Part shown: positions 1 through 64,000 of the stretch, piece after piece
How positions within the stretch are numbered: position 1 is the stretch's first letter
Layout of the letters: each line of letters begins with the position of its first letter
Origin: Patescibacteria group bacterium
GTDB lineage: Bacteria; Patescibacteriota; Patescibacteriia; UBA1558; GWA2-36-10
DNA: 64,000 nucleotides
Reading direction: 5' to 3'
Assembly (NCBI GenBank): GCA_018819405.1
Contig: JAHJQF010000001.1
Span: 371,277 to 435,276 of the forward strand
Position numbers and translations under genes: made by a program
Notes under the pieces: generated by a model
What the model was told of the DNA's origin: nothing
What the model saw: only the letters and a program-made list of their open reading frames with translations
Databases searched by the model: none

Positions 1-16
1 TTTTGCTTTTTATACG

Positions 17-361
17 TTGTCATCGGGCCTAGCTTTGCAGGGTTTAGATATAAATTTTTGGCATTCTAATAATATCAGTCAGGTACAAAATACATCAGGA
101 ACTCAAATAGTTAATATGGTTGTTGACTATAGTGGCTATACGCCTAGTGTTTTTAAAATTCAAAAAGGCGTCCCGGTAAAATGGCTAATCGACGGCCAAC
201 AGGTTTCGGGCTGCACCAACCAGATAATTGTTCCTTCTCTAAATATAAAGCAGGCTATTAATCCCGGAGAAAATATAATAGAGTTTATTCCTCAAGAGGA
301 AGGGACGATTAGCTTCAGTTGCTGGATGGGTATGGTTAGGGGTAAATTTATTGTTGAGTAA
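17..361 (+). CDS. C-terminal part of a cupredoxin-like domain protein (frame is open to position 2, so the 5' end probably lies outside the window)
   Basis: Frame has no stop upstream to the window edge. The C-terminal ~100 aa resemble small cupredoxin-like copper-binding domains (KGVPVKW...FSCWMGM). It sits directly upstream of copA. Confidence 0.4.
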
Positions 362-372
362 TAAACAAATAT

Positions 373-2532
373 ATGAAAAAAATACAACTACAAATAACGG
401 GCATACATTGTGCTTCTTGTGTGAATATTATTGAAAAAAAACTAAGTAAACAAGAAGGCATAAAAAATAGTGCGGTTAATTTTGCTTTGGAGCAGGCCAA
501 TGTAGAATATGATAATAATGTGGTGTCAGAGCAAGATATATTGGATGTTATTGCTAAAGCCGGTTATCAAGCGACTGTGATATCAGATAAACCGCAGTCA
601 GAAACCGGACAACATAAACATATAGCTGATAATACAGAAAAAGAATCAAAACAGCGACTAATAAAATTTGTGGCAGCCTTTTTATTGACAGTTTTTATTT
701 TAATTTTGGATTTTCTTATTGATATTAAGAGTGAAATGACTATTATGTTGATTTTGGCTATTGGTTTGTTGTACACAGGTCAGGAATTTTATAAAGTCGG
801 TTTTCCATCACTTTGGCGTAGACAACCAAATATGGATACTTTGGTAGCTCTGGGATCGGGTACAGCTTTTTTGTATTCAGCTTATATTGTTTTATTTGTT
901 AATCACGGCAAAACATATTTTATGGATGTAGGCTTTATTACTACATTTATACTTTTGGGAAGATACTTAGAAGCTAGAGCCAAAGGCAAGGCATCAGAGG
1001 CTATAAAAAAGCTTTTGCAACTGGCTCCAAAAATTGCTCATAAAGTAACGGCTACTAGAGAGACTGAAGATATAGCTCTAGATTTGGTAAAGATAGGTGA
1101 TCAGCTTTTGGTAAAGCCGGGGGAAAAAGTGCCGGTAGATGGGGTCATAGTGGAGGGCAGTGTCAGCATTGATGAATCTATGATAACCGGAGAGAGCTTG
1201 CCGGCAGAAAAAACAATCGGCGATAAAGTAATCGGTGCTACTTTGAATAGTACACAAGTATTTATAATGAAGGCTGAGAAGATAGGTTCTGAGACTGTTT
1301 TATCTCAAATTATAAAAATGGTTCAGGACGCTCAGATGTCCAAAGCCCCTATTCAAAAATTGGTAGATAAAATATCAAATTATTTTGTCTGGGGCGTATT
1401 GGCTATATCTATAGCTACATTTTTTGGTTGGCTGGCAACGGGTGTTGAGGCTGGTAGAGCTTTATTTTATATGGTGACGGTATTGGTGATTGCCTGCCCT
1501 TGCGCTTTGGGGCTGGCTACGCCGATTTCTATTGTAGTAGGCACTGGTAGAGGAGCCAAGCTTGGTATTTTGATAAAAAATTCAGAAGCCTTGGAAAAGA
1601 TGAAAAAAATTACCGCCATTGTTTTTGACAAAACAGGTACTTTGACAAAAGGAAAGCCGGAAGTGGTAGAGATAAAAGGTGATAAAAATATTTTGGAGAT
1701 TGCCTATTCTTTGGAACAAAACTCCGAACATGCTTTGGCCAAGGCAATTGTAAAAAAAGCTAAGCAGGAAAATATTTCTCATCAGTCAGTCAAAAATTTT
1801 AGGGCGATTGTCGGCCGAGGAGTTGAGGGAGAGCTGGGCAATAAGAAATATTTTTTGGGTAATACCTCTCTACTTAGAGAAAACAATATAGATTTTACGG
1901 AAGCGGAAAAAAGTATTATCAAAGAGGGGGAGGGCAAGGGTCAGACAGCGTTATTATTGGCTGATACTGAAAAATATCTAGGAGTTATTTTTGTAGCTGA
2001 TAAATTAAAAGAAAACGCCAAAGATATAATTGCAAAAATTAAGAAAATGAATATTACTACCATTATGATGACGGGTGACAATTCTTTGACCGCTCAAGCA
2101 ATTGCCAAGGAGGTTGGTATTGATAATTTTTATGCTCGTCTGATGCCGGATGAAAAAGTAGCCAAGATAAAGGAGTTGAAAAAACAGGGAGAGTTTGTAG
2201 CAATGGTAGGTGATGGTATTAATGATGCTCCAGCCCTGGCCTTGGCAGATGTTGGTATTGCTATGGGTACAGGTACTGATATAGCTGTGGAAACAGGTGA
2301 TATTGTCCTAGTCAAAGGAGATTTGGAAAAAGCGGTTGAGGCTATAAATTTATCAAAAGCGACACTTAGAACTATAAAACAAAATTTGTTTTGGGCTTTT
2401 ATATATAATAGTGTTGGTATACCAATTGCTGTTTTGGGCTTTTTGAATCCAGCTATTTCAGCCTTAGCTATGTCATTTAGTAGTGTTTCGGTGGTCTTAA
2501 ATGCCCTGAGGCTTAAAAGGGCTAAATTATAA
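373..2532 (+). CDS. copA: Copper-translocating P1B-type ATPase
   Basis: N-terminal HMA motif GIHCASC, CPC transmembrane metal site ACPCALG, DKTGTLT phosphorylation motif, [10 protein letters not shown] hinge; 719 aa. Confidence 0.95.
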
Positions 2533-2643
2533 AATATCATAAGCAAAGGCACCTTGAGCATAATGCAAAGGTGTTTTTGCTTTTCGCTTAAAAATGATAT
2601 AATCTATATGAATAATTAAGTTTGTTTATCTAAAATAGAAAAA

Positions 2644-3195
2644 ATGAATAAAAATATCCGACAATCATTTAGCTTGGTTTTTACAAAAAAGGATTATATT
2701 ATTTTAGCTTTAATTATCGCCTTGTTATTTTTTTTGGTGGGTATTCTTATACCAGGCATCCCTTTTTTGAAACTGGTTTTTTCCTATACACCACCTGAGT
2801 TTTTGCCCAGATTAAAAGCTGTTTTAAAAGTCTGGGATTTTTTTAAGTCAAATTCTACGCTGTTTAGTAGATATTTATTATTTTTTGTGGCAATACTGAC
2901 GGGCATCAATTTGTCTATGTTTATTTTTTATTTAAAGCGCCGGATAAAATTGGAAAAGTCAGTAGGAACCGGATTTTTTGGCATAGTAATAGGACTCTTG
3001 GGCGTGGGTTGTGCTTCATGCGGGTCAGTTGTCTTATCTTCTTTATTTGGTTATACAGCTGTGACAGGCTTTTTGGGTATATTACCTTTCAAAGGAAAGG
3101 AGATAGGTTTTGTGGGGCTTGCTTTACTTCTGACCTCTATTTATCTGATAGCCGATAAGATACAAAACCCAAATAGTTGTAAAATTGAAAATTAA
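2644..3195 (+). CDS. Hypothetical 4-TM membrane protein with an intramembrane CxxC (GVGCASCGS), possibly metal-related
   Basis: Hydrophobic profile with a CASC motif inside a predicted TM helix; located in the copper cluster. No family recognised. Confidence 0.45.
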   Translation: MNKNIRQSFSLVFTKKDYIILALIIALLFFLVGILIPGIPFLKLVFSYTPPEFLPRLKAVLKVWDFFKSNSTLFSRYLLFFVAILTGINLSMFIFYLKRRIKLEKSVGTGFFGIVIGLLGVGCASCGSVVLSSLFGYTAVTGFLGILPFKGKEIGFVGLALLLTSIYLIADKIQNPNSCKIEN

Positions 3196-3206
3196 ATTTT
3201 TGTAGT

Positions 3207-3659
3207 ATGAAAATTATTAGCCCAGCTTTTGGTCATATGACTTCTATGCCGGCCAAGTATACTTGCGATGGTAAAAACATCAATCCGCCTTTGGAGTTTG
3301 TGGATGTGCCTCAAGAAGCCAAAAGTTTGACTCTTATTATGGATGATCCAGATGCTCTCAAGCCGGCTGGGCGAGTTTGGGATCATTGGTTGGTGTGGAA
3401 TATGCCTAGTGTTACTAGAGTTATTGCGGAAAACACACAGCCAGCCGGCGTAGTAGGGCCAAACACTAGGGGTAATCACGCTTATAGAGGGCCTTGTCCG
3501 CCAGATGGTGAGCATAGATATATTTTCAAACTTTACGCTCTAGACGTTGAACTGGATATTGATGGAGAAAGTAACAAGCATGAGCTGGAATCGGCTATGA
3601 GTGGCCATATTTTGGCTCAGGCGGAACTAATTGGCCTATATAATAGGGAAAATTACTAA
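3207..3659 (+). CDS. YbhB/YbcL family phosphatidylethanolamine-binding protein (PEBP / Raf kinase inhibitor-like)
   Basis: Characteristic PEBP motifs DDPDA, WxHW, GPCPPxGxHRYxFxLYALD. Confidence 0.8.
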   Translation: MKIISPAFGHMTSMPAKYTCDGKNINPPLEFVDVPQEAKSLTLIMDDPDALKPAGRVWDHWLVWNMPSVTRVIAENTQPAGVVGPNTRGNHAYRGPCPPDGEHRYIFKLYALDVELDIDGESNKHELESAMSGHILAQAELIGLYNRENY

Positions 3660-3660
3660 T

Positions 3661-4023
3661 ATGGCAAAAAACGATTTTGGTCTAGTATTCTGGGCGCATC
3701 TAATAGTGATTTTAGTTTTTATATCTTCTCCTTTTTGGCTGGGCTGGCAGTGGATATTATTGTTAGTTATATTATTTGTAATACAAGATAAAACGGCTAA
3801 AAATTGTGTTTTGACCAAAGCTCAGTTTAAGGACAGAGAAGACATTGTCTCAGAGGAGCTTAGTTTTTATGTTTATTATTTTAAAAAAATGGGCTTAAAA
3901 ATAAACGCCAAAAAAATCAAAAAATATTTTGCTTGGTCGCTTTTGTGGGTAGTATTTATTTTTGCTGTTTTTTGGCAGCTTGATCTGGGGCAGTCGCCTT
4001 GGTGGTTTGCTAATTTATTTTAA
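3661..4023 (+). CDS. Hypothetical small membrane protein
   Basis: ORF with 3 predicted TM helices. Start moved to the internal Met at 3661 to avoid overlap with the upstream stop. Confidence 0.45.
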   Translation: MAKNDFGLVFWAHLIVILVFISSPFWLGWQWILLLVILFVIQDKTAKNCVLTKAQFKDREDIVSEELSFYVYYFKKMGLKINAKKIKKYFAWSLLWVVFIFAVFWQLDLGQSPWWFANLF

Positions 4024-4067
4024 AATATAGTATTATAAATTTGGCTTAATTATTAAGCAATAAACAT

Positions 4068-4658
4068 ATGAAAAAAATTAAAAAGTTACCAACTAAAGTG
4101 ATAAAACATTTAGAAAAGGCAGGTATCAAGCACGATATGTTGGAACACCGGACAGTTTATACAGCTATTGATGCAGCAGCTACCATGAGAAAGAAAGTAG
4201 ATGAAGTGGCCAAGGCGCTATTGGTAAAAGCAGATAAAGATTATTATGTAGTTATTTTGCCAGCCGATCATAATCTGGATATTGTTAAACTTCAGAAAGT
4301 AATTTCCAAGGCTAGTGGCAGACCGATAAAAGTGGTCAAAATCCCGGGTGAAACTTTGGCTCGAGAAGTGCTCAAGATAAAAAATAATGCCATGGCAGCT
4401 TTTGGGTCATTGTATAAATTGCCTGTTTTAATGGAGTCTAAGCTAACTAAAACAAAGAAAGCAATATTTTCATCAGAAAGTTATAATCATTCGGTTGAGA
4501 TGGCGGTCAAAGATTTTGTGAAATTGGAAAATGCTCTAGTGGCTTCTTTTGGTGCTAAAAGAAAAATAAAAAAAGTACCGGCGCCAAAAAAGAAAGTGGT
4601 CAAGAAAAAGATAACTAAAAAAAAGCTTGTTAAAAAAGCAGTTAAAAAGAGAAAATAA
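4068..4658 (+). CDS. YbaK/ProX-family aminoacyl-tRNA trans-editing deacylase with a ~40 aa lysine-rich (histone H1-like) C-terminal tail
   Basis: YbaK-domain pattern (HD/HRTV...KALLVK...YYVVILPADHNLDIVKL). C-terminus is KRKIKKVPAPKKKVVKKKITKKKLVKKAVKKRK. Confidence 0.65.
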   Translation: MKKIKKLPTKVIKHLEKAGIKHDMLEHRTVYTAIDAAATMRKKVDEVAKALLVKADKDYYVVILPADHNLDIVKLQKVISKASGRPIKVVKIPGETLAREVLKIKNNAMAAFGSLYKLPVLMESKLTKTKKAIFSSESYNHSVEMAVKDFVKLENALVASFGAKRKIKKVPAPKKKVVKKKITKKKLVKKAVKKRK

Positions 4659-4660
4659 AT

Positions 4661-4699
4661 AAAAATTCCCGCCGCGCTGAGCGCGGCGGGAATTTTTTA
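4661..4699. terminator. Bidirectional rho-independent terminator between convergent genes
   Basis: Perfect 12-bp GC-rich stem ttcccgccgcgc / gcgcggcgggaa with a 3-nt loop, A-run before and T-run after. Confidence 0.8.
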
Positions 4700-6178
4700 T
4701 AAATCTATAGTAACATCTGAGTCGGTATATAAGAGCATAAGGTGGTCTTTTATATATCTAAGATGCATATTGTGGTACTGAGGCTTTATATCAAGCCCAT
4801 TGGTAGTAAATAATTTGCTAAAAACATAATCAGTTAGCATTATATAAGACGGACCAGGTATATTATATTGATTTTTATCTTCTTCGGGATACAACCAATA
4901 TATTTGGTGGCCTGAATAATAACTTATTACATCTGGTACTGGGCCACTAAGAAAATACAAAGGTAATTCTGGCTTGTTGTCTTCTCTAATAATTAGACCT
5001 ATTTCTTTTAGGTTTTGGTCAAACTGATAATGTAGGGTTCTTAAGATTTTGTCGTTATGTCCGATGGATAAAGAAATAGAATAAATAACCAAAATAGTAA
5101 AAATGATAACATATAGTATTTTTATAAGTTTGTTTTTGCTAATTTTCCATAAACGATAAAAAGCTAAGCCAATTACCGTTGCTATATAGGGATAGGCGGG
5201 TATGAGATAAGTAGATATTTTTGTCTTTGATAGTGAATAAAATAAAATTATAAATAAGACAGAACACAAGCTGACCATAAAAAACTGTTTTGTCTTTTTA
5301 TCTTTATAAAATTTATTGATTATCAAGAAAATAATAATAGAAAGCAAAAATATTTGCCACCATGGTTGGCTAAAATTCCATAATTTATTTAAGTAGGCAA
5401 AATATTCTACTTTTTCTTTTATTCCAAAACCACCTTGAGCCCTTTCCCAAACATTCCAAATAATATATTTTTGCCAAAATTCAGAACCCCAGACCAGATG
5501 TTGGTTTATATGCCAGGGCAGTACAATTAATAAAGATAAGGGTAAACCAATCCATAGCCACTTACTTTTTAACCAGCTCCATTTTTTATAAAAAAAACTA
5601 AATATAAAAAATATAGGTATTACTGCCAATATAGAGACGCTTTTCATCAAAAAACCTAAGGCAAGAAGAGGTAAAATTGTCAGAAGATATTTTTCTTTTT
5701 TCCAGCCTACTATCAAAAAATATACTGAGGCTAGCATGATAGCATTTAGAGGAGTATCCAACCTTACTTGTCGTGAGCTAATGTAGAAAAACGGAATTAT
5801 AGCTAAAATAAAAGATGATAACAAAGCCAGATATTTTTGCTGGCTTAATTTTTTTATAATCAAGAAAATCAGCAATACAGAAAAAATGGCCGACAAAGCT
5901 GAAATTATACGGTAGGCTATTTCTGTATCACCAAATATTTTGACCATTGGCATACTCAGCCAAAAATACAACGGAGGCTTTTCAAACCAGTTGTTGCCCA
6001 TATGCTTCAGGGTCATTATTTGCCCGCTGTTTAGAGTATCTCTAGTGACCTGGGCATAGATACTTTCATCATAAGCAGTAATTGGTAGACTGCCCAGTTG
6101 CCAGAAATAAAAACAATAAGCAAATGAGATTATGAAGATTAGGGGAAGATAATGGATTATTTTTTCTTTGTTTAACAT
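4697..6178 (-). CDS. GT-C fold glycosyltransferase (ArnT / PMT family GT39/83-like), 12-TM membrane protein
   Basis: N-terminal DE-containing loop (AYDESIYAQV...EKPPLYFW) typical of ArnT/dolichyl-phosphate-mannose mannosyltransferase-like enzymes; polytopic. Confidence 0.6.
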   Translation of the reverse strand: MLNKEKIIHYLPLIFIISFAYCFYFWQLGSLPITAYDESIYAQVTRDTLNSGQIMTLKHMGNNWFEKPPLYFWLSMPMVKIFGDTEIAYRIISALSAIFSVLLIFLIIKKLSQQKYLALLSSFILAIIPFFYISSRQVRLDTPLNAIMLASVYFLIVGWKKEKYLLTILPLLALGFLMKSVSILAVIPIFFIFSFFYKKWSWLKSKWLWIGLPLSLLIVLPWHINQHLVWGSEFWQKYIIWNVWERAQGGFGIKEKVEYFAYLNKLWNFSQPWWQIFLLSIIIFLIINKFYKDKKTKQFFMVSLCSVLFIILFYSLSKTKISTYLIPAYPYIATVIGLAFYRLWKISKNKLIKILYVIIFTILVIYSISLSIGHNDKILRTLHYQFDQNLKEIGLIIREDNKPELPLYFLSGPVPDVISYYSGHQIYWLYPEEDKNQYNIPGPSYIMLTDYVFSKLFTTNGLDIKPQYHNMHLRYIKDHLMLLYTDSDVTIDL

Positions 6179-6288
6179 TCTCTAAGTTTAACTAATTTTT
6201 TTAAATTTGGCTATACAGTTTTTTGCTTTGTCTAAAATACCTATTTCTGGTATAATTTATATGATAAATTTTATTTTTATTATTTAAA

Positions 6289-8019
6289 ATGGCTTCACAT
6301 TTACCAATAACTCAGGAGGAACTAAAAAAAATACTTCTTGACGCCAAAGTAATCAAAGAAGATGACTGGGCAGAGGCTGACGATAATGCTCACCGTAGAA
6401 GAAGAGGAGTAGAAGAAGTGCTTATTGAGCGCGGTTTTGTCAATGCCAGATATTTGTATGAATTGGTGGGAGATTTTTTGAAAGTGCCTTATGTGAATTT
6501 GAGAAAAAGAAAACTTGACCCGGAAGTTTTGAAAATTATAGATGAAAAAACCGCTAGATCAGCCAAAGCAATTCCTTTTAATTTGGAAAAAGATGTTTTA
6601 AAGGTAGCCTTTGTTGATCCTAGAGAAAAAGCAGTGATTTCGGCGGTAAAATCAATGAGTAAGAAAAAAGTTGAGCCATATCTGACTAGCTACAAGAATT
6701 TTTTGTTTGCTTCTAGGCTGTATCAAAAAGATATTCAAGATGAATTAAACAAAATATTGGATGAAAAGATACTCAAAGTAGACGGTCGCCCAGCAGAAGT
6801 GGAAATCCCAATTATCAAGATTATAGATATAATTTTAGAAGCAGCTCTTTTTGAGCAAGCCTCAGATATACACGTAGAAGCCTTACCAGATGCCGTGGTA
6901 GTTCGTTTTAGGGTAGATGGTCATTTGCATGACATGGTAGAATTGCCAGCCTCAGTGCACGATGCCTTAGTGGCTCGTATCAAGATATTGTCTAATCTTC
7001 GTATTGATGAACATCGCGTGCCGCAAGATGGTCGTTTTTCTTTTAAAATAGAAGATGAAGAGGAGTCAGTCAGAGTATCGGTAATTCCGGCTTTTTATGG
7101 GGAAAAAATAGTCATGAGGCTTATGACTGATGAGGCTCAAAATTTGAGTATGGAAGATTTGGGATTTTTGGAACACAATGTAGAAGTGATGAAACGGCAG
7201 ATTAAAAAGCCTTTTGGCATGATATTGGTTGTTGGACCAACAGGATCTGGCAAAACAACTACTCTGTACTCAGTTTTAAATATTTTGAATACCGAAGAAG
7301 TAAATATTTGTACCATTGAGGATCCGATTGAATATGGAGTACATCGGGTCAATCAAACTCAGGTAAATCCCAAGGCCGGTTATGATTTTGCCAATGGTTT
7401 GAGGGCGCTACTTAGACAAGATCCTGATATTATCATGATTGGAGAAATCAGAGACAACGAAACAGCTCAGATTTCCGTCCGGGCGGGTTTGACAGGTCAT
7501 TTGGTATTATCAACCCTCCATACCAATAATGCAGCTGGTGCACCGCCTAGGCTTTTGGATATGGGAGTAGAACCATTTCTGGCCGCTTCCACCCTTAATG
7601 TAGTTATTGCTCAGAGATTGGTAAGAAGAATTTGTCTAAATTGTATAGAAAGTTTTCATCTTAAGAGTGATCAGCTAAAGAGTCTGAGTAGAGAGTTTAA
7701 TTTAGATGAAATGTTAAAGCGTTTCAAAGAATTTAAATTGGTAGAAGATAAAATAGAATCTTTTTCCAAATTGACTTTCTATAAAGGTAAGGGCTGCTCT
7801 AGGTGTAATGGCTCTGGTTATGATAAGCGTATTGCGGTGCTTGAGCTTTTGGAAAATAATTCAAAGATACAGGACGCAATTATTAAAAATTCTTCATCAG
7901 GTGATATAGAGAGGATAGCCAAAGAAAGTGGTATGGTCACCATTTTTGAAGATGGTATGCAAAAGGCGCTTTTGGGCATGACCACCATTGAAGAGGTGCT
8001 CAGAATTAAAAGAGAATAA
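6289..8019 (+). CDS. pilB: Type IV pilus assembly ATPase PilB (GspE family)
   Basis: T2SSE N-domain, Walker A GPTGSGKTTT, Asp/His boxes, C-terminal CxxC...CxxC zinc motif (CLNC...CSRC). Confidence 0.9.
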   Translation: MASHLPITQEELKKILLDAKVIKEDDWAEADDNAHRRRRGVEEVLIERGFVNARYLYELVGDFLKVPYVNLRKRKLDPEVLKIIDEKTARSAKAIPFNLEKDVLKVAFVDPREKAVISAVKSMSKKKVEPYLTSYKNFLFASRLYQKDIQDELNKILDEKILKVDGRPAEVEIPIIKIIDIILEAALFEQASDIHVEALPDAVVVRFRVDGHLHDMVELPASVHDALVARIKILSNLRIDEHRVPQDGRFSFKIEDEEESVRVSVIPAFYGEKIVMRLMTDEAQNLSMEDLGFLEHNVEVMKRQIKKPFGMILVVGPTGSGKTTTLYSVLNILNTEEVNICTIEDPIEYGVHRVNQTQVNPKAGYDFANGLRALLRQDPDIIMIGEIRDNETAQISVRAGLTGHLVLSTLHTNNAAGAPPRLLDMGVEPFLAASTLNVVIAQRLVRRICLNCIESFHLKSDQLKSLSREFNLDEMLKRFKEFKLVEDKIESFSKLTFYKGKGCSRCNGSGYDKRIAVLELLENNSKIQDAIIKNSSSGDIERIAKESGMVTIFEDGMQKALLGMTTIEEVLRIKRE

Positions 8020-8022
8020 AAT

Positions 8023-9264
8023 ATGGAATATATTAATAATCAAAATGATAAAATTTCTGAAACCAGAGTCTCTGTAGATAATCTAAGGAAAGACGGGGAG
8101 CTTACTAAAGTAAGTCCGCAGATGACTTCTTTTAAGTTGTATACCAAAAAACCTACTTCTAAAACTGCAAAGAAAGAGGATAAAGAAATAACCCCGATTC
8201 ATAAAAAGGGATTTATTTTAGGTAGAGTGAGTCTGACTGACAAGATGCTTTTTATGGATAATATGTCTACTATGTTGAGGGCTGGTTTGGCTCTAGCTCC
8301 AGCTCTTAGGACGCTAAAACAAGAAATAAAAAATAAATATTTTAGGGATATTTTGGATTATCTTGAGCGCCATGTAGAAAATGGTCAGCCACTTTCTAAA
8401 GGTATGAAATATTATCCCAAGATTTTTCCGGAAATGATAATCGCCACAGTAGAAGTAGGAGAGAGTACTGGTATGTTGGCGGATTCTTTTGGCAATTTGG
8501 CTGATATTCTAAAAAGACAAAAGGAGCTACAAGGCAAGGTAATTAGTGCTGTCATGTATCCGTCCATTGTCATGTTGGCGCTTATTGCAGTATCAATATT
8601 TTTGGCTTTAGTTATTTTTCCTCAGCTAGTTGGTCTTTTTCAATCGGCCAATGTAGAATTGCCTTTTGTCTTGAGGGCAGTACAGGCGATAAATGGTTTT
8701 ATTAGAAATTATACTTGGCATACTTTGGGTGGCTTGGTTATTTTTGGAGTGGCTATGAGATTTATATTTAAATTTCCAAAACCAAAATTTTTCCTTCACA
8801 GCATGATGCTCAAGATACCTTTTATTGGTAAGATAATCAGAGAGTTGTCGCTCACTAGATGGGCTGGAAATTTACAAGCTTTATTGGGAGCAGGATTGGC
8901 TATTGTAAATTCTATGAAAATATCAGCCCAGACACTTGGTAATATTAGATTTAAAAATGCAGTGTTAGAGATGTCTGATGAATTGGAAAAAGGCACTTCT
9001 CTAGAAAAAGCCATGCTTAAAAGGCCTGATTTATTTCCATCCTTATCGACTCAATTGTGTCAGGTAGGCGAGACCACTGGTGAGCTGGAGGAAATCCTAG
9101 GCAAAATTTCCAAATTTTATGAAGATAGAGTCAACAACATTTTGAGTAATTTATCTACTATTTTAGAGCCAATTTTGTTGGTGGTAGTAGGTGTAGTGGT
9201 CGGATTTATTGCGGTATCAGTCATTGGTCCGATGTATGAACTCACTCTTAGCTTTGCCGAATAA
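8023..9264 (+). CDS. pilC: Type IV pilus platform protein PilC (GspF family)
   Basis: Two GspF repeats and polytopic membrane profile, immediately downstream of pilB. Confidence 0.88.
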   Translation: MEYINNQNDKISETRVSVDNLRKDGELTKVSPQMTSFKLYTKKPTSKTAKKEDKEITPIHKKGFILGRVSLTDKMLFMDNMSTMLRAGLALAPALRTLKQEIKNKYFRDILDYLERHVENGQPLSKGMKYYPKIFPEMIIATVEVGESTGMLADSFGNLADILKRQKELQGKVISAVMYPSIVMLALIAVSIFLALVIFPQLVGLFQSANVELPFVLRAVQAINGFIRNYTWHTLGGLVIFGVAMRFIFKFPKPKFFLHSMMLKIPFIGKIIRELSLTRWAGNLQALLGAGLAIVNSMKISAQTLGNIRFKNAVLEMSDELEKGTSLEKAMLKRPDLFPSLSTQLCQVGETTGELEEILGKISKFYEDRVNNILSNLSTILEPILLVVVGVVVGFIAVSVIGPMYELTLSFAE

Positions 9265-9272
9265 TATAAATT

Positions 9273-9749
9273 ATGTTTAAAAAATATCAAGGAGGATTTT
9301 CAATAATAGAAGTTATCATGGTTTTGGGTTTGGTTGGTTTGGTAGTTGGTTTTGGAGCATCTGGTTATCAGGTTTGGCAAAAAAATATTCATCTCAATAA
9401 TGTCAGGGATGAAATAAAAAGTAGTCTATTTAGGGCACAACAGTTGGCTACAGCTGCCGCCAAGAGCAATCCTTGGGGAGTCCATTTGGAAGTTGATAGC
9501 TATACAATATTTAAAGGAAACTTTTATAACGAAGACGATCCGGATAATATGAGCTGGCAGTTGGAGGGCGTAGAAATTCTAGAACCATATAGAAGTTTTG
9601 ATGATGGGGCAGGGAGCACTACGGCGGATGTTTTATTTGGTAAGTTTGATGGTCAGACTATTAATACTGGCATAATATCTCTTTCTCCTATTGCTGATCC
9701 AGCTTTGATAAAAACTATTGAGGTGGAAGCACCAGGGCAAATAAATTGA
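9273..9749 (+). CDS. Type IV pilin-like protein (class III prepilin signal)
   Basis: N-terminus QGGFSIIEVIMVLGLVGLVV matches the prepilin peptidase motif G/FxxxE followed by a hydrophobic helix. Confidence 0.7.
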   Translation: MFKKYQGGFSIIEVIMVLGLVGLVVGFGASGYQVWQKNIHLNNVRDEIKSSLFRAQQLATAAAKSNPWGVHLEVDSYTIFKGNFYNEDDPDNMSWQLEGVEILEPYRSFDDGAGSTTADVLFGKFDGQTINTGIISLSPIADPALIKTIEVEAPGQIN

Positions 9750-11656
9750 TTATGTTTGATTATAAAAAAACAGAAGGTTTTTCTTTGATGGAATTATTGG
9801 TCGTCATATCTTTTGTCAGTGTGATGGTTTTTTTGATTTTGGGTGTCAGCAATTCAAATAATAAAGTAAAAAAATTAAATGAAGAAACAACCCAAGCTAT
9901 GTTTTATGCCTCTGAAGCTCTGGAAGCAGTCAAACTGATGGCGTGGGATGATATTAGTACTGGACAATATTCTGTAGAGTTGACTGGAGACAGTTGGACA
10001 CTATCTTCTGGTAGCCAGCTTTTGGACGGGTTTTATACTAGGCAGATTGAAGTCAGTGATGTATATAGAGCTAATATTTCTAATGGTCATAGTTATGGAG
10101 AAATAGTAAGTAGTGGAGGTTATCTTGACCCTGATACAAAAAAAGCTCAAGTGATAGTTGTTTGGGATAGTAAATCTGGCCATCAGGAAACGCAGACTCT
10201 AGAAACATATTTGCATCGTTTCAAAGCTGATCGTTGGCACCAGACAGACTGGGTAGGTGGAGATGGCCAGGAGCTGTGGAGTGATGAAACTAAGTTTTCT
10301 TTTAAAGATTCAGGTATTGATAATTCAATACCGGGTATTGTTACTTTAAAGGCCGGATTTATAGATTGGAGCTATGCCAATACTACCTCTACTTATGATA
10401 CACCGGGAAATTTTGATGATAATGATGTATATGAAATAAATGATATAGCCTATTTGGTGACAGAAAATAATAGTTATGGCAGTGAATTTTATATTTTAGA
10501 TGTCAGTGATATTTCTAGTCCCACTTTGATTTCATCTATGGATATTGGCGCAGCAGTAAAGTCAGTTTTTGTGCAAGATAATTATGCTTATATTGCTACT
10601 GATTCCAACTATCGTGAATTCCAAGTAATAGATGTGTCTAACCCAAGTAGCCCATTTATTGCAGATTATTATGATATGAGCGGAAATAGTAATGCTCTGG
10701 ATGTCATGGTAGATGAAAGCAAAGCCTATGTTGTCCAGGGAGATTATCTATACTCTTTTGACATTACTGATCCCACTGATATTCGATATCTTGATAGAAT
10801 AAGCGTAGATGATCAGGCTAGAGAATTATTTTTATCAGAAAGCTATGTTTATATAGCAACTGAAGATGACAATAAGGAGCTTCAAATAATGGATGTGACT
10901 AATCCAGCTAATTTGTCAGCTGTTGGTCAATATGACTTGCCAGGTTCTTTGAAAGGAACGGACGTAAATGTCAGGGGTAGCAGAGCTTTTATTTCCACTC
11001 AAAACAATGGTTCTGGGGCGGAGTTTTTTGTAATTGATGTGACTAATCCAGCTAACCCCAGTCTTTTGGGAAGTTACGCCGTTGATGAAACCATACATTC
11101 ATTTGCTATAGTCGGTCCATATGCTTTGGTGGGCACAAACTTTTTAGATCAAGAATTAGTGGTCTTAGATATCAGCTTTCCCGAAACTATAAATGAAATT
11201 TCCGGTTTTGATTTGAATGGCTATGTTTTGGGTATGAGTGCCAATTGTTCTGTCATATACGCGGCAACATCTGGAAATACTGGTGAATTTTTTATTATAT
11301 CTACCGATGTATTAGACTGTGAGTATGCAGATTATGGTACTATGGATTCTTCCACTTTTGATACTGGTAGCAACCAAGTAACCTACAATTGGATTGCCTG
11401 GACAGGCACTGAACCAAGTGGTACTGATATTCGTTTTCAGTTGGCTACTTCAGACAATGAAGCAGGCCCATGGAATTTTATCGGACCAGACGGTAGTAGC
11501 TCAAGTTATTATACAAATTCTATTCAAGAATACATAAATTATAGTGCCCATCAGGATGATAGATATATCAGATATAGATTATTTTTGGATAGTGATTCGG
11601 AGTGGCAAGTGCCTGTGGTAGAGGAGGTATTTATTAGTTATTCTACTTATCCATGA
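9746..11656 (+). CDS. Large pilin-like protein with LVIVD-repeat beta-propeller domain (putative pilus tip/adhesin subunit)
   Basis: Prepilin N-terminus EGFSLMELLVVISF. At least 5 tandem LVIVD-type repeats (YAYIATDSNYREFQVIDVSNPSSP, AYVVQGDYLYSFDITDPTDI, VYIATEDDNKELQIMDVTNPANL, AFISTQNNGSGAEFFVIDVTNPANPSL, ...). Confidence 0.65.
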   Translation: MIMFDYKKTEGFSLMELLVVISFVSVMVFLILGVSNSNNKVKKLNEETTQAMFYASEALEAVKLMAWDDISTGQYSVELTGDSWTLSSGSQLLDGFYTRQIEVSDVYRANISNGHSYGEIVSSGGYLDPDTKKAQVIVVWDSKSGHQETQTLETYLHRFKADRWHQTDWVGGDGQELWSDETKFSFKDSGIDNSIPGIVTLKAGFIDWSYANTTSTYDTPGNFDDNDVYEINDIAYLVTENNSYGSEFYILDVSDISSPTLISSMDIGAAVKSVFVQDNYAYIATDSNYREFQVIDVSNPSSPFIADYYDMSGNSNALDVMVDESKAYVVQGDYLYSFDITDPTDIRYLDRISVDDQARELFLSESYVYIATEDDNKELQIMDVTNPANLSAVGQYDLPGSLKGTDVNVRGSRAFISTQNNGSGAEFFVIDVTNPANPSLLGSYAVDETIHSFAIVGPYALVGTNFLDQELVVLDISFPETINEISGFDLNGYVLGMSANCSVIYAATSGNTGEFFIISTDVLDCEYADYGTMDSSTFDTGSNQVTYNWIAWTGTEPSGTDIRFQLATSDNEAGPWNFIGPDGSSSSYYTNSIQEYINYSAHQDDRYIRYRLFLDSDSEWQVPVVEEVFISYSTYP

Positions 11657-12201
11657 TTTTGAAAAATAACAAAATAAAAAAAGATCAAAAAGGTTTTACT
11701 TTTATAGAAACTTTACTTTATATTTTTATTTCCAGCATGCTTATTTTGATAATAAGCAGTATGGTAATGAGTATTTTCAATATCAAAAGGCAGTTTCAGG
11801 CATCATATTTAGTTCATAACAATGCCCGTTTTATTACCAATTTTTTGATGAATAGGATTCATAATGTAGACAGTATCCAAGATGCTAGTCCACTGCCTGA
11901 GGGATTTCATTTTTATGAATGGCCGGATATTCGTTTTAGTATAGATGCCGAGGGAAATGATTTGGTATACAGAGAGACGCATGATGTGGGAGCTGGTTTT
12001 CCTGATCAATCTACAGCCACGGCGATGGTTTTAAACTCAAATAAAGTAATAGTCAGCGATCTAACGCTGACGCCTATTTCCGATGCCTATGGGCAAGCAA
12101 ATCAGGGTATAAATATTACCTTTACTTTGACCACGGGCAATAGTAGTTATAGACATGGCTATTTGCAGAAAACTTTTAATACCTTTATAAGTATCCGTTG
12201 A
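11653..12201 (+). CDS. Minor pilin-like protein (prepilin N-terminus)
   Basis: N-terminus KGFTFIETLLYIFISSMLILII. Overlaps the previous gene by 4 nt (operon). Confidence 0.6.
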   Translation: MILKNNKIKKDQKGFTFIETLLYIFISSMLILIISSMVMSIFNIKRQFQASYLVHNNARFITNFLMNRIHNVDSIQDASPLPEGFHFYEWPDIRFSIDAEGNDLVYRETHDVGAGFPDQSTATAMVLNSNKVIVSDLTLTPISDAYGQANQGINITFTLTTGNSSYRHGYLQKTFNTFISIR

Positions 12202-13151
12202 TGAACAATAAAATAAAATCACAAAATGGGGCAGTGGCTTTGATAGCCACTCTGGTAGTAGCGACTGGTATGTTTTCGGTAGTTTTGTCAATTTTATTTA
12301 TTTCTATAAACACTAGGGAGAGCTTGATATCTTTTGTGGATTCTATGCAGGATTTTTATGCTGCCGAATCGGGAGTAGGAGAGGCAATGATGCAACTTAG
12401 AAAAGAGCATACTAATTTTGATTTTCGTAGTATAAATGTAGGGGGTATTGTAGCTTCTAGTGAGTTTTTTGATATGCCTGGAGAATGTATGCCGATTCCG
12501 GAGTGTCAATTTACACCAGGGTCAGGTTGGTGGGCTGAATATTTTAATTATTCTGTCACTCATCCTGATATGGAGGTCAATCCTTATCCCGGGCCAACTC
12601 CTAGTCCACTTGATCATGATTGGTATTGGGATATTTATAAAACACACGAGCAGGTTGATGCCAATATTGATTTTCTGACCAGTATGTGGTTTCCCTATGA
12701 TGGGACTATTTACGAAAACAAAGAGGGGTTTTTGCATGATTACCATTTTGGTATGCACTGGCGAGCAAAGGTGACAGCACCAGCTGATAGTGATTATAGA
12801 TACTATTTAGCATCAGACGACGATTCTTGGGTTTTATTGGATGATATAGTAATAGTAAATAATAGTGGCACTCACGCTGCTAATATAAAAACAGGCACTA
12901 TATTTTTATCAGCCGGCGATAGTATAGTAGACATATATTTTGCTGAACGCCACACCGTAGAATCAGGCTTTAGTTTTTATTTTGAGGATACCAATTTGGT
13001 TATTACTCCTTGGCCAGAAGGTTGTGGTGATGATTTGACTTGTAATTCTCATATAGAGTCGACTGCTTCTACTACCAAAGCCACCAGAAAAGTAAGATAT
13101 ACTTGTAACCAGGATATTTCCAACTGTAATTGGAGTGAACTAGTGCCATAG
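12198..13151 (+). CDS. PilX_N-like pilus protein carrying a PA14-like carbohydrate-binding domain
   Basis: N-terminus QNGAVALIATLVVATGMFSVVLSILF resembles the PilX N-domain. The C-terminal half matches the PA14 pattern (GWWAEYF...MHWRAKVTAPADSDYRYYLASDDDSWVLLDDIVIVNNSGTH...IFLSAGDSIVDIYFAE). Confidence 0.55.
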   Translation: MMNNKIKSQNGAVALIATLVVATGMFSVVLSILFISINTRESLISFVDSMQDFYAAESGVGEAMMQLRKEHTNFDFRSINVGGIVASSEFFDMPGECMPIPECQFTPGSGWWAEYFNYSVTHPDMEVNPYPGPTPSPLDHDWYWDIYKTHEQVDANIDFLTSMWFPYDGTIYENKEGFLHDYHFGMHWRAKVTAPADSDYRYYLASDDDSWVLLDDIVIVNNSGTHAANIKTGTIFLSAGDSIVDIYFAERHTVESGFSFYFEDTNLVITPWPEGCGDDLTCNSHIESTASTTKATRKVRYTCNQDISNCNWSELVP

Positions 13152-13155
13152 GTGT

Positions 13156-13164
13156 GCTATAATA
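13156..13164 (+). promoter_or_regulatory. Extended -10 promoter element (TGcTATAAT) upstream of the ClpB-D1-like gene
   Basis: tgctataat lies 28 nt upstream of the ATG at 13192. Confidence 0.35.
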
Positions 13165-13191
13165 AACCCAGTTAAAAATATAATATAAAAA

Positions 13192-14130
13192 ATGGAAGTA
13201 TTTGATAAATATTTATTTTATAATATAATCCTGCTGATTTTAGTGGGTGTTTATTTATTAAAGAGTAATCAGGACAAAAAATATGGTCAGTCAAATTTTT
13301 TTGGTAAGACCAAAATTTTTCAGCCAGTCATAGAAAAATTTACAACCAATCTCACTCAGCTTGCTATAGAAAGCAAAATTGATCCGGTAGTGGGCAGGGA
13401 CCATGAGATAAAAAGACTGATTCAAATATTATCACGACGAAAAAAAAATAATGTTATTTTGTATGGCAAAGCCGGTATTGGTAAAACAGCCATTGTAGAA
13501 GGTTTGGCTATGGCCATTTCTCAAGCTAGGGTTCCGCAGTCTCTTTTGGGTAAGACAGTTCTTAAATTGGATATATCATCAGTTTTGGCGGGCACAAAAT
13601 ATAGAGGTGAGTTTGAAGACCGTTTCAAGGCTTTGATTGATGCCATTATAAGTTTGGAAAAACAGGTAATAGTTTTTATTGATGAGATTCATACTATAGT
13701 TCAAGCCGGTGGCGTGGAAGGAGCTATTGACGCTGACGATATTATAAAATCTCCTTTGGCACGTGGCGATCTGCAGATGGTAGGAACTACTACCACCAAA
13801 GAGTTTAAAGAATTTATTTTAAAAGACGCCGCTTTGACTAGACGTTTTGAAGCAATTTTAGTAGAAGAGCCTAGTGCTGAAAAAACTATTTCTATGCTCA
13901 AGGCACTGCGTAAAGATTATGAGGATTATCACAATGTTATTATCAGCGATAAAATAATAGAAAATATAGTTTCTTATTCGGCTAAAATAAAAAACAGAGT
14001 TTTTCCTGACAAGGCTATTGATATAATGGATGAAGTATCGGCCAAGGCAAGACTTGATCATGTTGACAATAACAAAACCATCACAATCACAAATAAAGAC
14101 CTTAGCGATGTTTTAAAAGATTTTAAATAA
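13192..14130 (+). CDS. Membrane-anchored AAA+ protein: N-terminal TM helix fused to a single ClpA/ClpB/ClpC-type first nucleotide-binding domain (D1), lacking the M-domain and D2
   Basis: Collinear with ClpB D1 (LAIESKIDPVVGRDHEIKRLIQILSRRKKNNVILYGKAGIGKTAIVEGLA...VIVFIDEIHTIV...ARGDLQMVGTTT...DAALTRRFE...DKAIDIMDE) and then terminates. Hydrophobic N-terminus. Confidence 0.7.
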   Translation: MEVFDKYLFYNIILLILVGVYLLKSNQDKKYGQSNFFGKTKIFQPVIEKFTTNLTQLAIESKIDPVVGRDHEIKRLIQILSRRKKNNVILYGKAGIGKTAIVEGLAMAISQARVPQSLLGKTVLKLDISSVLAGTKYRGEFEDRFKALIDAIISLEKQVIVFIDEIHTIVQAGGVEGAIDADDIIKSPLARGDLQMVGTTTTKEFKEFILKDAALTRRFEAILVEEPSAEKTISMLKALRKDYEDYHNVIISDKIIENIVSYSAKIKNRVFPDKAIDIMDEVSAKARLDHVDNNKTITITNKDLSDVLKDFK

Positions 14131-14139
14131 AGTTATATT

Positions 14140-14328
14140 ATGAGTGAAGTAAAAATAATTCAGGCCATTTCTATAAAAACCAAAACACTGTTGGCAGTCA
14201 TGATGCTTTTGTCGGTTTTTAGTATGGCTTTTTTGGTCGCTCTTATAGCCAGGGGTATGAGTGCTCTTGGGCAACAAATAGCCAGTCACGATATTGGTAT
14301 GGAAACACAAAATTATCTTAAAAAATAA
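14140..14328 (+). CDS. Small single-TM protein, hypothetical
   Basis: 62-aa ORF with one hydrophobic helix, 10 nt downstream of the AAA+ gene. Confidence 0.3.
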   Translation: MSEVKIIQAISIKTKTLLAVMMLLSVFSMAFLVALIARGMSALGQQIASHDIGMETQNYLKK

Positions 14329-14463
14329 TAAAAAATAAGACTCTGGCAGGGTTCTTTTTTTATTTACCCTGTTAAATTTTTTTTTAATGGGGTTTGACAA
14401 AAATATTTAAAAAGCAAATAATTAATAGTAATTAGGAGGAATAATAATTTAAAGTATAAATGT

Positions 14464-15252
14464 ATGTTTTTCTCTAAATTTAGATTTTTTGTAGGGTTTT
14501 TGGCTATTTTTAGTGGTATTTTGCTAATGGGAGCCAGCTGTCAAAATAATCAGGATCTTTATAATCAAAACAATAGTAATATAGTAGAAGAACAACTTGA
14601 TAACCAACCTTTAATTGGCGGTGATAAGGATGAGTATGGCTGTCTTATATCGGCAGGCTATTCTTGGTGCGAGACAAAAAATAAATGTTTGCGCACTTGG
14701 GAAGAAGAGTGCTCGGTAGTTGAAAATTCTAATCAAAATCAGACAATTCCAGTAGTTAAAACACCTGATAGTATTGTAGACTCTGTAGATTGGCAAATAT
14801 ATGAAAATAAAAAATTTGGTTATACAGTTTTGTATCCAGATAACACAGAAATTATTGCCAATAATTTAGACGAGTTTGTAGAGTTTGTGGGACCTTTGCA
14901 AGATGGAGAACGCTGGCCAAGGATTAGTATCTCACATTTTGACACCGTTGATTATCATCCGGAGGTGGGGGTCAATTTACAGGAATGGTTGGAAGATAGT
15001 ATTGGATCTTATGAGACTAGGGTTATTGGTATTGATGGAGGTATAGAAACACTACATGTTATTCAGCCACAGACAGTTGATTCTGATGGGGCAGATTATT
15101 ATTATTTTGTAAAAGACGGGCAGTTATTTAAGATTACTTTTTTGCACACTATCGGAAGTCAAGATTGGCCTATGTATATAAAATTTTTGTATAATTTCCA
15201 TTTTAATGTACCTACTACTAATGATATAGCTACCACTACTCCAGCACAATAA
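14464..15252 (+). CDS. Secreted protein / possible lipoprotein, hypothetical, cysteine-containing
   Basis: Signal peptide ending LLMGASC; no recognised domain. Confidence 0.5.
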   Translation: MFFSKFRFFVGFLAIFSGILLMGASCQNNQDLYNQNNSNIVEEQLDNQPLIGGDKDEYGCLISAGYSWCETKNKCLRTWEEECSVVENSNQNQTIPVVKTPDSIVDSVDWQIYENKKFGYTVLYPDNTEIIANNLDEFVEFVGPLQDGERWPRISISHFDTVDYHPEVGVNLQEWLEDSIGSYETRVIGIDGGIETLHVIQPQTVDSDGADYYYFVKDGQLFKITFLHTIGSQDWPMYIKFLYNFHFNVPTTNDIATTTPAQ

Positions 15253-15273
15253 TATTTTATAAATAAAAAATAG

Positions 15274-15311
15274 ACCTGCGGCGCGCTTTGGCGCGCCGCA
15301 GGTTTTGTTTT
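15274..15311. terminator. Bidirectional rho-independent terminator
   Basis: acctgcggcgcgc / gcgcgccgcaggt perfect 13-bp stem with tttg loop, flanked by A-run and T-run; separates convergent genes. Confidence 0.8.
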
Positions 15312-16374
15312 ACAGGCTATCGAGAATCTCGGTCAGCTTTTCAGCGATGACCGTAGCTACTGAGACATTTTCCACCAGACCGCCAGTCTGGTTTTCGTAA
15401 GAACGATGGATAGTGTCTCCAGCCAGGACTCGGGTGAAAGGACTGGTCCTTTTGCGACCAACCCTTCTTTTCCAGGGGGGCGAACACTTCATGTGGGTGG
15501 CGACCAGCTCTACCTGGAAAGCCTCGGCTCGCAACAGGTCGCGGCAGGTGTCAGCGGCAGTACCACCGGTATCGAGCTCATCTTCCCGCATGATGATGTA
15601 GGCGTCCTTGACGGTTTCCGAGTTGATGAGTTGGATTTCAACTCCATATTCCTGGCTTATCTTTTCGATGAAAGTCAGGTCTTGCGGTGTGGGTTCAACA
15701 TTGGTGACAATGTTGCCGGTTTCTTTGCGCTTTTTCAAGCTCAGGAGCACCGGTACGTCCAGTGACTTAGCAATGGCTACTGCCCTCAAGAGTGAACCTT
15801 TGTCCGGGGACAGAATCTTGAATTCTTTGTCGAGTTCCTTGGCCTTGGTCAGGCTGGACTTGAGAGCCGCTATGTACAACGGTGTAGGTTTGACGTGGTA
15901 GGTCTCCAGGCCGACTTGCTGGCAGTTGAGCATTGTTCTTTCGGAATGGATGTCGCAGACAAGCATACGGTCTGCTCCGTTGGCCTTGATGTTCTCCATG
16001 AACCAGAGGTTGAGGTCAAATTCTTCGGGGATCTCCGGATGATCCTGTCGTCGAAAAGCCATAAAGGGCTGAACAACGGTCAGACTCTTGGCGCCGTACT
16101 TTTTCTTGATCGCTCGGATGAGGATCAAAAGCTCCAAGACTAGGTGTGGTTTGTGGGTGCTCAGAAAGAGTACTGCGTGCTTGCCGGCGATGTCTTCCCA
16201 GCGGTCAAAACAGAAGTCAGGCTCACTGTCCGGCCACCAACCGAAATCGGTGTGGGACAGGCTGAGTGGTACTTATTTGATCCGGCGTATATTGACAGCG
16301 TCAATGATTTTTTGGGCCAGGTGGTTGGTGTCTCCGCGTCCGCAGAGCATCAGGATTTCTTCGGAGTGTGCCAT
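15310..16374 (-). pseudogene. prs: Ribose-phosphate pyrophosphokinase (PRPP synthetase, Prs family)-like gene interrupted by one in-frame TAA (minus-strand codon at 16275..16273), in a ~55% GC island
   Basis: Prs-collinear translation: MAHSEEILMLCGRGDTNHLAQKIIDAV...(TAA)...FLSTHKPHLVLELLILIRAIKKKYGAKSLTVVQPFMAFRRQD...DELDTGGTAADTC. Strong SD gggagg 5 nt before the ATG. GC content far above flanks. Confidence 0.55.
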
Positions 16375-16505
16375 TTTTGCCTCCCTGTTCATGTAAAGGA
16401 CTAGTGAAGTCCGTGTGTTGGCTTCATTACTTGCGCCTTTATATAAAACTAAATCAGACCTTTTGTCAATTTTTTATTTTTTCAAATAAATGATATAATT
16501 TTATT

Positions 16506-16940
16506 ATGAGACTTTGGAGTATACACCCTAGCTATTTGGATACCAAGGGTCTTTTGGCTCTTTGGCGCGAAAGCCTTTTAGCCAAAAAAGTTTTAAAAGG
16601 TCAAACTAAAGGGTATACAAAACATCCACAATTAGAACGCTTTAAACAAAGTGATGACCCTTTAAATCTCATCAATCATTATCTCAATTTTATTTGGCAG
16701 GAGGCGAATATTCGTGGTTACAATTTTGATCAGTCAAAAATAGAGAATTTTATCCCGACAAAAAAATTACCGGTTACCAGAGGGCAGATTATTTATGAGT
16801 TAGATCATCTAACTCATAAACTAAAAATTAGATCACCTCATTTTATCCGAGTTTTACCTCATCCAAATAAGGCTCAGACACATCCAATATTTTATGTTGT
16901 AGAGGGAGATATTGAAGCCTGGGAAAAATTATCTTTTTAG
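16506..16940 (+). CDS. Pyrimidine dimer DNA glycosylase-like protein (Pyr_excise / T4 endonuclease V-like family), tentative
   Basis: N-terminus MRLWSIHPSYLDTKGLLALWRESLLAKKVLKGQTKGYTKHPQLERF matches the conserved start of this family, from memory. Extended -10 tgatataat upstream. Confidence 0.5.
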   Translation: MRLWSIHPSYLDTKGLLALWRESLLAKKVLKGQTKGYTKHPQLERFKQSDDPLNLINHYLNFIWQEANIRGYNFDQSKIENFIPTKKLPVTRGQIIYELDHLTHKLKIRSPHFIRVLPHPNKAQTHPIFYVVEGDIEAWEKLSF

Positions 16941-16980
16941 TATATAATACAAAAATTAATAATTAATAAATAGTATATAT

Positions 16981-17391
16981 ATGAAAACATATATTTTAGC
17001 GCCAATTTTGTTGGCTACAGTGCTTTTGACAGGTGGCTGTTTGAAAAAAAATCCTTTGGTCACAAATGATCAAACTTTTGTAAATCAAAACCAAGAGGAA
17101 AACATGGAAAATATAGAAGAAGACGGGCTGATGGCCACTCAATATGACATGGCAGAGATCGCCCAACATAATAATGCTGACGATTGTTGGCTCCTTATTA
17201 GTGGCAAGGTTTATGATGTGACCAGCTTTATCGCTGGTGGCAATCATGGCGGTGGTGATGCCATACTGGAAGGTTGTGGTATTGATGCTACTGAGCTTTA
17301 TGAAACTAGACCCATGGGATCTGGTACACCTCACTCTGATAAGGCTCGTGGATTTTTGGAGGGTTTTTATATAGGAGATTTTAGAGAATAA
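16981..17391 (+). CDS. Cytochrome b5-like heme/steroid-binding domain lipoprotein
   Basis: Lipobox LLTGGC. Cyt-b5 core DDCWLLISGKVYDVTSFIAGGNHGGG. Confidence 0.6.
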   Translation: MKTYILAPILLATVLLTGGCLKKNPLVTNDQTFVNQNQEENMENIEEDGLMATQYDMAEIAQHNNADDCWLLISGKVYDVTSFIAGGNHGGGDAILEGCGIDATELYETRPMGSGTPHSDKARGFLEGFYIGDFRE

Positions 17392-17397
17392 CAAAAA

Positions 17398-17428
17398 CAG
17401 CCTCATATTTCGAGGCTGTTTTTTATTT
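17398..17428 (+). terminator. Rho-independent terminator
   Basis: cagcctc / gaggctg stem followed by ttttttatttg. Confidence 0.7.
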
Positions 17429-18052
17429 GTTTAATTGTTCTATTACTTCTTGGTCAGTAATCTGTCGGAAGTCAGCATAAAAATTACCAATAGCCATAAA
17501 AAGATGAGGTAAGTGTACATAAAATAATTCTTCGGATAAAGTTTGAAATTTTTCTAAGGATTCTTTGGGTAATACTGGAACAGCCAATATTATATGTTTG
17601 GCCTTTTTATTTTTAACAGATAATATAGCGGCTTGCATAGTAGAGCCGGTAGCTATGCCGTCATCAATTATTATAGCGGTTTTATATTTTAAATCTAAGG
17701 GAGTTCGGTGACCGCGGTATAGCTTTAGTCTTCTCTGGGCTTCTTTTTTTTCTTTGGTGATTTCCTCTTCAAGGTATTTCTTGTTTATACCCTCTTGAAT
17801 GATTATATCCTGGTCAAATACCGAGTATCCATCTTCGGAGATAGCTCCTATAGCAAATTCTGGGTTTTGAGGAGCGCTGATTTTTCTTGGTATTACAATA
17901 TCAAGCGGCAAGTTGAGGGTTTTTGCTACTTGGCCGGCTACTATGATACCGCCTCGAGGCAAGCCGATAATGATAGTATCTTTTTTATTTTTAAATTTTG
18001 CCAATTTTTCAGCCAATTTTTGGCCGGCGTCTTGGCGGTCTCGGAAAAACAT
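17423..18052 (-). CDS. Phosphoribosyltransferase-domain protein (PRTase type I fold)
   Basis: PRPP-binding loop AIIIDDGIATGSTM; N-terminal FxDRxDAGxxLA motif typical of stand-alone predicted PRTases. Confidence 0.7.
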   Translation of the reverse strand: MFFRDRQDAGQKLAEKLAKFKNKKDTIIIGLPRGGIIVAGQVAKTLNLPLDIVIPRKISAPQNPEFAIGAISEDGYSVFDQDIIIQEGINKKYLEEEITKEKKEAQRRLKLYRGHRTPLDLKYKTAIIIDDGIATGSTMQAAILSVKNKKAKHIILAVPVLPKESLEKFQTLSEELFYVHLPHLFMAIGNFYADFRQITDQEVIEQLNK

Positions 18053-18108
18053 ATATTTGTGTTATATTTTTATAATACACTTATGAGCCTTATTTGTCCA
18101 AAATGAAA

Positions 18109-18140
18109 ACCGCGGATTTCTTTAGTAAGAAATCCGCGGT
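18109..18140 (-). terminator. Palindromic terminator hairpin for the minus-strand membrane-protein gene
   Basis: accgcggatttctt / aagaaatccgcggt 13-14-bp perfect stem. Confidence 0.6.
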
Positions 18141-18143
18141 GGC

Positions 18144-18587
18144 TCAAATCAAATCGTACAGCCGGATGTCAAAGATGACTTTGCTGGCAAAATTGACTAG
18201 GGCAATGCCCACGCCGATAATCCAGCAGGTCAGCAGGAACTTGAATTGGAATTTTCTCAGACGTGGGTATTCTCTTTTTGTTCCTTTGGCTATCAGAAAC
18301 AAAAAGAGGGAGAAGAAGCCAAATAAACCAATGCCAGCCAGGCTGATATGAGTGATAAACAGCAGGCTGTGCCATGGCGCTTGGTCTGTCGAGTTCATTC
18401 GTGGTAGAGATCCTGAGGAAGCGGATACAGCCATGACGATGTCCAGGCAAATGCCTATTGTCAGCCAGAGCATGAAATGCCCTTTATTTTGGTAAAATCG
18501 GACACTGGCTATCAGGTAAGGCAGAAAGGCGATGACTTGGATGCCTATGACCCACAAATGGGCTAAATACCAGGGCGAATTTTCCAT
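18144..18587 (-). CDS. Hypothetical polytopic membrane protein (GC content ~47%, above local background)
   Basis: 4-5 predicted TM helices; no family recognised. Confidence 0.45.
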   Translation of the reverse strand: MENSPWYLAHLWVIGIQVIAFLPYLIASVRFYQNKGHFMLWLTIGICLDIVMAVSASSGSLPRMNSTDQAPWHSLLFITHISLAGIGLFGFFSLFLFLIAKGTKREYPRLRKFQFKFLLTCWIIGVGIALVNFASKVIFDIRLYDLI

Positions 18588-18661
18588 GATTTCCCTCCTT
18601 TTGACGCTTGTGTGATTGTACTTTACTCAATAAAATTATTACATATTTTATCTGGTGTCAA

Positions 18662-19465
18662 CTAAAGTCTTTTGAGGTAATTTTTTGCTGCTACTTTTGT
18701 TTCAAAATGCAGAGCTTTTTTTATATGGGTACTTTCAGCACCTTCAGATTTTAATCGGTGAGCCAAAGTGTTTCTTAGTATTTGGGGGTTGATAATTACT
18801 GGCGGATCAATACCTATGGCATATTTAGAAATCAGCCTTTCAATTGAGCGGACACTTAAATGCTCATTTTTACTTTTATTTGATCTATCAAAATTTATAA
18901 ATAAATATTGATTGTTATCTAGCCTTTGGTTTATGTATTTATCAAGATGAAACCAGGTTATAGGTTTTATAAGAATATGTTTTTTGGGATTGATAATAAT
19001 TTCTTTTTTTATTTGATCTATTTGATCAAGGCGCAACTGGCATAATTGTCCGACTTTTAATCCGCTGTAATATAAAATCTCTAATATTGCTTTATCACGC
19101 AGGGCTATCAATCCTTTTTTTGTCAGAGGTTTATCTAAAAATACCTGAAGTTGTTCATTATTTAATATTTTGATTGGCGCATCTTGATCAGAGAGAAGAT
19201 CAAATTGAAATCTTTTATTTAAAAATTTAAGATAGTTATTTACAATTTTTAGGCGTAGATTGACAGTATTTACTCTTTGATATTTTCTAGTTAAATATAT
19301 AAAATATAATTTAAGGTTTTTTTCGGTGATTTTTTCTTCCCCAAGCCAAACTAGGAATTTTTCCAAATTCCAAAGATAGCTTTTTATAGTACTAGGGGCT
19401 AAGGCGAGAGATTTTAAGTATTTTTTGTATTCATTTACCCCGTTAGAAATTTTAGTAGTCGACAT
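18662..19465 (-). CDS. Tyrosine site-specific recombinase (XerC/XerD / phage integrase family)
   Basis: N-terminal SAM-like core-binding region and C-terminal catalytic segment with R...HRL...Y (LRNTLAHRL...KNYLKRL). Confidence 0.75.
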   Translation of the reverse strand: MSTTKISNGVNEYKKYLKSLALAPSTIKSYLWNLEKFLVWLGEEKITEKNLKLYFIYLTRKYQRVNTVNLRLKIVNNYLKFLNKRFQFDLLSDQDAPIKILNNEQLQVFLDKPLTKKGLIALRDKAILEILYYSGLKVGQLCQLRLDQIDQIKKEIIINPKKHILIKPITWFHLDKYINQRLDNNQYLFINFDRSNKSKNEHLSVRSIERLISKYAIGIDPPVIINPQILRNTLAHRLKSEGAESTHIKKALHFETKVAAKNYLKRL

Positions 19466-19565
19466 ATATTTGTTTTATTATTTGCACCCCCTATATCATA
19501 AATTTTTAAACTCATTAGAAGCTAGATTTCTAAATCGGTTTAATTGGGTGGGTATTTATATTTTA

Positions 19566-19602
19566 CCCCGCACCATTTTTTCCGTCAAAAAATGGTGCGG
19601 GG
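19566..19602. repeat. Perfect 16-bp inverted repeat (ccccgcaccatttttt / aaaaaatggtgcgggg) with 5-nt spacer, upstream of the recombinase
   Basis: Seen directly. Only a weak T-run follows, so it is not a canonical terminator; possible regulatory or recombination site. Confidence 0.6.
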
Positions 19603-19770
19603 TTTAGCATATTACGACACGTATATAATTAGCTTGTCTTATTATAGCATCTTGACTTTGTCCTTGAAAAATGTTAGTCTAAGCCCAGATAATTAATTAA
19701 TTTCCTAGTTCTTGGTTTGGCCTGACAACTAACTAGAGGCCTTACTAGGATGTAGGAGAAAGGACAATTT

Positions 19771-20118
19771 ATGTTAGATAAAAAAAAGAAGCAAAAGCTG
19801 ATTGAGAAGTATAAAACTCATAAAAGCGATACTGGTTCGGCTGAGGTGCAGATTGCAATTCTTACTGAAGAGATAAAAGAATTGACCAAACATCTTCGTG
19901 AACACAAAAAAGATTTTTCATCACGTCGCGGATTATTGGCTAAAGTATCTTTGCGTCACAAATTACTTCGTTATTTGGAGCGCGAAGATGAAAAGAGATT
20001 TAGCAAAATCATCAAAGCTCTGAGTTTGAAAATGGCCAAAAGAGAGAGATATGATATTTTGGAAGAAGTTCCAGAATTGCCAGAAGAAGAAACAGAAGAA
20101 GAGTCAGAAAAAGAATAA
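19771..20118 (+). CDS. rpsO: 30S ribosomal protein S15 with acidic C-terminal extension
   Basis: S15 signature HLREHKKDFSSRRGLLAKVSLRHKLLRYL. Structured leader upstream with nested stems (tcctagt...actagga, ggcct...aggcc) and SD aggagaaagga. Confidence 0.9.
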   Translation: MLDKKKKQKLIEKYKTHKSDTGSAEVQIAILTEEIKELTKHLREHKKDFSSRRGLLAKVSLRHKLLRYLEREDEKRFSKIIKALSLKMAKRERYDILEEVPELPEEETEEESEKE

Positions 20119-20128
20119 AATATAAAAA

Positions 20129-20153
20129 GCCCCGGAGCTCTCGGCTTCGGGGC
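20129..20153 (+). promoter_or_regulatory. rpsO-pnp intergenic stem-loop (possible processing/attenuation site)
   Basis: gccccgg...ccggggc hairpin without a strong T-run between the co-oriented rpsO and pnp genes. Confidence 0.35.
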
Positions 20154-20245
20154 TTATAGTTTAATAATAATTAAACTGATCGAGGGTTGATAGGTAAGCA
20201 TTAGATAGTTAGGTTTAGCTGTCTGGGGTTTGCCATATCAGCTCA

Positions 20246-22477
20246 ATGTCAGTGATAAAGGAGCATGATATGCAAGTTCAACAATTTAAGACCGAGGTGG
20301 CCGGTAAAGAGCTGGTCGTAGAAATCGGTAAACTGGCCAAACAGGCTCATGGAGCCTGTACTGTCACTTATGGTGAGACAGTGGTTTTGGCTACAGCTGT
20401 TACTTCAGGACAAGCTAGAGAGGGGGTAGATTATTTTCCGCTTATGGTTGATTATGAAGAAAAAATGTATGCAGCGGGAAAAATAAAAGGCTCACGTTTT
20501 ATCAAACGTGAAGGCCGAGCTACCGATGACGCAGTACTTACTGCCCGATTAATTGATCGTTCTATTAGACCGCTTTTTAAAGAAAGCGACAGAAATGATG
20601 TGCAGGTAGTAGTGACAGTTTTGTCTTACGATGGTGTCAATGATCCTGACTTTCCATCTATGGTAGCTACTTCTGTGGCTTTAGGAATTTCACCTATTCC
20701 TTGGAGCGGGCCACTGGCTGGTGTTCAGCTTGGGCGTATAAATGGTGAATGGGTTTTGAACCCTAGTGTTGAGGCTAAAACCAAAAGTGATTTGGATCTT
20801 TTTGTCAGCGGCTCAAAAGATGAGGTGATTATGATTGAAGCTGGTGCCAAAGAGACCAATGAAGCTGATATGTTTGAAGGTATTAGCTTTGCCGGCAAGC
20901 ACGTTAAGAAAGTTTTAGAATTTATAGAGGAAATAGTCAAAAAAATCGGTGTTTCAAAGCAAGTAGCAGAATTAGATTCTGAAAATGAAGAAATACGTGG
21001 CAAGGTCAAGGCCAAAGTAAATTCAGTTTTGGCTTCTCATGATTTGGCAGACTGTTTTAATCCTGACAAATCCAAAATGAAAGCTGCTATTGAAGCTGTT
21101 ACTGAAAAGGTGAATGAAGCTCTAAAAGAGGATAATGAAGTATCCAAAGACATGAGAGCTATGGGCGTAGCTATGATTGATGAAGAGCTTACCAAGGCTT
21201 TTAAAAAATTAGTTTTAGAAGATAAGAAAAGACCCGACAATAGAAAATTTGATGAAATCAGAGAACTATCTGCTGAAGTAGGATTGTTACCTCGTACTCA
21301 TGGCAGTGGATTGTTTTCTCGTGGTGAAACACAAGTACTTTCAGTAGTTACTTTGGGTTCGCCGGGAGATGAACAGACCCTAGACACCATGGAGGAGTCA
21401 GGCACCAAAAAATATATGCACCATTACAACTTCCCTGGTTATTCAGTCGGTGAAGTAAAGCCTTTGAGAGGCCCGGGTCGTCGTGAGATAGGCCATGGTG
21501 CTTTAGCCGAAAAAGCTCTAATACCTGTTTTACCAAAAGACGAAGATTTCCCCTACACTATCAGAGTTGTTTCTGAAGTTTTGGGCTCAAATGGGTCTTC
21601 ATCACAAGCTTCAGTTTGTGGATCCACGCTTTCTTTGATGGATGCTGGTGTGCCGATCTCCAAGCCAGTGGCTGGAATTGCCATGGGTCTTGTCCTTGAC
21701 GATGATGACAAAAACAAGTATGAAATTTTGACCGATATTCAAGGCATTGAAGATCATGCTGGTCATATGGATTTTAAAGTGGCTGGTACTAGAGATGGTA
21801 TTACAGCTATTCAGCTCGATATAAAACTCGGAGGAATCAGCTATGATATAGTTGAACAAGCTTTGAATAAAGCTAAAGAGGCTAGATTGAAAATTTTGGA
21901 TGTGATGAAGCAGGCTATCAGTGAGCCAAGGGCAGATTTGTCTCCTTATGCTCCTAGAATTACTACCATGCGTATTGATCCTGAAAAAATCAGGGATGTT
22001 ATTGGCTCGGGTGGTAAAATTATAAATGAGATTATTGATGCTTGCGGTGTTAGTATTGATATTGAACAAGACGGATTGGTGATGATTACCTCTACTGATG
22101 CTGATGGCGCCAAGAGAGCTCAAGAATGGATTGCCAATATTGTCAAAGAGCTAGAAATTGGCGAAGTCTATGAAGGTAAGGTAGTAAAGATTGTTACTGA
22201 CAAAAATAATGGTAGTGAAATAGGAGCTATTGTAGAATTGCTACCAGGTAAAGACGGTATGGTCCATATCTCACAAGTTGCTTATGAGAGAATAAATAAG
22301 ATTTCGGATGTAATAAATATTGGTGATATGGTCAAAGTCAAGGTAATGGATGTTGATAAAGAAAAAAATAGAGTAAGTCTTTCTATCAAAGATCTATTGC
22401 CAAAGCCAGAGGGCTACCAAGAGCCAAAAAAAGATTTTAAATCTAGTCCGCGTAGACCAAAATTCTTCAAAAAATAA
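20246..22477 (+). CDS. pnp: Polynucleotide phosphorylase (PNPase)
   Basis: Two RNase PH domains, KH and S1 domains (GEVYEGKVVKIVTD...), 743 aa; classic rpsO-pnp synteny. Confidence 0.95.
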   Translation: MSVIKEHDMQVQQFKTEVAGKELVVEIGKLAKQAHGACTVTYGETVVLATAVTSGQAREGVDYFPLMVDYEEKMYAAGKIKGSRFIKREGRATDDAVLTARLIDRSIRPLFKESDRNDVQVVVTVLSYDGVNDPDFPSMVATSVALGISPIPWSGPLAGVQLGRINGEWVLNPSVEAKTKSDLDLFVSGSKDEVIMIEAGAKETNEADMFEGISFAGKHVKKVLEFIEEIVKKIGVSKQVAELDSENEEIRGKVKAKVNSVLASHDLADCFNPDKSKMKAAIEAVTEKVNEALKEDNEVSKDMRAMGVAMIDEELTKAFKKLVLEDKKRPDNRKFDEIRELSAEVGLLPRTHGSGLFSRGETQVLSVVTLGSPGDEQTLDTMEESGTKKYMHHYNFPGYSVGEVKPLRGPGRREIGHGALAEKALIPVLPKDEDFPYTIRVVSEVLGSNGSSSQASVCGSTLSLMDAGVPISKPVAGIAMGLVLDDDDKNKYEILTDIQGIEDHAGHMDFKVAGTRDGITAIQLDIKLGGISYDIVEQALNKAKEARLKILDVMKQAISEPRADLSPYAPRITTMRIDPEKIRDVIGSGGKIINEIIDACGVSIDIEQDGLVMITSTDADGAKRAQEWIANIVKELEIGEVYEGKVVKIVTDKNNGSEIGAIVELLPGKDGMVHISQVAYERINKISDVINIGDMVKVKVMDVDKEKNRVSLSIKDLLPKPEGYQEPKKDFKSSPRRPKFFKK

Positions 22478-22496
22478 TTTTTAACTATAGTTTTTT

Positions 22497-23855
22497 GTGG
22501 ATTTTCTAAAATTAGTTCACAAAAGAGAACAAAAGGCAGATAATAAGATCATCTTTGGTCTGATCGGCCTTTTGTTTTTGATAGCTTTATTTTTTGTGCT
22601 AGTAAATTTTTTGCCAAAGAAAGAATATCGACCACTGTTTTCTTATTTGCCAGCGGATACAAATTTTTATTATCATTTTACAGATAAAAAAGTATTTTAT
22701 CAGGATATTTTGGAAGATTTTAAAATCTTTGATAGTTCGGTAGCCACTGACAAAGTAAAGAGTTTGGAGAATTTGTTGGGCGCCAGCTTTTTAAATGCCC
22801 GAGAAATAGTCTGGTTTAGGACTGATCAGTCAGATAGTGACAGTTATCTGATTAGATTTAGTCATTTACAAAAGAAAAGTCTGACACAAATACAAAATGA
22901 CCATTCCAATATGTATTTTTTTCAGGCTGACAATGATATTTTATTGGTTTCTTATTCGCTAGAAGTTTATAATGAATTTTTATCTAAAGAATATAAAGAC
23001 GAAATAGCTACTTCAAGGTCTCAGGGCTCTCAGGGTATTGATATGTATTGGCAACTTGGTCATTTACCAGAATTTTTGAATGATTTGATACCATATTTAT
23101 TTTCTATTTTTGAATCAGGCGATGCTTACGCCAATTTTTATAGAAAAGAAGACAATGGATTAGTCATCAATCTCTATGGTACTAGTCCTATACCTCGTGA
23201 TAGTTCTTTTTTTCAGTACAAAAGTCCACTCAAGCCAGATTTTGTCTTGGCATTTTCCAAATATACCCCTCAAGGCATTAAAAACTCTTTAGAAAATGAT
23301 CTTATTCGTTTAATATTTTCTAGCCTGCCTTATTATAATCTAAATTCACAGTCTATTGAGCAGGCTATCTTGAGTGGAGGAGTGATATTTCAAAGAGATG
23401 GTGCTTGGTTGATTGCCACTCCGCTTGATAGCTCAGCTATTATTTTAGATTTAGTAGATTATTATCAGGTGAAGGAACAAAAAAATACCTTATCTGACGG
23501 TACTCTATATATTGAGCTCTTGGCCAATGATAATCCCAATAAGATAGAATATAGCTATAAGGACAAAACATATTTTCAGGTGTCTAATGTTTTTGTTTAT
23601 CAAGAGGCGGGCATTAACTATCTGAGCAGTAACGAGGCTTTTGTTTGGGAGATTATAGAGCTTAGTCAGCCGCTGAGCAATTTATGGCTCAATTGTCAGC
23701 CAGAAGCAGGTCAAGTAAGTGATTTTATATATTTAGACACTAATAAGCTGGATAATGACCAAATTAAGGAATATTTGAGCAATAAAGGCGTAAATAAGCT
23801 ATGGGCTTTGTCATATTACACTGCTAGTCATGCTGGTTTGCAATTTTGTCTATAA
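22497..23855 (+). CDS. Hypothetical N-terminally membrane-anchored protein (452 aa)
   Basis: Single N-terminal TM helix; no recognised domain. Confidence 0.45.
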   Translation: MDFLKLVHKREQKADNKIIFGLIGLLFLIALFFVLVNFLPKKEYRPLFSYLPADTNFYYHFTDKKVFYQDILEDFKIFDSSVATDKVKSLENLLGASFLNAREIVWFRTDQSDSDSYLIRFSHLQKKSLTQIQNDHSNMYFFQADNDILLVSYSLEVYNEFLSKEYKDEIATSRSQGSQGIDMYWQLGHLPEFLNDLIPYLFSIFESGDAYANFYRKEDNGLVINLYGTSPIPRDSSFFQYKSPLKPDFVLAFSKYTPQGIKNSLENDLIRLIFSSLPYYNLNSQSIEQAILSGGVIFQRDGAWLIATPLDSSAIILDLVDYYQVKEQKNTLSDGTLYIELLANDNPNKIEYSYKDKTYFQVSNVFVYQEAGINYLSSNEAFVWEIIELSQPLSNLWLNCQPEAGQVSDFIYLDTNKLDNDQIKEYLSNKGVNKLWALSYYTASHAGLQFCL

Positions 23856-24511
23856 ATAGGCACCTCTTTACTGTAATATATGAAAATTTATTGCTTGCAC
23901 CGTAGAATGAACGAAGTGAATTTCTACGGTGTGGATAAGTTGTTGATATTTTGAAATATTTTTTTGGCTATTTGTCAAATTATATTTTAATATATTATTT
24001 TTTTATCTAAAATTAGCTAATATACGCCGTTGACTAAAAGCTCTAGATATGATATACTTAATATGTTCATAACTGATCGTTTACATCGTCAATTAAAGGA
24101 CTGAGCATTAATTTACAATTTAGTGACCAATCCTTTCCTCTCTACTGTTTTATCAACAATAAATTGGAAGGCCCTAACCCTTCTTCCAAAAACAAAAATA
24201 AAAACAACAAAAAGGACAATCCTCATTCATACAATGGAGATTAGATCCATAAGATGGTAGAGCGGGTGTGCTCTGAGTTAGGGATGAGCGTTGACAGAAC
24301 GCTTCTACATAAATAGTATTTGCCAATTTTTAACTTACAAAGAAAGTTCGACAAATCGTATGTATAAGCGCTAAAGGCGCACCAACCAGCCACATAACAA
24401 CAATTTGGGCACCGGACGTGCGCCTTTTTCATTTGCCAAAAAATCTTGATTTTTACCTATCAATCTGTTAATATTTAGGGGTATTTTTAAAGGGTTATTA
24501 ATTATAAATCT

Positions 24512-24874
24512 ATGAAAATGGACGCAAAATTTATAGAAGTAAGAAAAGCAGAATTAGAGCAGAGGAGACAGGATATTTTAAAAGAACTTGAAGCTGGTGC
24601 GGTCAAAGTAGCTGATAATGATTACAGTGCTAAGTTTGTTGATTTGGGAGACAAAGATGACGAGAATGCTGCTGAGGTAGCTATGTTTGAAAAGAATTTA
24701 TCTTTGGAAAAAACATTGGAAGTTTCTTTGTACAATGTAAATAGGGCACTTAAGAAAATAGAAGAGGGTAATTATGGGCTGTGTGAGAAATGTGGAGGAC
24801 CTATCAAGCCAGAAAGGTTAGAGGCTTTCCCATCAGCCACATCTTGTATGGATTGCAAAAAGAAATCATTGTAA
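24512..24874 (+). CDS. DksA/TraR-family C4 zinc-finger protein
   Basis: Coiled-coil N-terminus and C-terminal CxxC-x17-CxxC (CEKCGGPI...CMDCKK). Confidence 0.7.
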   Translation: MKMDAKFIEVRKAELEQRRQDILKELEAGAVKVADNDYSAKFVDLGDKDDENAAEVAMFEKNLSLEKTLEVSLYNVNRALKKIEEGNYGLCEKCGGPIKPERLEAFPSATSCMDCKKKSL

Positions 24875-25381
24875 ATGATCAAATATTTTGCCAGTTTAAT
24901 AGCTTTATTTGTTTTAGATAGAATAACTAAACTTTATTTTATAGAAAATCCATCTCTAGCAGGTGGTTTTCTTAGTTTGCATATAAATAAATATATTGCC
25001 TTTTCTTTACCACTTACTTATTTTATCCTCTATCCGCTTATATTTTTAATTTTGGTAATACTGTTTAGTTTTTGGTTGAAGAGCTTCAAAGAAAAAAGTA
25101 TTTTGATTTGGCCTTGGGGTATATTGATAATAGGATCAATCAGCAATTTGTTGGATAGATTCCGTTATGGCGGTGTAGTAGATTTTATCAATGTACCATT
25201 TTTTACAGTTTTTAATGTTTCAGATATTTATATATCATTGGCAGTAGTCTGGATACTTTGGCATAGCTGGTTTTATCAGCCAAAGCAAAAATCCCTAGCG
25301 ACTGGTCTTCGATTCCAAGGCGAGGCTTGGGACTCAGACTCAAGGCGCGGGCAGGTTGACAAAAAAAAATCGGAGTATTAA
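24875..25381 (+). CDS. lspA: Lipoprotein signal peptidase II (C-terminal ~35 aa extension is atypical)
   Basis: Conserved NLLDRFRYGGVVDFI and FNVSDIYIS motifs; 4 TM helices. Confidence 0.8.
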   Translation: MIKYFASLIALFVLDRITKLYFIENPSLAGGFLSLHINKYIAFSLPLTYFILYPLIFLILVILFSFWLKSFKEKSILIWPWGILIIGSISNLLDRFRYGGVVDFINVPFFTVFNVSDIYISLAVVWILWHSWFYQPKQKSLATGLRFQGEAWDSDSRRGQVDKKKSEY

Positions 25382-25603
25382 GATATTGATATCCAAGAAA
25401 AGTGATTTGAGAGTGTCCCGCTCTGCGGGATTGGCACGGTTGGTTTTTTGTTTGCCCTTCGGGGGTTGGGTAGGCTAAAAATTAATTTTTAAGTCACTTT
25501 TCTTGGGTTATGAAAAGTGATTTTTTATATTTATCTTGTTAGCAATTTAGTCCTTTATTTTTGGGAGTATAAATTATTGCTATGGTTTATTATTATAATA
25601 CTA

Positions 25604-27127
25604 ATGGGATCAAAAAAAATTTTTACAATTGCCCCTTTGGGTCTTAAAGGAGTACTGGTCGAGGTGGAAGCTAATTTATCTAGGCATTTGCCTAAAATAA
25701 TTGTAGTGGGTTTACCTGATGCGGCTGTCCAAGAAGCTAAAGAGCGTGTTTGGGCAGCTATTGAAAATAGTGGGCTTAATTTCCCTCGTCAAAAAGTTGT
25801 AATCAACTTATCACCAGCTCAGATTCGCAAAGAGGGAGGGTCATATGACCTACCAATAGCTATTAGTGTTTTACAAGCTGGCGGTATTTTATCAAGTATT
25901 GATGACAAGAGTGCTTTTATAGGAGAGCTGGCGCTGTCCGGTGAGCTAAAGCCTATACCAGGAGCTTTGGTAATGGCAACAAGTCTTAAAGACATGGGCT
26001 TTAGACAAGTTTATTTACCTTATCAAAATGCCAGAGAAGTCGCTATTATTGAGGGCATTGATATTTATGCGGTTAAAAAATTAGAGGATTTGGTGGAGCA
26101 TTTAAGTGGTCGACAAAAAATACAAGCCATTGAAAAAATAGATTTTTTACCGACAACAGCCAAAGCGTCTGTAGATTTTTGTGATATACACGGACAAGAA
26201 CAAGCTAAGCGAGTAATGGAGATTGCCGCCGCCGGCGGGCATAATATACTAATGGTTGGTCCACCCGGAGCTGGTAAGACAATGCTTTCGAAGGCATTTT
26301 TATCAATTTTACCAGAGCCTAGTTTGGAAGAAGCTTTAGAAACCAGTAAGATTTTTTCTTTAGCCGGCTTACTTTCTAATGACAGGTATTTGATTGACTC
26401 ACGGATTGTGCGGGCGCCGCATCATTCGGCCTCTGTTTCGGCTATAGTAGGTGGAGGCTCTTGGCCGCGACCAGGAGAAATAAGTCTAGCTCATAATAAT
26501 GTCTTATTTTTGGATGAGATATTAGAATTTCCTCGTCAGATATTAGAGGCCTTACGTCAACCTTTGGAGGATAAAGTAATTACTGTCTCCAGAGTAAAAG
26601 GTAGCTTTGATTTTCCGGCGAATTTTATTTTACTAGCCACCGCCAATCCTTGTCCTTGCGGATTTTTAACTGATCAGGAAAAAGAATGTAGTTGTAGTGA
26701 TTATGACGTCAAAAAATATCAAAAAAGATTGTCCGGTCCAGTGCTTGATAGAATAGATTTGCATTTTTTTGTCAATAAAGTGCAGACTCAGAAATTAGCT
26801 ATAGATACCAAACTAGCAGAAAGGTCTGAAGATATAAAAAGTAGAGTCATGAAAGCTAGAAAAATACAGGCGAGTAGATTTGGCCCAAATAATTTTAGTC
26901 TCAATGCTAATATGGATAGTAAGGATATAAAAAATTTTTGTGCCTTGTCTCTGTCTAGCCAAGATATTTTGCGGCAAGCGGCTAGAAAAATGAATTTATC
27001 AGCCAGAGCATATTTTAAAATTATAAAAACAGCCAGGACTATTGCTGATTTGGAAGCGCGGGATGATATAGAAGATCATCATATCTTGGAGGCTTTACAA
27101 TATCGGAGTAAAATTTTTGGGGATTGA
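25604..27127 (+). CDS. comM: YifB/ComM-family Mg-chelatase-like AAA+ ATPase
   Basis: Lon-like N-domain (VEVEANLSRHLPKIIVVGLPDAAVQEAKERV), Walker A GPPGAGKT, C-terminal ChlI-type region. Start moved to the internal Met at 25604. Confidence 0.85.
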   Translation: MGSKKIFTIAPLGLKGVLVEVEANLSRHLPKIIVVGLPDAAVQEAKERVWAAIENSGLNFPRQKVVINLSPAQIRKEGGSYDLPIAISVLQAGGILSSIDDKSAFIGELALSGELKPIPGALVMATSLKDMGFRQVYLPYQNAREVAIIEGIDIYAVKKLEDLVEHLSGRQKIQAIEKIDFLPTTAKASVDFCDIHGQEQAKRVMEIAAAGGHNILMVGPPGAGKTMLSKAFLSILPEPSLEEALETSKIFSLAGLLSNDRYLIDSRIVRAPHHSASVSAIVGGGSWPRPGEISLAHNNVLFLDEILEFPRQILEALRQPLEDKVITVSRVKGSFDFPANFILLATANPCPCGFLTDQEKECSCSDYDVKKYQKRLSGPVLDRIDLHFFVNKVQTQKLAIDTKLAERSEDIKSRVMKARKIQASRFGPNNFSLNANMDSKDIKNFCALSLSSQDILRQAARKMNLSARAYFKIIKTARTIADLEARDDIEDHHILEALQYRSKIFGD

Positions 27128-27161
27128 GTAGATTGATATTTTCCGCTAGAATATATGATGT

Positions 27162-28853
27162 ATGAAAGATTTATTGAAATCCCCTTGGGTATTAATCATT
27201 GTTATATTTTTTGGAGCTTTGCTCCGTTTTTGGAATATTTTGGCTAATGATATTACCAATGATTTGTCTATCAATGCTTTTAGGGCCTATGGCTGGCTAG
27301 ATTTTTTAGTAGGTGATGGTCAGACTTCGCCGATTGTTTGGTTTGGTTTTAGGCCTTGGTGGAGCCTATTGTCTTTTCATGATTTACCGCCTTTGATAAT
27401 GGCTATCCAATATTTATCTATAAAACTAATTGGGCCAAGCTCATTGGGTGTTTTATTCCCTTTTTTATTATCGTCTATATTAGTAACATTTTTTCTTTAT
27501 TATTTCCTAAAGAAAACAGCTAACCAGAGTATAGCTATCATAGCCAGCTTGATATTTTCTATTTCTTCATATAGTGTTTGGGCAGCTCGTACAGGATATT
27601 TGGAAGGGGCAGAAGTTTTATTTATTATTTTAGCTTTTTTCTTATTCATTTTATTCATAAAAACTAAGAAAAATAAACATTTTTATCTATTTTCTATATT
27701 TATAGCTTTGGCTATATTATCAAAATACACCTCTATATTTCTTATTCCTTCAGCTTTGGCTTATCTGGTCATATTTGAAAGAAAAATTTTTAAAAATAAA
27801 CATTTTTATTTGGCTATATTATCAGGTCTGATATTACTAACCCCAATAATTATTTATAATATTTTTGTTTTTAAAACAAAGGGGCATTTTGACGCGGCTT
27901 TATCATCAATGGTCGGTATGCATCCTCAGGATTATGATGTGATAGCTGAGCGGGGGGTCAATGCTAGTATTTTGAAAAATTTAGGTTCGATCATGGTGGT
28001 TATATTTCGAAGCAGTTCCCTGCCTTTGGTCTTGGTCTACGCTTTGTCTTTCATATTTTTACTAATTAAAGTTACCAGAAGGCAAACAAGGTATTGGCAG
28101 AATTTTTTGGCTATAAATATAGTGATGATAATTCTCATGTTTTCTTTTTCCGGAGCACCGCCTAGATTACTTTCTATAATTAATCCTTTTTTGGCAATCT
28201 TAGCCGCTTGGTTTTTATATAGATTATTTATTTTGGTAAGAAATAAGAAATTTTTAAACTATTTTCTAATATTTATTTTTATTATATTTGCTTTAGCAGA
28301 GATTTTTTATAATATAAATACCAATGTGTTGAGAAAACCAGTTGGACCTTTGTGGCTGACTTATTCTGGGTACCGTTTTTATAATCGAGGTTTTATAGAG
28401 CTAGAAAAATATATTAAAGAAAATATTTATATAAGTAATAAAAAAGTCAAGCTAGATACCTATAAAGACTTGCGGTCTGTTAGTCTGGAGGGAAATAAAA
28501 TAATGCTTTTTGATGAAAGGCTGGATTGGTTTGCTAGAGTCTGGTATATCAATCGTTACATGTTATATTATAAGGCGCCTTTATTTTATTTTCAGGACAT
28601 TGAGCCGGCTATGAAGCAGGCGGGAGTATCTGATGTATTTGCTTATTTCAATAAATTTTTGGATATCAATGAGTTTTATTTTGTTTATGTCATAGATGAC
28701 GAATCTCGTAGTAATAAAAGTCAAAATTATATTGATCAAATGAATCTGATAAAAGATAATTTGGAAAAAAGTGGTATTAATCCTGATAGAGAAATTAAAG
28801 ATTATAAAGGTGAGGTTATTTATAAAATTTACCATTTTTATATAAACAACTAA
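27162..28853 (+). CDS. GT-C fold glycosyltransferase-like polytopic membrane protein (PMT_2/ArnT-like), tentative
   Basis: More than 10 TM helices with an N-terminal periplasmic-loop architecture like ArnT/PMT enzymes. Weaker match than 4697..6178. Confidence 0.45.
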   Translation: MKDLLKSPWVLIIVIFFGALLRFWNILANDITNDLSINAFRAYGWLDFLVGDGQTSPIVWFGFRPWWSLLSFHDLPPLIMAIQYLSIKLIGPSSLGVLFPFLLSSILVTFFLYYFLKKTANQSIAIIASLIFSISSYSVWAARTGYLEGAEVLFIILAFFLFILFIKTKKNKHFYLFSIFIALAILSKYTSIFLIPSALAYLVIFERKIFKNKHFYLAILSGLILLTPIIIYNIFVFKTKGHFDAALSSMVGMHPQDYDVIAERGVNASILKNLGSIMVVIFRSSSLPLVLVYALSFIFLLIKVTRRQTRYWQNFLAINIVMIILMFSFSGAPPRLLSIINPFLAILAAWFLYRLFILVRNKKFLNYFLIFIFIIFALAEIFYNINTNVLRKPVGPLWLTYSGYRFYNRGFIELEKYIKENIYISNKKVKLDTYKDLRSVSLEGNKIMLFDERLDWFARVWYINRYMLYYKAPLFYFQDIEPAMKQAGVSDVFAYFNKFLDINEFYFVYVIDDESRSNKSQNYIDQMNLIKDNLEKSGINPDREIKDYKGEVIYKIYHFYINN

Positions 28854-29057
28854 AAAATTTGACATAAGTCAAACTATAATATATACATACAGTATAGGGT
28901 TATTTGAAAACCTTAGATTCTCTTCAGCGCACTTAGCTGGAGTTTTTTCAAACTAGAGTGCCCTGGAGAGAATAAACTTGGGCAATTTGATGGCCTGCGA
29001 GGATAGTCGAATCTTCAAAAATATTCTCCCAGGCTTTGTAGCCTAAACGACAAAAAT

Positions 29058-29237
29058 ATGTTCCGTGCTTTGTATGGATTTTTCAACTTCATATTTTTGA
29101 TCATCTTGTTCAAGATGTTTGCTCCAGGAATTTACCAGTTAGTCATACAGCTTTTCACCACCATCTTGGTGATGGCTAATGATACAGCCAGCGCGATGGC
29201 TACTGGAGCTCCTTACGAATTTCCAAATGGTATCTAA
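29058..29237 (+). CDS. 59-aa two-TM hydrophobic peptide (below ORF-track threshold) in a GC-rich patch
   Basis: MFRALYGFFNFIFLIILFKMFAPGIYQLVIQLFTTILVMANDTASAMATGAPYEFPNGI. ~200-nt structured leader downstream of ttgaca...tataat (28861-28884). Terminator at 29265..29291. Confidence 0.3.
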   Translation: MFRALYGFFNFIFLIILFKMFAPGIYQLVIQLFTTILVMANDTASAMATGAPYEFPNGI

Positions 29238-29264
29238 GATACTGTTTGGAAACCCCATTTCCAA

Positions 29265-29291
29265 GGACTGGCTCACGCCGGTCCTTTTTTT
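29265..29291 (+). terminator. Rho-independent terminator (plus strand)
   Basis: ggactggctcacgccggtcc followed by ttttttt. Confidence 0.6.
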
Positions 29292-29307
29292 GAACAAAAA
29301 AAATGAG

Positions 29308-29332
29308 CCGGGTGACCCTAGGGTCACCCGGC
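29308..29332 (-). terminator. Strong rho-independent terminator (minus strand; palindromic)
   Basis: gccgggtgaccc tag ggtcacccggc perfect 11-bp stem; T-run on minus strand (A-run 29296-29303 on plus). Confidence 0.8.
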
Positions 29333-29524
29333 ACAGCCACACATGGAGTTGACAAACATGGCCAGCTCCAGATCGTGCTCTTCAAAGAGCTCGTCGCCTA
29401 CTAGGATGTACCAACTCTGGCCACCGTCGAAAGAGTAGCCATCAAAGTGGATGCCAGCTCCCAGGTTCCAGCGACTCGGTTTCTCTATAATGTTGAGGTA
29501 GAGGAGCAGGAAGTTCTCGTTCAT
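29324..29524 (-). CDS. Hypothetical 66-aa protein with strong SD, 5'-UTR hairpin and dedicated terminator, ~55% GC
   Basis: SD ggaaagga 5 nt before the ATG. Stop TGA embedded in the terminator stem. Upstream 10-bp IR gctgagctaa/ttagctcagc (29577-29620). Confidence 0.4.
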   Translation of the reverse strand: MNENFLLLYLNIIEKPSRWNLGAGIHFDGYSFDGGQSWYILVGDELFEEHDLELAMFVNSMCGCAG

Positions 29525-29671
29525 AGCTGTCCTTTCCAGAAGAGTAGTGTTGGTTGGTTTTTTAGCTTTTGCTGAGCTAAGTGGAATATACTGGAAGATG
29601 CTATTTAGCTCAGCTTAATATTTATTGATTTATTTGTCAATAATCATATTTATTGCTAAGATGACACTATT

Positions 29672-30517
29672 ATGAAAAAATATTTTTTAATTATACTAGT
29701 AGCTTTGGCGTTGATAGCATTTGGCATTTGGTATTATTGGGATAAGTCCAAAGAAAATATTGATTTGGATTTACCTCCAGCGCAGACTTATAAAGATTTT
29801 AAAAATTTGGCTGAACAAAATCCAACTAATAATGAGAGTGTTGATAATTTTCAACCAGAGGAGCTAATTGTCAATAACAACACCAATGAAGTTGTAGAAC
29901 AGCCCGAAAAACCAGACTTGACGGATAATCAAAATCAAAATCCCTTGCCTGTAACCAGCATAAATCTGAATGTGCCTTTTACTTCTCAAGCGCCGACTGC
30001 CAATTGGGAACAACCTTTTCAGGATGCTTGTGAAGAAGCGGCAATACTAATGGCTGATTATTATGTGCAAGGAAAGTCCATGCCGTCAGTTACGGAAGTA
30101 GAAAATATTTTAAAAGATATGATTGATTGGCAGAGCCAAAATATGGACGGGGAAATAGACATGGATATTTCAGAATTGGCTTATTTTGCCAAAAATTATT
30201 TGGGTTATGAAAAATACGAAATAGTAGAGGATTTGAGCGTAGAAAAAATCATCAGTTATTTGAATAGGGGATTGCCATTGGTTGTTCCTGCCAATGGCAA
30301 GTTATTGGACAATCCCAATTTTAGCAACGGCGGGCCGGTCTATCATATGTTGGTTATAAAGGGTTATAAAGACGGACATTTTATCACCAACGATCCTGGT
30401 ACCAGACTAGGTCATAATTTTATTTATACTTTTGAAAATATGCTTTATTCCATTGCCGACTGGGATGCAAAAACGGGCCAGGCAACTGGTCCGAAAAGGG
30501 CTTTAGTTATTTATTGA
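29672..30517 (+). CDS. Membrane-anchored Peptidase_C39_2 (YvpB-like) domain protein, tentative
   Basis: N-terminal TM helix, low-complexity linker, then VPFTSQAPTANWEQPFQDACEEAAILMADYY resembling the C39-like peptidase family start with catalytic Cys. Confidence 0.5.
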   Translation: MKKYFLIILVALALIAFGIWYYWDKSKENIDLDLPPAQTYKDFKNLAEQNPTNNESVDNFQPEELIVNNNTNEVVEQPEKPDLTDNQNQNPLPVTSINLNVPFTSQAPTANWEQPFQDACEEAAILMADYYVQGKSMPSVTEVENILKDMIDWQSQNMDGEIDMDISELAYFAKNYLGYEKYEIVEDLSVEKIISYLNRGLPLVVPANGKLLDNPNFSNGGPVYHMLVIKGYKDGHFITNDPGTRLGHNFIYTFENMLYSIADWDAKTGQATGPKRALVIY

Positions 30518-30519
30518 AA

Positions 30520-31188
30520 CTAAGCTAATTTAGTGTTATTTATTTCTAGATGAAATTTGTATTTTAGATAAGCGGCGGCTTTTTGACAATAGTTCATGCG
30601 TTCTACAAAAATAGAGAAGTAATCCATAATACAGGTAAAATTAGTATCCAGCTTCAAAGATAAAGTAATTGTCTTTTTTTGTTTATCTATTTTGAGATGA
30701 TTATCTGTTACAGCATAGTTTACCCTATCGTGAATGTCAGCTTTTATATCGTTGATATTTTTGGTTTTTACTCTGTTTCTGTGCACGTCTGATTTGTCAG
30801 CAATAATCAGGCAGGCGGTAGTAGCATCTATTATCTTTAGGTCGTCTTTGTCATGAGCTACGATAGCCTGAGAAATTTTGGCTATATTCTCGGGTTTATC
30901 AGTAGTATTTAGAAAACATTGAGAAAATAAAATAGCCGCCCAATAATGATGCTGGGTACGTCCTAAAAAATTTCCCATATCATGACACCAGCCGGATATA
31001 GCGGCTATCTCTTGGTCATTTTTTGATAAACCGATTTTGGTGGCAATCATTCTTGATCGGTCACTGACAATGTCTAGGTGACGGCGGCCATGATCGGTGT
31101 AACCTAAAGATCTGAGGTATTTATCAGTTTGGTCAATAAAGGCGTTGATCCGTAGATCAGCCTTGACCTCTTTGAGAGTTGGTTTCAT
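30520..31188 (-). CDS. HD-domain phosphohydrolase
   Basis: H...HD motif (HGRRHLDIV ... WCHDMGNF). Confidence 0.7.
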   Translation of the reverse strand: MKPTLKEVKADLRINAFIDQTDKYLRSLGYTDHGRRHLDIVSDRSRMIATKIGLSKNDQEIAAISGWCHDMGNFLGRTQHHYWAAILFSQCFLNTTDKPENIAKISQAIVAHDKDDLKIIDATTACLIIADKSDVHRNRVKTKNINDIKADIHDRVNYAVTDNHLKIDKQKKTITLSLKLDTNFTCIMDYFSIFVERMNYCQKAAAYLKYKFHLEINNTKLA

Positions 31189-31467
31189 TTATTTTTTTAA
31201 AGCGTCTTTTAGAGTTTTGCCAGCTTTGAACTTTGGCACAACGACTTCAGGAATTTGAATCCTTTCTTTTGGATTGCGAGGATTGACTCCAAACCTAGCA
31301 TGTCTTTTTCTAGCTGAAAAAGTGCCAAATCCGGTGAGAGTCAATTCTTTGCCTTCCTTGAGTCTCTCAATAGCCAAATCTTCAAGAGCCTGAAGCACAT
31401 CCTCAGCTTCTTTTTTGCTGACTCCTGCTTTGATGGCTACGCTTTCGATGAGTTGGGCTTTATTCAT
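31189..31467 (-). CDS. hup: DNA-binding protein HU
   Basis: MNKAQLIESVA...GFGTFSARKRHARFGVNPRNPKERIQIPE, 92 aa. Confidence 0.9.
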   Translation of the reverse strand: MNKAQLIESVAIKAGVSKKEAEDVLQALEDLAIERLKEGKELTLTGFGTFSARKRHARFGVNPRNPKERIQIPEVVVPKFKAGKTLKDALKK

Positions 31468-31471
31468 ATGA

Positions 31472-32278
31472 TTAATTTATTATTTCTCTTAAAAGCTCAA
31501 TGTGAGTTGTTTTGTGTGTTTTATTATCTATTTCTAATAATACTGCATTTACCTCAATTTGACCAGTTCTTGGCAAATCATGGACAATCTTTTCGTCAGT
31601 GAGAAATTTTTGGATGATTATTTCTTTTTTAATACCAAGCACAGAGGGATAAGCTCCTATCATGCCAATATCAGTTAAATAGCCTGTGCCGTTTGGCAAA
31701 ATTTGAGCATCAGCTGTGGGCACGTGAGTGTGGGTACCAACAATAGCTGATATGCGACCGTCCAAATATAAGCCCATAGCTCTTTTATCACTGGTTGCCT
31801 CAGCGTGCATATCAATAATGATATTGGCATCTTTGGGTAGCTCATTTAAAAACTCATCAATTTTGATAAAAGGATTGGCAATCTGCTCATCCTCATATTG
31901 GATAAAAGTTTGGCCTTGTAGATTGATAACTATTAGATTTGTGCCATTTACTTCTACACTTTGATAGCGGTATTTATCTGGTGTACGAGAGTCATTGATA
32001 GCTGTGGCTATTTTGTAGTCAGTTTCCATAGCCAGTTGTCCAATATCATATTTTTTCCAAATATGATTACCGCCAGTAAAAATACTAACGCCAGCATTGG
32101 CCACTTCTTCAATGGTTTTTATGGTAACACCTTTGTTGTGGGCTATATTTTCAATATTGCCGATAAAAATATCGGGATTGTATTTTTCTTTCCACTGAGG
32201 CACTATCTTTTTGACACCTTCTCTACCCAAGACACCTGAGATATCGCCTAGGAAAATGATTTTTGTTTTATCTGGCAT
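31472..32278 (-). CDS. ymdB: YmdB-family 2',3'-cyclic-nucleotide 2'-phosphodiesterase (metallophosphoesterase TIGR00282)
   Basis: IIFLGDISGVLGREGV...GNHIWKK...GTHTHVPTAD pattern; classic rny-ymdB pairing. Confidence 0.8.
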   Translation of the reverse strand: MPDKTKIIFLGDISGVLGREGVKKIVPQWKEKYNPDIFIGNIENIAHNKGVTIKTIEEVANAGVSIFTGGNHIWKKYDIGQLAMETDYKIATAINDSRTPDKYRYQSVEVNGTNLIVINLQGQTFIQYEDEQIANPFIKIDEFLNELPKDANIIIDMHAEATSDKRAMGLYLDGRISAIVGTHTHVPTADAQILPNGTGYLTDIGMIGAYPSVLGIKKEIIIQKFLTDEKIVHDLPRTGQIEVNAVLLEIDNKTHKTTHIELLREIIN

Positions 32279-33782
32279 ACTCAGTAATCCTTTTCTCTCT
32301 AATAATAGTTACTCTAATTTCACCTGGATATTTTAAATCATTTTCAATTTTATTGGCAATATCACGGGCTAGTTTTTCAGCCTTGTAGTCGTCTATGACA
32401 TCAGGGGAGACAAAGACTCTGATTTCACGTCCAGCCTGGATGGCATATACTTTATCTACTCCTTCAAAAGACTTGGCAGTATCTTCTAACTCAGTCAATC
32501 TTTGGATATATTCTTCAAATGAATCACGGCGAGCGCCGGGACGTGAGCCTGAGATTGCATCAGCAATTTTGACAACTACGCCTTCCAGTGTTTTTGGGTG
32601 ATCTTCATGATGGGAGACAGACATATAGGCCACTTCTTCCGGTAGACCAAATTTTTTCATAAGGTCATAACCAATATCAGGATGTGAGCCTTGTATTTCA
32701 TGGTCCAGCGCTTTACCAATGTCATGGAGCAAACCACCTTTTTTACATACATTAACATCAGCTTTTAACTCGGCAGCCAAAAGACCTGATAAGTGGGAAA
32801 CCTCCAGAGCGTGTTGTAATTGATTTTGTCCGTAGCTAGTTCTGTATTTTAAGCGACCTAATATTTGGATAAGTTTACTATCCAATCCTACTACACCAGC
32901 TTGATAAGCAGCCTCTTCGCCAGTTTTTTTGATATCAATAGCCAGCTCTTTTTTGGCCTGCTGGACAGTCTCTTCAATTCTTCCTGGGTGGATGCGTCCA
33001 TCAGCCATAAGCTTTTCCAGAGTCCTTTTGGCTAGTTGACGTCTGATGGGATTGAAAGCAGATATCAGGATTGATTCTGGAGTATCGTCAATAATAATTT
33101 CCACACCAGTCAACTGCTCGATAGTTTTAATGTTTCTGCCTTCACGACCAATGATGCGGCCTTTCATTTCTTCATTTGGTAAATTCACGGCAGTAGTAGT
33201 GGTTTCTACAGTATGAGGAGCGGCACAGCGTTCAATAACAGTAGACAAGATTTCTCTGGCCCTTGATTCAAGCTCATCGGTGCCTTGTTCTTCTAACTTG
33301 CGCATTCTTTGGAGCAAATCATCTTTCATTTTAACCTCAGTATTTTTGATGAGTACTTCTTTGGCCTCGTCTTGAGTCAGGTTGGCTATTTTTTCCAGTT
33401 TAGCCATTTGTTCATCTTTGATTTTTTTGATTTCCTCCTTATTTTTTTCCAATTGGCTTTTTGTGTTATTTATTTTTTGTTTATCTTCTTCCAAATCCAT
33501 CAATTTTTTGTCAAACAGACCTTCTCTTTTGGTCAATCTATCTTCCAAATCATGAAGACTGTTTCGTCTTTCTCTTTCTTCATTTTTTGCTTCTTCTATA
33601 ATTTTCAAAGACTGCTCTTTTGATTCCAAAAGGGCATCTTTGGCTTTTTGCTTGGCGCTCATTATAATATCTTCAGCTTTTCTTTCGGCTGATTCAATAT
33701 CTCGGCTAGCTAGAAATTTTTTGATGAAAAATCCAAAAACTATACCCACAAGCGCGGCAGCTAAATACCATACGATTTCCAT
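32268..33782 (-). CDS. rny: Ribonuclease Y
   Basis: N-terminal TM helix, long coiled coil, KH domain (GRIIGREGRNIKTIEQLTGVEIIIDD), HD domain (HSLEVSHL...LLHDIGK). Confidence 0.92.
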   Translation of the reverse strand: MEIVWYLAAALVGIVFGFFIKKFLASRDIESAERKAEDIIMSAKQKAKDALLESKEQSLKIIEEAKNEERERRNSLHDLEDRLTKREGLFDKKLMDLEEDKQKINNTKSQLEKNKEEIKKIKDEQMAKLEKIANLTQDEAKEVLIKNTEVKMKDDLLQRMRKLEEQGTDELESRAREILSTVIERCAAPHTVETTTTAVNLPNEEMKGRIIGREGRNIKTIEQLTGVEIIIDDTPESILISAFNPIRRQLAKRTLEKLMADGRIHPGRIEETVQQAKKELAIDIKKTGEEAAYQAGVVGLDSKLIQILGRLKYRTSYGQNQLQHALEVSHLSGLLAAELKADVNVCKKGGLLHDIGKALDHEIQGSHPDIGYDLMKKFGLPEEVAYMSVSHHEDHPKTLEGVVVKIADAISGSRPGARRDSFEEYIQRLTELEDTAKSFEGVDKVYAIQAGREIRVFVSPDVIDDYKAEKLARDIANKIENDLKYPGEIRVTIIREKRITEYAR

Positions 33783-34272
33783 TTTATAGTGACTTTCCGG
33801 TTTACTGTTTTAGTTTTTCTATAGAGAGATAAAAATAACCCGAGATTTGTGTTCGTTTAGAGTAAAAATTGTTTATATGAGATTCTAATTTTGCTATTAG
33901 ACATTGAGGTTATTATCCCAAAAATATGTTTAAAATTCAGAATAGTTTGAGAGTGTAGTCTCTTCAGTGATGTTGAACCAAACAGTAAATTAATTTGTTA
34001 AAATTGGAGGATTTTGCCTTATTTTCTATATATTTGGCACTATTTTTTAATCCTCACTGGTGAGATTACCATAAAAGGCTTTTAAAATCAAGAGCCTTAA
34101 GGGCATTTAACTAAAAGACCATCAGCATGATGTAAGACATCCTTCGAAGTCTTTCGACTATCAATTGATGTTTTACGCTGATGGTCTGGTGGCGAGTTAT
34201 GTCGAGTTGGATTAAATAACCCAAAAACTCACCTTGCAAAAATATTAGCACATTTTGAAAATATTGAAAAGA

Positions 34273-34845
34273 TTATTTTATGATTTTATCCACTAGGCCA
34301 TATTTGAGTGCTTCTTCGGCTGTCATATAATGGTCGCGGTCAGTATCTCTTTCAATATTTTTTATGGGTTGTCCGGTATGACGAACGAGTATTTTGTTTA
34401 ATCTGTCTTTGAGTTTTAGGATTTGTTCGGCTTTTATTTTTATATCACTGGCTTGGCCGCTAGCGCCACCCATAACTTGATGAATAAGTATTTCTGAGTT
34501 GGGTAATGCATAGCGCATGCCTTTGGCTCCACCGGCCAAAAGCAGGGCGGCCATAGAAGCTGCCAGTCCTATCGAAATAGTAGAAACTGGGCTTTTGATG
34601 TGCTGCATAGTATCATAGATTGCCAGGCCGTCAGTCACAGATCCACCGACTGAGTTGATATACATCTTGATTGGTTTTTTATTATCTTGGGCATCCAGAA
34701 ATAGTAGTTGGGCAATTATTATATTTGCCAAATGGTCGTCTATTTGGTCACCTAAAAAGATTATTCTATCCTTGAGTAGACGAGAATAGATGTCGTAGGC
34801 TCGTTCGCCACCAGGGACTTTTTCTATTACTGTTGGTATTAACAT
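34273..34845 (-). CDS. clpP: ATP-dependent Clp protease proteolytic subunit
   Basis: ClpP core [11 protein letters not shown] with catalytic Ser, plus His and Asp positions; 190 aa. Confidence 0.9.
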
Positions 34846-34888
34846 ATAATTCAGTTTAAAGTTTAAAGTCGAAAGTTTTGATTTTTTA

Positions 34889-35854
34889 TTAAATAATTCT
34901 TAGTTTATTATTATCATAGACTAGCTTTCCTGGCAAGGAAAAACCGGCTGCCTTTTTGTGTCCACCACCGCCAAATAAAGCGGCTAGCTTTGTCAAATCT
35001 ATATTGGAGGTTGTACGGAGTGAGCCTTTGACAGTGCCATCGGCTCTTTCGGTGAGCACCATGATGATTTGTCCCTCTTTTAAAATATGTAAAAAGTTGG
35101 CCAAACCATCAGAAGCATTTTCATTGGCCTGGCAATTTTTGAAATCATCCTGTGTAATCCAAGTATATACTATATTATGCTTGTCTATTTTTTTTAGGCG
35201 CTCTAGGGCAATACCCCAGAGTTTTAAACTCTCTATGTTTATTTTGTTTAGAGAGTTTTTGATTATTTGTTGAGTTTTTGCACCATAGGCTATAAGATCA
35301 GAAGCGGCGGCCAAAGCTTGATAGTTTGTAGCTCCATTTTTGAAACCGTCAGTATCGGTGATAATACCCGCTATCAAGCAAGTGGCTATATCTTTGTCCC
35401 ATTGTATATACCAATCTTTTAGGAGGCGATAGACCACCTCGGAGGTTGATGAAGCACTATCAATCACTAAATTGATATCGCCGTACAATGGGTTGCTGAT
35501 ATGGTGATCTATATTGATTAGGGTGTAGCCTAGTGGAAGAGCTGACATTAGATTATTTATCCCAGCATAATCTAAGTTGGAAGAATCTAGGGTAATGACT
35601 AGGTCATATTTTTTTGTAAAAACAAGGTGGTCAGTAGTTAGTTGGTAGCTGTTGGGCAAAAATTCTAAATTATCGGGCACAGGATCTGTACAAAAACTAC
35701 TTACATTTTTATTGAGTTTAGACAGATAGGAAAATAAAGCCAAGCTTGAGCCAAGTGTATCTCCATCTGGTTTTTGATGAGAAATCAACAAAACATCCTG
35801 GGATTTTTCCAAGAGTTGAAAAATGCTTTGGCTGATTGCTTTATGATTATGCAT
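34889..35854 (-). CDS. nrnA: DHH/DHHA1 phosphoesterase, NrnA-like bifunctional oligoribonuclease/pAp phosphatase
   Basis: DGDTLGS, NIDHH (DHH motif) and [10 protein letters not shown] (DHHA1) motifs. Confidence 0.75.
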
Positions 35855-35986
35855 AGATCAGTTAGAACTTTTATTTATTTTTTGCTTATTGACCAAACAA
35901 GATATAGCCAGTCAGTATAGCCAGAAATTAAAGCAAAGTCAATGCTTTGTCATTGCTGATTGAAAAACCCTGCTGGATTAGCAGGG

Positions 35987-36313
35987 TTAATTTTTTAGGG
36001 CTTCATCAATTGCTTTGTATTTGAGGTCTCTATCATCTAATTCAAATTGGATTTTTGGAGTTACCCGGATAGATATTTTTTTGCCGATTTGTCTTTGGAC
36101 ATGTCCGGTGAATCTACGGATAGCTTCCAGACCACTTCCGGTTTTGTTTTGAGGTATAACACTTACATAAGCAGTGGCATTTTTTAAATCGTCGGCCACT
36201 GTTACTTGTGACACACTGACGAGCATGCCCATTGGCGCTTCAAAATCACGGATTATTATATTGTTTATTTCGCTACGCAGTAGCTCGGCTATTTGTTCAG
36301 TCCTCTTACTCAT
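35987..36313 (-). CDS. rbfA: Ribosome-binding factor A
   Basis: RbfA KH-like fold sequence pattern; immediately downstream of infB (8-nt overlap). Confidence 0.8.
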   Translation of the reverse strand: MSKRTEQIAELLRSEINNIIIRDFEAPMGMLVSVSQVTVADDLKNATAYVSVIPQNKTGSGLEAIRRFTGHVQRQIGKKISIRVTPKIQFELDDRDLKYKAIDEALKN

Positions 36314-38282
36314 ATGATTCTTGGAAAAATTCTAAAATATCGCCGACTTCTATAATTGGTTCACCTTTATATTCTAAGCCAGCTTCATTGCCGGTTACTA
36401 CTTCGGCGACATTTTCTTTGGCTGACTGCAGACTGACAAGTTGGCCAATGGTCTCTACTTGTTCATTTTTTAGGACTTTTATTTTGCTGTCTTTGCTTAT
36501 TTTTCCTTCTATGACTTTGCCACCAACTATCATGCCGCCTTTGGTGGTTTTAAATATTGCCAAGACCTGCATTTTACCCAAAAATTTGTGAATAGTTTTT
36601 TTACCTTTTATGGCAGTCAATATCTTTTCTACTTCTTCTAATAGTTTGTATATAATATCAAAGTGGAGGATAGTAACATGTTTTTCATTGGCTAGGGTGG
36701 CAGTGTTTTTGTTTTCTTTTATATGAAAACCAATAATAATAGCATTAGTTGCTTCGGCATTTAAGACATCATCTTCAGTAATCTGACCCAAACCTTTTTT
36801 GATAACTTTTAATCTGGTATCTTCTACTTTTATTTTTGACAATGATTCTTCTATGGCTTCGGCTGACCCCATTACATCTGATTTGATGATTAGATTAAGA
36901 TGGGCAGTATTTTGTTCTTCCTCGCCATTATTATTGCTACTATTACTGACTTTTACGGCTTTGCTTTGGCTACTCATTTCCTTGAGACGTGATTTGAATT
37001 CTTTTTTGTCTTGGATGACTTCTAATATTTCGCCGACTTTTGGTAATTGTTTTAGGCCGAGGATTTTAACCGGAGTAGAGGGTAGAGCGCTATTTAGGTT
37101 TTTACCAGTCCAGTCCTGCATGATTTTTATCTTGCCCGATACTGAGCCAACACAAAAAGTATCACCAAGTTGCAGATTACCAGCTTGGACTAAGACAGTG
37201 GCTACTGGTCCGGCGCTTTTGTCTACATGAGATTCAATGATTGTGCCGACAGCCGGTCCTGTAGAATCAGCTTTCTTTTCTTCCATATCAGCCACCAAAA
37301 GAATCATATCCAAAAGCTCAGGAATATTTTTTTTGAATTTGGCAGATATTGGCTGGCAGATTATTTTGCCACCCCAATCTTCTGGGATCAAATTAATTTC
37401 GGAAAGCCCTTGTTTTACTTTGTCGATGTCAGCTTCCTCTTTGTCGATTTTGTTTATTGCTACTACGAAAGGTAATTTTTCTTTTTGGATGACAGAAATA
37501 CTTTCTAGTGTTTGCGGTTGCAAACCATCATCAGCCGCAACCACTAGGATAGCTACGTCAGCTATTTGGCCTCCGCGACTTCGCATAGCCTTGAAAGCTT
37601 CATGTCCGGGAGTATCTAAGAAAGTAATCAGTCTATCGCGAGTGACTACCTGGTAAGCACCAATATGTTGGGTAATGCCACCTGCTTCTTGATCAACTAC
37701 ATTGGTTTCACGGATTGCATCAAGCAACTTTGTTTTACCGTGGTCGACGTGACCCATGACTACTACTACTGGTGGGCGAGTGTCTTTGGCTGTGCGCTTG
37801 CCCAATAGCGATTCTAGTTTTTCTCTTTTGCTCTGCTCTTGTATTATTTCTTCGTCGGATTTTATAGCTTTGAATCCTAAATCCTCAGCTATGATAGTGG
37901 CTGTATCAAAATCAATACGCTCATTGAGAGAAACCATAATGCCGTTTTTCATCAGTTCACCCATCAGCTTAGCGACTGGCAACTTCATAAGCTCGGCCAT
38001 ATCTTTGACAATTATGGTTTCACCCATTGATATTTCTTTACTAGCTTTTTTTTGTTCAGTTTCAGCTTGTAGATTTTCTTTACCCCTTTCTTCTACCTGA
38101 GAAAGCTCGTGTTGCATACGGGCTTTTTTGACCTGTTTTCTCCAAGCCTCGGTTATTTTGGGGACCAAGTTGTCATCTACTTTGATAGCTCTAGCTCCAA
38201 TATCAAAACCAAGTTCCGGTAATTTTTCCAGGAGCTCGGTGGTTGTTACTTTGAGTTGTCTAGCAAGAGCACTTACATTCAT
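36306..38282 (-). CDS. infB: Translation initiation factor IF-2 (short N-terminal region)
   Basis: G domain GHVDHGKT, DTPGHEAF, NKID; C-terminal beta-barrels; 658 aa. Confidence 0.95.
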   Translation of the reverse strand: MNVSALARQLKVTTTELLEKLPELGFDIGARAIKVDDNLVPKITEAWRKQVKKARMQHELSQVEERGKENLQAETEQKKASKEISMGETIIVKDMAELMKLPVAKLMGELMKNGIMVSLNERIDFDTATIIAEDLGFKAIKSDEEIIQEQSKREKLESLLGKRTAKDTRPPVVVVMGHVDHGKTKLLDAIRETNVVDQEAGGITQHIGAYQVVTRDRLITFLDTPGHEAFKAMRSRGGQIADVAILVVAADDGLQPQTLESISVIQKEKLPFVVAINKIDKEEADIDKVKQGLSEINLIPEDWGGKIICQPISAKFKKNIPELLDMILLVADMEEKKADSTGPAVGTIIESHVDKSAGPVATVLVQAGNLQLGDTFCVGSVSGKIKIMQDWTGKNLNSALPSTPVKILGLKQLPKVGEILEVIQDKKEFKSRLKEMSSQSKAVKVSNSSNNNGEEEQNTAHLNLIIKSDVMGSAEAIEESLSKIKVEDTRLKVIKKGLGQITEDDVLNAEATNAIIIGFHIKENKNTATLANEKHVTILHFDIIYKLLEEVEKILTAIKGKKTIHKFLGKMQVLAIFKTTKGGMIVGGKVIEGKISKDSKIKVLKNEQVETIGQLVSLQSAKENVAEVVTGNEAGLEYKGEPIIEVGDILEFFQESYE

Positions 38283-38602
38283 CCCATTTAGAAATTTATT
38301 TTGTTAAACATGGTAAAATCATAAAAATTTTATGAGCTATACTGTCTAATTATATTAGTCAAATATAGTATAATTGTTTTACTCCGTTAGAGTTTTGTGA
38401 GTTTCTAACGGGTTCATGATTTTGTAGAATTAAATGAATACACTGAAAAAACGTGTATTTTTTAAATAGTTCGCCCTAACTCTACTAAATTATCCTAAAA
38501 AAGTCAATCCTTCCACTTGGCTCAGGCTAGATAATTTGTGGTTTTTTAGTATTGACAATATTCCATAAATGTTATAGATTTAATGGTCAAAATAAAATTT
38601 AA

Positions 38603-39712
38603 ATGGAATTAGAAATCAAAAAATTAAATAAGCTTTTGGGGCAAGCAAATAATATCTTGATCAGCGGACCAAAAGATTCAAATTTGGATGTGTTAGGCGC
38701 GGCTTATGCCTGGCATATTTTTTTATCATCCAATAAAAAGAAAGTAGATATTGCTTTTGATGGTAAGATAGCTAAGTATAATTTTTTTCCAGAAAATATA
38801 AATATAGATAATAGTCTGGGGGAATTAAATAAATTTAAGATTATTTTGGATGTTTCCAAGACTCAAGTCAAGCAACTTAGCTATGATGTCAGGGGAGATA
38901 AGTTGGAAATTGATATAGTGCCACAAGACGGTTTATTCTCAGCTCAAGATGTTAGTACGGCTCGGGGGAATTATAAATATGATTTGGTTATTACCTTGGG
39001 GGCGGATAGTCTAGATGTTTTGGGTAATATATTTTCAGAAAACAGGGATTTATTTCACAGTCGTCCTATAGTCAATATAGATAATTCTGTTTTAAATGAA
39101 AATTATGGGGAGTTGGATATAGTAGAAGCTAGCGCCACTTCAGTATCTGAAATATCCTATAATATTTTAAAAAAATATTTAGATAAAGAAATGTCAACTT
39201 ATCTTTTGGCTGGCATGATATTTGCCACGTCCAGTTTTCAGTCGCCAAAAGTGACACCTTATACTTTAGAAATTGCCAGTAATCTGATAATAAAAGGGGC
39301 TCAACGAGAAAAAATAATAGACACTTTATATCGTACTAAAGATATAAGCACTCTCAAGAGTTGGGGTAAAGTGCTTTCTAGGATAAAAAAAACGGGGCCA
39401 CTTATTAGCTCATTTTTGCGTCACGAAGAAGCTGAATATTTACCAGAGAGCTTTGAAGAAATGATAAAAGATTTGATACTGTCTACGCCAGATGCTCAGG
39501 TAGCAATTATATTTTATCAGCTGGAGCTGCAGCGTACCGAAGTCTGGGTCTATGCCAGTAATAATATAAATGCTAGTGACTTGGTCAAAGATATCCAAGG
39601 TAAAGGTAATCGTCGCAGCGCTAAATTGGAAATAGATAAAGATATAGAGGCTGCCCAGGAATTTTTGTTGGATAAGATACAAAAGAAATTGGATATTATA
39701 AATAGTGCCTAG
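38603..39712 (+). CDS. DHH-family-like protein with degenerate catalytic motif (NIDNS in place of NIDHH), probably non-catalytic paralog
   Basis: Overall DHH/DHHA1 architecture (ILISGPKDSNLDVLGAAYA ... NIDNSVLNENYG) but the DHH His residues are substituted. Confidence 0.5.
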   Translation: MELEIKKLNKLLGQANNILISGPKDSNLDVLGAAYAWHIFLSSNKKKVDIAFDGKIAKYNFFPENINIDNSLGELNKFKIILDVSKTQVKQLSYDVRGDKLEIDIVPQDGLFSAQDVSTARGNYKYDLVITLGADSLDVLGNIFSENRDLFHSRPIVNIDNSVLNENYGELDIVEASATSVSEISYNILKKYLDKEMSTYLLAGMIFATSSFQSPKVTPYTLEIASNLIIKGAQREKIIDTLYRTKDISTLKSWGKVLSRIKKTGPLISSFLRHEEAEYLPESFEEMIKDLILSTPDAQVAIIFYQLELQRTEVWVYASNNINASDLVKDIQGKGNRRSAKLEIDKDIEAAQEFLLDKIQKKLDIINSA

Positions 39713-39763
39713 ACTTCACAAAAAGTCCGTCTTACTCTATAATATTTATGTTTATTTAATTTA

Positions 39764-39840
39764 TCGTCCTGTAGCTCAGCTGGTTAGAGCACCACTCTTA
39801 TAAAGTGGGGGTCCTGGGTTCAAGTCCCAGCAGGACGACC
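39764..39840 (+). tRNA. tRNA-Ile with anticodon UAU (reads AUA)
   Basis: Manual fold: acceptor cgtcctg/caggacg with one G-U, D-arm gctc/gagc, anticodon stem ccact/agtgg with loop cttataa (anticodon TAT), T-arm ctggg-ttcaagt-cccag, discriminator A, encoded CCA. Confidence 0.8.
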
Positions 39841-39898
39841 AGATTGACATTTTATCCACTATTTGCTATATTTCTATCGTTAAATTTATTATCAAGAT

Positions 39899-39988
39899 AT
39901 GGGAACAAAACTAAAGAATAAAAGATTATCTGTAAAAAGACGTCGCAGAAAGAAACTCAAGAGACGCAATAGATTTAAAAATAAATAA
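39899..39988 (+). CDS. 29-aa highly basic peptide (MGTKLKNKRLSVKRRRRKKLKRRNRFKNK), possibly a bS22-like small ribosomal protein
   Basis: Unlisted short ORF; composition and MG(T/S)...KRRR..KKL.RR.R pattern resemble small ribosomal protein bS22. No SD. Confidence 0.25.
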   Translation: MGTKLKNKRLSVKRRRRKKLKRRNRFKNK

Positions 39989-40167
39989 TTTTTACCTGTC
40001 TACGGTAGGTAGGTATTTATTCAATAAAGAACCGTTTTTGCCTAGCGCGATTATTGTGGCATTAGCGGTTTTTTGTTAGGTTTAAAAGATAAAAAATCGC
40101 GCCCCCTTTTTCCAACATAGGATTAAGGGGGCGTTAGTATAGGCTGACCGCCTATTGTGTTGTAGAC

Positions 40168-40461
40168 TCAGGCCACCTTGGCCAGAGTAGGGTAGGAGGA
40201 GATCCTAGCCAAACCAGGGTCTTCAAACTGGACAGCAAAGTAGGAATCGGACATCCCGACCAGCCGGCCTTGTCTGATACCAGAAAGCCAGTAGATCCAG
40301 CGTATATCACCACGCTTGACGACCACGAAAGTGCGGCGTCCTTTGTGGATGATGGCCTTGCGTCCGGTTAGGGAATTGGTCAAGGTCAGGTCTCGGTGTA
40401 GGATAGCCGTTACGCGAGGCAGTTCCGGTAGGAGTTCTTGGAGTTTTTCCAGAGTAGACAT
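40168..40461 (-). CDS. Small basic protein, candidate RelE/ParE-like toxin partner
   Basis: 97 aa from internal ATG 40461 (MSTLEKLQ...). Segment RRTFVVVKRGDIRWIYWLSGIRQ resembles RelE/ParE-fold toxins (weak). Confidence 0.35.
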   Translation of the reverse strand: MSTLEKLQELLPELPRVTAILHRDLTLTNSLTGRKAIIHKGRRTFVVVKRGDIRWIYWLSGIRQGRLVGMSDSYFAVQFEDPGLARISSYPTLAKVA

Positions 40462-40465
40462 GAGT

Positions 40466-40708
40466 TTAGCTCCCTTCAGGCAGGCGAAGCAGCCGATTGA
40501 AGATGCTGGGGTCTTCGACAAAGCTTCGAATTTCACCAATCTGGTCAAGGTCGTAGTTGAAGTAAAGGGTGTAGGAGCCAGCTGGCAAAATGATGATTTC
40601 TTGGACTTGTCCGGTTATAGGGTCGATGACTTCAACACTGGTGTTTGTGTCCAGGACAATGGTCTTGGGATCAGCGAGGATTGACTGAAATTTTTCGGCT
40701 TGAGTCAT
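40466..40708 (-). CDS. Small acidic protein, candidate antitoxin of a two-gene toxin-antitoxin-like module (GC-rich island)
   Basis: 80 aa, pI acidic. Stop separated by 4 nt from the downstream basic ORF; SD aagggag for the downstream gene lies in its 3' end. Confidence 0.35.
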   Translation of the reverse strand: MTQAEKFQSILADPKTIVLDTNTSVEVIDPITGQVQEIIILPAGSYTLYFNYDLDQIGEIRSFVEDPSIFNRLLRLPEGS

Positions 40709-40978
40709 GACATTTTCCTCCTAGTGAAAAGAACAGATTTGAGCATAAAAAAATATTCCTTTTCAGGAATATTTAATTCACTCTATATAAATATTTTTTT
40801 CTTTGACAAATTCAGAACTGAGAAAAAATAAAAGCCCTTTATCGGGGGTCATTTTCTGATGATGGGCATATCTTTTTTTCATCTTTATAATTATAGCAAA
40901 AATAAATATTTGGTCAACTAGTCTTAAAATAAAGGGAAAATTGAAGCCCCCACCAAGATGTCTGTCTATAGTGGGGGC

Positions 40979-41176
40979 TCAAGCTTGGCCGGGGCTTAGT
41001 GATCCGTTTTGGATCAATTGGAGGTGCTGTCTCAGTGCTTGTTCAACTTCTTGGGCCGTTTCTTTCCGGCAGTAGAGGCGAGCTACATCAATCGCCGCAT
41101 GTAGGGTTTTTTCATCGGGTAGGGAGTAAAAGTTTTGGATAGCCATGGCCATGAGTTTGGCGCCGTCTTCTTGCAT
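40979..41176 (-). CDS. 65-aa hypothetical protein with canonical SD and sigma70-like promoter
   Basis: SD ggaggtga 4 nt upstream of ATG. Promoter TTGACA (41266..41261) -17 nt- TATAAA (41243..41238) on minus strand. Confidence 0.4.
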   Translation of the reverse strand: MQEDGAKLMAMAIQNFYSLPDEKTLHAAIDVARLYCRKETAQEVEQALRQHLQLIQNGSLSPGQA

Positions 41177-41306
41177 GGTTTCACCTCCTTGAGGTTTCGA
41201 GTTAAGGACAGGGCGGAGAAAAATAGAGTAATATTTATTTATAATATTAATATTGGTATTTGTCAAGAAAAGGAAGGCCGCCCGACTAGAAGCCGGGCGG
41301 CTATGT

Positions 41307-41657
41307 TTAGGAAGCATTGACAGCCTCTTCGGCATCATTGTCTTCCGATACGTCCTCGGTAGGTGTGAGTTGTGGCAGCAACTCCAGGACCTTGAGAGGC
41401 ACGATGGAAACCCTGAGACCAGGGTAGTCTTTTTGGGTGGAGGCCCAAATCCAGCTGGTTATAGATTGGCCGACCATGCGACCTTGGTCAAGCTCTTTCT
41501 TGATGACCAAGAGGTCATGAGGAAAGATAGTAGGATCTCCTGGATTGGCTATCCTGACCAACTTGTAAGTACCAGCGGCGTAGACTATTGGTTTCCCCTG
41601 GATAAGAGGGCTTGGGAACAGGGTATCCTCCTCTGTGGAAAAGTCTATGAGGTTCAT
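41307..41657 (-). CDS. 116-aa hypothetical protein (strand choice uncertain in GC-rich DNA)
   Basis: Co-oriented with all other island genes and protein-like composition. The overlapping plus-strand ORF 41253..41687 is the alternative. Confidence 0.3.
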   Translation of the reverse strand: MNLIDFSTEEDTLFPSPLIQGKPIVYAAGTYKLVRIANPGDPTIFPHDLLVIKKELDQGRMVGQSITSWIWASTQKDYPGLRVSIVPLKVLELLPQLTPTEDVSEDNDAEEAVNAS

Positions 41658-41965
41658 CGGGTGATGAGCAACGAGGGTGAAGATTAAGTGCTTTGCGACG
41701 TTGCCTCCGTGCTAGAGAAGTGAGTGAGGTGCGAGTGGCGGGGGGATATATTTTTATTATACACAAAAAATAGGATAAGGGAAATTTTTATAATTTTTAT
41801 AAAAAGAAAGCCGCCCTGGAACGTTTGGCGTTCCAGGGCGGAGGGAAAAACAAGGTCAGCTAGCTTGTACGTATCTAGGACTTGTTTTCGAATTGGCTGG
41901 GGTTGAAATCAACAACCACTATCAGTCGTTGGGGGAGATGGCAGATTTAGTATAATAGTTCCTTT

Positions 41966-42592
41966 CTAGACAGGGTAATTACCTCTGAGTCGGAGCCACT
42001 CTTCACGACCTTTGGGGCGTATAGCTTCGGAGCCGGCCAGACACAAGGGACAGTCCTGAGGTTGCCAGGTGTCAATCTGGGGAGCGATCAAGCTGATGAT
42101 CTTACGACCATCCAGATCAGATAATCCCGATCGGTTGACCAGCGCTAGAATGGTATGGCTCACAATCCCGCCTGCTTCGCTTATACCGGCGATGCTCTGG
42201 CGGGTGGTTTTGCCAGTAGTCATGACATCTTCAACCATTAGTACCCTGGTGCCAGGCTTCAGTGGAAAGCGTTTGAGCAACATCTGGTTGTCAACCTTTT
42301 CGGTGAAGCCGGCTTCCTTCTCCATACTCAGAGCCAGTTGGTAGGCCAGAGTGACGCCGCCCATGGCTGAACCAATAACCATATCATATGGACAATTGTG
42401 TAGCCAGTTGGCCTGATTGGCCAGGTGCCAGCAAGCCTTTTCCAGTAGAGCAGGGTTGCGGATAATTAGGCTACAGTTGACAAAGCCGTTGGAGTGCAGT
42501 CCACTGGTCAAAAGAGCGTGGGGACGCTGAGGATTGTTGTCGTGGAGCCACAGGGCACCGGTTTGTTTGAAGACTTCCAGCCACATGAACAT
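41966..42592 (-). CDS. Orotate phosphoribosyltransferase-like PRTase (PyrE family), in GC-rich island
   Basis: PRPP loop VLMVEDVMTTGKTTRQSIAGISEAGG and DMVIGSAMGGVTLAYQLA segment are collinear with PyrE. Confidence 0.6.
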   Translation of the reverse strand: MFMWLEVFKQTGALWLHDNNPQRPHALLTSGLHSNGFVNCSLIIRNPALLEKACWHLANQANWLHNCPYDMVIGSAMGGVTLAYQLALSMEKEAGFTEKVDNQMLLKRFPLKPGTRVLMVEDVMTTGKTTRQSIAGISEAGGIVSHTILALVNRSGLSDLDGRKIISLIAPQIDTWQPQDCPLCLAGSEAIRPKGREEWLRLRGNYPV

Positions 42593-42679
42593 GATTTAGC
42601 CTTTCTGTTGGGAGTGAACTATTTTTGACAAGCTAGCGCCTTGTCTGTTTTTCGGACTAATTTTTCTATATTTAATGAT

Positions 42680-42730
42680 TTTTGTCAATTGATAAAGCTT
42701 TTTTAATTTTGAGAAATAAGGTAAAATATA
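42680..42730 (+). repeat. 51-nt direct repeat copy 1 (promoter-like: ttgtca ... taaaatata)
   Basis: Identical to 42832..42882 except one base (g/c). Confidence 0.8.
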
Positions 42731-42733
42731 GAT

Positions 42734-42823
42734 ATGAATTTAAGAAAATTTTATTTAGGTAGAGCTATAGGATTTGTAGTAGTTTTGGTGCTAGCTTTTA
42801 TTTGGTGGTTATTTTTTAAATAA
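42734..42823 (+). CDS. 29-aa hydrophobic single-TM peptide (MNLRKFYLGRAIGFVVVLVLAFIWWLFFK) between the two repeat copies, upstream of mgtE
   Basis: Unlisted short ORF beginning 3 nt after repeat copy 1 and ending 9 nt before copy 2. Confidence 0.3.
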   Translation: MNLRKFYLGRAIGFVVVLVLAFIWWLFFK

Positions 42824-42831
42824 TAATATTA

Positions 42832-42882
42832 TTTTGTCAATTGATAAAGCTTTTTTAATTTTGAGAAATAAGCTAAAATATA
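42832..42882 (+). repeat. 51-nt direct repeat copy 2, immediately upstream of mgtE
   Basis: See copy 1. Confidence 0.8.
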
Positions 42883-42904
42883 AGTATAGCATTTTAAAAT
42901 AAAA

Positions 42905-43897
42905 ATGGATAAAAATCTAAGCACTAATTTTCCAAAACATTCAGCCGGAGACATTATGACAGTCTCGGTGCCAATAGTCAGTCCGGAAAATACTATCCGA
43001 ACCGTAGAAGAATATCTTCTCAAAGATGTCAGGAAGTTGGAATCCATAAACTATGTTTATGTCCTTTCCAAAACAGGTTTATTAAAAGGTGTAATGTCGG
43101 TCAAAGAGATTTTTCGTCAGCCAAAAAACAAAATCGTATCGGAGGTAATGGTCAAAAATTTAGTGACGGCTCATCCCTATACAGATAGAGAAAGAGTGGC
43201 ATTTATATCTTTGAAAAATAATATCAAAGCTGTGCCAGTTGTTGATAAGGATAATAAATTTTTGGGTGCGGTTTTGAGTGATACTATATTAGATGCTATT
43301 TATCAGGAGTCTCAAGAAGACATTTTGCACTTAGCTGGTGTGGAACAGTACACCAAATTCAACATTGATAACATCAGCTCTTTGTCCATGCTTGTATCTT
43401 TGAAACATCGTTTACCATGGCTGATCATTGGTTTGTTGGGTGGTATATTGGCCGCTCAAATAATAGGTCTTTTTGAACACACGCTGTCTGAAAATATTAT
43501 TTTAGCTTCTTTTATACCATTGGTAGTTTATATGGCCAGCGCGGTTGGTACTCAAGTGGGCTTTTTTATTATTCGTGATTTAGCTATCAACCCAAAACTT
43601 AATTTTTTTATTTATACCATAAAACAGTTTAGGGTAATATTTTTTATAGGTGTAGTGGTCAGTATTTTAATATTTATAGTTACTTTGGTTTTTTATAGTA
43701 ATATCTCGGTAGCTTTTGTCTTGGCTTTGGCTATGTTTTTGGCAATTTTGTCTTCTATTATTACGGGCTTATTTATTCCTTATGCATTTTCCAGATTACG
43801 TTTTGATCCCGCTAATGCTAGTGGCCCGATTGCAACGATTATTCAGGATCTAACAAGTGTGACAATATATCTCTTGGTGGCTAAATGGCTTTTATAA
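42905..43897 (+). CDS. mgtE: Magnesium transporter MgtE (CBS pair + MgtE TM domain; short N-domain)
   Basis: Two CBS motifs, then TM domain with PWLIIGLLGG and DPANASGPIATIIQD signatures. Confidence 0.8.
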   Translation: MDKNLSTNFPKHSAGDIMTVSVPIVSPENTIRTVEEYLLKDVRKLESINYVYVLSKTGLLKGVMSVKEIFRQPKNKIVSEVMVKNLVTAHPYTDRERVAFISLKNNIKAVPVVDKDNKFLGAVLSDTILDAIYQESQEDILHLAGVEQYTKFNIDNISSLSMLVSLKHRLPWLIIGLLGGILAAQIIGLFEHTLSENIILASFIPLVVYMASAVGTQVGFFIIRDLAINPKLNFFIYTIKQFRVIFFIGVVVSILIFIVTLVFYSNISVAFVLALAMFLAILSSIITGLFIPYAFSRLRFDPANASGPIATIIQDLTSVTIYLLVAKWLL

Positions 43898-43911
43898 ATA
43901 ATTTTAATAAT

Positions 43912-44394
43912 ATGAAAAAATCACAAAATATTAACAAATTATTTATTGCAATTGTATTGTGTTTGTCAGTTGGTTTTTTGGGTTCAATTTTTACTACACC
44001 GGCTATAGACACCTGGTATAATACTTTGCAAAAACCGGATTTTAATCCGCCTAGTTGGATTTTTGGACCGGTTTGGACAACGCTTTATATACTGATGGGA
44101 ATTGCTTTATTTTTTGTCTGGCAAAAAGGGCTTAAAAAAAGAAATGTGCGTTTTGCTTTTTGGCTGTTTATAATGCATTTGGTTTTTAATCTTTTTTGGT
44201 CAATTTTATTTTTTGGATTAAAAAATATAGGTCTAGCTATGATAGATATTTTAGTTTTATGGCTTATGATTATAGCTTTGATTTATAGTTTTTGTGAGAT
44301 AGACAAAAAAGCGGCTTGGTTACTAGTGCCATACTTTTTTTGGGTTAGTTTTGCCGGTGCCTTAAATTATGCAATTTGGCTTTTAAATAAATGA
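43912..44394 (+). CDS. tspO: TspO/MBR family tryptophan-rich sensory protein
   Basis: WYNTLQKPDFNPPSWIFGPVWTTLYILMG...VPYFFWVSFAGALN; 5 TM helices. Start at the internal Met. Confidence 0.8.
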   Translation: MKKSQNINKLFIAIVLCLSVGFLGSIFTTPAIDTWYNTLQKPDFNPPSWIFGPVWTTLYILMGIALFFVWQKGLKKRNVRFAFWLFIMHLVFNLFWSILFFGLKNIGLAMIDILVLWLMIIALIYSFCEIDKKAAWLLVPYFFWVSFAGALNYAIWLLNK

Positions 44395-44577
44395 TGAAAT
44401 ATTTTAGCTAATCAAGACAGGTTTCTTTTTGATATAGTGCTATTATTTGTGGCCATAGTATTAATCTTGGGTGGAGCGGCATTCCTAATCAAAAAATATA
44501 AAAACTAGAAAGTATAAAAAAGCGCTTGTTAAAAAGCGTTTTTTTGTTTTTCTTGTCCATTGTACCATCATAGTACA

Positions 44578-44667
44578 TGGCGGTGGGGGTGGGATTTGAA
44601 CCCACGAGCCGCTTTCACGACTACCGGTTTTCGAGACCAGCGCTTTCAACCACTCAGCCACCCCACC
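44578..44667 (-). tRNA. tRNA-Ser (anticodon CGA), long variable arm
   Basis: rc sequence ggtggggtggctgagtggttgaaagcgctggtctcgaaaaccggtagtcgtgaaagcggctcgtgggttcaaatcccaccccaccgcca; anticodon loop ctCGAaa. Confidence 0.85.
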
Positions 44668-44679
44668 ATTTTATATAAA

Positions 44680-45708
44680 TTATCCAATCTTTTTATTATC
44701 CATATCTTTTAGTGTATTTAAAAATCTCTTGCTATATTTTGGCAAAGTGATAGAGACTCTCATCATATCTTCTCCTAAAAACATCGCTACTTTAAAATTT
44801 TGTTTGGCCACAATGTTTTTTAATTTGTTCAATATTTTTTTGTTTACTTTGATCAATATAAAGTTGGTGCAACTTTTATAGGCTATAAAATTTTTTAGTT
44901 TGTTTATTTCTTCTGTCAGATTGTCACGATCTTTAATTATTTTTTTGGCAATATTTCCGTAATAATTAGTTGAGTCTAAGGCAGCGATAGCAATATTTTC
45001 CAGAATTTGGCTGAAATTTAAATAATATGCTTGATAATTTATAATTTTTAAAGCCTGTTTTCCAGCCAGAGCATAGCCAATGCGCAGTCCTGCTAAACCA
45101 TAAAATTTGGAAAAAGTTCTGACCAGCATTAGGTGAGGGTATTTTTTGGTAAGGTTAATATATTTTTTATCTTGATAGTTTGGGTCAAAACCAAAGTATG
45201 CTTCGTCCAGTATTACTAGAGTATTTTTTGATACAGTATTTAAAACTTTTTTTAAATCAGCAAAATTTAGTACATTGCCGGTTGGGTTGTTTGGTGAAGT
45301 GAGTAAGACTATACTTGGTTTATATTTTTTATATTTTTTTATCAAATCATCTATATCAAAATAAAAACTATTTTTATCAGACACCATTTTGGATTCATAC
45401 ATTTTTATTTTTAGGTGTTTGAGATAGCTAGAAAAATAAGCAAAGTGGTATTGGTTGACTAAGATGGAATCTTTTTTTCTATCAAGTGATCTAAAAAGTC
45501 CTCTAAAGAAATCTTCCAAGCCATAAAATATCAAAATTTGCTGGCTAGGAAAATTGAATTTTTTGGATATTTTTTCAGCCAAAGGAGAATGATAATAGCC
45601 ACCTATATATCGGGATATTTTTTGTTGGGGGAAATTTTTGATAGCTTTTTTTACTTTGTCTGATGGTGGGTAAAAAAGCTCATTGCGATTTATGATGTAT
45701 TGTTTCAT
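44680..45708 (-). CDS. Class I/II PLP-dependent aminotransferase (HisC/CobD-like)
   Basis: SPNNPTGNVL, ILDEAYFGF, FSKFYGLAGLRIGY (Schiff-base Lys). Start trimmed to the Met at 45708 because the longer ORF overlaps the tRNA-operon 3' hairpin. Confidence 0.6.
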   Translation of the reverse strand: MKQYIINRNELFYPPSDKVKKAIKNFPQQKISRYIGGYYHSPLAEKISKKFNFPSQQILIFYGLEDFFRGLFRSLDRKKDSILVNQYHFAYFSSYLKHLKIKMYESKMVSDKNSFYFDIDDLIKKYKKYKPSIVLLTSPNNPTGNVLNFADLKKVLNTVSKNTLVILDEAYFGFDPNYQDKKYINLTKKYPHLMLVRTFSKFYGLAGLRIGYALAGKQALKIINYQAYYLNFSQILENIAIAALDSTNYYGNIAKKIIKDRDNLTEEINKLKNFIAYKSCTNFILIKVNKKILNKLKNIVAKQNFKVAMFLGEDMMRVSITLPKYSKRFLNTLKDMDNKKIG

Positions 45709-45735
45709 GGTTTTATAATAATTGCCTTTCGACTC

Positions 45736-45845
45736 GCTTCGCTCGCTCAAGACACTCGATTCTACAAATCTAGAATGGTCGTAGGTGTTTTTAAACACCG
45801 AAAAACACGAGTGAGGCTTTTGCGAAGCAAATGGCGAATCGAGTG
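45736..45845 (-). terminator. Large imperfect inverted repeat immediately 3' of the tRNA operon (probable operon terminator/processing hairpin)
   Basis: Arms cactcgattc (45753-62) / gaatcgagtg (45836-45) plus gcttcgc/gcgaagc extension; inner palindrome ggtgtttttaaacacc (45784-99). Confidence 0.4.
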
Positions 45846-45920
45846 GTGGACCGTGCCGGAATTGAACCGGCGGCCTCTACAATGCGAATGTAGCGCTCTA
45901 GCCATCTGAGCTAACGGCCC
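45844..45920 (-). tRNA. tRNA-Ala (anticodon CGC), G3-U70 identity pair present
   Basis: rc gggccgttagctcagatggctagagcgctacattCGCattgtagaggccgccggttcaattccggcacggtccacca. Confidence 0.85.
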
Positions 45921-45944
45921 GCGTTGCTAGGAAGTGGTTATACG

Positions 45945-46021
45945 TGGTCGGAGTGGTGGGACTTGAACCCACGACCTCATCGTCCCGAACGATGCGCGCT
46001 AGCCAACTGCGCCACACCCCG
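45945..46021 (-). tRNA. tRNA-Pro (anticodon CGG)
   Basis: rc cggggtgtggcgcagttggctagcgcgcatcgttCGGgacgatgaggtcgtgggttcaagtcccaccactccgacca. Confidence 0.85.
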
Positions 46022-46123
46022 TGAACTACTCGTCGTTTGACGACTCGAGTTCACGGCAGGCCTCTTAATTATCTAAGTAGATGGGGCTTGCCATAAACCG
46101 GAGCGCCAAGCGCGACTGGTTTA

Positions 46124-46210
46124 TGGTACCGAAGAGAGGACTTGAACCTCCACGTCCTATTGGACACATGGCTCTGAACCATGCGCGTCTACCAATTCCG
46201 CCACTTCGGC
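46124..46210 (-). tRNA. tRNA-Leu (anticodon CAG), long variable arm
   Basis: rc gccgaagtggcggaattggtagacgcgcatggttCAGagccatgtgtccaataggacgtggaggttcaagtcctctcttcggtacca. Confidence 0.85.
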
Positions 46211-46669
46211 ATACAAATAAACCTTGTTTTTTGATAATGCTATATTGATGCCCCAATAGATTTGCCAATTCTCGTAGTCCCGCAAAGCGGGGCGCCACTT
46301 CGGCCTGTTATTATTATAGCAGTGATTCATTATATAGATAAATATGTAAGAAGTCAAAACTATAATAATCCTTTTCATATTTGTCAAAATATTGTGTAAT
46401 AGTTATATAAAAACAAGATAAAATTAAATAAAAACTTATGAAAAAATACATTATGATGTTTATAACTATAAGCATTTAGGCTACGCTACGTGTGGCTGTG
46501 TTTTTGATAGTTGTAATCTAGTCCCAAAAAGGGTAAAATAATAGTATAATTTTATTATAAATAATAAAAAATAAATTTATGAAACCGCCAGTATTTTTTT
46601 GGGTAATTATTGCTTTTCTAATCATTGCTCTTATTTTTGCCGCTATATTAAAATTTAATCAATAAAAAT

Positions 46670-47095
46670 ATGGGAAAAACATTTTATTGGCTGCCGAGAA
46701 TATTTGGTATTTTATTTACATTATTTGTTTCATTGTTTGTCCTAGATGTTTTTGATGGGCAATTTTCTTGGCTAGCACTTTTGATGCACCTTTTACCGAG
46801 TATATTACTTTTGATAGTCCTCATTGTATCTTGGAAAATGGAAAGGTTGGGGGCGGCACTTTGGTTTATCCTAGTCGTGGTGTATATAGTGATGACTTGG
46901 GGCAAGATTGATTGGTCAGCTTATCTGGCCATGGCTTTGCCAGCTCTAGTAATTGGCGTATTATTTTTGGTGTCTAATGGTTATGGTTCAGGGTTTTCTA
47001 CAACAAGTGATATCTCAATACCAAAACCTCAGTTTCGGTCAAAGCAAGATGCAAATTCTGCCAATAAGAATAACGATTCGTCAGCAGTTGGCTAA
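46670..47095 (+). CDS. Hypothetical membrane protein (4 TM)
   Basis: Hydrophobic ORF with a low-complexity C-terminal tail. Confidence 0.45.
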   Translation: MGKTFYWLPRIFGILFTLFVSLFVLDVFDGQFSWLALLMHLLPSILLLIVLIVSWKMERLGAALWFILVVVYIVMTWGKIDWSAYLAMALPALVIGVLFLVSNGYGSGFSTTSDISIPKPQFRSKQDANSANKNNDSSAVG

Positions 47096-47254
47096 TAAAT
47101 ATTTAAATCTATCAAAAAACGGCCAAAAAAGTTGATAAGTTGACATTATCTGAATAGCTATTATATTTAAAGGGTAGTTAGTTGTACACGTGTTGACGAA
47201 AGGAGGGCTTTTTTGGCCGTTTTTGTTTTTCCCCAAACCAAGGAAGGAGCCAAT

Positions 47255-47407
47255 ATGGCTAAGCCGTTTAGCAGGCCTGACAGCACGCGTTGTTTTTCTG
47301 GCAAGAGGTTGAAAGCACCTTGTAGGCGCTTGAGTCGTTGGCAGCTTGTCTGCCACCAGAGAAGAAAACCCATCATTTACTATAGATTGCGGCCTTACGC
47401 GGCTTGA
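47255..47407 (+). CDS. 50-aa Arg/Cys-rich peptide (MAKPFSRPDSTRCFSGKRLKAPCRRLSRWQLVCHQRRKPIIYYRLRPYAA) with canonical SD in GC-rich patch
   Basis: SD ggaaggag 6 nt before ATG. Promoter-like ttgaca-16-tatatt at 47138-47166. Terminator hairpin agccccc...gggggct after the stop. Confidence 0.3.
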   Translation: MAKPFSRPDSTRCFSGKRLKAPCRRLSRWQLVCHQRRKPIIYYRLRPYAA

Positions 47408-47549
47408 CAAACTAGGTCTGAGCCCCCAGCTGAAAATATTTCGGTCGGGGGCTTTGCTTTTGGAAAAGTCTTGATTTTTTTAATTATTTGAGTTATACTT
47501 TTCCTGTTTTATTTTATAATTAATAAGAAATTAATAAATAGTAAATTTT

Positions 47550-48893
47550 ATGAATGGAAAAATAAAAGAGTTGATATTCTTTATCCTTGAAGTTGCTGTC
47601 ATTTCGGCAATTTTATATTTTGTCCGCAATGGGCTGGTTTCTTCAGAAAACCATGAAGTCAGTAATTATATGCCGATGTTGATTGATATTGCCTTCTTGG
47701 CCTTGTTTGCTTCTTTTGGTGGTAGGATGGCCAAAGCAATTGGTATTGCTCCAATGGCTGGCAAAATTATCATGGGTATTATTGCCGGACCGGCAGTTCT
47801 GAATGTGCTTGATCCTTATTCACACGGAGTAGAGCTGGCCAGACTAGCTGGTGTTTTATTTATATTATTTGAGGCAGGTTTACATTTTGATATGGAGCTT
47901 CTCAAAAAGAATATAGGCATTGCTACCTTAGTAGCGTTTTGTGGTGTTTTGGTACCTTTGGTATCTTTTGCCGCACTAGGACACTATGTTGTGCATCTAG
48001 ATTGGATACCAGCTATTTTCTTGGGCGGTATTTTTACAGCTACTTCAGTTGGTTTGTCAGTCGAGGCTTTGAAACGGGCTGGTAAACTGGAAACCAATGT
48101 TGGCAATCAAATAGTTGGTGCCGCTGTCATAGATGATATTTTGGGTGTTATTATTTTGACTATTTTAGCCAAATTGTCTTCTACTGGAGCAGGTGAACAC
48201 GCAGTTGCCGAGGGCGGTATCAATCCTTTTGTTGCCTTAGCAATTGGTGTAATAGTATTTTTGGTAGCTACTTATGCTCTATGGAGCTTGGGTGTTGCTC
48301 ATAAAATTTCCAAATATTTGGATACTAGATATGTAGAAAGTTCAACTGGAATATATACTAGATTTTTCTTTGGTGCTTTGATGGTCGGTGGATCAGCGGC
48401 AGCACTTTTGGGTCTAGAGCCAGTCTTGGGTGCTTTTGGAATCGGAGTAGTACTCTCTAAAGTAGACAATGAAATAAAACACAGTGCCTGGGAAAAGATT
48501 GAGGGATATATGCATATTTTTGTCGGTGGATTTTTGGTTAGTATTGGCACGATGCTTCCTCGTGAAGCTTTGGTAGATGCCAAAGTCTGGATGTGGGCAA
48601 TATTATTTACTGTTTTAGCCTTCTTTGGCAAATATATTACTAAATATTTGTTTAAAAATAGAAAAGACGGACAGTTGGTCGGATTAGCTATGGCTATTCG
48701 TGGAGAAGTAGGTCTAGTCTTTGTGGCAGTTGCTTTGGCTAATCATGCTTTGGATGCTACCATGGCCTCAGCTTCACTTTTGGCGGTAATATTGGTGACA
48801 GTCCTAGGAGCAATACTTTTTGAAAAAGAAGTAATGAAGCAAGTCAAGCATGAAAAAGAAGGTCCAGTTACTCCAAATCCGGAAACAGTTTAA
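47550..48893 (+). CDS. Cation:proton antiporter (CPA2 / Na+-H+ exchanger family)
   Basis: 12-13 TM helices with Na_H_Exchanger-like organisation. Confidence 0.65.
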   Translation: MNGKIKELIFFILEVAVISAILYFVRNGLVSSENHEVSNYMPMLIDIAFLALFASFGGRMAKAIGIAPMAGKIIMGIIAGPAVLNVLDPYSHGVELARLAGVLFILFEAGLHFDMELLKKNIGIATLVAFCGVLVPLVSFAALGHYVVHLDWIPAIFLGGIFTATSVGLSVEALKRAGKLETNVGNQIVGAAVIDDILGVIILTILAKLSSTGAGEHAVAEGGINPFVALAIGVIVFLVATYALWSLGVAHKISKYLDTRYVESSTGIYTRFFFGALMVGGSAAALLGLEPVLGAFGIGVVLSKVDNEIKHSAWEKIEGYMHIFVGGFLVSIGTMLPREALVDAKVWMWAILFTVLAFFGKYITKYLFKNRKDGQLVGLAMAIRGEVGLVFVAVALANHALDATMASASLLAVILVTVLGAILFEKEVMKQVKHEKEGPVTPNPETV

Positions 48894-48990
48894 ATTTTAT
48901 CTTTTTATAAAATCCGCCATTTGAATTTGTCTTTTGGCGGGTTTTTATTTTTGGTTTATTTATGTTAAAATGTATTTATAATTTTAAAAT

Positions 48991-49941
48991 ATGTTTACTT
49001 ACGTTTTATTTATTGCAGGCTTTTATTTTCTTATCAAAGGTGCTGATTGGTTAGTCGATGGCGCTTCTTCTGTAGCCAAAAAATTTAAAGTTTCCAATAT
49101 TGTGATTGGCCTCACAATTGTCTCTTTTGGTACTTCGGCTCCGGAATTGATAGTAAACCTTATGGCATCTTTTAGGGGCAGTAGTGATCTGGCAGTGGCT
49201 AATATAGTCGGCTCAAATATTGCCAACATATTACTTATTTTGGGTATTTCAGCTATTATTTTTCCCTTAGCTGTCAAACACGGTACTGTTTTCAAAGAAA
49301 TACCATTTTCATTATTAGGGGTAGTTATTTTGTGGTTTTTGGCCAATGATATGATTGTTGATAAAGTCGGTTTTAATGCTTTGACTAGGATAGATGGAGT
49401 AGTTTTGCTTTCATTTTTTGTTATATTTTTGTATTACAGTTTTGGTATGGCCAAAGTAGAGGGAGAGGGGGAAGATATCAAAGAAATATCCAACTGGCTG
49501 TCTATAGTGATGATTATTGGTGGCATGCTGAGCCTAGCCCTAGGAGGGCAGTGGATAGTAGATGGGGCTATTGCTATTGCTGTCAAACTGGGCATGAGTG
49601 AAGCTTTGATTGGCCTGACTATTATTGCGGTCGGTACTTCTTTGCCTGAGTTGGCGGCTAGCGCTGTAGCAGCTTATAAGCATAAATCGGATATTGCTAT
49701 TGGTAATGTAATAGGCTCTAATGTATTTAATGTATTTTGGATATTGGGAGTTAGCTCGCTTATTAGGCCGATAGTCTTTTCACCAATCTTGAATTTTGAT
49801 ATATATTTTTTGGTGGCTATTACGTGTTTTTTATTTTTATTTATGTTTGTTGGCAAAAAAAATCTTTTGCAGCGTTGGCAGGGGATATTTTTAATTGCTC
49901 TTTATGTAATTTATATTATTTATTTAATAATAAGAGGATAA
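48991..49941 (+). CDS. CaCA-family cation/calcium antiporter (YrbG-like)
   Basis: Two alpha-repeat signatures GTSAPELIVNL and GTSLPELAASAVAA. Confidence 0.85.
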   Translation: MFTYVLFIAGFYFLIKGADWLVDGASSVAKKFKVSNIVIGLTIVSFGTSAPELIVNLMASFRGSSDLAVANIVGSNIANILLILGISAIIFPLAVKHGTVFKEIPFSLLGVVILWFLANDMIVDKVGFNALTRIDGVVLLSFFVIFLYYSFGMAKVEGEGEDIKEISNWLSIVMIIGGMLSLALGGQWIVDGAIAIAVKLGMSEALIGLTIIAVGTSLPELAASAVAAYKHKSDIAIGNVIGSNVFNVFWILGVSSLIRPIVFSPILNFDIYFLVAITCFLFLFMFVGKKNLLQRWQGIFLIALYVIYIIYLIIRG

Positions 49942-49947
49942 AAAAAT

Positions 49948-51528
49948 ATGTTTGAAACTTTTCAAAATCATAATCAAGCAAGTCAAAGTCCAGATAATAT
50001 AAAAAGGTCCCCTGACAATCCTATACCTAACATGCCTAGGTCCGAGCCGTCTACGCCAGTCAAAGGCAAAAATAAATTATGGATAATGATAGTGGCTATT
50101 ATTTTGTTAGTAATTTTGGGACTTGGCGCTTGGTGGTATTATGCTTATGGTCAGGCCATAATGTTAGTCAAAGATGTGTCTTGGAGTTGGGGTAGTACTG
50201 GTATGGAAAGTTATCAGCAGAATATTGATATGTCTTTTAACATAAAAAATCAAAATGAAGCCAACAAAAATATATCTATGATGAGTTTTTTTGGTAGTAA
50301 TTTTGATTTGACTATTAATTCATCGCAAGCTTATCTTGGTTCTGATTCGGAAGGGAGCATTTTTTTGTCAGTTTCAGACAAGAGCAAAATAAATTATCAA
50401 ATAGATTTGGAATCAAAAAAAATAAGGGAAAATCTTTATTTTAAGACAAATTGGCAAGATTTAGAAACAGCCTTGATGGGTTTTGTAGATTTTAGTAGTT
50501 TGCCCGATGATGCTTGGTTTGAGATTCCTATTGATTTTGTCAAAACTCTTAGTGGCAAAATACCTGAAGATACAGAAATAGATGATCAAAAAATAGCCGA
50601 GATAAATCAAAAAGTAGATGAGTATTTGCAGAAAATAAAAAAATCCAAAATATTTCAAGTCAAAGATACTCACCAGACAGTTGAGACTCCACAAGGAAAT
50701 TTAAAAAAGATAGAATTGATTTTAAAAGCTAACAAATTATCCGACTTGATTCTTTTATCTATAGATATGCAATTAGATGTGAATACATCGCTTTATTTAA
50801 ATACTGACAAAGAAGTTGTCAAAGCCGAGATGATAAATAGTTTTGAAAAATTCAAAACAGAAAAGCCAGATGAGTGGGCAAACATCAAAGGATATTTGGA
50901 CCATATAAAGATCTTTGTTTTGATAGACGATAAAACAAAAAATATAGGTGGGTTTGAGATTTATGTAGATAATTTAGGTATCAAATCAAAAAGTTATAAT
51001 ACTTTGCTAAATGGGCAACTGAAATATTTGATGTATTATGTTGAGCCTTATCCGGTCATTACGCCACAAAATATAAAAACTCTTGATGAGTTTTTGAACG
51101 GTTTTGGTGGCAGCACAGGTGTGTTGCCAGATACAGATGATACGGATGGCGATGGATTAACTGATTATGAAGAATCAGTATTGGGCACAGATCCAAATAA
51201 TCCAGACACAGATGGTGATGGTTATAGTGATGGACAGGAAATGGAAAATGGCTACAATCCTTTGGGCGATGGTCAGATATTTGAATATGGTGATCAATTG
51301 TCAGATTTAGCCATAAGACAGTGTCAGGATGGTGGTGGTGTCTTTCAAAATAGAGAAGAAGAAATATCATGTAGCTTTATTGATAGTCAAACAGATTGTC
51401 AGGCTGTAGCAGGTTGTTCATGGAATGAGCCTGGTTATTGTCAGGAGGTAGAATCATGGTGTGTTTGTGAGGATGGCAAAAAATTATATCTTTCTCCACA
51501 GGGTATTTTTGAAGAAACATGTAATTAA
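49948..51528 (+). CDS. Membrane-anchored protein with thrombospondin-type-3-like Ca-binding Asp repeats and Cys-rich C-terminus
   Basis: DTDDTDGDGLTDYEESVLGTDPNNPDTDGDGYSDGQE; C-terminal multi-Cys module; N-terminal TM. Confidence 0.5.
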   Translation: MFETFQNHNQASQSPDNIKRSPDNPIPNMPRSEPSTPVKGKNKLWIMIVAIILLVILGLGAWWYYAYGQAIMLVKDVSWSWGSTGMESYQQNIDMSFNIKNQNEANKNISMMSFFGSNFDLTINSSQAYLGSDSEGSIFLSVSDKSKINYQIDLESKKIRENLYFKTNWQDLETALMGFVDFSSLPDDAWFEIPIDFVKTLSGKIPEDTEIDDQKIAEINQKVDEYLQKIKKSKIFQVKDTHQTVETPQGNLKKIELILKANKLSDLILLSIDMQLDVNTSLYLNTDKEVVKAEMINSFEKFKTEKPDEWANIKGYLDHIKIFVLIDDKTKNIGGFEIYVDNLGIKSKSYNTLLNGQLKYLMYYVEPYPVITPQNIKTLDEFLNGFGGSTGVLPDTDDTDGDGLTDYEESVLGTDPNNPDTDGDGYSDGQEMENGYNPLGDGQIFEYGDQLSDLAIRQCQDGGGVFQNREEEISCSFIDSQTDCQAVAGCSWNEPGYCQEVESWCVCEDGKKLYLSPQGIFEETCN

Positions 51529-51542
51529 AATTTGTTTATTTT

Positions 51543-51572
51543 AAAACCGCCCCGTTCGGGGCGGTTTTTTGT
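51543..51572. terminator. Bidirectional rho-independent terminator
   Basis: accgcccc gttc ggggcggt followed by tttttt, with A-run before. Confidence 0.8.
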
Positions 51573-51582
51573 TATCCAAAGA

Positions 51583-52803
51583 TTATTTAATGTAGTTTAT
51601 AGGGTTTTGTTTTGCTCCATTTATCTGCACTTCCAAATGTAAATGTGGTCCAGTAGACCAACCAGTAGAACCTATCAAGGCAATAGTCTGACCGCGTGAT
51701 ACAGAGTCGCCAGCCTCAACTAGCAGTTTGGAAGCATGCCCATACAAGGTTTTGAGGCCATTTCCATGATTTATAATGACGTTATAACCATATCCTTTTG
51801 ACCAACCAGCTCTTTCTACTTTACCAGCTTCAGCTGCATAGATTGGGTTGCCTGTTTTATCACCTATGTCCAATCCGCTGTGTCCCAAGTGGTAGTATTG
51901 AGTAATGCGTTTTGATAGCAATGGCCACAGCAATTTTGTATCAGTATCTATATTCTCAGCTGGTTCATATGTTTCGTTACTATAAACTGACACTTTTGGT
52001 TTGTATGAAGTAACCACTGGTGTTGGTTTGACACCATTTGGTATAAACAAGAGATCTCCAATGGCAATATCTGAGGCATCAGCTAGTTTGTTGACTTCTA
52101 TAATTTCTTTAGCATCAGTTTGGTATTTTTTGGCAATAGCTAGTACTGTATCGCCTGAAGATACCTCGTGGTTTATGCCGGAGTTCGGTAATATAGTAAG
52201 TTTTTGGCCGGGTTTTATTAGGCTACTCCAAGTGAGATCATTTTCCCATAATATAGTATTGGCACTGATGCCAAATTTTTCGGCAATTTTACCTATCACG
52301 TCACCTGGTTGGACAACATATTCAATCGGTTGAGACCTTCTGATCTGACCACTCTCCTCAAGTTGTTCGGCATCACTAGGATTGATGATGGCCAGATTAC
52401 CAGATTCCGGATTTGTCTCCAAACCAGATTCTTCTTCAAAGGGAGTTTTAATGACTACTTCTTGTAGATTGCCTTGATCTTCTAAATAACTTGAAACTTT
52501 GGGTGCTTGTATAGCTGGGCCAGACTCTTCTATCAATTCGCTCCAGCCTTCTTCTTGGCGGGATATTAGGCTAGAGAGCAATGTACGGTTGGCATATTCA
52601 TCGCTGTTGTAGCCCTGAGCCAATATATTGTGAGTGCTGACTACTGTGATAATAATAACTATCAAAGCGCTAGGCACATACTTGCGTATGAAGATAATGT
52701 AGTTTAACTGGCTCAGTTTGAAGTTTTTTAGTTTTAGTTTTATTTTCAAAAAATTTCTATATACAAATAATATAGTAGGTAGTAATGTAAATTTACCTAC
52801 CAC
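51583..52803 (-). CDS. LysM-domain M23-family peptidase (LytM-like peptidoglycan hydrolase)
   Basis: Two LysM repeats (YVVQPGDVIGKIAEKFGIS..., HEVSSGDTVLAIAKKYQTD...). M23 motifs HLGHSGLDI ... GSTGWSTGPHLHLEV. Confidence 0.85.
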   Translation of the reverse strand: MVGKFTLLPTILFVYRNFLKIKLKLKNFKLSQLNYIIFIRKYVPSALIVIIITVVSTHNILAQGYNSDEYANRTLLSSLISRQEEGWSELIEESGPAIQAPKVSSYLEDQGNLQEVVIKTPFEEESGLETNPESGNLAIINPSDAEQLEESGQIRRSQPIEYVVQPGDVIGKIAEKFGISANTILWENDLTWSSLIKPGQKLTILPNSGINHEVSSGDTVLAIAKKYQTDAKEIIEVNKLADASDIAIGDLLFIPNGVKPTPVVTSYKPKVSVYSNETYEPAENIDTDTKLLWPLLSKRITQYYHLGHSGLDIGDKTGNPIYAAEAGKVERAGWSKGYGYNVIINHGNGLKTLYGHASKLLVEAGDSVSRGQTIALIGSTGWSTGPHLHLEVQINGAKQNPINYIK

Positions 52804-53131
52804 AAATATACCCAGACCTAGAATCTTCCAAAAAATAAAGCTTTTTTTATAGAACCAAACAAGGCTATCTGCCAGGCGGATAGCTAGTTTATTGCTTATT
52901 TTCTTAAAAAATAGACGTATATGTTTGTTTTAATTTTTAAAACATAATTTGTGCTATAAATAATAACATATCAGAGCTTTTTTTAACAGTCAAGGACTAG
53001 AAGGTTCATTTGATTTTTTAGCTAGCTGATGGTAAAATTTTACTACAATTGTTGCTAATTATGGACCCCGTTAGAAATTAAATATATTTTCTAAAAGGGT
53101 AAATATAGATAAATATTAATTTCTAAATTGG

Positions 53132-55558
53132 GTGGAATACGATTTTAGAAAAATTGAAAGTAAGTGGCAAAAGAAATGGCAAGATAGCCAGGTTTTTTTG
53201 GCTAAGGATAAAATAGGGAGAAAGTTTTATGGTTTGGTGGAATTTCCTTATCCATCGGGTGACGGTTTGCATACGGGGCATCTGAGGTCTTATACAGCTA
53301 TGGACATTGTTTGTCGAAAAAAAAGAATGGAAGGGCAAAATGTGATATACCCGATTGGTATGGACGCTTTTGGTCTGCCGGCAGAAAACTATGCTATCAA
53401 GCACAATACTCATCCCGCTATTACTACGCGCAAAAATATAGAAAATTTTCAGAGGCAGCTCAAAAACACTGGTTTTTCTTTTGATTGGTCAAGATATTTG
53501 GAAACCTCAGATCCAAAATATTACAAATGGACACAGTGGATTTTTATACAGATGTTTAAAAAAGGCCTAGCCTACAAATCTACTGAAAATATAAATTGGT
53601 GTACATCTTGCAAAATCGGTCTGGCCAATGAGGAGGTGGTGGCTGGAGTGTGTGAGCGCTGTGGCGGAGAAGTGATCAAAAAAGAAAAAGAACAATGGCT
53701 CTTGAGGATAACAGATTATGCTGATCGTCTGATTGATGGTTTGGAAAAGGTAGATTTTTTGGAAACTATCAAGAAACAACAGATAGATTGGATTGGTCGT
53801 AGCCAGGGAGCGGAAGTAAATTTTAAGATTAACTCCGTTAAAGACAATTTTGCTGGTGCGACAGAGTCGCTGACGGTCTTTACTACCAGGCCAGATACTT
53901 TATTTGGTGTGACTTTTATGGTCTTGGCACCAGAGCATGATCTAATCCATAAATTTGCTAGTCAAATAGAAAATATTGAGGAAGTTAAGAAATATATTGA
54001 AGAAGCTAAGAAAAAAACAGATATTGAACGCAGTGAAAATAAAGAAAAGACGGGAGTAAAATTAGAAGGTCTTTGGGCTGTCAATCCAGTCAGTGATGAG
54101 AAAATTTCTATTTTTGTAGCTGATTATGTAATGATGACTTATGGTACGGGGGCCATTATGGCGGTGCCGGCGCACGACCAGCGCGACTGGGAATTTGCCA
54201 AAAAATATAATCTGGAGATAAGATCTGTCATTGAAGGAGCTGATACTAGTCAGGGTGCTGACGATCCAGATGCTTTATCTATCAACTCCGGCGAGTTTAA
54301 TGGTTTGAAAACAGAAGAATTCAAAGAAAAAATAGTTGATTATTTGGAAAAGAAAAATTTGGGGCAGGAAGCAGTAAATTATAAACTCCATGATTGGATA
54401 TTTTCTCGACAAAGATATTGGGGCGAGCCAATTCCGATGATTTATTGTCAGGATTGTGATTGGGTACCGGTTTCTGAAGCAGATTTGCCAGTAGTTTTGC
54501 CTGATATAAAAGATTTTCAACCGACCGATGACGGACAATCACCGCTAGTCAAAGTAGAAAGTTGGTTACATACCAAGTGTCCCAAGTGTGGCAAAGATGC
54601 CAAACGTGAGACTGATGTCATGCCCAACTGGGCTGGCTCAAATTGGTATTTTATTCGCTATATTGATAATCAAAATAATGAGCAATTGGTCAGTCAGGAC
54701 AAAGCTAAATATTGGTTGCCAGTTGATTGGTACAATGGTGGTATGGAACATACTACCTTACATCTTTTGTATTCTAGGTTTGTTTATAAGTTTTTGGCTG
54801 ACATAGGGGTAGTGCCTATTCATAACGATATAGGAGACGAGCCATATAGAAAGCGCACTGCTCAAGGTATGATTTTGGGCGAAGGAGGAGTCAAAATGTC
54901 CAAATCAAAGGGTAATGTCATCAATCCGGATGGTTATGTTTTGGATTATGGTGCCGATACTATCAGACTTTATGAAATGTTTATGGGGCCTTTTGATCAG
55001 TCTATTGCCTGGGATGATAAAGGTGTCAAAGGTATGCATAGATTTTTGAATAAAATCTGGCAACTGCAGGATGATTTGGGCGAGGGCAACAAGACTAACG
55101 AGGTCTTGCTCCACAAAACTATAAAAAAAGTCAACCAAGATATTGAAAATATGCGTTTTAATACAGCCATTTCTCAAATGATGATTTTGGTCAATGCTTT
55201 GGACAAAGAAAAAGAAATAGCAAAAGATATTTTTGAAAAATTTGTCCTTCTTCTGACGCCTTTTGCACCTCATATAGCTGAAGAAATGTGGCACAATCTA
55301 GGGCATGATGATTTTGTGTCACTAGCCAAGTGGCCTCAGTATGATGAAAATTTGGCTACTGATGAGATGGTAACTATTGGTATTCAGATAAATGGTAAAT
55401 TGAGAGACGAAGTATCTTTGCCTTATGATATCGAGCCCAGTGAAGAAATAAAACAAAAGATATTATCTCAGGATAAGGTCGCCAAGTTTATAGCTGATAA
55501 AGAAATTATAAAGTTTATATATGTAAAAAATAAAATAGTAAGTATAGTTGTAAAATAA
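53132..55558 (+). CDS. leuS: Leucyl-tRNA synthetase (GTG start)
   Basis: HIGH-type motif HTGHLRSY, KMSKS (VKMSKSKGN), editing domain; 808 aa. Confidence 0.95.
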   Translation: MEYDFRKIESKWQKKWQDSQVFLAKDKIGRKFYGLVEFPYPSGDGLHTGHLRSYTAMDIVCRKKRMEGQNVIYPIGMDAFGLPAENYAIKHNTHPAITTRKNIENFQRQLKNTGFSFDWSRYLETSDPKYYKWTQWIFIQMFKKGLAYKSTENINWCTSCKIGLANEEVVAGVCERCGGEVIKKEKEQWLLRITDYADRLIDGLEKVDFLETIKKQQIDWIGRSQGAEVNFKINSVKDNFAGATESLTVFTTRPDTLFGVTFMVLAPEHDLIHKFASQIENIEEVKKYIEEAKKKTDIERSENKEKTGVKLEGLWAVNPVSDEKISIFVADYVMMTYGTGAIMAVPAHDQRDWEFAKKYNLEIRSVIEGADTSQGADDPDALSINSGEFNGLKTEEFKEKIVDYLEKKNLGQEAVNYKLHDWIFSRQRYWGEPIPMIYCQDCDWVPVSEADLPVVLPDIKDFQPTDDGQSPLVKVESWLHTKCPKCGKDAKRETDVMPNWAGSNWYFIRYIDNQNNEQLVSQDKAKYWLPVDWYNGGMEHTTLHLLYSRFVYKFLADIGVVPIHNDIGDEPYRKRTAQGMILGEGGVKMSKSKGNVINPDGYVLDYGADTIRLYEMFMGPFDQSIAWDDKGVKGMHRFLNKIWQLQDDLGEGNKTNEVLLHKTIKKVNQDIENMRFNTAISQMMILVNALDKEKEIAKDIFEKFVLLLTPFAPHIAEEMWHNLGHDDFVSLAKWPQYDENLATDEMVTIGIQINGKLRDEVSLPYDIEPSEEIKQKILSQDKVAKFIADKEIIKFIYVKNKIVSIVVK

Positions 55559-55568
55559 TATCTCGATT

Positions 55569-56762
55569 TTGTTTGGGATAAAAAATAAAAATAAACCCAT
55601 GCGTTTTCATTTGGTAGAGGACTATAAAAAATTAGGATTTTCTTCCGGCTTGATATCCCTCTGGTCAGGCAAACTTTTGCTTGATTTTGGTACTAATATA
55701 TTTGGTTTGTTTTTGCCGATTGTTTTATATCAGCAATTTGGTAATTTTGACGCCTTGATTATTTGGTATATAGCAATCTCTTTGGGTTATTTTTTATTGG
55801 CGCCACTTGGTGGCAATATTATAAACAAGATTGGCCTAAAAGCCAGTTTACTGATAGGTGTTTTTTTACGTATACCTTATTTCTATGGTTGGTATAGGTT
55901 TGAAGAAGACCCTATTTTTTGGATGTGGGTGACGGCTATTTGTTTGGTACTTTTGAGGATGACTTTTTGGCTGCCCTTTCAAACTGACAGTGCCAAGTTT
56001 TCTTCCAAAAGAAATAGAGGCAAGCAGTTTGGCGTGATTTTTTCTCTGGCTTCATTATTTTCTATAATTGCCCCGGTAATAGGTGGCTTTTTGATGGAAT
56101 CTTGGGGTTTTGCCTTGTTGTCTTTTGTATCAATGCTGGTTTGTATATTATCTATTATTCCTTTTTGGTTTTTGCCACACACCAAAGAAAATATGAGTTG
56201 GACTTATTGGGAGACTATCAAATATTTTTTCCATCCTTTTAATCGTAGGATGGTAACTGCCTATATGTCTGATGGGGCAGTGGGCACAATCAATACAGTT
56301 TTTTGGCCATTATTTATTTTTTCAGTTTTGGATGACCGTTATCAGTCGGTGGGCTTGATTACTGGTGGGGTGTTATTATTGGGCGTTGTATTACGCTTGT
56401 TTATCGGGAATTTATTGGATAAATTCCATAAGGTAAGGATGGTTAGATGGGGCACTTTTCTTAATTCTTCAGCTTGGTTGATAAAAGTCTTAGCTGCCAG
56501 CACTGTTCAAGTTTTTTTGGTTTCTATTTATCATACTTTAGCTTTGATTGTTTTAAGGACTTCTTTAGACACCTTAGTTTATGAAAAAGCCGCAGACAGA
56601 GGGCATTATATAGATGAATATACTCTCATTAGAGAAATGGCGATGCACCTAGGCAAGGTAATTGTTTTGTGTGTGGTAGCTGGACTTTTGCTTATTTTTC
56701 CTTTGCAGGCCACTTTTGTTTTAGCTGCTTTTGCTGCTTTATTTATAACACTACTGCAATAA
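55569..56762 (+). CDS. MFS-type transporter, 12 TM (paralog of 57423..58601)
   Basis: Polytopic; shared architecture and local similarity with the downstream paralog. Confidence 0.55.
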   Translation: MFGIKNKNKPMRFHLVEDYKKLGFSSGLISLWSGKLLLDFGTNIFGLFLPIVLYQQFGNFDALIIWYIAISLGYFLLAPLGGNIINKIGLKASLLIGVFLRIPYFYGWYRFEEDPIFWMWVTAICLVLLRMTFWLPFQTDSAKFSSKRNRGKQFGVIFSLASLFSIIAPVIGGFLMESWGFALLSFVSMLVCILSIIPFWFLPHTKENMSWTYWETIKYFFHPFNRRMVTAYMSDGAVGTINTVFWPLFIFSVLDDRYQSVGLITGGVLLLGVVLRLFIGNLLDKFHKVRMVRWGTFLNSSAWLIKVLAASTVQVFLVSIYHTLALIVLRTSLDTLVYEKAADRGHYIDEYTLIREMAMHLGKVIVLCVVAGLLLIFPLQATFVLAAFAALFITLLQ

Positions 56763-56808
56763 TATATAGTATAGAGTATAATTAACTTAATAATTAATTT
56801 TTAACTTA

Positions 56809-57411
56809 GTGAAAGAAATAAAATTAGATAAAACTAATAGAATACAGGTTTTACAAGAGGCACTCCATGTTTTGAATGAGGGTGGGGTGATTATATATCC
56901 GACGGAGACATCTTATGGCTTAGGTTGTGATTTTTACAACAAAAAAGCCATGGCCAAAATTTATAAGATAAAAAAAAGAGACCAAGGTAAGCCATTGCCT
57001 GTGATCGTGCCAGATATTATAACAGCTTCTTATCTAGTAAATTTTGATGACAATTCACGGCGCTTGGCTTTGTCTCATTGGCCAGGGCCATTGACTTTGG
57101 TATTACCATTTAAATATTGTAAGTGGCAAGGACACTGTGATGATTTTTTGGCTTTGAGAGTATCTAGTCATCCTTTTGCCAGTGAGCTAGCCAGAAATTT
57201 TGGAAAACCGATTGTGTCCACTTCGGCCAATTTTCAGGGAGCCGGTAATATTTATAGCGGTAAAAAGATAAAAGCTCTTTTTAAAGGTCAAGCTCAAGCA
57301 GATCTTTTTATAAATGCCGGTGATTTGCCAGAGACTCCGCCTTCAACAATTATAAAATTCAATGGCAAACCTGAGATCTTGCGTAAGGGAAGTTTGAAGA
57401 TAAATTTTTAA
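56809..57411 (+). CDS. tsaC: L-threonylcarbamoyladenylate synthase (TsaC/YrdC)
   Basis: YPTETSYGLGCD, KPLPVIV, WPGPLTLVLP, SANFQGAG motifs. Confidence 0.8.
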   Translation: MKEIKLDKTNRIQVLQEALHVLNEGGVIIYPTETSYGLGCDFYNKKAMAKIYKIKKRDQGKPLPVIVPDIITASYLVNFDDNSRRLALSHWPGPLTLVLPFKYCKWQGHCDDFLALRVSSHPFASELARNFGKPIVSTSANFQGAGNIYSGKKIKALFKGQAQADLFINAGDLPETPPSTIIKFNGKPEILRKGSLKINF

Positions 57412-57422
57412 ATAAAATAAAA

Positions 57423-58601
57423 ATGCTTCATTTTGTAAAAAGTTTTTTACCGAATCACATGCAAAGACAGATGAGAGAGCTTTTTGTCTCTACGACTTTG
57501 GTCAATCTGGCACTGGCGATGGTAATTATTTTTGAACCAATTTATCTGTATCAGTCGGGCTACAGTCTAAATAAAATAATGTTTTTTTATTTTGTAGTTT
57601 ACGCTCTGTATCTTTTGATAGTTCCAATAGGCGCTAAGTTTTCTAGGCGTTTTGGATATGAGCAGGGGATACTGGTAGGGACTATTATGTATATAGTTTT
57701 TTATTTGGCCTTGTTTGCTATTGGTTTTTGGCCTTGGATGTTTTTTGTGGCGCCAATATTGTATGCTATACAAAAAATGTTTTATTGGCCGGCTTATCAC
57801 GCAGATTTTGCTAGATTTTCAGATAATAGAGAAGAAGGCCGTTCAGTTTCTTCTATCACTGCTATTACTTCTTTGGTTTATATTTTGGGGCCTGTTTTGG
57901 CTGGATTTTTAGTGTCGCAATGGGGCTATGGGGCTTTGTTTACTGTAGCCTCTATTATATTTTTAACCTCCAATATCGCTACATTGGTCACCAAAGAAAA
58001 ATTTAATCCGGGGGATTTTAATTATAAAGATGCATATAAGAGTTTGTTTAGTAAAGAAAACAGGCAATCATTTTTGGCCTATGCTGGCTATGGGGAAGAA
58101 CTGGTGGTAATGGTTATTTGGCCGGTTTTCATATCAATTGTTATTGTCAATCTTTTTGATTTGGGTTTGGTAGTTACCTTGGCAACTTTAGTTACTACTG
58201 TTGCGCTATTGTATATAGGTAAATTGACAGACTCAAGAAATAAAAGAAAGATTTTATCTCTGGGAGCGGTTTTTTATTCATTAGCTTGGTTTTTTAGAAT
58301 TTTTGTCAGCACCACAGCGGGAGTATTTTTTGTAGATACCATGTCTCGTCTGGGAAAAAATGTGGTGTCAGTGCCGTTGGTAGCACTGACTTATGAGCAG
58401 GCTAAATTGGTTGAAAATCAACAGAAAAAAACTTCGGTAATGAATAGAGTGATATTTTTTGAAATGAGTTTGATAGTCGGCAAAATTTTGGCCATTATTG
58501 CTATCTATATATTGACTTTATTTGTAGCCGATGAAGTGTTGGCCTTTAAAATAACTTTTATTTTGGCCGGAGGGATGTCACTTTTTTACATGCTACTCTA
58601 A
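57423..58601 (+). CDS. MFS-type transporter, 12 TM (paralog of 55569..56762)
   Basis: Polytopic membrane protein. Confidence 0.55.
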   Translation: MLHFVKSFLPNHMQRQMRELFVSTTLVNLALAMVIIFEPIYLYQSGYSLNKIMFFYFVVYALYLLIVPIGAKFSRRFGYEQGILVGTIMYIVFYLALFAIGFWPWMFFVAPILYAIQKMFYWPAYHADFARFSDNREEGRSVSSITAITSLVYILGPVLAGFLVSQWGYGALFTVASIIFLTSNIATLVTKEKFNPGDFNYKDAYKSLFSKENRQSFLAYAGYGEELVVMVIWPVFISIVIVNLFDLGLVVTLATLVTTVALLYIGKLTDSRNKRKILSLGAVFYSLAWFFRIFVSTTAGVFFVDTMSRLGKNVVSVPLVALTYEQAKLVENQQKKTSVMNRVIFFEMSLIVGKILAIIAIYILTLFVADEVLAFKITFILAGGMSLFYMLL

Positions 58602-58602
58602 T

Positions 58603-59436
58603 ATGGATATAACACAACTTCAATTATTACTAAAACAATATCATCTTAGTCCAAACAAAATAAGAGGTCAGAATTTTTTGGTTTCAGACGAGGTGCTAAA
58701 AAACATTTTGGATGTTGCAAATATTTCAAAAAAAGAATTGGTTTTGGAGGTCGGTCCTGGCTTGGGAGCCTTGACTACTGTCTTGGTAGATAAGGCAGAG
58801 CAAGTAGTCGCTTTTGAGATTGATAAAAATTTTGTTGAGCCTCTAAACAAATTAAAAAAAGTATCAAAAAATTTGGAAATAATATGGCATGATATACTTT
58901 CCTTATCTGATGACGAGTGGTTGGGTATTATGTCTAAGTACAAAAAAAATAAATACAAAATAGTTGCTAATATACCGTATTATCTGACTGCTAAATTTAT
59001 AAATAAATTTATCTTGGCAAAGAGGAGGCCACTTAGCATGACGCTAATGGTTCAAAAGGAGGTGGCGCAAAGAGTAGTGGATCACCAAAAACACAGTTTG
59101 CTTTCACTGTCAGTGGCGTTTTATGCCAAAGCACAACTTGCTCATGTGGTGACTAAAGAAAATTTTTATCCACAGCCCAAAGTTGATTCCGCTATTTTAA
59201 ATATTTATGACATTATTGATTGGCAGTACCAGGTGGAAGAAAAAAAAGTTTGGCAACTGGTTCGTCGCGGCTTTGCGTATAAAAGAAAAAAACTTTTTAA
59301 TAATTTATTGACTGACCAGTCAATAAATAAAGAAAAATTAGCTAAAATCTTTGATAAAATGGGTTTAGATCAAAATATCAGGGCAGAAAAATTGTCAGTT
59401 TCTAATTGGCTGGAGCTAGCCAAAAATTTATTTTAA
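58603..59436 (+). CDS. rsmA: 16S rRNA (adenine1518/1519-N6)-dimethyltransferase RsmA/KsgA
   Basis: GQNFLVSDEVL, SAM motif VLEVGPGLGALT, NIPYYLT. Confidence 0.85.
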   Translation: MDITQLQLLLKQYHLSPNKIRGQNFLVSDEVLKNILDVANISKKELVLEVGPGLGALTTVLVDKAEQVVAFEIDKNFVEPLNKLKKVSKNLEIIWHDILSLSDDEWLGIMSKYKKNKYKIVANIPYYLTAKFINKFILAKRRPLSMTLMVQKEVAQRVVDHQKHSLLSLSVAFYAKAQLAHVVTKENFYPQPKVDSAILNIYDIIDWQYQVEEKKVWQLVRRGFAYKRKKLFNNLLTDQSINKEKLAKIFDKMGLDQNIRAEKLSVSNWLELAKNLF

Positions 59437-59527
59437 GCTGTAAGCACCGGACACTTGAAAATCGGTGATTTTTTCTTTGGTTATTTTATAATTTTATGTT
59501 ATAATAAATGCAACTTATCGTTTAATT

Positions 59528-60319
59528 ATGGACGAAAATTTTGAACTAAATCAATTACAAAAAAATCAGGATTTAAACAATCAAGTTTTGCCAGAAAATG
59601 TCCAGGCGAATTTGGAAAATCCTACCAATAAAAAAAGTTTGCGCGGTAAATTTTGGTTATTTTTTGTGTTTAGTATTTTTTTATTATTGATAAGTGGATC
59701 GCAGATTTATAAAAATTTGATTGAGCCAGTCAAATATGACACTCCTGATTGGCTGGATAATCAATTGAGTCCTGATGAAGAAGCGACTAGGACTATAGCC
59801 GAGCTAAAGGAAAATGATACAGATGGGGATGGTCTGACAGATTATGAAGAAAAGTATCAATATTATACTAGTATGTTTTTGGAAGATACTGATAGTGACG
59901 GCTTTACTGACTCTGAAGAAGTAGCTTTGGGGAATGATCCGCTTTGTCCACATGGGCAGTCCTGTAATCTTTTGAGACTCATCACACCCAATACTAAATT
60001 GGCCGATATAATTGAGCAGGTCAATGTTGACCCAGATATAACAGTCCAAGAGGCGGCTGTGTCTGAATTTAGGAATTTTCTCAAAGAAAATGGTATGCCG
60101 CAGGAAGACCTAGATGCCCTGACAGATGAGGATCTTCTAAATATTTTTAGAATATTTGATCAGAGTAATATTTTACCCGAAAATGCTTTGTCCAATGATC
60201 CTACTCCAGATGAAGTCAGACAGTTTTTATTGACCCAACCAGGAGCCGATCCAGCAGAAATAAACGCTTTGAGTGATGAGGAATTATTGGGTATAGCCCA
60301 AGAATTATTAGCAAGATAA
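59528..60319 (+). CDS. Membrane-anchored protein with TSP3-like Asp repeats (paralogous in style to 49948..51528)
   Basis: TDGDGLTDYEEKYQYYTSMFLEDTDSDGFTDSEE; N-terminal TM helix. Confidence 0.5.
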   Translation: MDENFELNQLQKNQDLNNQVLPENVQANLENPTNKKSLRGKFWLFFVFSIFLLLISGSQIYKNLIEPVKYDTPDWLDNQLSPDEEATRTIAELKENDTDGDGLTDYEEKYQYYTSMFLEDTDSDGFTDSEEVALGNDPLCPHGQSCNLLRLITPNTKLADIIEQVNVDPDITVQEAAVSEFRNFLKENGMPQEDLDALTDEDLLNIFRIFDQSNILPENALSNDPTPDEVRQFLLTQPGADPAEINALSDEELLGIAQELLAR

Positions 60320-60353
60320 TTATTATATTTTTGATAAGAATAAAATATAAGAT

Positions 60354-63300
60354 ATGGCAAGTTATAAAAAAATAATTTTTTCCCTAGTTCTAGTTTTTGT
60401 TACTTTTACCGGTCTATCTTTGCCGCGTCCAGCGGATGCTTTTATTGTATCGGTGGCCCATGATGTCACCGGAAGTCTAAAATGGATTTGGGATAAAGTA
60501 GAGAAAGTTTATGATACTGTCCAGGGCATTGTGGGTGCTGAATTATCAAATAAGACGGTGGGAATGTTTATGGATAGTCTGGCCTATGATGTAGCCACTG
60601 AACTAGCAACTGGTGCAGCCGGAGGTAAACCATTGTTTCGGACGACCTCTATAAAACAACATTTACAAAATGCTCAAGATAAGGCTTTTGGTGAATTTTT
60701 GGGTGAGCTTACTACCAAAGGTTTTGATGAATTGGGTATAAATCTTTGTGATCCTTCTATTGATGTCAAATTGACGCTTACCTTAGCTTTGCTTGATGAG
60801 CAAAAACCGCCAAAACCAAAGTGTGATTGGCGTAATGTCCAGAGAGAATGGAAAAATTTTGAAAAAGAAGTGCAATCAGATATTGTAAAGTTTCATCTTG
60901 ATCCGAAAAGATCAGGGACTGACAGCACCAAAGAATTTTTTCAGGGTTTGATGGATCCTGAAAATAGTGACTTGGGCGCCTTAATAAAATTGGAGACGAC
61001 TGTCAACAATAAAAAAATAGAAGCTAAAGAGGTGGAAGAACTATCTGCTTCTGAATGTCAGGGATTCATAGACAAAGCTACAACTGTTATAGAGGCTGTG
61101 AAAACTCACTGTAGTGTAGCTATGAATATGTCGGAAGAACAATGGGATTCGGCTGTTGAAAACTCAGCTAAAGCCATAGCAGCTAGAAAAGAGGCAGCTA
61201 CCAATAGGAAATTGTCAGATATTTTAAAAGATGCCGGTAGTCGTTTTGTTGATACTTTTACTTCCAAACTGATGAAAGAATGGATAAAAGACGGTATGTG
61301 GTCTTTATTTGGTGGTAAGAATAATAATGCAATAGTAGGAGATGATCTATTAGCTAGATTAAGGGGTGGTTATGATTTTTTGCAGCCTAGGGGTCAGGAT
61401 TTATTTAAAGACCTTAAAAAAATAAGGATAGAAAAAATAGAATCTTTTGATTATCTCAATGAATTTGCAATTTGTCCAAGTCAGTTTAAAAAACCAGACA
61501 ATTGTGTGATGAGTCCAGCTTTTTTACAAGCGGTAAATTCTCAGATGACTTTGAAACAAGCTATAGAAGATGGTGTAATTGACGGGCAGACTCCTTTGAT
61601 TGGGCCAAATGATCCACTCAATCATAGCACTGAAAAATGTTATCGTGATGGTTTGTGTTATGGTAATTTAGTCAAGCTCAGAAAAGCAAATATTGTACCA
61701 GTTGGATGGGAATTGGCAGCTATTCGTGGCCCAGTCAGTTTACAGCAGGCTATGGATTGTTTTGAAGAATCATTAGATTGTCGTTTTCCTATTTCAGATA
61801 AGTTTGCCGTAGATGGTAATCAACACAATCCTTTTTATCATTTGATAGATCCGGATTGGGTTCTCAAAGCACCTAGTGTCTTATGCGATGCCTATGTCAA
61901 TTCATCTGTTTTGGAATCTTCAGACAGTAGTAATCGTCAACAATATTGTGCTGATGCCAAAATTTGTTTGCGTGAAGATGATGATGGTAATTGTCTGGAT
62001 GGTCAATACGGATATTGTACTAGGACAGAAAATATTTGGCGTTTTGAAGGCGACAAATGTCCAAGTGGTGATATTTACGCCGGTTGTTTGACTTTTAAAA
62101 ATGAAGATTTGGGAGAGTTTTCTTATGTTGAAGATAGTCTTGATTATTGTACTGCTGATCAAGCGGGTTGTCGCAGGTATTCCCAAGAAAAAGACTTTGA
62201 AGGCAATTGGATATTAGATGATATCAGATATGATGATAATGATTTATTTTTGAATAAACAGGCAAATATCTGTAGCTCGGATCAGGCTGGTTGTGATCAA
62301 TATATATTAATGGCTCCTGATCTTGGTGTTAATCTAGTTCCCAATAGTGGTTTTGGTGACATCAATGATGACGGAACTCCTGATGGCTGGTCTTCAGTAG
62401 GTTTTGATTATAATGGCGATAGAATTGCCAATGGTTATGCCTATGGTGGTGGATTGGGAGTTGATTTGATGCAAAGAGTAGAGCTTTTGCCAAATACCAT
62501 GTACCAAATTTCAGTGGACATGGAGCAATATACTCCTGAAAGTACAGACCAAGGCAGAATCACTATGCATCTTTGCGATGCCTCTGGTACTTGTGGTGAT
62601 ACTAGTATTGGCGGGGCTATAGAGGAGCTTACTACTTGTGACATCGGATATGATGGACACCCAAACAATATAGACCTTCTGTCAGTACCGTCTCAAGGAG
62701 CACAAAGAGCCAAGTGTACATTTATGACCAATGAAAATACTAAAGGTGGTCAGATTAATATTTCATCTGAAAATCCTGTGGCTAGTTCTGTTATTTGGTT
62801 TGATAATCTAAAATTAGAAATTGTCAGCTCTTCAAACAGTTCATCTGTTTATACACCTTATGGACAAGGCGGTTATGTTTATATGGATAGCGGACGTTTT
62901 ATGTGTCTTGAAAAAGAAGTTGGTTGTCAGGGCTATACTCCTATAAATGGAGACCCAATGATACCAGCAGTTATTAATTCTGGTGATCTTTGTCCAAATG
63001 AATGTGTTGGCTATGATACTTTTTCTGAACAGCCTGATTTGTTTGATATTATGGAGGGTGATACGGATGTGAGGTATTTTAATTTCATACCAGATACAGC
63101 TAATTCATGTCCTGAGACTGCAGTTGGTTGTGAAGAGTTCACCAACCTTGATGTATTAGCCGAGGGCGGTGAGGGTAGAGAATATTATACATTCCTTCGC
63201 CAATGTGTGCCTTCGGAGTTTGGGGCGGCTTATTATACTTGGGAGGGTAGTGACGTGGCCGGTTATCAAATCAAAACTTGGTATATCTTAGAAAGTAATA

Positions 63301-64000
63301 TCAGCGATGCGCCTTGCACTAACATAGATCCTCATGGCACTGATTGTCGTGACAATGTCAGTATTGCTACTTGTGATGTCTCAGAGTTGGATACAAACCC
63401 AAATTGTCGCCAGTTCTTTGATCAAGACGGAGACTCTCATATGCGTTTGCAGGATAGGGTAGTATTTGCCAGCGATAACTGTCATGACTATAGACGTACT
63501 TTGACCGGTACAGAATATAGCGGTTTGCCGTCAGAAAGTATTTCTTGTACGGCAGCCAATAATAATTGCCGATCATATTATGGTAATAATGCCAATAATA
63601 TACGTATGTTATTTATTGATAATTTTGAAGGTGGTACTTATTCCCCGTGGGGAGATGGAGATCCGGGTATTATTGATTTGTCTTCAGAATCATTAAATGA
63701 CGGTGGTCATTCTTTGAAGCTTGCCACAGGGCATAGCCATGGCAGAAATATGGTTGACGAAGTTATAAAAAATAACAAAGAATATCAGGTCTCCTGGTGG
63801 ATGAAAAGCAGTGTGTCATTGAGTGATTTTAATATTCGCCTATTTTTGGAGGATGCCAATAATAATACATTTTTAGAAAATTTGAATGACGCAGAAGATA
63901 CTGATTTGTTTAATATTGAAGCTGGTAACTGGCATTATTATACTATTTCCAAATATCTGGATATATCTAGTTTGGACATGGATAATATTGATAGCCAGGC
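60354..64000 (+). CDS. Giant secreted cysteine-rich surface protein, 5' portion (at least 1215 codons; runs off the window end); absent from the supplied ORF track
   Basis: I read every line from 60354 to 64000 in frame and found no stop; the first in-frame upstream stop is 60348-50. Signal peptide MASYKKIIFSLVLVFVTFTGLSLPRPADA. Repeated CxxxxGC modules (CPSGDIYAGC, CTADQAGCRRY, CSSDQAGCDQY, CLEKEVGCQGY, CPETAVGCEEF). Two CBM_4_9-like segments (PNSGFGDINDDGTPDGWS... and IDNFEGGTYSPWGDG...GGHSLKLATG...YQVSWWMKSS). Confidence 0.8.
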   Translation, partial: MASYKKIIFSLVLVFVTFTGLSLPRPADAFIVSVAHDVTGSLKWIWDKVEKVYDTVQGIVGAELSNKTVGMFMDSLAYDVATELATGAAGGKPLFRTTSIKQHLQNAQDKAFGEFLGELTTKGFDELGINLCDPSIDVKLTLTLALLDEQKPPKPKCDWRNVQREWKNFEKEVQSDIVKFHLDPKRSGTDSTKEFFQGLMDPENSDLGALIKLETTVNNKKIEAKEVEELSASECQGFIDKATTVIEAVKTHCSVAMNMSEEQWDSAVENSAKAIAARKEAATNRKLSDILKDAGSRFVDTFTSKLMKEWIKDGMWSLFGGKNNNAIVGDDLLARLRGGYDFLQPRGQDLFKDLKKIRIEKIESFDYLNEFAICPSQFKKPDNCVMSPAFLQAVNSQMTLKQAIEDGVIDGQTPLIGPNDPLNHSTEKCYRDGLCYGNLVKLRKANIVPVGWELAAIRGPVSLQQAMDCFEESLDCRFPISDKFAVDGNQHNPFYHLIDPDWVLKAPSVLCDAYVNSSVLESSDSSNRQQYCADAKICLREDDDGNCLDGQYGYCTRTENIWRFEGDKCPSGDIYAGCLTFKNEDLGEFSYVEDSLDYCTADQAGCRRYSQEKDFEGNWILDDIRYDDNDLFLNKQANICSSDQAGCDQYILMAPDLGVNLVPNSGFGDINDDGTPDGWSSVGFDYNGDRIANGYAYGGGLGVDLMQRVELLPNTMYQISVDMEQYTPESTDQGRITMHLCDASGTCGDTSIGGAIEELTTCDIGYDGHPNNIDLLSVPSQGAQRAKCTFMTNENTKGGQINISSENPVASSVIWFDNLKLEIVSSSNSSSVYTPYGQGGYVYMDSGRFMCLEKEVGCQGYTPINGDPMIPAVINSGDLCPNECVGYDTFSEQPDLFDIMEGDTDVRYFNFIPDTANSCPETAVGCEEFTNLDVLAEGGEGREYYTFLRQCVPSEFGAAYYTWEGSDVAGYQIKTWYILESNISDAPCTNIDPHGTDCRDNVSIATCDVSELDTNPNCRQFFDQDGDSHMRLQDRVVFASDNCHDYRRTLTGTEYSGLPSESISCTAANNNCRSYYGNNANNIRMLFIDNFEGGTYSPWGDGDPGIIDLSSESLNDGGHSLKLATGHSHGRNMVDEVIKNNKEYQVSWWMKSSVSLSDFNIRLFLEDANNNTFLENLNDAEDTDLFNIEAGNWHYYTISKYLDISSLDMDNIDSQ

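Follow-up and report, generated by a model that had tools for sequence, protein, structure and literature searches.

Organization of the pilus gene cassette

The stretch of DNA analyzed here, referred to as the window, covers 64,000 nt of the 1.04-Mb contig JAHJQF010000001.1 (assembly GCA_018819405.1, positions 371,277 to 435,276) from an uncultivated Patescibacteria (CPR) bacterium. Six genes in this window encode an assembly ATPase, a platform protein and four pilin-type proteins, in that order. The initial annotation described them as pilB and pilC followed by four consecutive pilin-type genes. This was confirmed from the open reading frames and the domain matches, and its coordinates for the six open reading frames were found to match exactly. 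All features given below by coordinates within the window are on the + strand.

The divergent intergenic region ahead of pilB spans 6179-6288. A putative promoter-like site (6228..6256; TTGTCT-17-TATAAT, TG-extended), found by a consensus scan only, is located 33 nt 5' of pilB. The pilB gene (6289..8019) encodes a protein of 576 aa that matches T2SSE (1.1e-129) and, at its N-terminus, MshEN (1.2e-11) in Pfam, as found for hexameric assembly ATPases of the PilB/GspE family. It scored 518 bits with the GspE model TIGR02533 and 514 bits with the PilB model TIGR02538, both under the equivalog cutoffs. The 413-aa product of pilC (8023..9264) matches T2SSF across two stretches (8.9e-53, Pfam) and GspF TIGR02120 (1.7e-78), consistent with a platform protein of the PilC/GspF type. 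We have very high confidence in both assignments as predictions from sequence.

The four pilin genes encode a putative GspH/FimU-like minor pilin of 158 aa (9273..9749), an I-position modular pilin of 636 aa (9746..11656; MBU1202792.1, "hypothetical protein"), a J-position minor pilin of 182 aa (11653..12201; MBU1202793.1) and a K-type cap pilin of 317 aa with a PA14 domain (12198..13151; MBU1202794.1, "hypothetical protein"). H, I, J, and K is the naming order of the four core minor pilins (PMC9934059), and the gene order in the cassette is the same. The pilin genes had been proposed to overlap by 4 nt. This holds for the junction at 11653 (ATGA), whereas the other two overlaps hinge on TTG starts at 9746 (636 aa) and 12198 (317 aa); the NCBI gene calls instead start with ATG at 9752 (634 aa) and 12201 (316 aa).

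Prepilin leaders and identity of the minor pilins

The leaders of the H, I, and J pilins were read from the sequence as MFKKYQGG/FSIIE, KKTEG/FSLME and KDQKG/FTFIE, respectively. Glu5 was present in 51/51 homologues of H, 51/51 of I and 13/13 of J, and the glycine at position -1 was at least 92% conserved. These three pilins have the features of a class III signal peptide, i.e., G-1, a hydrophobic residue at +1, Glu+5 and a hydrophobic alpha1N segment. The leader of the cap pilin reads SQNG/AVALI, and among its 49 homologues G-1 was found in all and Glu5 in none. Four class III prepilin N-termini had originally been claimed; three are canonical (G-1/F+1/E+5), and the fourth, which has no Glu5, is degenerate. 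Across homologues, the proposed G-1/E+5 cleavage context was likewise found for H, I, and J, but only its G-1 half for the cap pilin.

The H pilin, with a weak N_methyl match, resembles PpdA PRK10506 (4.5e-7), GspH TIGR01708 (1.6e-4, below the cutoff) and ComGD (1.2e-3). It belongs to a family of 1303 representative clusters, and 19 of its 51 full-length homologues match Pfam GspH PF12019, with 1.3e-5 as the best value. Matches of the I pilin to ComGE (1.1e-4) and GspI (0.014) were both weak and limited to the N-terminus. The J pilin matches N_methyl (2.7e-5), and its matches to ComGD, ComGF (7.3e-5) and PRK10557 were confined to the N-terminus. PDB profile searches with the J-pilin and I-pilin families matched only the N-terminal alpha1 helix, and at the sequence level neither profile nor PDB profile searches placed any of the pilins in the GspI, GspJ, or GspK families. 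The putative assignments to the I and J positions, made from gene position and weak N-terminal matches, are weak.

The putative I-position pilin carries a seven-bladed propeller

The 636-aa pilin matches LVIVD PF08309 with an E-value of 2e-26 in four scoring stretches. At 91.5 bits the match is above the gathering threshold of 20.2, in agreement with the domain proposed for this protein in the initial annotation. Beta_propel PF09826 matched as well (1.3e-8). The repeated LVIVD units of approximately 42 aa form a propeller (aa ~205-520; 10358..11305). The earlier count of at least five repeats is revised to seven from the sequence, and seven four-stranded blades were found in the AF2 model, which has a mean pLDDT of 87.1. 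In the same model the pilin module (aa 1-166; 9746..10243) consists of an alpha1 helix at aa 14-64 followed by a beta-sheet at aa 73-166. The protein ends in a conserved, putative beta-sandwich domain (aa ~527-636; 11324..11653), delimited by alignment and by HMM matches in L036-L066.

Approximately 100 clusters were found to be at least 47% identical to the I pilin over the full length. The relatives at loci L036, L037, and L042 lack the propeller and have kept the pilin module with the linker to about aa 228 as well as the C-terminal domain. The latter is the sole part of the I pilin that is common to the big pilins of distant CPR lineages (hmm 524-631, L036-L066). It showed a weak likeness (E 0.005) to the beta-sandwich repeats of a GH92 mannosidase (7nsn), and within its family F5_F8_type_C (0.024) was matched by 1/16 members and LtfC by 3/16, which are weak hints. 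We do not name its fold.

The Glu5-less pilin carries an inserted PA14 domain

The product of the last gene was initially annotated as a PilX_N-like protein with a PA14 domain. PA14 PF07691, a beta-sandwich fold, was indeed found at 28.9 bits (1.2e-6), modestly above the gathering threshold of 24, and Fibro_Slime TIGR02148 matched below its cutoff (9.5e-7). PilX_N (PF14341) was not detected, PA14 and DUF2748 being the only Pfam matches of this protein at E <= 1. [quoted passage not shown] PA14 has therefore been inserted into the sheet of the pilin, which is also the design of GspK (PMC8179133). The K subunit and Streptococcus sanguinis PilA, which cap tip complexes, are characterized by the absence of Glu5 (PMC9934059). 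The last pilin has no Glu5 and contains a bulky domain within the sheet, and a K-type cap pilin is a better description of it than PilX_N-like. For its pilin moiety, the match to GspK was about equal to that to GspI-like folds.

The invariant motifs of the PA14 domain are S206-x-D208-D209-x-W211, N221-x-S223-G224-x-H226 and R251-H252. The invariant D208-D209 pair aligns with the DD of the RsgI3 PA14, and D207 is present in 46/49 homologues. The cap pilin was compared by sequence alignment alone with the DcisD Ca2+ sugar site of PA14 lectins of the Flo5, Epa and RTX-adhesin type. Literature searches combining the PA14 domain with either minor pilins or both pilin and CPR gave no results. The PA14 protein of the window itself was missing from the homologue search as a result of cluster representation and the differing start codon; the gene is annotated.

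Conservation of the cassette

The order pilB-pilC-H-I-J-K on one strand was kept in the representative loci of 28/28 other species, with one contig stopping after J. The flanks of the cassette were unrelated among the loci where flanks were read. A PMT_2 glycosyltransferase and a ClpB-like AAA fragment next to the cassette were considered as parts of the system and rejected, because they are common only to the closest relative.

No family match to a prepilin peptidase (PilD) was found among the open reading frames scanned across the 64-kb window. Within the window no further (major) pilin was found by a regex and HMM scan, nor was PilT or PilM/N/O, and no major pilin, PilT or PilM was located nearby in the 28 orthologous loci. 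Elsewhere in the window, a GC-rich segment at 40-42 kb had no Rfam match and resembles short protein-coding open reading frames.

A model for the pilus tip

With a probability of roughly 0.6, we propose that the cassette encodes an HIJK-like priming and tip complex in which the I- and K-position subunits carry binding modules. It would be a self-contained, vertically conserved T4P cassette of a CPR lineage, with a PilB motor, a PilC platform and four minor pilins arranged like HIJK. A prepilin peptidase encoded elsewhere would cleave the leaders, after which PilC may serve as the site where the four pilins nucleate in the membrane. The Glu5-less subunit is predicted to enter first and would therefore come to lie at the very top of the tip, with the pilins of the I and J positions and the GspH-like adaptor coming after it. 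A major pilin, also encoded elsewhere, would then polymerize beneath and push the complex out as the tip of a pilus. With two modular subunits, one with a propeller and a beta-sandwich and the other with PA14, the tip would show at least two binding modules, whose targets are most likely surface glycans and proteins of a host or partner cell.

The alternative that survives best is that the machine consists of PilB, PilC, and the four pilins alone and builds a short pseudopilus or bindosome-like display, mainly from the 158-aa pilin. Such a short stalk would hold the lectin and the propeller at the cell surface for nutrient or glycan capture or for secretion, and would not be a long adhesive pilus. 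In the Sulfolobus bindosome, sugar-binding proteins are anchored via class III signal peptides. The compactness and autonomy of the cassette, with none of the genes for a major pilin, PilT or PilM nearby, and a PilB that matches the GspE and PilB models equally well agree with this explanation. We nevertheless find it unlikely, since the family of the 158-aa pilin matches GspH, a minor pilin, and not major-pilin families. In addition, the distant CPR loci L036, L037, L041, L042, and L044, which share the pilB-pilC-H-big-pilin core, have one or two extra pilins of 188-202 aa just 5' of pilB, and the locus of a distant relative, L006, has PilM, a 345-aa PilT-like ATPase and two more pilins downstream. 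These genes suggest that a separate major pilin exists, and real T4P filaments have been reported for CPR cells (PMC11623550).

Slightly less probable again is a Com-like DNA-uptake pilus, a CPR counterpart of comGA-GG with modules that capture extracellular DNA or nucleotides needed by auxotrophic cells. The gene order of the cassette also resembles comG, but all Com matches were far under the equivalog cutoffs and, on the pilins, covered the N-terminal helix only. The PA14 fold is associated with carbohydrates and adhesins, and YncE matched the propeller no better than approximately 40 generic WD40 propellers did. The TM7x pilus with a propeller pilin made no contribution to competence (PMC11623550). 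That the propeller is instead an enzyme, i.e., a pilin-displayed hydrolase modifying or breaching the envelope of a partner, is very improbable, since no catalytic family was detected on it in Pfam or NCBIfam scans, most invariant residues of the I-pilin family are Gly, Tyr, Trp, and Pro of a structural kind, and non-enzymatic WD40 proteins resembled the propeller at least as much as 5hrm did.

The tip complex with binding modules is the reading we prefer. The proposal in the initial annotation of dedicated tip adhesins for attachment to a host or partner is plausible as a prediction for the present locus, with a direct precedent in PilX2 of TM7x. The cassette is probably an attachment device of a kind known in outline.

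A broader idea, which we put forward tentatively and consider less likely than the tip complex itself, is that Patescibacteria share a tip chassis consisting of pilB-pilC-H, an I pilin whose C-terminal domain stays constant, J and a cap that lacks Glu5. On this chassis, modules such as PA14, Laminin_G and LVIVD propellers, either single or in duplicate, may have been inserted, lost or swapped between lineages, and could thereby set the host or partner specificity of episymbiosis.

Little is known of how ultrasmall CPR cells find and hold their hosts beyond a few cultivated Saccharibacteria. The cassette supplies conserved candidates in uncultivated lineages of the Parcubacteria/Komeilibacteria type, namely the PA14 insert, the seven-bladed propeller and the C-terminal sandwich. 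Natural variants without inserts define precisely where the domains begin and end, which is of use for expression and binding studies. One locus also combines two routes to a modular tip subunit, C-terminal fusion and insertion into the pilin sheet.

Comparison with known systems

The order H, I, J, K is also that of the gsp, fimU-pilVWX and comG operons. As in these HIJK systems (GspH-I-J-K; FimU-PilV-PilW-PilX; ComGD-GG), four pilin genes come right after those for the ATPase and the platform protein in one operon, the genes are tightly coupled and the first pilin is probably GspH-like. The last pilin is like GspK in its missing Glu5 and in the bulky domain inserted into its sheet. The cassette differs in its I subunit, which has 636 aa with a propeller and a beta-sandwich compared to about 100 aa, in the K insert, which is a PA14 lectin fold and not the alpha-domain of GspK, and in that no major pilin adjoins it.

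Adhesion of S. sanguinis is mediated by modular adhesin pilins with a tip location (Raynaud et al., 2021; Shahin et al., 2023; PMC8179133, PMC9934059). PilB-vWA and PilC-lectin with PilA resemble the cassette in the fusion of pilins to adhesion modules, a Glu5-less partner, the predicted tip site and the monoderm-type envelope. In the cassette, however, PA14 is within the Glu5-less subunit, the four pilins include a putative H-like member, and the system is known from its genes alone.

The modular-pilin census of 2021 lists 8, 8, 7, and 4 N_methyl-LVIVD proteins with 1, 2, 5, and 4 repeats, respectively, a Falkowbacteria protein with 12 repeats, and 9 N_methyl-PA14 proteins. Both types of fusion were thus already known, as was the concept of modular tip pilins, and nothing is overturned here. 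The cap pilin would escape that census because it has no recognizable N_methyl signature. What is new is the six-gene order in 28 other species, the cap pilins without PA14, and the propeller-less relatives that keep the pilin module and the C-terminal domain.

PilY1/PilC of diderm T4aP also present a propeller, sometimes with PA14, at the pilus tip together with minor pilins, and the PilY1 architecture of an N-terminal PA14 and a propeller is common (76 proteins in the 2021 census). Unlike PilY1/PilC, the cassette has no C-terminal propeller of the IPR008707/Neisseria_PilC type in a non-pilin protein. Its modular tip pilins may functionally replace the non-pilin PilY1 adhesin of diderm bacteria; if the tip chassis is shared, the task of PilY1 would have been split and fused onto the I and K pilins.

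A direct precedent in a Patescibacterium is T4P-2 of the Saccharibacterium TM7x, where efficient binding to the host depends on PilX2, a non-canonical minor pilin with a propeller, and the major pilin is encoded elsewhere (Grossman et al., 2024; PMC11623550). Both systems have a minor pilin with a seven-bladed propeller and another with a lectin-like beta-sandwich, a likeness judged by description. Like the TM7x set, which also includes PilX1, the cassette has a bulky minor pilin with a non-canonical signal peptide, and host recognition via glycans is proposed for both. The TM7x propeller is of the RCC1 type on a non-canonical pilin, whereas that of the cassette is of the LVIVD type on a canonical GFxxxE pilin, and in the cassette it is the PA14 protein, not the propeller pilin, that lacks Glu5.

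Organization of the pilus cassette

Six open reading frames (ORFs) at 6289-13151 (+) are read in one direction and spaced by gaps of 3-8 nt or small overlaps. The first (+) encodes PilB (Pfam T2SSE 1.1e-129, plus MshEN) and the second (+) PilC (T2SSF 8.9e-53), followed by proteins of 158, 636, 182 and 317 aa at the positions termed H, I, J and K. The 4-nt overlaps reported in the initial annotation are unambiguous for the ATGA junction at 11653, whereas the other two require TTG starts and NCBI uses ATG at 9752 and 12201. The 636-aa protein is identical, except for the start codon, to MBU1202792.1 (KKH39_01985, "hypothetical protein", on a contig of 1,035,872 bp).

The cassette was found among housekeeping genes (window scan), e.g., those for a copper ATPase, PNPase, IF-2, RNase Y, ClpP and LeuRS, and the GC content of the window (about 36%) is that of a low-GC Patescibacteria MAG. 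ORF scans of the 64 kb found no further pilin, PilD, PilT or PilM. PMT_2/ArnT-like membrane glycosyltransferases are encoded at 4697-6178 (-) and 27162-28853 (+); the former diverges from pilB and also adjoins the cassette in the closest relative, L007. They may be linked to the glycosylation of pilins or of the cell surface. Directly downstream of the cassette, 13192-14130 (+) encodes a stand-alone 312-aa protein with a hydrophobic N-terminal segment and a single ClpA/ClpB-type AAA+ module (AAA and AAA_lid_9; ClpB TIGR03346 1.7e-95, profile positions 155-400 only). This gene is present in L007 and not in other species.

Prepilin N-termini and domains

Both domains previously named were recovered by Pfam, LVIVD on the 636-aa pilin with 91.5 bits (cutoff 20.2) and PA14 on the 317-aa protein with 28.9 bits (cutoff 24). 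A prepilin-peptidase cleavage context was found in ORFs 3-5, with the N-termini QGG/FSIIE, TEG/FSLME and QKG/FTFIE (slash, cleavage site). In alignments of their homologues Glu5 is invariant (51/51, 51/51 and 13/13, respectively) and Gly-1 is conserved in at least 92%. The proposal of four class-III prepilin N-termini therefore holds for three, whereas ORF 6 (SQNG/AVALI) has an invariant Gly-1 in 49 homologues and always I, V, L or M, never Glu, at position +5. The domain scores and N-terminal conservation are far beyond chance. The PilX_N-like N-terminus suggested for the PA14 protein was not borne out, as PilX_N was absent from its Pfam matches at E <= 1.

The big pilin has a variable middle module

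An AF2 model of the 636-aa big pilin, built on a 51-sequence alignment (mean pLDDT 87.1), contains a long alpha1 helix (aa 14-64), a pilin beta-sheet (aa 73-166) followed by a lower-confidence linker, seven four-stranded blades from 28 strands (aa 212-519) and a C-terminal beta-sandwich (aa 530-634). The LVIVD-type repeats, earlier counted as at least five, number seven. The C-terminal domain matched no Pfam family and showed only weak resemblance to a CBM32/discoidin-like sandwich.

Propeller-less relatives from Harrisonbacteria and other MAGs (about 485 aa; L036:7658-9127, L037:7950-9392 and L042:6846-8324) match the HMM at 4-228, the pilin module, and at 528-631, the C-terminal domain. The big pilin of locus L006 has 948 aa with additional propeller repeats, and in Magasanikbacteria and Paceibacterota many big pilins (about 600 aa) share the C-terminal domain only. 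The pilin module and the C-terminal domain are therefore the constant parts of the protein, and the propeller in the middle is the module that varies.

The cap pilin carries PA14 as an insertion

The AF2 model of the PA14 protein (pLDDT 81.9) has a single long helix at the N-terminus (5-69), then two short strands, a large beta-sandwich and, at the end, three strands. A short orthologue of 135-153 aa occurs in four of the 28 related species (L016:10446-10856, L017:10445-10852, L018:10370-10831 and L020:7336-7752), with HMM 2-95 joined straight to 275-317. This makes PA14 a discrete insertion within the sheet of the pilin, and by alignment the insert-less proteins give its exact boundaries. The alpha-domain of GspK follows the same construction principle (PMC8179133).

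Invariant in the homologues are the Cys pairs 97/103, 276/282 and 303/310, together with S206, D208, D209, W211, N221, S223, G224, H226, R251 and H252. In an alignment with the solved PA14 domain of RsgI3, the D208-D209 pair matches its DD. Together with the invariant residues, this would fit a conserved putative binding site that may depend on calcium.

Conservation of the cassette

Using one genome per species and counting full-length orthologues of the big pilin, we found it in 28 further species, labelled Komeilibacteria, Parcubacteria, Nomurabacteria and Patescibacteria, plus some mislabelled MAGs. The order pilB-pilC-H-I(LVIVD)-J-K on one strand was found in 28/28 loci as far as the contigs extend (L011 stops after J). 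Among the neighbourhoods read, flanking genes differed (L001-L004 compared to the window) and the flanks of the window were shared by L007 only. The unit that is conserved thus seems to consist of these six genes.

In more distant CPR loci the core pilB-pilC-H-big pilin is retained, sometimes with one or two additional pilins of 188-202 aa upstream. In L006 (10001-12847 and 12753-15869) the big pilin precedes a 1006-aa Laminin_G_3 protein with two copies of the big pilin's C-terminal domain, followed by PilM, a PilT-like ATPase and two further pilins. Cassettes of Patescibacteria type were also found under the titles "uncultured Gammaproteobacteria bacterium" (L019, L024-L028, L031, L032 and L054) and "uncultured Candidatus Saccharibacteria bacterium" (L037, L040 and L042), which look like mislabelled public taxonomy.

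Other features of the window

tRNA-Ile(tat) (39765-39841) is followed, about 200 nt downstream, by two GC-rich blocks at 40050-41950 (GC 0.45-0.55 compared to about 0.36). Apart from a hairpin at 40100-40133, these blocks have only short ORFs on the minus strand, e.g., 40168-40548 (126 aa) and 40466-40708 (80 aa); folding z-scores were -4.5 (+ strand) and -3.2 (- strand), and no Rfam family matched at E <= 0.1. The region may be a small island of foreign DNA that inserted next to a tRNA gene. A tyrosine recombinase (18662-19465 (-), Phage_integrase 1.5e-13) is encoded between phosphoribosyltransferase genes on one side and rpsO on the other; it may be XerC/D-like or the remnant of a mobile element. 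A 526-aa protein at 49948-51528 (+) with bacterial thrombospondin type 3 calcium-binding repeats (TSP3_bac, 2.9e-14) is probably another surface protein.

A minor-pilin tip complex is the best-supported reading

The family of the 158-aa pilin comprises 1303 representative clusters. Pfam GspH was matched by 19 of 51 sampled members, and the window protein has weak GspH, PpdA and ComGD matches reaching past the helix. This makes it a probable minor pilin of the GspH/FimU type, not a major pilin. From gene order only, the 182-aa canonical prepilin was assigned to the J position; its globular part matched nothing known by alignment or PDB profile search.

The lack of a major pilin and PilT nearby would suit a display system such as a short pseudopilus or a bindosome-like structure, a rather unlikely reading given that the small pilin is GspH-like and that related loci have additional pilins. 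On the best-supported reading, the cassette pilins form a complex of the HIJK kind that primes assembly and becomes the tip. Assembly of type IV filaments is nucleated on the platform by the four minor pilins, whose complex is carried outward as the filament tip (PMC9934059). Since no subunit can dock above the bulky one that lacks Glu5, this one becomes the topmost (PMC9934059).

Accepting this, PilD encoded elsewhere would cleave the cassette pilins, which would assemble in an HIJK-like order, be extended on a major pilin encoded elsewhere and, located at the tip, bind a putative partner ligand. CPR cells are not known to have an outer membrane. With the PA14 lectin fold on the cap and the propeller and beta-sandwich on the I subunit, the tip would expose two or three binding modules.

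Gene order would also suit a Com-like DNA-uptake pilus, which we consider slightly less probable still, given the lectin fold and the TM7x competence data (PMC11623550). An enzymatic propeller has generic fold resemblance in its favour, nothing further, and is very improbable.

Comparison with known systems

Adhesion is the most likely role of the cassette, judging from two experimental precedents. PilB and PilC of S. sanguinis are modular tip pilins binding host proteins and glycans (PMC8179133, PMC9934059), and in the Saccharibacterium TM7x deletion of PilX2, a propeller-bearing, non-canonical minor pilin, halves host binding while filaments remain (PMC11623550).

A propeller pilin acting in host binding has thus already been shown by the TM7x work (PMC11623550). 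The modular-pilin concept and both domain combinations are likewise published, the 2021 census listing N_methyl-LVIVD and N_methyl-PA14 architectures with CPR examples (PMC8179133). The cap pilin has no N_methyl signature and would escape that census. The conserved six-gene cassette as such, the PA14 insertion within a Glu5-less cap pilin with its natural insert-less variants, and the chassis of the big pilin, with its constant pilin module and C-terminal domain, appear not to be described in the searchable literature. For CPR lineages that are uncultivated, the cassette offers candidates for host recognition that can be tested. Since PA14 plus propeller is a frequent architecture of PilY1 (76 proteins listed in the 2021 census, PMC8179133), the cassette can be seen as the parts of PilY1 fused directly to pilins.

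Follow-up and report, generated by a model that had tools for sequence, protein, structure and literature searches.

The locus and its genes

Two adjacent genes on the forward strand of the window (the whole 64-kb stretch of DNA that was analyzed) make up a module that is conserved in Patescibacteria (CPR). The first encodes a 312-aa ATPase and the second a 62-aa single-pass membrane protein. The positions of these genes, and of the features within and around them, are listed in Table 1. The ATPase is identical to MBU1202795.1, which carries the label 'AAA family ATPase [Patescibacteria group bacterium]'. It is organized as an N-terminal TM helix, a disordered linker of ~20 aa and a complete AAA+ module of the ClpB/ClpC/ClpA D1 type, and its 312 residues contain no N-domain, M-domain or D2. 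A first-pass annotation had described the ORF as a ClpB/ClpA/ClpC D1 only, with a TM helix replacing the N-domain and neither M-domain nor D2, and alignments, Pfam and AF2 all agree with this description. The same annotation listed the 62-aa TM protein 3′ of the ATPase, where the ORF is indeed present, without recognizing it as a conserved partner.

Table 1. Features of the ATPase–partner locus, in window coordinates.
Feature	Position	Strand	Details
Extended −10-like element TGcTATAAT	13155..13163	+	Within the 40 nt between the PA14/PilX-like gene and the ATPase gene; sequence match only
ATPase gene, TM-anchored D1-only Clp/Hsp100-type AAA+	13192..14130	+	312 aa, NCBI MBU1202795.1
ATPase TM helix, residues 2–27 (core ~8–25)	13195..13272	+	Kyte-Doolittle maximum 1.84; AF2 helix 2–27
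ATPase tether, residues 28–43, membrane to ATPase	13273..13320	+	Disordered, K/S/N/G-rich; pLDDT <50
Walker A GKAGIGKT, residues 92–99	13465..13488	+	G92, G95, G97, K98 and T99 invariant in 41 members
Pore loop 1 KYRGEFE, residues 136–142	13597..13617	+	K136, Y137, R138, G139 and E142 invariant
Walker B D164–E165, within VFIDEIH	13681..13686	+	Invariant
Paired trans-acting arginines R217–R218, RRF motif	13840..13845	+	Invariant
D1 small (lid) subdomain	13873..14127	+	Pfam AAA_lid_9, residues 228–307; AF2 helices 229–289 and 301–311
Partner gene, 62-aa single-pass protein	14140..14328	+	MBU1202796.1; predicted cytosolic N-tail, SIKTKTLL, TM helix, short external tail
K/T-rich juxtamembrane SIKTKTLL, partner residues 11–18	14170..14193	+	Aligned with partners of ~12 lineages
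Weak hairpin cagggt...accctg, 13-nt loop, then T-run	14347..14386	+	Read by eye; tentative end of unit

Upstream of the ATPase gene the window carries PilB (6289–8019), PilC (8023–9264), three N_methyl/pilin-like genes and a gene for a PA14 protein. The DNA of the window is low in GC (~0.36). The first-pass annotation had given the ATPase gene an extended −10 promoter of its own; a TGcTATAAT match is present, but a promoter consensus scan did not list it and it has no −35, and we regard it as a possible promoter for the gene. Downstream of the partner gene, where a terminator scan found no canonical terminator, the weak hairpin may tentatively be taken as the end of the two-gene unit.

The ATPase is a whole D1 module

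The ATPase belongs to the AAA+ superfamily and, within it, to the Clp/Hsp100 D1 clade, all of the hallmarks of which are present: Walker A and B, sensor-1, the arginine finger, the helical lid and the KYRGEFE loop. Residues 41–294 align with ClpC 157–411 (PDB 6em8, E = 2e-75) and also with ClpB 152–394 and ClpA 169–425. Pfam matches are to AAA and AAA_lid_9 only, and the NCBIfam models of ClpB, ClpA and ClpV match in their D1 part only, at 301–321 bits against cut-offs of 885–1232. The AF2 model (41 homologues; pLDDT 86, pTM 0.77) consists of a helix at residues 2–27, a disordered stretch at 28–43 and a compact D1 large and small domain at 44–312, and Foldseek superposes it on the D1 of ClpC, ClpB and ClpA over ~268 columns with an rmsd of 1.6–2.5 Å. 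In the PDB alignment KYRGEFE is the same as the pore loop of ClpC/ClpB D1, with Y137 as the substrate-gripping tyrosine. The D1 arginines equivalent to R217–R218 are reported to be essential for the oligomerization of ClpB/Hsp104 (PMC4239642).

There are two indications that the module is complete. First, when three full-length CPR ClpB proteins and one Firmicute ClpC were compared with the window by tblastn, the only match was to D1, at 13255–14058, and there is no second Hsp100 gene within the 64 kb. M-domain or D2 sequence in another frame downstream, named in the first-pass annotation as one finding that would speak against its reading, was looked for in the same way in all frames and is absent, the best noise match having E = 9.5. 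Second, the C-terminal segment ITNKDLSDVL aligns best with the part of CPR ClpB that comes after the M-domain (~residues 540–550), so that the lid subdomain includes the final strand and helix which in ClpB follow the M-domain, and in the AF2 model this strand and helix complete the lid. From the tail alignment and the modeled lid, the ATPase is a whole D1 from which the M-domain is neatly absent and which ends at the D1/D2 junction, and random truncation is ruled out.

Distribution and origin of the family

The same TM-plus-D1 architecture, ~300–335 aa in length, is present in more than 100 Patescibacteria protein clusters. The best 120 matches in a database of 5.8 billion proteins are almost all 300–336 aa long, nearly all have an N-terminal hydrophobic helix, and most have the Walker A variant GKAGIGKT; their sources are Patescibacteria, Parcubacteria, Komeilibacteria and Buchananbacteria, in assemblies from many groups. 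Across 41 diverse members aligned for motif comparison, down to 45% identity, Walker A and B, the pore loop, T200–T201 (sensor-1 TT) and R217–R218 are invariant. With a dN/dS of 0.05–0.07 against close relatives, the ATPase is under strong purifying selection. The tether has a median length of 22 aa in the family; the notion that a TK motif within it acts as a pseudo-substrate was dropped, the motif occurring in only 22 of 105 members.

An NJ analysis of D1 cores split the 41 TM-anchored proteins from 30 full-length ClpB/ClpC, five CPR ClpB among them, in 100 of 100 bootstraps; only this unrooted split is used, because one clade is fast-evolving and the midpoint root falls inside the family. 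The separation indicates that the TM-anchored D1 family had one origin rather than arising by repeated truncation. Wider searches were dominated by other proteins: a profile search of genome contigs with the family alignment returned mainly full-length ClpB/ClpC, the family being represented among the matches listed by L009, L010 and L036, and a metagenome scan with the family-specific Walker A pattern GKAGIGKTAIVEG returned mostly a different, soluble D1-only family, with L090, L101, L152 and L161 as the useful loci. Neither NCBIfam nor Pfam has a model specific to the family, whose members bear the generic database names 'AAA family ATPase' or 'ATP-dependent Clp protease ATP-binding subunit', and our literature searches returned no account of D1-only Hsp100 proteins with a TM anchor, nor of the pairing set out below. 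The earlier impression that this is an undescribed family agrees with these results.

Neighboring genes encode proteins with Thr/Lys-rich tails

In ~12 lineages the co-directional gene or genes adjacent to the ATPase encode an N-in single-pass protein with a K/T-rich tail abutting the TM helix (a TK-tail). The paired loci are the window, L208, L001/L090, L209, L003, L210, L009, L036, L214, L213, L005, L007 and L008/L161/L152, and their tails are shown in Table 2. Every lineage that is informative has such a gene; two loci are uninformative, L211 because it lies at a contig end and L101 because no mini-ORF was found there. The ectodomains of these partners vary, and may be lacking altogether or consist of an FG-GAP propeller, a papain-like protease, Big_7 or CarboxypepD_reg, with PEGA also among the C-terminal extracellular modules. 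The 62-aa partner in the window is itself under purifying selection, with a dN/dS of ~0.2 against its L208 counterpart (pN 0.18, pS 0.56).

Table 2. TK-tail proteins encoded beside the ATPase gene.
Locus	Tail	Protein	Position relative to ATPase
Window	AISIKTKTLL	62 aa	Downstream
L208	ISVKTKTLL	63 aa	Downstream
L001	VSIKTKTLL	62 aa	Downstream
L090	SVKTKTFL	66 aa	Downstream
L209	GIQTKALL	465 aa	Downstream
L003	KKVKVLL	57 aa	Downstream
L003	ATKTKVLV	1047 aa, papain-like protease + PEGA + FG-GAP	Downstream
L210	STKTQVLL	233 aa	Downstream
L009	STQTRVLL	510 aa, FG-GAP	Downstream
L036	KKTITKTKTKIKT	178 aa, Cys-rich	Downstream
L213	ELTTKKTKV...	212 aa	Downstream
L214	Three copies	106, 72 and 132 aa	Downstream
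L005	KKVKTQTKSRVATK	757 aa	Upstream neighbor
L005	EVKTKVKNALGIKTK	553 aa, CarboxypepD_reg	Upstream, ~3.2 kb away, same operon
L007	TETKTQLKT	150 aa, Big_7	Upstream neighbor
L008, L161, L152	TTKTKTEAK, KKIKTKAETK, ...	42–46 aa mini-proteins	After a conserved 367–374 aa TM protein

The association was quantified with a simple rule, applied to ORFs whose N-terminal part contains a hydrophobic segment: the TM segment must start at or before residue 60, and the 18 residues before it must contain at least six T or K and at least three TK/KT dipeptides. TK-tails so defined are found in 9 of 49 ORFs near the ATPase (same strand, no more than 1.5 kb away) and in 1 of 327 elsewhere (OR 73, p = 5e-8), figures to be read with the qualification that the rule was framed after the first examples had been seen and that some loci are phylogenetically non-independent. 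The sole positive counted as elsewhere lies in the same L005 operon, and L213, added once the rule had been settled, conforms to it as well. When 2.0 Mb of DNA was searched with an HMM of the close-clade tail and TM module, no further ORF matched, and the next-best scores were those of the L005 neighbors (E ~0.5–1). Large-database searches for the partner (with a single sequence, by exhaustive phmmer and with a 19-tail profile) yielded only 2–4 proteins, little being recovered because the module is short and hydrophobic.

Genomic context

Among the ~15 neighborhoods sampled, some of them interrelated, the genes upstream of the ATPase change from lineage to lineage. Outside the window, L208, a relative at 88% identity, is alone in having the PilB-PilC-pilin-PA14 arrangement. 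At 68–73% identity the upstream gene encodes a methyltransferase (L001, L209, L214), at 63–65% PheS/PheT (L003, L210), and in other lineages DNA polymerase III alpha, CorA/Big_7, RelA or DnaB, such that pilB/pilC/pilin synteny with the ATPase is absent in ~12 other lineages. The pilus link is therefore local synteny and not a property of the family. Thus, although the TM-anchored D1-only orthologues that the first-pass annotation thought might recur in relatives do recur, they are not beside pilus genes beyond L208, and its suggestion of a pilus-associated function is not borne out.

Predicted membrane topology

In the ATPase family the net charge flanking the TM helix is −0.46 on the N-terminal side and +2.24 on the C-terminal side, with the C-flank the more positive in 97 of 108 members. 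These values predict an N-out/C-in arrangement that would place the ATPase domain in the cytoplasm. For the partners, the K-rich tails and the extracellular-type domains attached to them give a predicted single-pass N-in/C-out topology, in which case the tail is the only portion of the partner that a cytosolic ATPase could reach. In the Hsp100 rings of ClpA, ClpB and ClpC the substrate enters through the face that carries the N-domain. Since the anchor of the ATPase sits at the position of the N-domain, the mouth of its pore would have to face the bilayer, an orientation also seen in FtsH and Msp1/ATAD1.

Comparison with known systems

The ATPase is 45–53% identical to the D1 of ClpB, ClpC and ClpA, and has in common with them the large and small subdomains, Walker A and B, KYRGEFE, the sensor-1 TT and the RR fingers. 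Unlike these proteins it has a TM helix and tether in place of the N-domain, M-domain, D2 and ClpP-docking loop, its Walker A is GKAGIGKT rather than GEPGVGKT, and it falls in a separate clade. Without the M-domain, no coupling to DnaK would be expected. A role as a ClpP partner was considered and rejected or down-weighted, and the label 'Clp protease ATP-binding subunit' is misleading for the family.

Assignment to other named systems was also rejected. The match to the ClpB disaggregase model (TIGR03346) covers model positions 155–400 of 853 only, at 321 bits against a cut-off of 1232. A ClpA/ClpC subunit has a D2 ring with the ClpP-docking loop and an N-domain that receives the adaptors ClpS/MecA; the protein stops at the D1/D2 junction and has a TM helix where the N-domain would be (ClpA model, 313 bits against 993). 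ClpV/TssH is matched in D1 only (301 bits, cut-off 885), with no T6SS genes in any neighborhood examined, and for FtsH there is no Peptidase_M41 match in Pfam, the protein ending after the lid. Comparison with known defense systems in PADLOC gave only weak generic AAA matches for the ATPase, to IetA and TRIP13 (E ~1e-4 to 1e-6), and no match for the partner.

Four membrane-associated or single-module machines offer partial parallels. FtsH is a bacterial membrane-anchored AAA+ ring that has a membrane-facing entry pore and dislocates membrane proteins; its two TM helices, its periplasmic domain and the zinc protease fused to it have no equivalent in the ATPase, whose AAA domain is of the Clp D1 type. 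Torsin is a single-module Clp/Hsp100-related AAA+ protein with an N-terminal hydrophobic membrane anchor, and it depends on the single-pass partners LAP1 and LULL1. It differs in being D2-like, in residing in the ER lumen and in having no aromatic pore loop, and LAP1 and LULL1 supply an arginine finger as part of a folded AAA-like domain, whereas the partner of the ATPase offers only a short K/T-rich tail. Skd3 (human CLPB) has a single-NBD architecture, but its module is D2-type and joined to ankyrin repeats. It occurs as a soluble protein of the mitochondrial intermembrane space, and no tail-tagged partners are dedicated to it. Work on Skd3 shows that one Hsp100 nucleotide-binding module can be an active machine in its own right (PMC7343390). 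The fourth, Msp1/ATAD1, resembles the ATPase in architecture only, with an N-terminal single TM anchor, one AAA+ module and no protease. It is a membrane-anchored single-ring AAA+ hexamer that takes hold of single-pass proteins at the cytosolic end and removes them from the membrane by threading through its pore (PMC7018516, PMC12793716). Msp1/ATAD1 differs from the ATPase in belonging to the unrelated classical AAA clade, in being eukaryotic and in having substrates that are tail-anchored rather than N-terminally anchored. By analogy of architecture, the ATPase may be functionally Msp1/ATAD1-like.

A possible mechanism and its alternatives

The reading that we favor, and to which we would give about even chances, is that the ATPase serves TK-tail proteins specifically, as a protease-less membrane dislocase or remodeling motor. 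That the pore-loop tyrosine, the Walker motifs and the arginine fingers are all intact points to what would be an active threading ring. By homology the ATPase would assemble as an ATP-driven hexameric ring, with one TM helix and a flexible tether of ~20 residues keeping its D1 modules close to the membrane on the cytoplasmic side. The tyrosines of the KYRG pore loops would thread polypeptide, and the membrane-facing mouth of the pore would take the K/T-rich tail of the partner as a handle, a likely choice because nothing else of the partner is within reach. In this way the module may pull the surface proteins encoded with it out of the membrane, remodel them or regulate them, and mini-proteins such as the 62-aa partner may be minimal substrates or regulatory pseudo-substrates. 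The data show the domain architecture, its conservation, the intact catalytic and pore residues, the topology signals and the pairing of the genes; hexamer formation, engagement of the tail in the pore and the biological outcome are steps that we infer. The tail of the partner in the window is short, with ~14 residues ahead of the TM helix, close to the shortest length that could reach the pore. Under the dislocase reading there is no co-encoded protease to explain the fate of an extracted protein, and no isolated Hsp100 D1 domain is known to work by itself as an efficient motor.

The main rival to the dislocase is that the TK-tail proteins are stable subunits, adaptors or regulators that associate with the ATPase through TM–TM contacts, with a role comparable to that of LAP1/LULL1 for Torsin or of HflKC for FtsH. 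The clients of the ring would then be different proteins, handled perhaps in the course of general quality control of membrane proteins or of disaggregation at the membrane. We think this rather unlikely, although it would fit the near-universal pairing among the loci examined, a conserved partner part that comprises just the tail and a TM helix rich in small residues, and an ectodomain that is dispensable, mini-proteins of 42–72 aa being conserved and under purifying selection. The multi-partner loci weigh in the other direction: L003, L005 and L214 carry two or three TK-tail proteins with large unrelated ectodomains, more like clients that share a tag than like a fixed subunit, and the short tail is the only cytosolic part through which a partner could regulate the ring. 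The conservation of mini-proteins that lack an ectodomain suits a subunit or regulator at least as well as a substrate. Were the ATPase instead a membrane-tethered targeting and unfolding chaperone that keeps TK-tail proteins unfolded for Sec/YidC insertion and export, this would accord with ectodomains that, where present, are large extracellular modules and with a tail that behaves like a common N-terminal tag. Partners without an ectodomain require no unfolding, however, a membrane-facing pore entry fits extraction over delivery, and Sec or YidC genes are linked in none of the loci examined, all of which makes a chaperone of this sort improbable.

Still other explanations start from the position of the gene or from its ancestry. 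A type IV pilus accessory that assists in pilin or minor pilin assembly, retraction or quality control is suggested by the window and L208, in which the gene directly follows PilB-PilC-minor pilins-PA14, and by one N_methyl gene two genes upstream in L005; but the synteny is gone by ~70% identity, the ATPase gene has a promoter-like element of its own, and chance adjacency is to be expected given that pilin-like genes are frequent in CPR genomes, and we hold such a role to be very improbable. A split or decayed clpB/clpC (either a pseudogene, or a D1 half that pairs with a D2 half encoded by its own gene or joins rings of full-length ClpB) is extremely unlikely. The ~50% identity with ClpB/ClpC D1 and the existence of full-length ClpB in CPR lineages (L013, L016, L020, L059, L086) are compatible with it, yet D2 or M-domain remnants are lacking downstream, none of the ~15 neighborhoods contains a D2-only gene, the domain boundaries are clean, and the TM anchor is conserved in what is a monophyletic family. 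Decay of clpB, one of two origins offered in the first-pass annotation, was rejected since it is also at odds with the same architecture in >100 clusters, the invariant motifs and a dN/dS of ~0.05, and the pseudogene version is already refuted. It is the second origin, a repurposed membrane-tethered unfoldase module, that the breadth and distinctness of the family support.

Implications

Class I Hsp100 proteins are, in the textbook view, two-ring soluble machines. A TM-anchored D1-only family with tail-tagged partners would show D1 as a stand-alone motor, and would add to bacteria a protease-free puller of membrane proteins, so far found in CPR/Patescibacteria, which are poorly understood. Recognition of the family also corrects a systematic mis-annotation, that of 'Clp protease ATP-binding subunit', and gives a testable substrate hypothesis in which the TK-tails are substrates of the ATPase.

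An extension of the dislocase reading, and one that is speculative and on balance unlikely, is that CPR use a lineage-specific, genetically encoded tag-and-motor arrangement in which a Thr/Lys N-tail marks certain surface proteins for pulling by a membrane-tethered single-ring Hsp100. The two-residue periodicity of alternating Thr and Lys would match the grip of AAA+ pore loops, and the marked proteins would be proteases, propeller or adhesin-like proteins and mini-proteins. Remodeling of the cell surface is central to the episymbiotic lifestyle of the CPR. If the tag-and-motor arrangement is true, these episymbionts may retract, release or turn over surface proteins on demand and without a protease partner, using a bacterial counterpart of Msp1 that would have originated independently from the D1 of ClpB/ClpC.

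Gene content flanking the ATPase gene

Two proteins encoded in the pilus operon that lies upstream of the ATPase gene are putative minor pilins, large and of the adhesin type, and both are conserved in L208, an 88%-identical syntenic relative. Downstream, between the genes for a 262-aa protein and a 209-aa phosphoribosyltransferase, the window contains DNA that is extra with respect to L208. This segment may be an insertion, and a gene for a XerC/D-type integrase is located close to it.

The features are listed in the table below. Reading of AUA by a tRNA-Ile(UAU) is uncommon in bacteria, the alternative being a lysidine-modified tRNA-Ile2(CAU). The local GC peak has no Rfam match within it.

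Features of the window
Feature	Position	Strand	Remarks
Pilin-like protein, 636 aa	9746-11656		LVIVD beta-propeller
PilX-like protein, 317 aa	12198-13151		PA14 domain
Extra DNA relative to L208	15310-17391
PRPP-synthetase-like gene	within 15310-17391	minus	partial N-domain; GC about 0.40; many overlapping ORFs
Pyrimidine-dimer glycosylase gene	within 15310-17391
Small TM/heme-like protein gene	within 15310-17391
XerC/D-type integrase	18662-19465
tRNA-Ile	39765-39841		anticodon UAU (read as 'tat')
GC peak	40001-42000		0.456 versus about 0.36; overlapping ORFs on both strands

D1-only Hsp100-type proteins beyond the window

In the distant clade of the TM-anchored family there is a three-gene arrangement, in which the ATPase gene is followed directly by one encoding a conserved 367-374 aa protein (L008:6964-8067; also in L152, L161 and L101) and then by a 42-46 aa TK-tail mini-protein. 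For the 367-374 aa protein, whose TM helix is N-terminal ('INLYRNISxSF...'), Pfam gives no match. One family member (L009, 61% identical to the window protein) is on a 14-kb contig, CAZHLU010000027.1, binned as 'uncultured Gammaproteobacteria', where its neighbor is a typical TK-tail FG-GAP protein. The contig is probably of CPR origin and wrongly binned, rather than a sign that the family extends beyond CPR.

A second D1-only Hsp100-like family, of 305-375 aa, is present at L097:4155-5144, L121, L160 and about 110 further loci among L089-L207, from metagenomes of human gut, rumen and sludge. It shares the Walker A sequence GKAGIGKTAIVEG with the TM-anchored family, and its members are soluble, with an acidic N-terminus (e.g. 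MEDIELYEVNEE...); they look unrelated to the window protein, with only about 35% identity. Because both the tyrosine of the KYRGEFE pore loop and the PDKAID motif are absent, the second family may be a non-threading D1 derivative.

Follow-up and report, generated by a model that had tools for sequence, protein, structure and literature searches.

A GC-rich, Shine-Dalgarno-led Prs-family gene with an in-frame stop codon is probably a long-standing chromosomal resident in a Patescibacteria genome

Results

Anatomy of the locus

The window, a 64,000-nt stretch from a Patescibacteria group bacterium, carries on its minus strand a Prs-family (PRPP-synthetase-like) reading frame at 15310..16374, which consists of 354 sense positions and a terminal TAA (15312..15310). 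The frame begins with an ATG at 16374 and has a sole interruption, a TAA at codon 34, on both sides of which the likeness to Prs continues in the same frame. A sequence-only reading of the window had described this frame and its stop, and both are borne out by the sequence and its translation. The ORF has a GC content of 0.524 and a GC3 of 0.64, as compared to a GC content of 0.365 for the remainder of the window and GC3 values of 0.24-0.38 for its ordinary genes. When measured in 200-nt windows, the GC content is 0.485-0.58 within the gene and ∼0.33 on either side. The sharp compositional step that had been reported for this island is therefore real, with a value of ∼52% GC rather than ∼55%.

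The gene is flanked by its own expression signals, all read on the minus strand. The promoter consists of a TTGACA hexamer (16469..16464), which belongs to the −35 element TTGACAAAA (16461..16469), an 18-nt spacer, and a −10-like TATATA hexamer (16445..16440). The promoter at the upstream edge of the island had been assigned to the next gene; it is that of the prs-like gene itself. A 5' leader of ∼58 nt (16375..16433), whose start is placed from the position of the −10 hexamer, would contain the leader box GTCCTTTACA (16392..16401) and a Shine-Dalgarno (SD) sequence, GGGAGG (16380..16385), located 5 nt upstream of the ATG. At the other end of the gene, a GC-rich hairpin of 13 to 15 pairs with T-runs on both strands (15272..15305) corresponds to the bidirectional terminator that had been proposed. 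This hairpin terminates the prs-like gene, and probably the convergent gene at 14464..15252 as well.

Family assignment and predicted fold

To the sequence-only reading the frame was a divergent member of the Prs family, and the Pfam, NCBIfam, and PDB searches all led to Prs. The Pfam model Pribosyltran_N (PF13793) was matched with an E-value of 5e-7 and 29.9 bits (cutoff 25), and the best PDB sequence matches were all PRPP synthetases. The score against TIGR01251 was 100 bits, below the cutoff of 113, and the NCBIfam equivalog models gave 39-72 bits against cutoffs of 296-536. By these sub-cutoff scores the gene belongs to a separate clade and is not a standard Prs orthologue. A word-indexed search of 5.8 billion clusters returned, apart from the window's own truncated product, 15 close proteins that are 59-77% identical, 348-370 residues long, and uninterrupted. 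An HMM scan of 1.84 billion representatives delimited a distinct clade of ∼50 clusters with single full-length matches at E < 1e-30, while canonical Prs proteins aligned to the family HMM only in two pieces of 70-115 bits. All named members of the clade are Patescibacteria or Parcubacteria.

An AlphaFold (AF2) model of the homologue P0001, which is 77% identical to the window protein, had a pLDDT of 87 and a pTM of 0.83. The model aligned over its full length with human, E. coli, B. subtilis, and other PRPP synthetases, with target-normalised TM-scores of 0.8-0.89 and E-values of 1e-17. The protein thus has the two type-I PRT-like domains (Pribosyltran_N and Pribosyltran) in a Prs fold. The Prs motif set is invariant in the family and is found in the window protein as W47-P-D-S-E51, RRQD (108-111), DIH (141-143), SPD (189-191), KKR (214-216, in the flexible loop), and EDELDTGGT (264-272); the FxDGE-type hairpin reads WPDSE here and FPDGE in most members. 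For this comparison we used a B. subtilis Prs reference sequence, with which HMMER alignments to PDB chains agree. The segment HTDFGWWPDSEPDFCFDRWED had been interpreted as replacing the flexible loop, but it aligns with the N-terminal FxDGE nucleotide-binding hairpin, and the flexible loop is present as KKRKETGN (residues 214-221). Following the loop is a family-specific insertion of 29 residues (227-255, EPTPQDLTFIEKISQEYGVEIQLINSETV; 15610..15696, minus strand), which is predicted with pLDDT > 90 to form a helix and a strand. The intact relatives would be expected to have PRPP-synthetase activity. No second prs was found in the 64-kb window of the ∼1.03-Mb genome or in any fetched locus.

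The in-frame stop codon

The TAA at codon 34 (16273..16275, minus strand) occupies a position that is most commonly Gln (CAA/CAG) in homologues and otherwise Glu, Lys, or His. The ∼20 other family copies are all intact and the stop is present in none of them. The preceding codon, AAA (Lys33; 16276..16278), stands where the 14-15 closest family members all have Gly. An independent Logan contig (L019, 49,922 bp, run SRR6514730) shows 100% identity to the window along 1311 bp that contain the string ATC AAA TAA GTA, which makes the earlier suggestion of an assembly error unlikely. Additionally, the cluster of truncated proteins contains calls from NCBI (1,035,212 bp), JGI/IMG (847,426 bp), and ENA (1,035,872 bp) assemblies, which possibly derive from identical or related samples. 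The stop is thus real in the population consensus. The 275-residue ORF that remains downstream is deposited at NCBI as MBU1202798.1 (KKH39_02015) and annotated as hypothetical.

Recoding had been judged unlikely, and we agree. The stop is not conserved, TAA is used as an ordinary terminator (37 of the 51 ORFs in the window), and no suppressor tRNA was found among the five tRNAs of the window. The surroundings of the stop contain no ATG, GTG, or TTG; in frame, the first start to follow is a TTG at 16137, 46 codons downstream and beyond the FxDGE motif, from which the 275-residue product would lack that motif. Outside codon 34, the window copy differs from the family at four of 112 invariant columns, and intact copies do so at zero to seven. 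The disabling change is reproducible across assemblies and the rest of the gene shows no relaxed constraint, which indicates that the gene, if a pseudogene, is a very recent one.

Synteny and synonymous divergence

The prs-like gene is found at the same locus in three of the fetched contigs, L008, whose protein is 76% identical, and L017 and L018, whose proteins are 44% identical. The block shared with the window consists of a type-II-secretion F protein, a 158-aa gene, an LVIVD protein of 632-636 aa, a 182-aa gene, a PA14 protein, a secreted protein, and the prs-like gene, followed by a cytochrome b5 and a Xer-type integrase. The flanking proteins of these loci are 33-69% identical to those of the window. 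The integrase is itself syntenic in the relatives. No mobility genes and no meaningful direct repeats were found at the borders of the island, where the only repeats were AT-rich ones expected by chance.

In three syntenic pairs, we measured residual similarity at 4-fold sites under identical amino acids, above the compositional expectation. The values for the prs-like gene and the pooled flanks were, respectively, 0.16 and 0.09 for window/L008, 0.21 and 0.19 for L017/L018, and 0.32 and 0.22 for L005/L009. These residual similarities lie near those of the flanks, which shows that the prs-like gene diverged alongside its neighbors and is near saturation. The GC4 in the same pairs was 0.57-0.66 for the prs-like gene and 0.29-0.42 for the flanks. 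Hence, the gene is neither absent from the locus in relatives nor younger in its synonymous divergence than its surroundings, and no mobility signature accompanies it.

Protein identities gave a less regular picture. The prs-like proteins are 0.76 and 0.73 identical within two syntenic pairs and 0.44 identical between them, while the identities of the flanking proteins, 0.33-0.68, differ little between comparisons. A single replacement in situ by a different subfamily, which would have interrupted strict vertical descent, is possible, as is a burst of change.

Composition and codon usage across the family

The GC-richness of the gene is a property of the family. In each of the ten homologue loci fetched first, the gene has a GC content of 0.44-0.55 and the flanks 0.35-0.39. 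Further loci from genomes and metagenomes, and two more distant relatives, are also GC-richer than their flanks. Across 18 non-redundant loci, the GC3 of the gene is 0.37-0.67, as compared to a flank GC of 0.34-0.39 or a neighbor GC3 of 0.24-0.42. The relatives lie on AT-rich contigs of Patescibacteria type, and the check for a donor lineage suggested earlier led to no GC-rich donor among the 5.8 billion clusters or the 1.84 billion representatives.

The codon shift is chiefly from NNT to NNC; ATC rises from 0.14 to 0.68, ACC from 0.20 to 0.65, and TTC from 0.09 to 0.58. CTG, CCG, and AAG are also increased, while GCG, ACG, GGG, GTG, and GAG are nearly flat. Such a pattern is more in keeping with selection on specific codons than with a general drive towards GC. 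The C/(C+T) ratio is 0.73 for the prs-like gene and 0.26-0.47 for the minus-strand genes of the window, which carry a mild excess of C at third positions in any case; strand thus accounts for part of the C enrichment. The G/(G+A) ratio is 0.48 versus ∼0.15. A conserved overlapping antisense ORF was considered as a cause of the high GC content and rejected, since each alternative frame is interrupted by stops whose positions are not conserved; that the −1 frame is open follows, as expected, from the avoidance of TTA, CTA, and TCA.

A GC4 of ∼0.6 at nearly saturated synonymous sites argues that the composition is actively maintained and is not the remnant of an import. If ∼0.3-0.45 of the ancestral synonymous states survive in each lineage, the ancestor would have needed a GC4 of ∼1 for neutral decay towards 0.3 to leave the present values, which does not seem credible. 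In L017/L018, a high GC3 is missing from the genes for ribosomal protein S15 and PNPase. An explanation in terms of highly expressed genes is therefore incomplete, and the case for translational selection is weakened accordingly.

Promoter and leader

An alignment of the upstream regions revealed, in all loci, an invariant TTGACAAAA followed 18 nt downstream by a TAnATA hexamer, a leader of ∼55-70 nt with an invariant GTYCTTYACA box, and a GGAGG-type SD. The 9-mer TTGACAAAA is a general motif in the window, with 12 matches versus two expected, and is also found upstream of the neighboring gene at 14464 and of the GC-rich PRTase gene, which indicates that the prs-like promoter is of the native type.

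The 5' part of the leader box can pair with a GGAC at 16412..16409. A hairpin of four to six pairs with its 3' arm in the box can be drawn in 12 of 18 leaders, and one compensatory variant (GAAC/GTTC) occurs in L002, which is suggestive only of a small leader hairpin. Single leader sequences folded no better than their shuffles (z-scores of −0.3 to −0.6), and RNAalifold returned only a five-pair CCUUY:GGAGG helix without covariation, an analysis that was underpowered since the genome and metagenome scans added few loci of the family. A search of Rfam at E ≤ 10 gave only noise. With no credible Rfam match and no stable covarying structure in the leader, a riboswitch or other known cis-regulatory RNA was rejected. 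CsrA was likewise set aside as a binder of the ACA..GGA leader, as no CsrA homologue was found in the window and the fetched loci, a result that speaks for these sequences alone.

GC-rich genes with strong SD sequences

The sequence-only reading had noted that the SD is atypical for this DNA. Indeed, GGAGG is found upstream of just two of the 51 window genes, and 45 of the 51 lack any SD-like 4-mer. When the window and 15 non-redundant loci were pooled, GGAGG preceded nine of 23 ORFs with GC3 ≥ 0.5 and four of 186 others; two of these four are prs-like copies of intermediate GC3. As a side observation, these SD-poor genomes thus contain a small group of GC-rich single-gene units led by an SD.

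Within this class is a 147-residue membrane protein (18144..18587), whose orthologues in L017/L018 are 65-72% identical and match it in GC-richness and in being led by an SD. The class also includes a PRTase-like gene (41966..42592), a two-gene operon (40168..40708), and a UPRTase in L004. A CTTYACA-like box adjoins the SD in several members. The operon was considered as a second disrupted GC-rich gene, which was rejected because the second ATG (40470) has its own GGGAG and there is no frameshift.

Discussion

We consider it probable that the prs-like gene represents a clade of the Prs family so far found only in Patescibacteria, that it is transcribed as a single-gene unit with a consensus-like promoter, a ∼58-nt leader, a strong SD, the ORF, and a strong terminator, and that it is a long-standing resident of the chromosome. 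The window copy itself is most likely a young nonsense allele, in which codon 34 would have changed from Gln (CAA/CAG) to TAA and the adjacent invariant Gly33 to Lys. Translation would end after 33 residues, ahead of the FxDGE-type nucleotide-binding motif. Inactivation, as proposed by the sequence-only reading, remains the likeliest status given a TAA at a codon that is sense in all homologues, and the loss of function would be recent in light of the absence of extra decay in the rest of the gene.

The same reading had attributed the island to a recent import from a GC-richer donor that was then inactivated. While the atypical GC content, the atypical SD, and the sharp compositional boundaries would suit such an event, L008, L017, and L018 carry the gene at this very position, between flanking proteins that are 33-69% identical, its 4-fold sites are as close to saturation as those of the flanks, the GC-richness is family-wide, no GC-rich donor was found in the databases searched, and the promoter carries the genome's own TTGACAAAA motif; we regard a recent import as barely conceivable. 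A subtler proposal is that the GC-richness is sustained by GC-biased gene conversion and by a cassette that moves repeatedly between Patescibacteria, in part by replacing a copy at the same locus, and not by selection on codons or mRNA. We kept it under consideration since protein distances are not clock-like. Genomic contexts that differ at most loci, a self-contained unit with its own promoter and terminator, and the 0.76/0.73 versus 0.44 identities, which suggest replacement of one subfamily by another, speak for it. However, the flanks show a matching level of synonymous divergence in three syntenic pairs, and the shift is mostly to C-ending codons with GCG, ACG, GGG, and GAG hardly increased. 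A search for mobility genes, direct repeats at the flanks, and viral copies found none, and the second GC-rich gene of the same block (147 aa) diverges concordantly. As a consequence, we hold recurrent transfer to be unlikely. An origin in a defence system or a phage was rejected as well, as PADLOC returned nothing, PHROGs matched only the generic Prs family, and no viral contig encodes a relative.

With regard to the stop codon, the TAA could stem from an error of sequencing or consensus building, or could belong to a minority of cells, with the gene intact in most. The stop was judged from assembly consensus, which could miss an intact minority allele or a read artefact common to the assemblies, and the remaining gene is as well conserved as intact copies. 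Yet an independent assembly is identical throughout the 1311 bp, truncated products were called by three gene callers on three assemblies, the site lies outside any homopolymer, and the adjacent codon is also unusual, with the change from Gly33 to Lys needing two further base changes. This makes such a reading very unlikely. That the gene remains functional by bypass of the stop, whether through readthrough, re-initiation, or a split product, would agree with the lack of other decay and the conserved expression signals. We find this highly improbable, as no homologue has the stop, TAA is the main genuine stop codon here, the window lacks a suppressor tRNA, and the nearest in-frame start lies past the FxDGE motif.

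For the resident gene, the GC-richness is probably a codon-usage syndrome kept by selection or by a gene-specific bias. The likeliest cause would be selection on the translation or the mRNA of a strongly initiated, SD-led transcript, in a genome whose other genes nearly all lack an SD. A more speculative extension, to which we assign only a low chance, is that the Prs-like, PRTase, and UPRTase genes, the 147-residue membrane protein, and several small proteins form a conserved regulon that is separately translated or regulated. Such a regulon would combine a strong SD, GC-rich C-ending codons, a YCTTYACA box in several members, and strong terminators. Control could be exerted through the availability of the anti-SD, as for bS21 in Bacteroidia, or through a leader-binding protein, and synonymous composition would be under selection for that mode of expression.

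These results matter for annotation, because a GC step combined with a stop codon resembles a dead import and yet the prs-like gene is resident. Compositional islands in the genomes of candidate phyla should not be ascribed to horizontal transfer until relatives have been checked. In organisms that are unable to make nucleotides, PRPP is where nucleotide salvage starts. If the genome has no second prs, a population that has just lost a conserved Prs-like gene may rely on a host for PRPP-derived products. The pseudogene itself is ordinary, and the notable part is the maintained class of GC-rich, SD-led genes. Synonymous sites that stay at ∼60% GC in a 30% background through saturation provide a clean case of non-neutral synonymous composition, and the link to rare SD sites gives a way to put ideas on translation control in Patescibacteria to the test.

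Comparison with known systems

The closest known relatives are the class I ribose-phosphate diphosphokinases (Prs/PRPS; TIGR01251; 1DKR, 8DBE, 6ASV). The two share a two-domain fold with TM-scores of 0.8-0.89, a similar length, and the FxDGE-like, RQD, DxH, and SPDxG motifs, the KxR flexible loop, and the DxxDTxGT ribose-5-phosphate loop. Unlike class I Prs, to which it is only ∼20% identical, the window clade has the 29-residue insertion after the flexible loop, ∼8 extra residues before the FxDGE hairpin, EDE in place of DD in the ribose-5-phosphate loop, and five family-invariant cysteines.

Divergent Prs paralogues can use other acceptors, as demonstrated by the phage protein Adps, the PRPS-like ADP-ribose pyrophosphokinase of NARP1 (PMC13586617, bioRxiv 10.1101/2024.02.11.579819). 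The prs-like protein resembles Adps in having a PRPS-like scaffold that retains the acceptor-site residues. In contrast to Adps, no prs-like copy in the examined loci has a Namat partner beside it, none is found in viral contigs, and the PHROG match is to the generic Prs family only. Since the Namat neighbor is absent from every locus examined, assignment to Adps/NARP1 was rejected.

Compositionally atypical islands from horizontal transfer also show a sharp GC step and atypical codon usage. The prs-like locus differs from them in that it is syntenic, its synonymous sites are saturated, mobility features are lacking, and the anomaly is family-wide.

The closest parallel described is that of the Bacteroidia, whose genes in general make no use of SDs and in which a strong one is retained by rpsU (PMC7797042, PMC9976891, PMC13000453). 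As with rpsU of Flavobacterium johnsoniae, the genomes described here are SD-poor and very few of their genes have a strong conserved SD. The present case involves another phylum and other genes. A further difference from Bacteroidia is that, in the Patescibacteria class, the SD is coupled to GC-rich codon usage.

SD-led, GC-rich genes in an almost SD-less genome

The genome is almost devoid of Shine-Dalgarno (SD) sites, as judged from 51 ORFs examined in the window. When positions -20 to -4 were scanned, 45 of the 51 genes were found to have no SD-like 4-mer, and the upstream regions of these 45 are A/T-rich. Across the window and 15 loci, GGAGG is tied to genes rich in GC at third codon positions (GC3), as it precedes 9 of 23 such genes versus 4 of 186 others.

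Only two GGAGG SD sites are present in the window, one of which belongs to a gene on the minus strand (18144-18587, GC3 0.57) for a predicted membrane protein of 147 residues, for which a Pfam match was not found. Orthologues with 65-72% identity to this protein lie in the same syntenic block of two related loci, L017 (3969-4412) and L018 (3788-4231), where the genes are likewise GC-rich (GC3 0.53-0.64) and SD-led. In all three cases, the gene has its own TTGACA promoter and a GC-rich terminator.

A YCTTYACA box was found directly 5' of the SD in all leaders of the prs-like (PRPP synthetase-like) genes, including that of the window (16392-16401). The box also precedes some unrelated GC-rich, SD-led genes, in the forms ACTTTACAAGGAGG, CCCTACAAGGAGG, and GTTCTTTTCACTAGGAGG, with sites upstream of 7725 in locus L015, upstream of 8300 in L004, and upstream of 40708 in the window. 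These genes may thus have a translational operator in common. A separate element, TTGACAAAA, is this organism's extended -35-type promoter motif, with 12 occurrences in the window (e.g., 14394, 16461, and 42680) versus 2 expected from shuffles.

The TTGACAAAA site at 42680 accompanies a phosphoribosyltransferase (PRTase)-like gene (41966..42592, minus strand, GC3 0.60) within a second GC-rich island (40100-42700, GC 0.45-0.55). This island also contains a two-gene operon encoding ORFs of 80 aa (40466..40708) and 97 aa (ATG 40470 to 40168), both with an SD, and additional minus-strand ORFs at 40979..41338 and 41307..41657. Among the ORFs of the island, a Pfam match was found only for the PRTase-like gene.

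Divergence and plasticity around the prs-like gene

The window, L008, L017, and L018 are syntenic around the prs-like gene. The prs-like proteins of the window and L008 share 0.76 identity and those of L017 and L018 share 0.73, compared with only 0.44 between these two pairs. Because the flanking proteins diverged about equally in all comparisons, this drop suggests that the prs-like gene was replaced in situ by another subfamily or underwent a burst of change. The stretch that separates the prs-like gene from the Xer integrase is locally plastic, and its genes differ among these syntenic loci: a pyrimidine-dimer glycosylase (16506-16940) and a 209-aa PRTase (17423-18052) in the window, a DUF1003 gene in L008, and a deoxynucleoside kinase with a PBP-family gene in L017 and L018. 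The short contig L023 (1-1533) differs from all other loci in that high GC (0.51) extends to the sequence upstream of its prs-like gene.

Strand composition and AUA decoding

GC skew is positive across nearly the whole 64 kb. The plus strand carries most genes of the window and the minus strand holds every GC-rich one; third positions of minus-strand genes contain clearly more C and less G. AUA accounts for 41% of Ile codons in native window genes, and the window encodes a tRNA-Ile with the anticodon TAT (UAU; 39765-39841, plus strand). Reading of AUA by a UAU-anticodon tRNA-Ile is uncommon among bacteria.

Follow-up and report, generated by a model that had tools for sequence, protein, structure and literature searches.

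Single-recombinase Xer systems (archaeal XerA, XerS/difSL and XerH/difH) use proteins of the two-domain, simple tyrosine-recombinase fold, and a further close system is the "Cand" subgroup, simple tyrosine recombinases that belong to candidate phyla (Smyshlyaev et al., bioRxiv 10.1101/542381). The gene described here resembles the single-Xer type in being chromosomal, single-copy within the sequence analysed and a positional Xer orthologue, and it shares the two-domain fold. Its surroundings recall other systems. Like integrons and the XerC/D-site-flanked pdif modules of Acinetobacter plasmids, the locus has a tyrosine recombinase adjoining single-gene units, several with a hairpin terminator; like genomic plasticity regions, or hotspots, it has fixed core flanks around zero to seven accessory genes from a shared pool, whose presence or absence varies even among close relatives. 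It differs from such hotspots in being very small (≤5.5 kb), in having no integrase, tRNA or mobility genes of its own, and in its conserved gene order.

The window, that is the whole stretch of DNA analysed, comprises 64 kb of a 1.04-Mb genome, and relatives were compared with it through loci anchored on pnp (locus L081 is from the same genome as the window). The sequence-only reading suggested that the block at 16.4-19.6 kb, recombinase included, may be a decayed integrative element or Xer-associated module. Its view of the block as accessory is borne out, since content differs among relatives (0-7 genes); its placement of the recombinase in a mobile element is not. From 13.2 to 18.6 kb, optional genes make up a variable islet between operons of a Komeilibacteria-like (CPR/Patescibacteria) chromosome. 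Overall, the locus is very probably a variable gap between conserved gene blocks, next to a vertically inherited Xer orthologue and with no integrative element. Its features are collected in Table 1.

Table 1. Features of the islet and its right-hand boundary, in window coordinates
Feature	Position	Strand	Basis or detail
AAA+ ATPase fragment (ClpA/B-like, AAA + AAA_lid_9)	13192..14130	+	Pfam, PHROG 4871, synteny
Hypothetical 262-aa protein, cluster c2	14464..15252	+	neighbourhood clustering
Bidirectional intrinsic terminator, GC-rich, between 262-aa and prs-like genes	15274..15303	.	terminator scoring, hairpin search
prs-like (ribose-phosphate pyrophosphokinase-like) gene	15310..16374	-	Pfam, codon and homologue comparison
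Pyr_excise, pyrimidine-dimer DNA glycosylase	16506..16940	+	Pfam 7.8e-22
Cyt-b5-domain protein, predicted secreted or lipid-anchored, cluster c3	16981..17391	+	Pfam 2.2e-17
Bidirectional intrinsic terminator between Cyt-b5 and PRTase genes	17393..17423	.	terminator scoring
Type-I phosphoribosyltransferase (PRTase), 209 aa	17423..18052	-	Pribosyltran 3.7e-18
Intrinsic terminator of membrane-protein gene	18109..18140	-	terminator scoring, hairpin search
147-aa hydrophobic (putative membrane) protein	18144..18587	-	composition, synteny
Xer-derived tyrosine-recombinase homologue, clade-specific "K/Q" type	18662..19465	-	Pfam, synteny, structure
Extra 167-bp segment of the window, not shared with L082	19436..19602	.	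alignment to L082
Private 17-bp-arm hairpin	19565..19603	.	spacer comparison, repeat search
Conserved xer-promoter motif	19604..19624	-	GTGTCGT at 19614-19620
rpsO promoter and conserved structured 5' leader	19664..19770	+	TTGAAA-18-GATAAT

Two core blocks enclose the islet: on the left a type-IV-pilus-like cluster that ends at 13151, and on the right the divergent pair formed by the recombinase and rpsO-pnp, with the rpsO promoter and leader as the boundary (its -35 element is TTGAAA in the window and of the TTGACT type in relatives). The arrangement recombinase(-)/rpsO(+)/pnp(+) recurs in 33 Komeilibacteria-type loci, at 41-65% recombinase identity, and in 18 distant Patescibacteria a canonical Xer (R..E, HxLRH, LLGH, IYTH) fills the same slot beside rpsO-pnp. 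The arrangement is found in these 51 Patescibacteria loci, the pattern expected of vertical inheritance at a fixed locus; among close relatives the recombinase is always present and neighbouring genes vary independently of it. A promoter-like, non-palindromic motif, GTGTCGT, occurs once in the window. It precedes the syntenic recombinase gene in Patescibacteria of the K/Q and the canonical-Xer type alike, and stays with the recombinase where insertions part that gene from rpsO. From the shared position and the shared motif it follows that the gene is a positional Xer orthologue rather than cargo; it is a core gene, inherited vertically in the place of the canonical Patescibacteria Xer. By synteny, this counts against a mobile origin on the sequence-only reading's own terms.

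The protein carries Pfam Phage_integrase and SAM-like N-terminal (SAM_1) domains (1.5e-13), and in sequence it is nearest, among PDB entries, to XerA (4a8e, 3e-14). The predicted structure (pLDDT 90.7) has the fold intact, again with XerA as the best Foldseek match (5hxy, 5.5e-13), and hhalign against canonical Patescibacteria Xer gives a probability of 100% over 256 columns; a two-domain simple tyrosine recombinase, nearest to Xer proteins, is therefore what these comparisons describe. In contrast to the single-recombinase Xer systems, the protein scores far under the NCBIfam cutoffs (XerA 98.5 against 220, XerD 70.5 against 330, XerC 63.8 against 335, XerS 54.5 against 267) and has altered catalytic residues; no dif-like core was found in the region under study, the single match in the window, at 9261, being at chance level, and there is no switch in GC skew at the recombinase locus. 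The skew is positive throughout the window, which is thus not the replication terminus.

The altered residues define a clade. At the Arg-I and His-II positions the recombinase has K137 and Q228, followed by R231, H253 and Y263, and the same Lys, Gln and Arg-II are found in 62 of 62 members of the K/Q family, with the Tyr kept in 60 of the 62 and His-III in 53, and a variable residue at the Glu-equivalent position. The β2-β3 GKGxK motif is deleted in the family, leaving a shortened loop without the conserved Lys. In the family only 4 residues follow the Tyr, compared with 17-33 in the canonical syntenic orthologues, and the model ends at the Tyr-bearing helix, so that the C-terminal αN helix, which couples subunits in Xer, is absent. 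Neither the canonical R-(E)-K-H-R-H/W-Y set nor the post-Tyr segment is thus present. In Cre, K201 is essential and both R173K and E176Q are inactive in vitro, although R173K still recombines in vivo (PMC2943603). Judged from its sequence, the K/Q recombinase is probably catalytically impaired; the conservation of the Tyr, of Arg-II and, mostly, of His-III leaves residual or unusual catalysis possible. It is conceivable, if on balance doubtful, that an entire CPR lineage (Komeilibacteria and allies) turned its Xer orthologue into a protein without the standard chemistry, while purifying selection maintained the gene where it had always been, with its ancestral promoter.

Both perfect palindromes proposed as att or dif relics exist, with arms slightly longer than had been reported (17 and 14 bp against 16 and 13), and they have no sequence in common. 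The first, which begins 4 nt past the stop codon of the membrane-protein gene, is an intrinsic terminator: 14 pairs (7 of them G-C; arms 18109-18122 and 18127-18140) enclose a 4-nt loop, and the 14-bp stem is followed on the minus strand by TTTTCATTTT, with a TTTCATTTTG tail. In its GC-rich perfect stem, its loop (4-7 nt in the three cases), its T-run and its gene-end site it matches Rho-independent terminators, as do the two bidirectional terminators of Table 1. The second palindrome (arms 19565-19581 and 19587-19603, loop 5 nt) departs from that class, having an A/T tract within the stem and no T-tail, and its position between divergent promoters sets it apart from typical terminators. The window has 10 perfect hairpins of 11 bp or more, where ten Markov simulations gave none, so chance does not explain them; those at 4661, 15274, 17393 and 51543 are terminator-like, at or between gene ends, and one (16792-16820) lies inside the Pyr_excise coding sequence. 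Perfect stems of unusual length are used by this genome throughout.

The second hairpin is absent from all 33 Komeilibacteria-type recombinase-rpsO spacers (32 plus L082), and its arm has no match in other fetched loci except L081. Its absence from all relatives rules it out as a conserved att or dif site. It parts the conserved promoter motif from the -10 element, and its loop supplies a TTGACG that stands 17 nt from TAAAAT. The 167-bp segment to which it belongs displaces the ancestral leaderless start, where the old ATG is now ACC and the present ATG is at 19465. The hairpin is part of a private insertion into the ancestral leaderless promoter of the recombinase. In L082, whose recombinase is 77% identical and whose locus is collinear at ~77% nucleotide identity, this is one of three segments missing relative to the window (15208-17415, 18080-18677 and 19436-19602); L082 lacks four genes, namely prs-like, Pyr_excise, Cyt-b5 and the membrane-protein gene, and has a bidirectional terminator where the window has the one between the Cyt-b5 and PRTase genes.

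Among relatives the number of genes that separate the recombinase from the pilus-like cluster is 0 (L009, where the gap is only 9 bp), 1 (L005, L006), 3 (L001) or 7 (L004). The pool they share consists of the 262-aa hypothetical, prs-like, dNK-like, PEBP, Cyt-b5, DUF1003 and 147-aa membrane proteins, and the window is collinear with L004, where the order is 262-aa gene, prs-like, dNK, PEBP, Cyt-b5, membrane gene and recombinase. This conservation of order suggests that loss dominates. The islet genes are independent units, mostly parted by their own hairpin terminators, which related species hold in one relative order and have lost to differing degrees; some appear to have been exchanged or replaced among related genomes, for which we infer homologous recombination through the conserved flanks as the likely route, and a few singletons, Pyr_excise among them, were added as well.

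The five genes of the block are as the sequence-only reading described them, with Pfam confirming all except the membrane protein, which is hydrophobic and has no match in Pfam or NCBIfam. The leftmost islet gene, the AAA+ ATPase fragment, is common only to the window and L082; the 262-aa gene, whose product has no Pfam match, is a semi-conserved member of the pool, found in 11 loci. The GC-rich prs island is real (52% GC, GC3 64%), and at codon 34, which specifies Gln in homologues, the prs-like gene has an in-frame TAA (16273-16275), making it a probable pseudogene or the source of an N-terminally truncated product. The Cyt-b5 protein begins with a hydrophobic segment ending in Cys, with an imperfect putative lipobox; cluster c3 has 11 members including the window, the other 10 loci holding the gene in the same relative position. 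The PRTase is 77% identical to that of L082 and 57% to that of L018. The GC shift of the membrane-protein gene is also real (46%, where ~47% had been noted; GC3 57%), and its orthologues adjoin the recombinase in L004 (72%), L013 (67%) and L001 (28%), all of them GC3-rich.

Pyr_excise stands apart from this pool, being found in no relative's pnp-anchored locus. Membership of the T4 endonuclease V family is clear (PF03013, 77.9 bits; cutoff 23), the identical protein is labelled pyrimidine dimer DNA glycosylase/endonuclease V at NCBI, and the catalytic residues, judged by eye against T4 endonuclease V, would be WRE here and YRE there. The family is broad and cellular, its 2,561 homologues being bacterial and archaeal; the protein matches no PHROG family, and phage records yielded one match, at 41% identity. 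Its best non-self homologues are just 55-62% identical and scattered over phyla and archaea, and its composition is native-like (34% GC).

Composition and divergence bear on how the islet was assembled. In several species, in three contexts and in host genomes of 33-44% GC, the prs-like and membrane genes show a GC3 of 57-65%, and the median GC3 in the window is 32%; simple vertical inheritance with loss does not account for this. Measured on flanking genes (PA14 68/68, recombinase 58/58), L004 and L084 are equally far from the window, yet the identity of their prs-like proteins to that of the window is 43% in one and 76% in the other, a difference in favour of exchange. CPR genomes are reductive. 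Differential loss on its own, from an ancestor holding the whole set and with no horizontal entry, would agree with this tendency, with the collinearity of shared genes across species and with a prs-like gene caught in decay by a nonsense codon. We nonetheless consider it improbable as the full account, given two deeply divergent prs-like lineages in one slot of equally related genomes, a GC3 that is hard to keep over long vertical descent in a 36% GC genome, and a Pyr_excise gene with only scattered, distant homologues.

There is similarly little likelihood that the local variability is the work of a K/Q recombinase with retained activity, which would take up or remove single-gene cassettes to the left and right of its own gene in the manner of an integron integrase or a hotspot-specific recombinase. 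Content does vary directly downstream of the gene and, in many genomes, directly upstream, with insertions of 0.5-3.6 kb between recombinase and rpsO in 12 K/Q loci; variable DNA abutting both sides in many relatives therefore leaves room for a local, recombinase-driven process, to which the conserved Tyr and Arg-II, the mostly single-gene units (several with a hairpin terminator just behind them) and the three contexts of the GC3-rich prs-like gene would also be suited. Yet some canonical-Xer loci have comparable insertions of 0.7-7 kb between Xer and rpsO, collinear order between species fits loss and not cassette shuffling, and changes or losses affect Arg-I, the β2-β3 Lys, His-II and the C-terminal helix. 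An integron in particular was rejected: the IntI model gives 22 bits where its cutoff is 265, the protein, shorter than canonical Xer, has no room for the IntI-specific insert, and the hairpins are heterogeneous, T-tailed Rho-independent terminators, unrelated in sequence and forming no attC-like family. The patch also differs from pdif modules in having no paired XerC/D half-sites.

The integrative-element reading, with the palindromes as att or dif relics, is very improbable and already largely refuted, for although the block is partly absent from L082, has mixed orientation, non-housekeeping functions and two genes of deviant GC3, and stands beside a perfect 17-bp inverted repeat upstream of the recombinase, the recombinase is fixed in 33/33 K/Q relatives and 18 canonical-Xer Patescibacteria, its would-be cargo varies independently, and the remaining genes recur in relatives in one order. 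The repeat search found no significant direct or inverted repeats bracketing the block, the nearest tRNA is at 39.7 kb, ~20 kb off, and no mobility genes are present, which together rule against a phage or ICE integrase. No DNA matches to phages or plasmids and no IMG/VR relatives of the recombinase were found. PHROG gave only generic integrase families for the recombinase (phrog_1, phrog_216), general enzyme families for the prs-like and AAA+ proteins and one family of unknown function for the PRTase, with no phage structural, replication or conjugation function among the neighbour-gene matches. With the recombinase a fixed Xer-type gene, and the palindromes a terminator and a private insertion, the patch is not a mobile element.

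For annotation of CPR genomes, it is important to emphasize that a tyrosine recombinase accompanied by odd genes and palindromes can represent a core gene, a loss-prone gap and terminators. In genomes of ~36% GC, the persistently high GC3 of the prs-like and membrane genes poses a minor compositional puzzle and may point to a gene pool circulating among these organisms. The unexpected part, and the single point of wider interest, is a K/Q Xer orthologue throughout a clade. If the K/Q protein is the sole Xer, these genomes would either lack dimer resolution by Xer/dif or rely on some non-canonical mechanism, and the protein itself may be a site-specific DNA-binding factor or an unusual recombinase tied to the adjacent gene flux. 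Were it both inactive and the sole Xer, it would bear on chromosome-dimer handling in ultra-small symbiotic bacteria and would provide a clean natural example of the passage from recombinase to pseudo-enzyme.

Taken as the sequence-only reading proposed it, the patch at 16.4-19.6 kb is ordinary, save for an Xer orthologue whose active site is altered throughout its clade. The five genes of the proposed patch stand, four of them confirmed by Pfam and the fifth a GC-shifted membrane gene whose 147-aa product has no family in Pfam or NCBIfam. Little remains of the suggestion that they form a decayed integrative element or a Xer-associated mobile module. No repeats flank the block and no tRNA adjoins it. 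The dif core ATAA-N6-TTATGTWAA, sought across the whole window with at most 1 mismatch, has a single match (9261), at chance level, and none in the patch region, so that a dif or att site in the patch was rejected. Phage structural, replication and conjugation functions are absent from the PHROG matches; the recombinase matches generic integrase PHROGs only, and the other matches are to general enzyme families. There are no nucleotide matches to phages or plasmids, and no recombinase relatives in IMG/VR. A phage origin of Pyr_excise was likewise rejected, as the gene has no PHROG match, a single match to an uncultured phage record at 41% identity, and 2,561 homologues of cellular origin, bacterial and archaeal (best non-self identity 55-62%).

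Features of the patch and its surroundings (window positions; L082 is the closest relative)
Feature	Position	Strand	Basis or remark
Bidirectional terminator	15274-15303	.	between convergent genes; scored
Extra segment vs L082	15208-17415		terminator, prs-like, Pyr_excise, Cyt-b5
Pyr_excise	16506-16940	+	Pfam
Cyt-b5	16981-17391	+	Pfam
Bidirectional terminator	17393-17423	.	between convergent genes; scored
Type-I PRTase	17423-18052	-	Pfam
Extra segment vs L082	18080-18677		terminator, membrane gene
Intrinsic terminator of membrane gene	18109-18140	-	starts 4 nt past stop codon, then TTTTCATTTT on that strand; scored
147-aa membrane protein	18144-18587	-	GC 46%, GC3 57%
Tyrosine recombinase, SAM-like N-terminal domain	18662-19465	-	Pfam
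Extra segment vs L082	19436-19602		hairpin and new 5' sequence

Comparison with relatives supports the view that the block is accessory; for this, neighbouring ORFs were clustered in 34 of them and representatives annotated with Pfam. The variable interval runs from a pilus-like cluster, whose last member is a PA14-domain gene (12198-13151), to the recombinase stop codon, and holds no genes in L009 (a 9-bp gap), one each in L005 and L006, three in L001 and seven in L004. Six of the L004 genes cluster with other loci, in the order 262-aa hypothetical, prs-like, dNK-like, PEBP, Cyt-b5 and 147-aa membrane gene; the window preserves this order without dNK and PEBP and adds Pyr_excise, PRTase and an AAA+ fragment. 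L082 (recombinase 77%, PNPase 88% identical) is collinear with the window at about 77% nucleotide identity, apart from the three extra segments in the table. The AAA+ gene (13192-14130) is common to the window and L082 only. Its stand-alone, 312-aa product resembles ClpA/B-type ATPases in their first nucleotide-binding domain and lid only (PHROG 4871, 8e-91, profile positions 166-438 of 764), and is either a truncated Clp-like gene product or a minimal AAA+ protein.

Because the shared islet genes keep a collinear order, inheritance followed by differential loss is favoured. Some exchange is likely as well, because the prs-like gene in the same slot is 43% (L004) or 76% (L084) identical to that of the window despite flanks that are equidistant from it (PA14 68/68, recombinase 58/58, Cyt-b5 54/54), because prs-like homologues at 60-77% identity lie in three different contexts, and because Pyr_excise was found by tblastn in no relative's pnp-anchored locus.

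Overall GC of the window is about 36%, with GC skew positive throughout its 64 kb, and the GC richness of the prs-like and membrane genes is not peculiar to this genome. GC3 of the prs-like gene is 61-65% in L083, L084, L085, L004 and L007, in surroundings of 36-44% GC, and its high value persists in three separate genomic contexts; membrane-gene orthologues in L001, L004 and L013, whose loci are 33-38% GC, have a GC3 of 51-53%. With L031 included, the two genes keep a GC3 of 51-65% across species whose surroundings are 33-44% GC. Recent import of the membrane gene, as its GC might suggest, was rejected, since the orthologues are equally GC3-rich. A circulating gene pool, mRNA selection or a GC-rich donor are possible sources of this richness. 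The window's prs-like gene (15310-16374, minus strand) is caught in decay, because its codon 34 is an in-frame TAA (16273-16275), CAA or CAG (Gln) in homologues, and a Logan assembly made independently (L081), identical to the window over 20.8 kb, has the same stop. The NCBI annotation covers the C-terminal 275-aa ORF only, as hypothetical protein KKH39_02015.

The remaining GC3 outliers in the window are confined to one 3-kb island at 39.8-42.6 kb, with another PRTase. This GC-rich segment (39842-42700; ORF GC3 57-61%) lies directly downstream of tRNA-Ile(TAT) (39765-39841) and contains an OPRT-like Pribosyltran gene (41966-42592, minus strand), hypothetical ORFs and a 13-bp perfect hairpin (41811-41841). 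It is a better candidate than the 16.4-19.6 kb patch for an integrated foreign segment.

Both palindromes said to bound the patch exist and are slightly longer than described, with 17-bp arms at 19565-19603 and 14-bp arms at 18109-18140. As dif or att sites they fail: the region has no dif-like core and no flanking repeats, the second is a scored terminator, and the first is not conserved. The window has ten perfect hairpins with stems of 11 bp or more, versus none in ten Markov simulations, and several of the others are terminator-like and lie at or between gene ends. One 13-bp perfect palindrome (16792-16820, TTTATGAGTTAGAT-C-ATCTAACTCATAAA) falls within the Pyr_excise gene, coding there for the residues IYELDHLTHK, and is unlikely to have arisen by chance given that the simulations yielded no such hairpin. 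The hairpin at 19565-19603 has an A/T tract within its stem and no T-tail, and is located between the divergent recombinase and rpsO genes, whose spacer is 134-191 bp in about 20 close relatives and up to 2 kb in others. It is present in none of 32 K/Q-type spacers examined (K/Q denoting the recombinase clade of Komeilibacteria-like Patescibacteria to which the window gene belongs), and alignment with relatives shows it to be a clean insertion adjoining a conserved motif. A repeated element was considered and rejected, as the arm is found in no other fetched locus and blastn with the 181-bp insertion region gives no other copy; a metagenome scan with a 16-mer adds no information, the matches listed being random single-arm ones. 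A known RNA was also rejected, since the hairpin has no Rfam match at gathering scores and 19400-19850 shows sub-threshold noise only.

The recombinase itself was proposed as mobile cargo, and its position tells against this. A search of GTDB species genomes anchored on PNPase places the window among Komeilibacteria-like Patescibacteria (CPR). When window proteins were compared by tblastn with 80 pnp-anchored loci, the arrangement recombinase (minus), rpsO (plus), pnp (plus) was found in every one of the 33 Komeilibacteria-type loci of sufficient extent, at 41-65% identity. Eighteen distant Patescibacteria (Falkowbacteria, Uhrbacteria, Paceibacter and others) carry at the same position a recombinase 26-29% identical to that of the window; these proteins of 300-330 aa are fully canonical Xer (GLRVSEL, HxLRH, LLGH, IYTH) and 62-71% identical to one another. 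The non-Patescibacteria loci have no recombinase there. Neither the window nor any of the 20-kb loci contains a second tyrosine recombinase.

K/Q and canonical groups alike (L001-L078) have GTGTCGT upstream of the recombinase, directly before a -10 hexamer (TAAAAT, TATAAT or TACAAT), with the start codon usually no more than about 6-20 nt further on, so that the mRNA of the xer-like gene would be leaderless or nearly so. Where insertions part the recombinase from rpsO, the motif remains with the recombinase, and at 19604-19624 (minus strand) it has its single occurrence in the window; its role may be that of a promoter or operator element specific to this gene. Shared position and shared promoter motif together make the window recombinase the positional orthologue of a chromosomal Xer, which on the sequence-only reading's own terms counts against a mobile element. 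In L082 the promoter reads GTGTCGTAATATGC-TAAAAT-ATAGAT-ATG (6 nt from TAAAAT to ATG) and is essentially leaderless; in the window it is split by the hairpin, the former ATG is now ACC, and a new ATG at 19465 adds 9 residues. The relatives' TTATGTTAAA resembles the XerD arm of dif. A dif half-site was nevertheless rejected, as the motif has no palindromic partner, directly precedes the TAAAAT of a leaderless promoter, and marks no GC-skew switch.

Between recombinase and rpsO many relatives have a second variable spot, where insertions of 0.5-7 kb carry unrelated ORFs (L017, L021, L023-L026, L035, L003 and L007; among canonical loci L039, L044-L047 and L050). The DNA on either flank of the xer-like gene therefore tolerates insertion. 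The rpsO 5' UTR (19695-19770) is a conserved, structured leader across Komeilibacteria relatives (alignment A2, 30 loci): 84% of cells pair, versus 75% in shuffles, and its covariation score is 0.33 versus 0.18, values reached by 0 of 500 shuffles in each case. Sliding the partner columns by one lowers pairing to 54-56%, and the inner helix has compensatory changes in four of five pairs. It has no match in Rfam, S15 leader families included, and is a candidate lineage-specific S15 autoregulatory leader.

The K/Q family comprises 67 proteins, 42-100% identical and mostly 258-272 aa, set off from Xer-like proteins of about 319 aa by a jump in E from 1e-37 to 1e-18. Every one of the 62 full-length members has Lys in place of Arg-I (GLKVGQ) and Gln in place of His-II (PQILRN), and retains Arg-II; Tyr is retained by 60 of them and His-III by 53. 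Where canonical proteins have the β2-β3 motif GKGxKxR, with its general-acid Lys, there is a loop 4 residues shorter and without a conserved Lys, and 4 residues follow the Tyr, versus 17-33 in canonical orthologues. The fold is intact as modelled by AlphaFold (pLDDT 90.7), with XerA the best match both in structure (5hxy, 4a8e) and in sequence; scores against the NCBIfam Xer equivalogs are far under the cutoffs. Exhaustive mutagenesis of Cre found K201 essential and H289 tolerant of substitution, R173K inactive in vitro and weakly active in vivo, and E176Q inactive in vitro (PMC2943603). The residue, motif and C-terminal changes lead us to infer that catalysis by the K/Q recombinase would be impaired or non-canonical. 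No description of this Xer variant was found in the searchable literature, nor anything on Xer in CPR; one classification paper names a 'Cand' subgroup of tyrosine recombinases (bioRxiv 10.1101/542381). The weight to be given to an Xer orthologue with an altered active site hinges on the presence of another Xer in these genomes.
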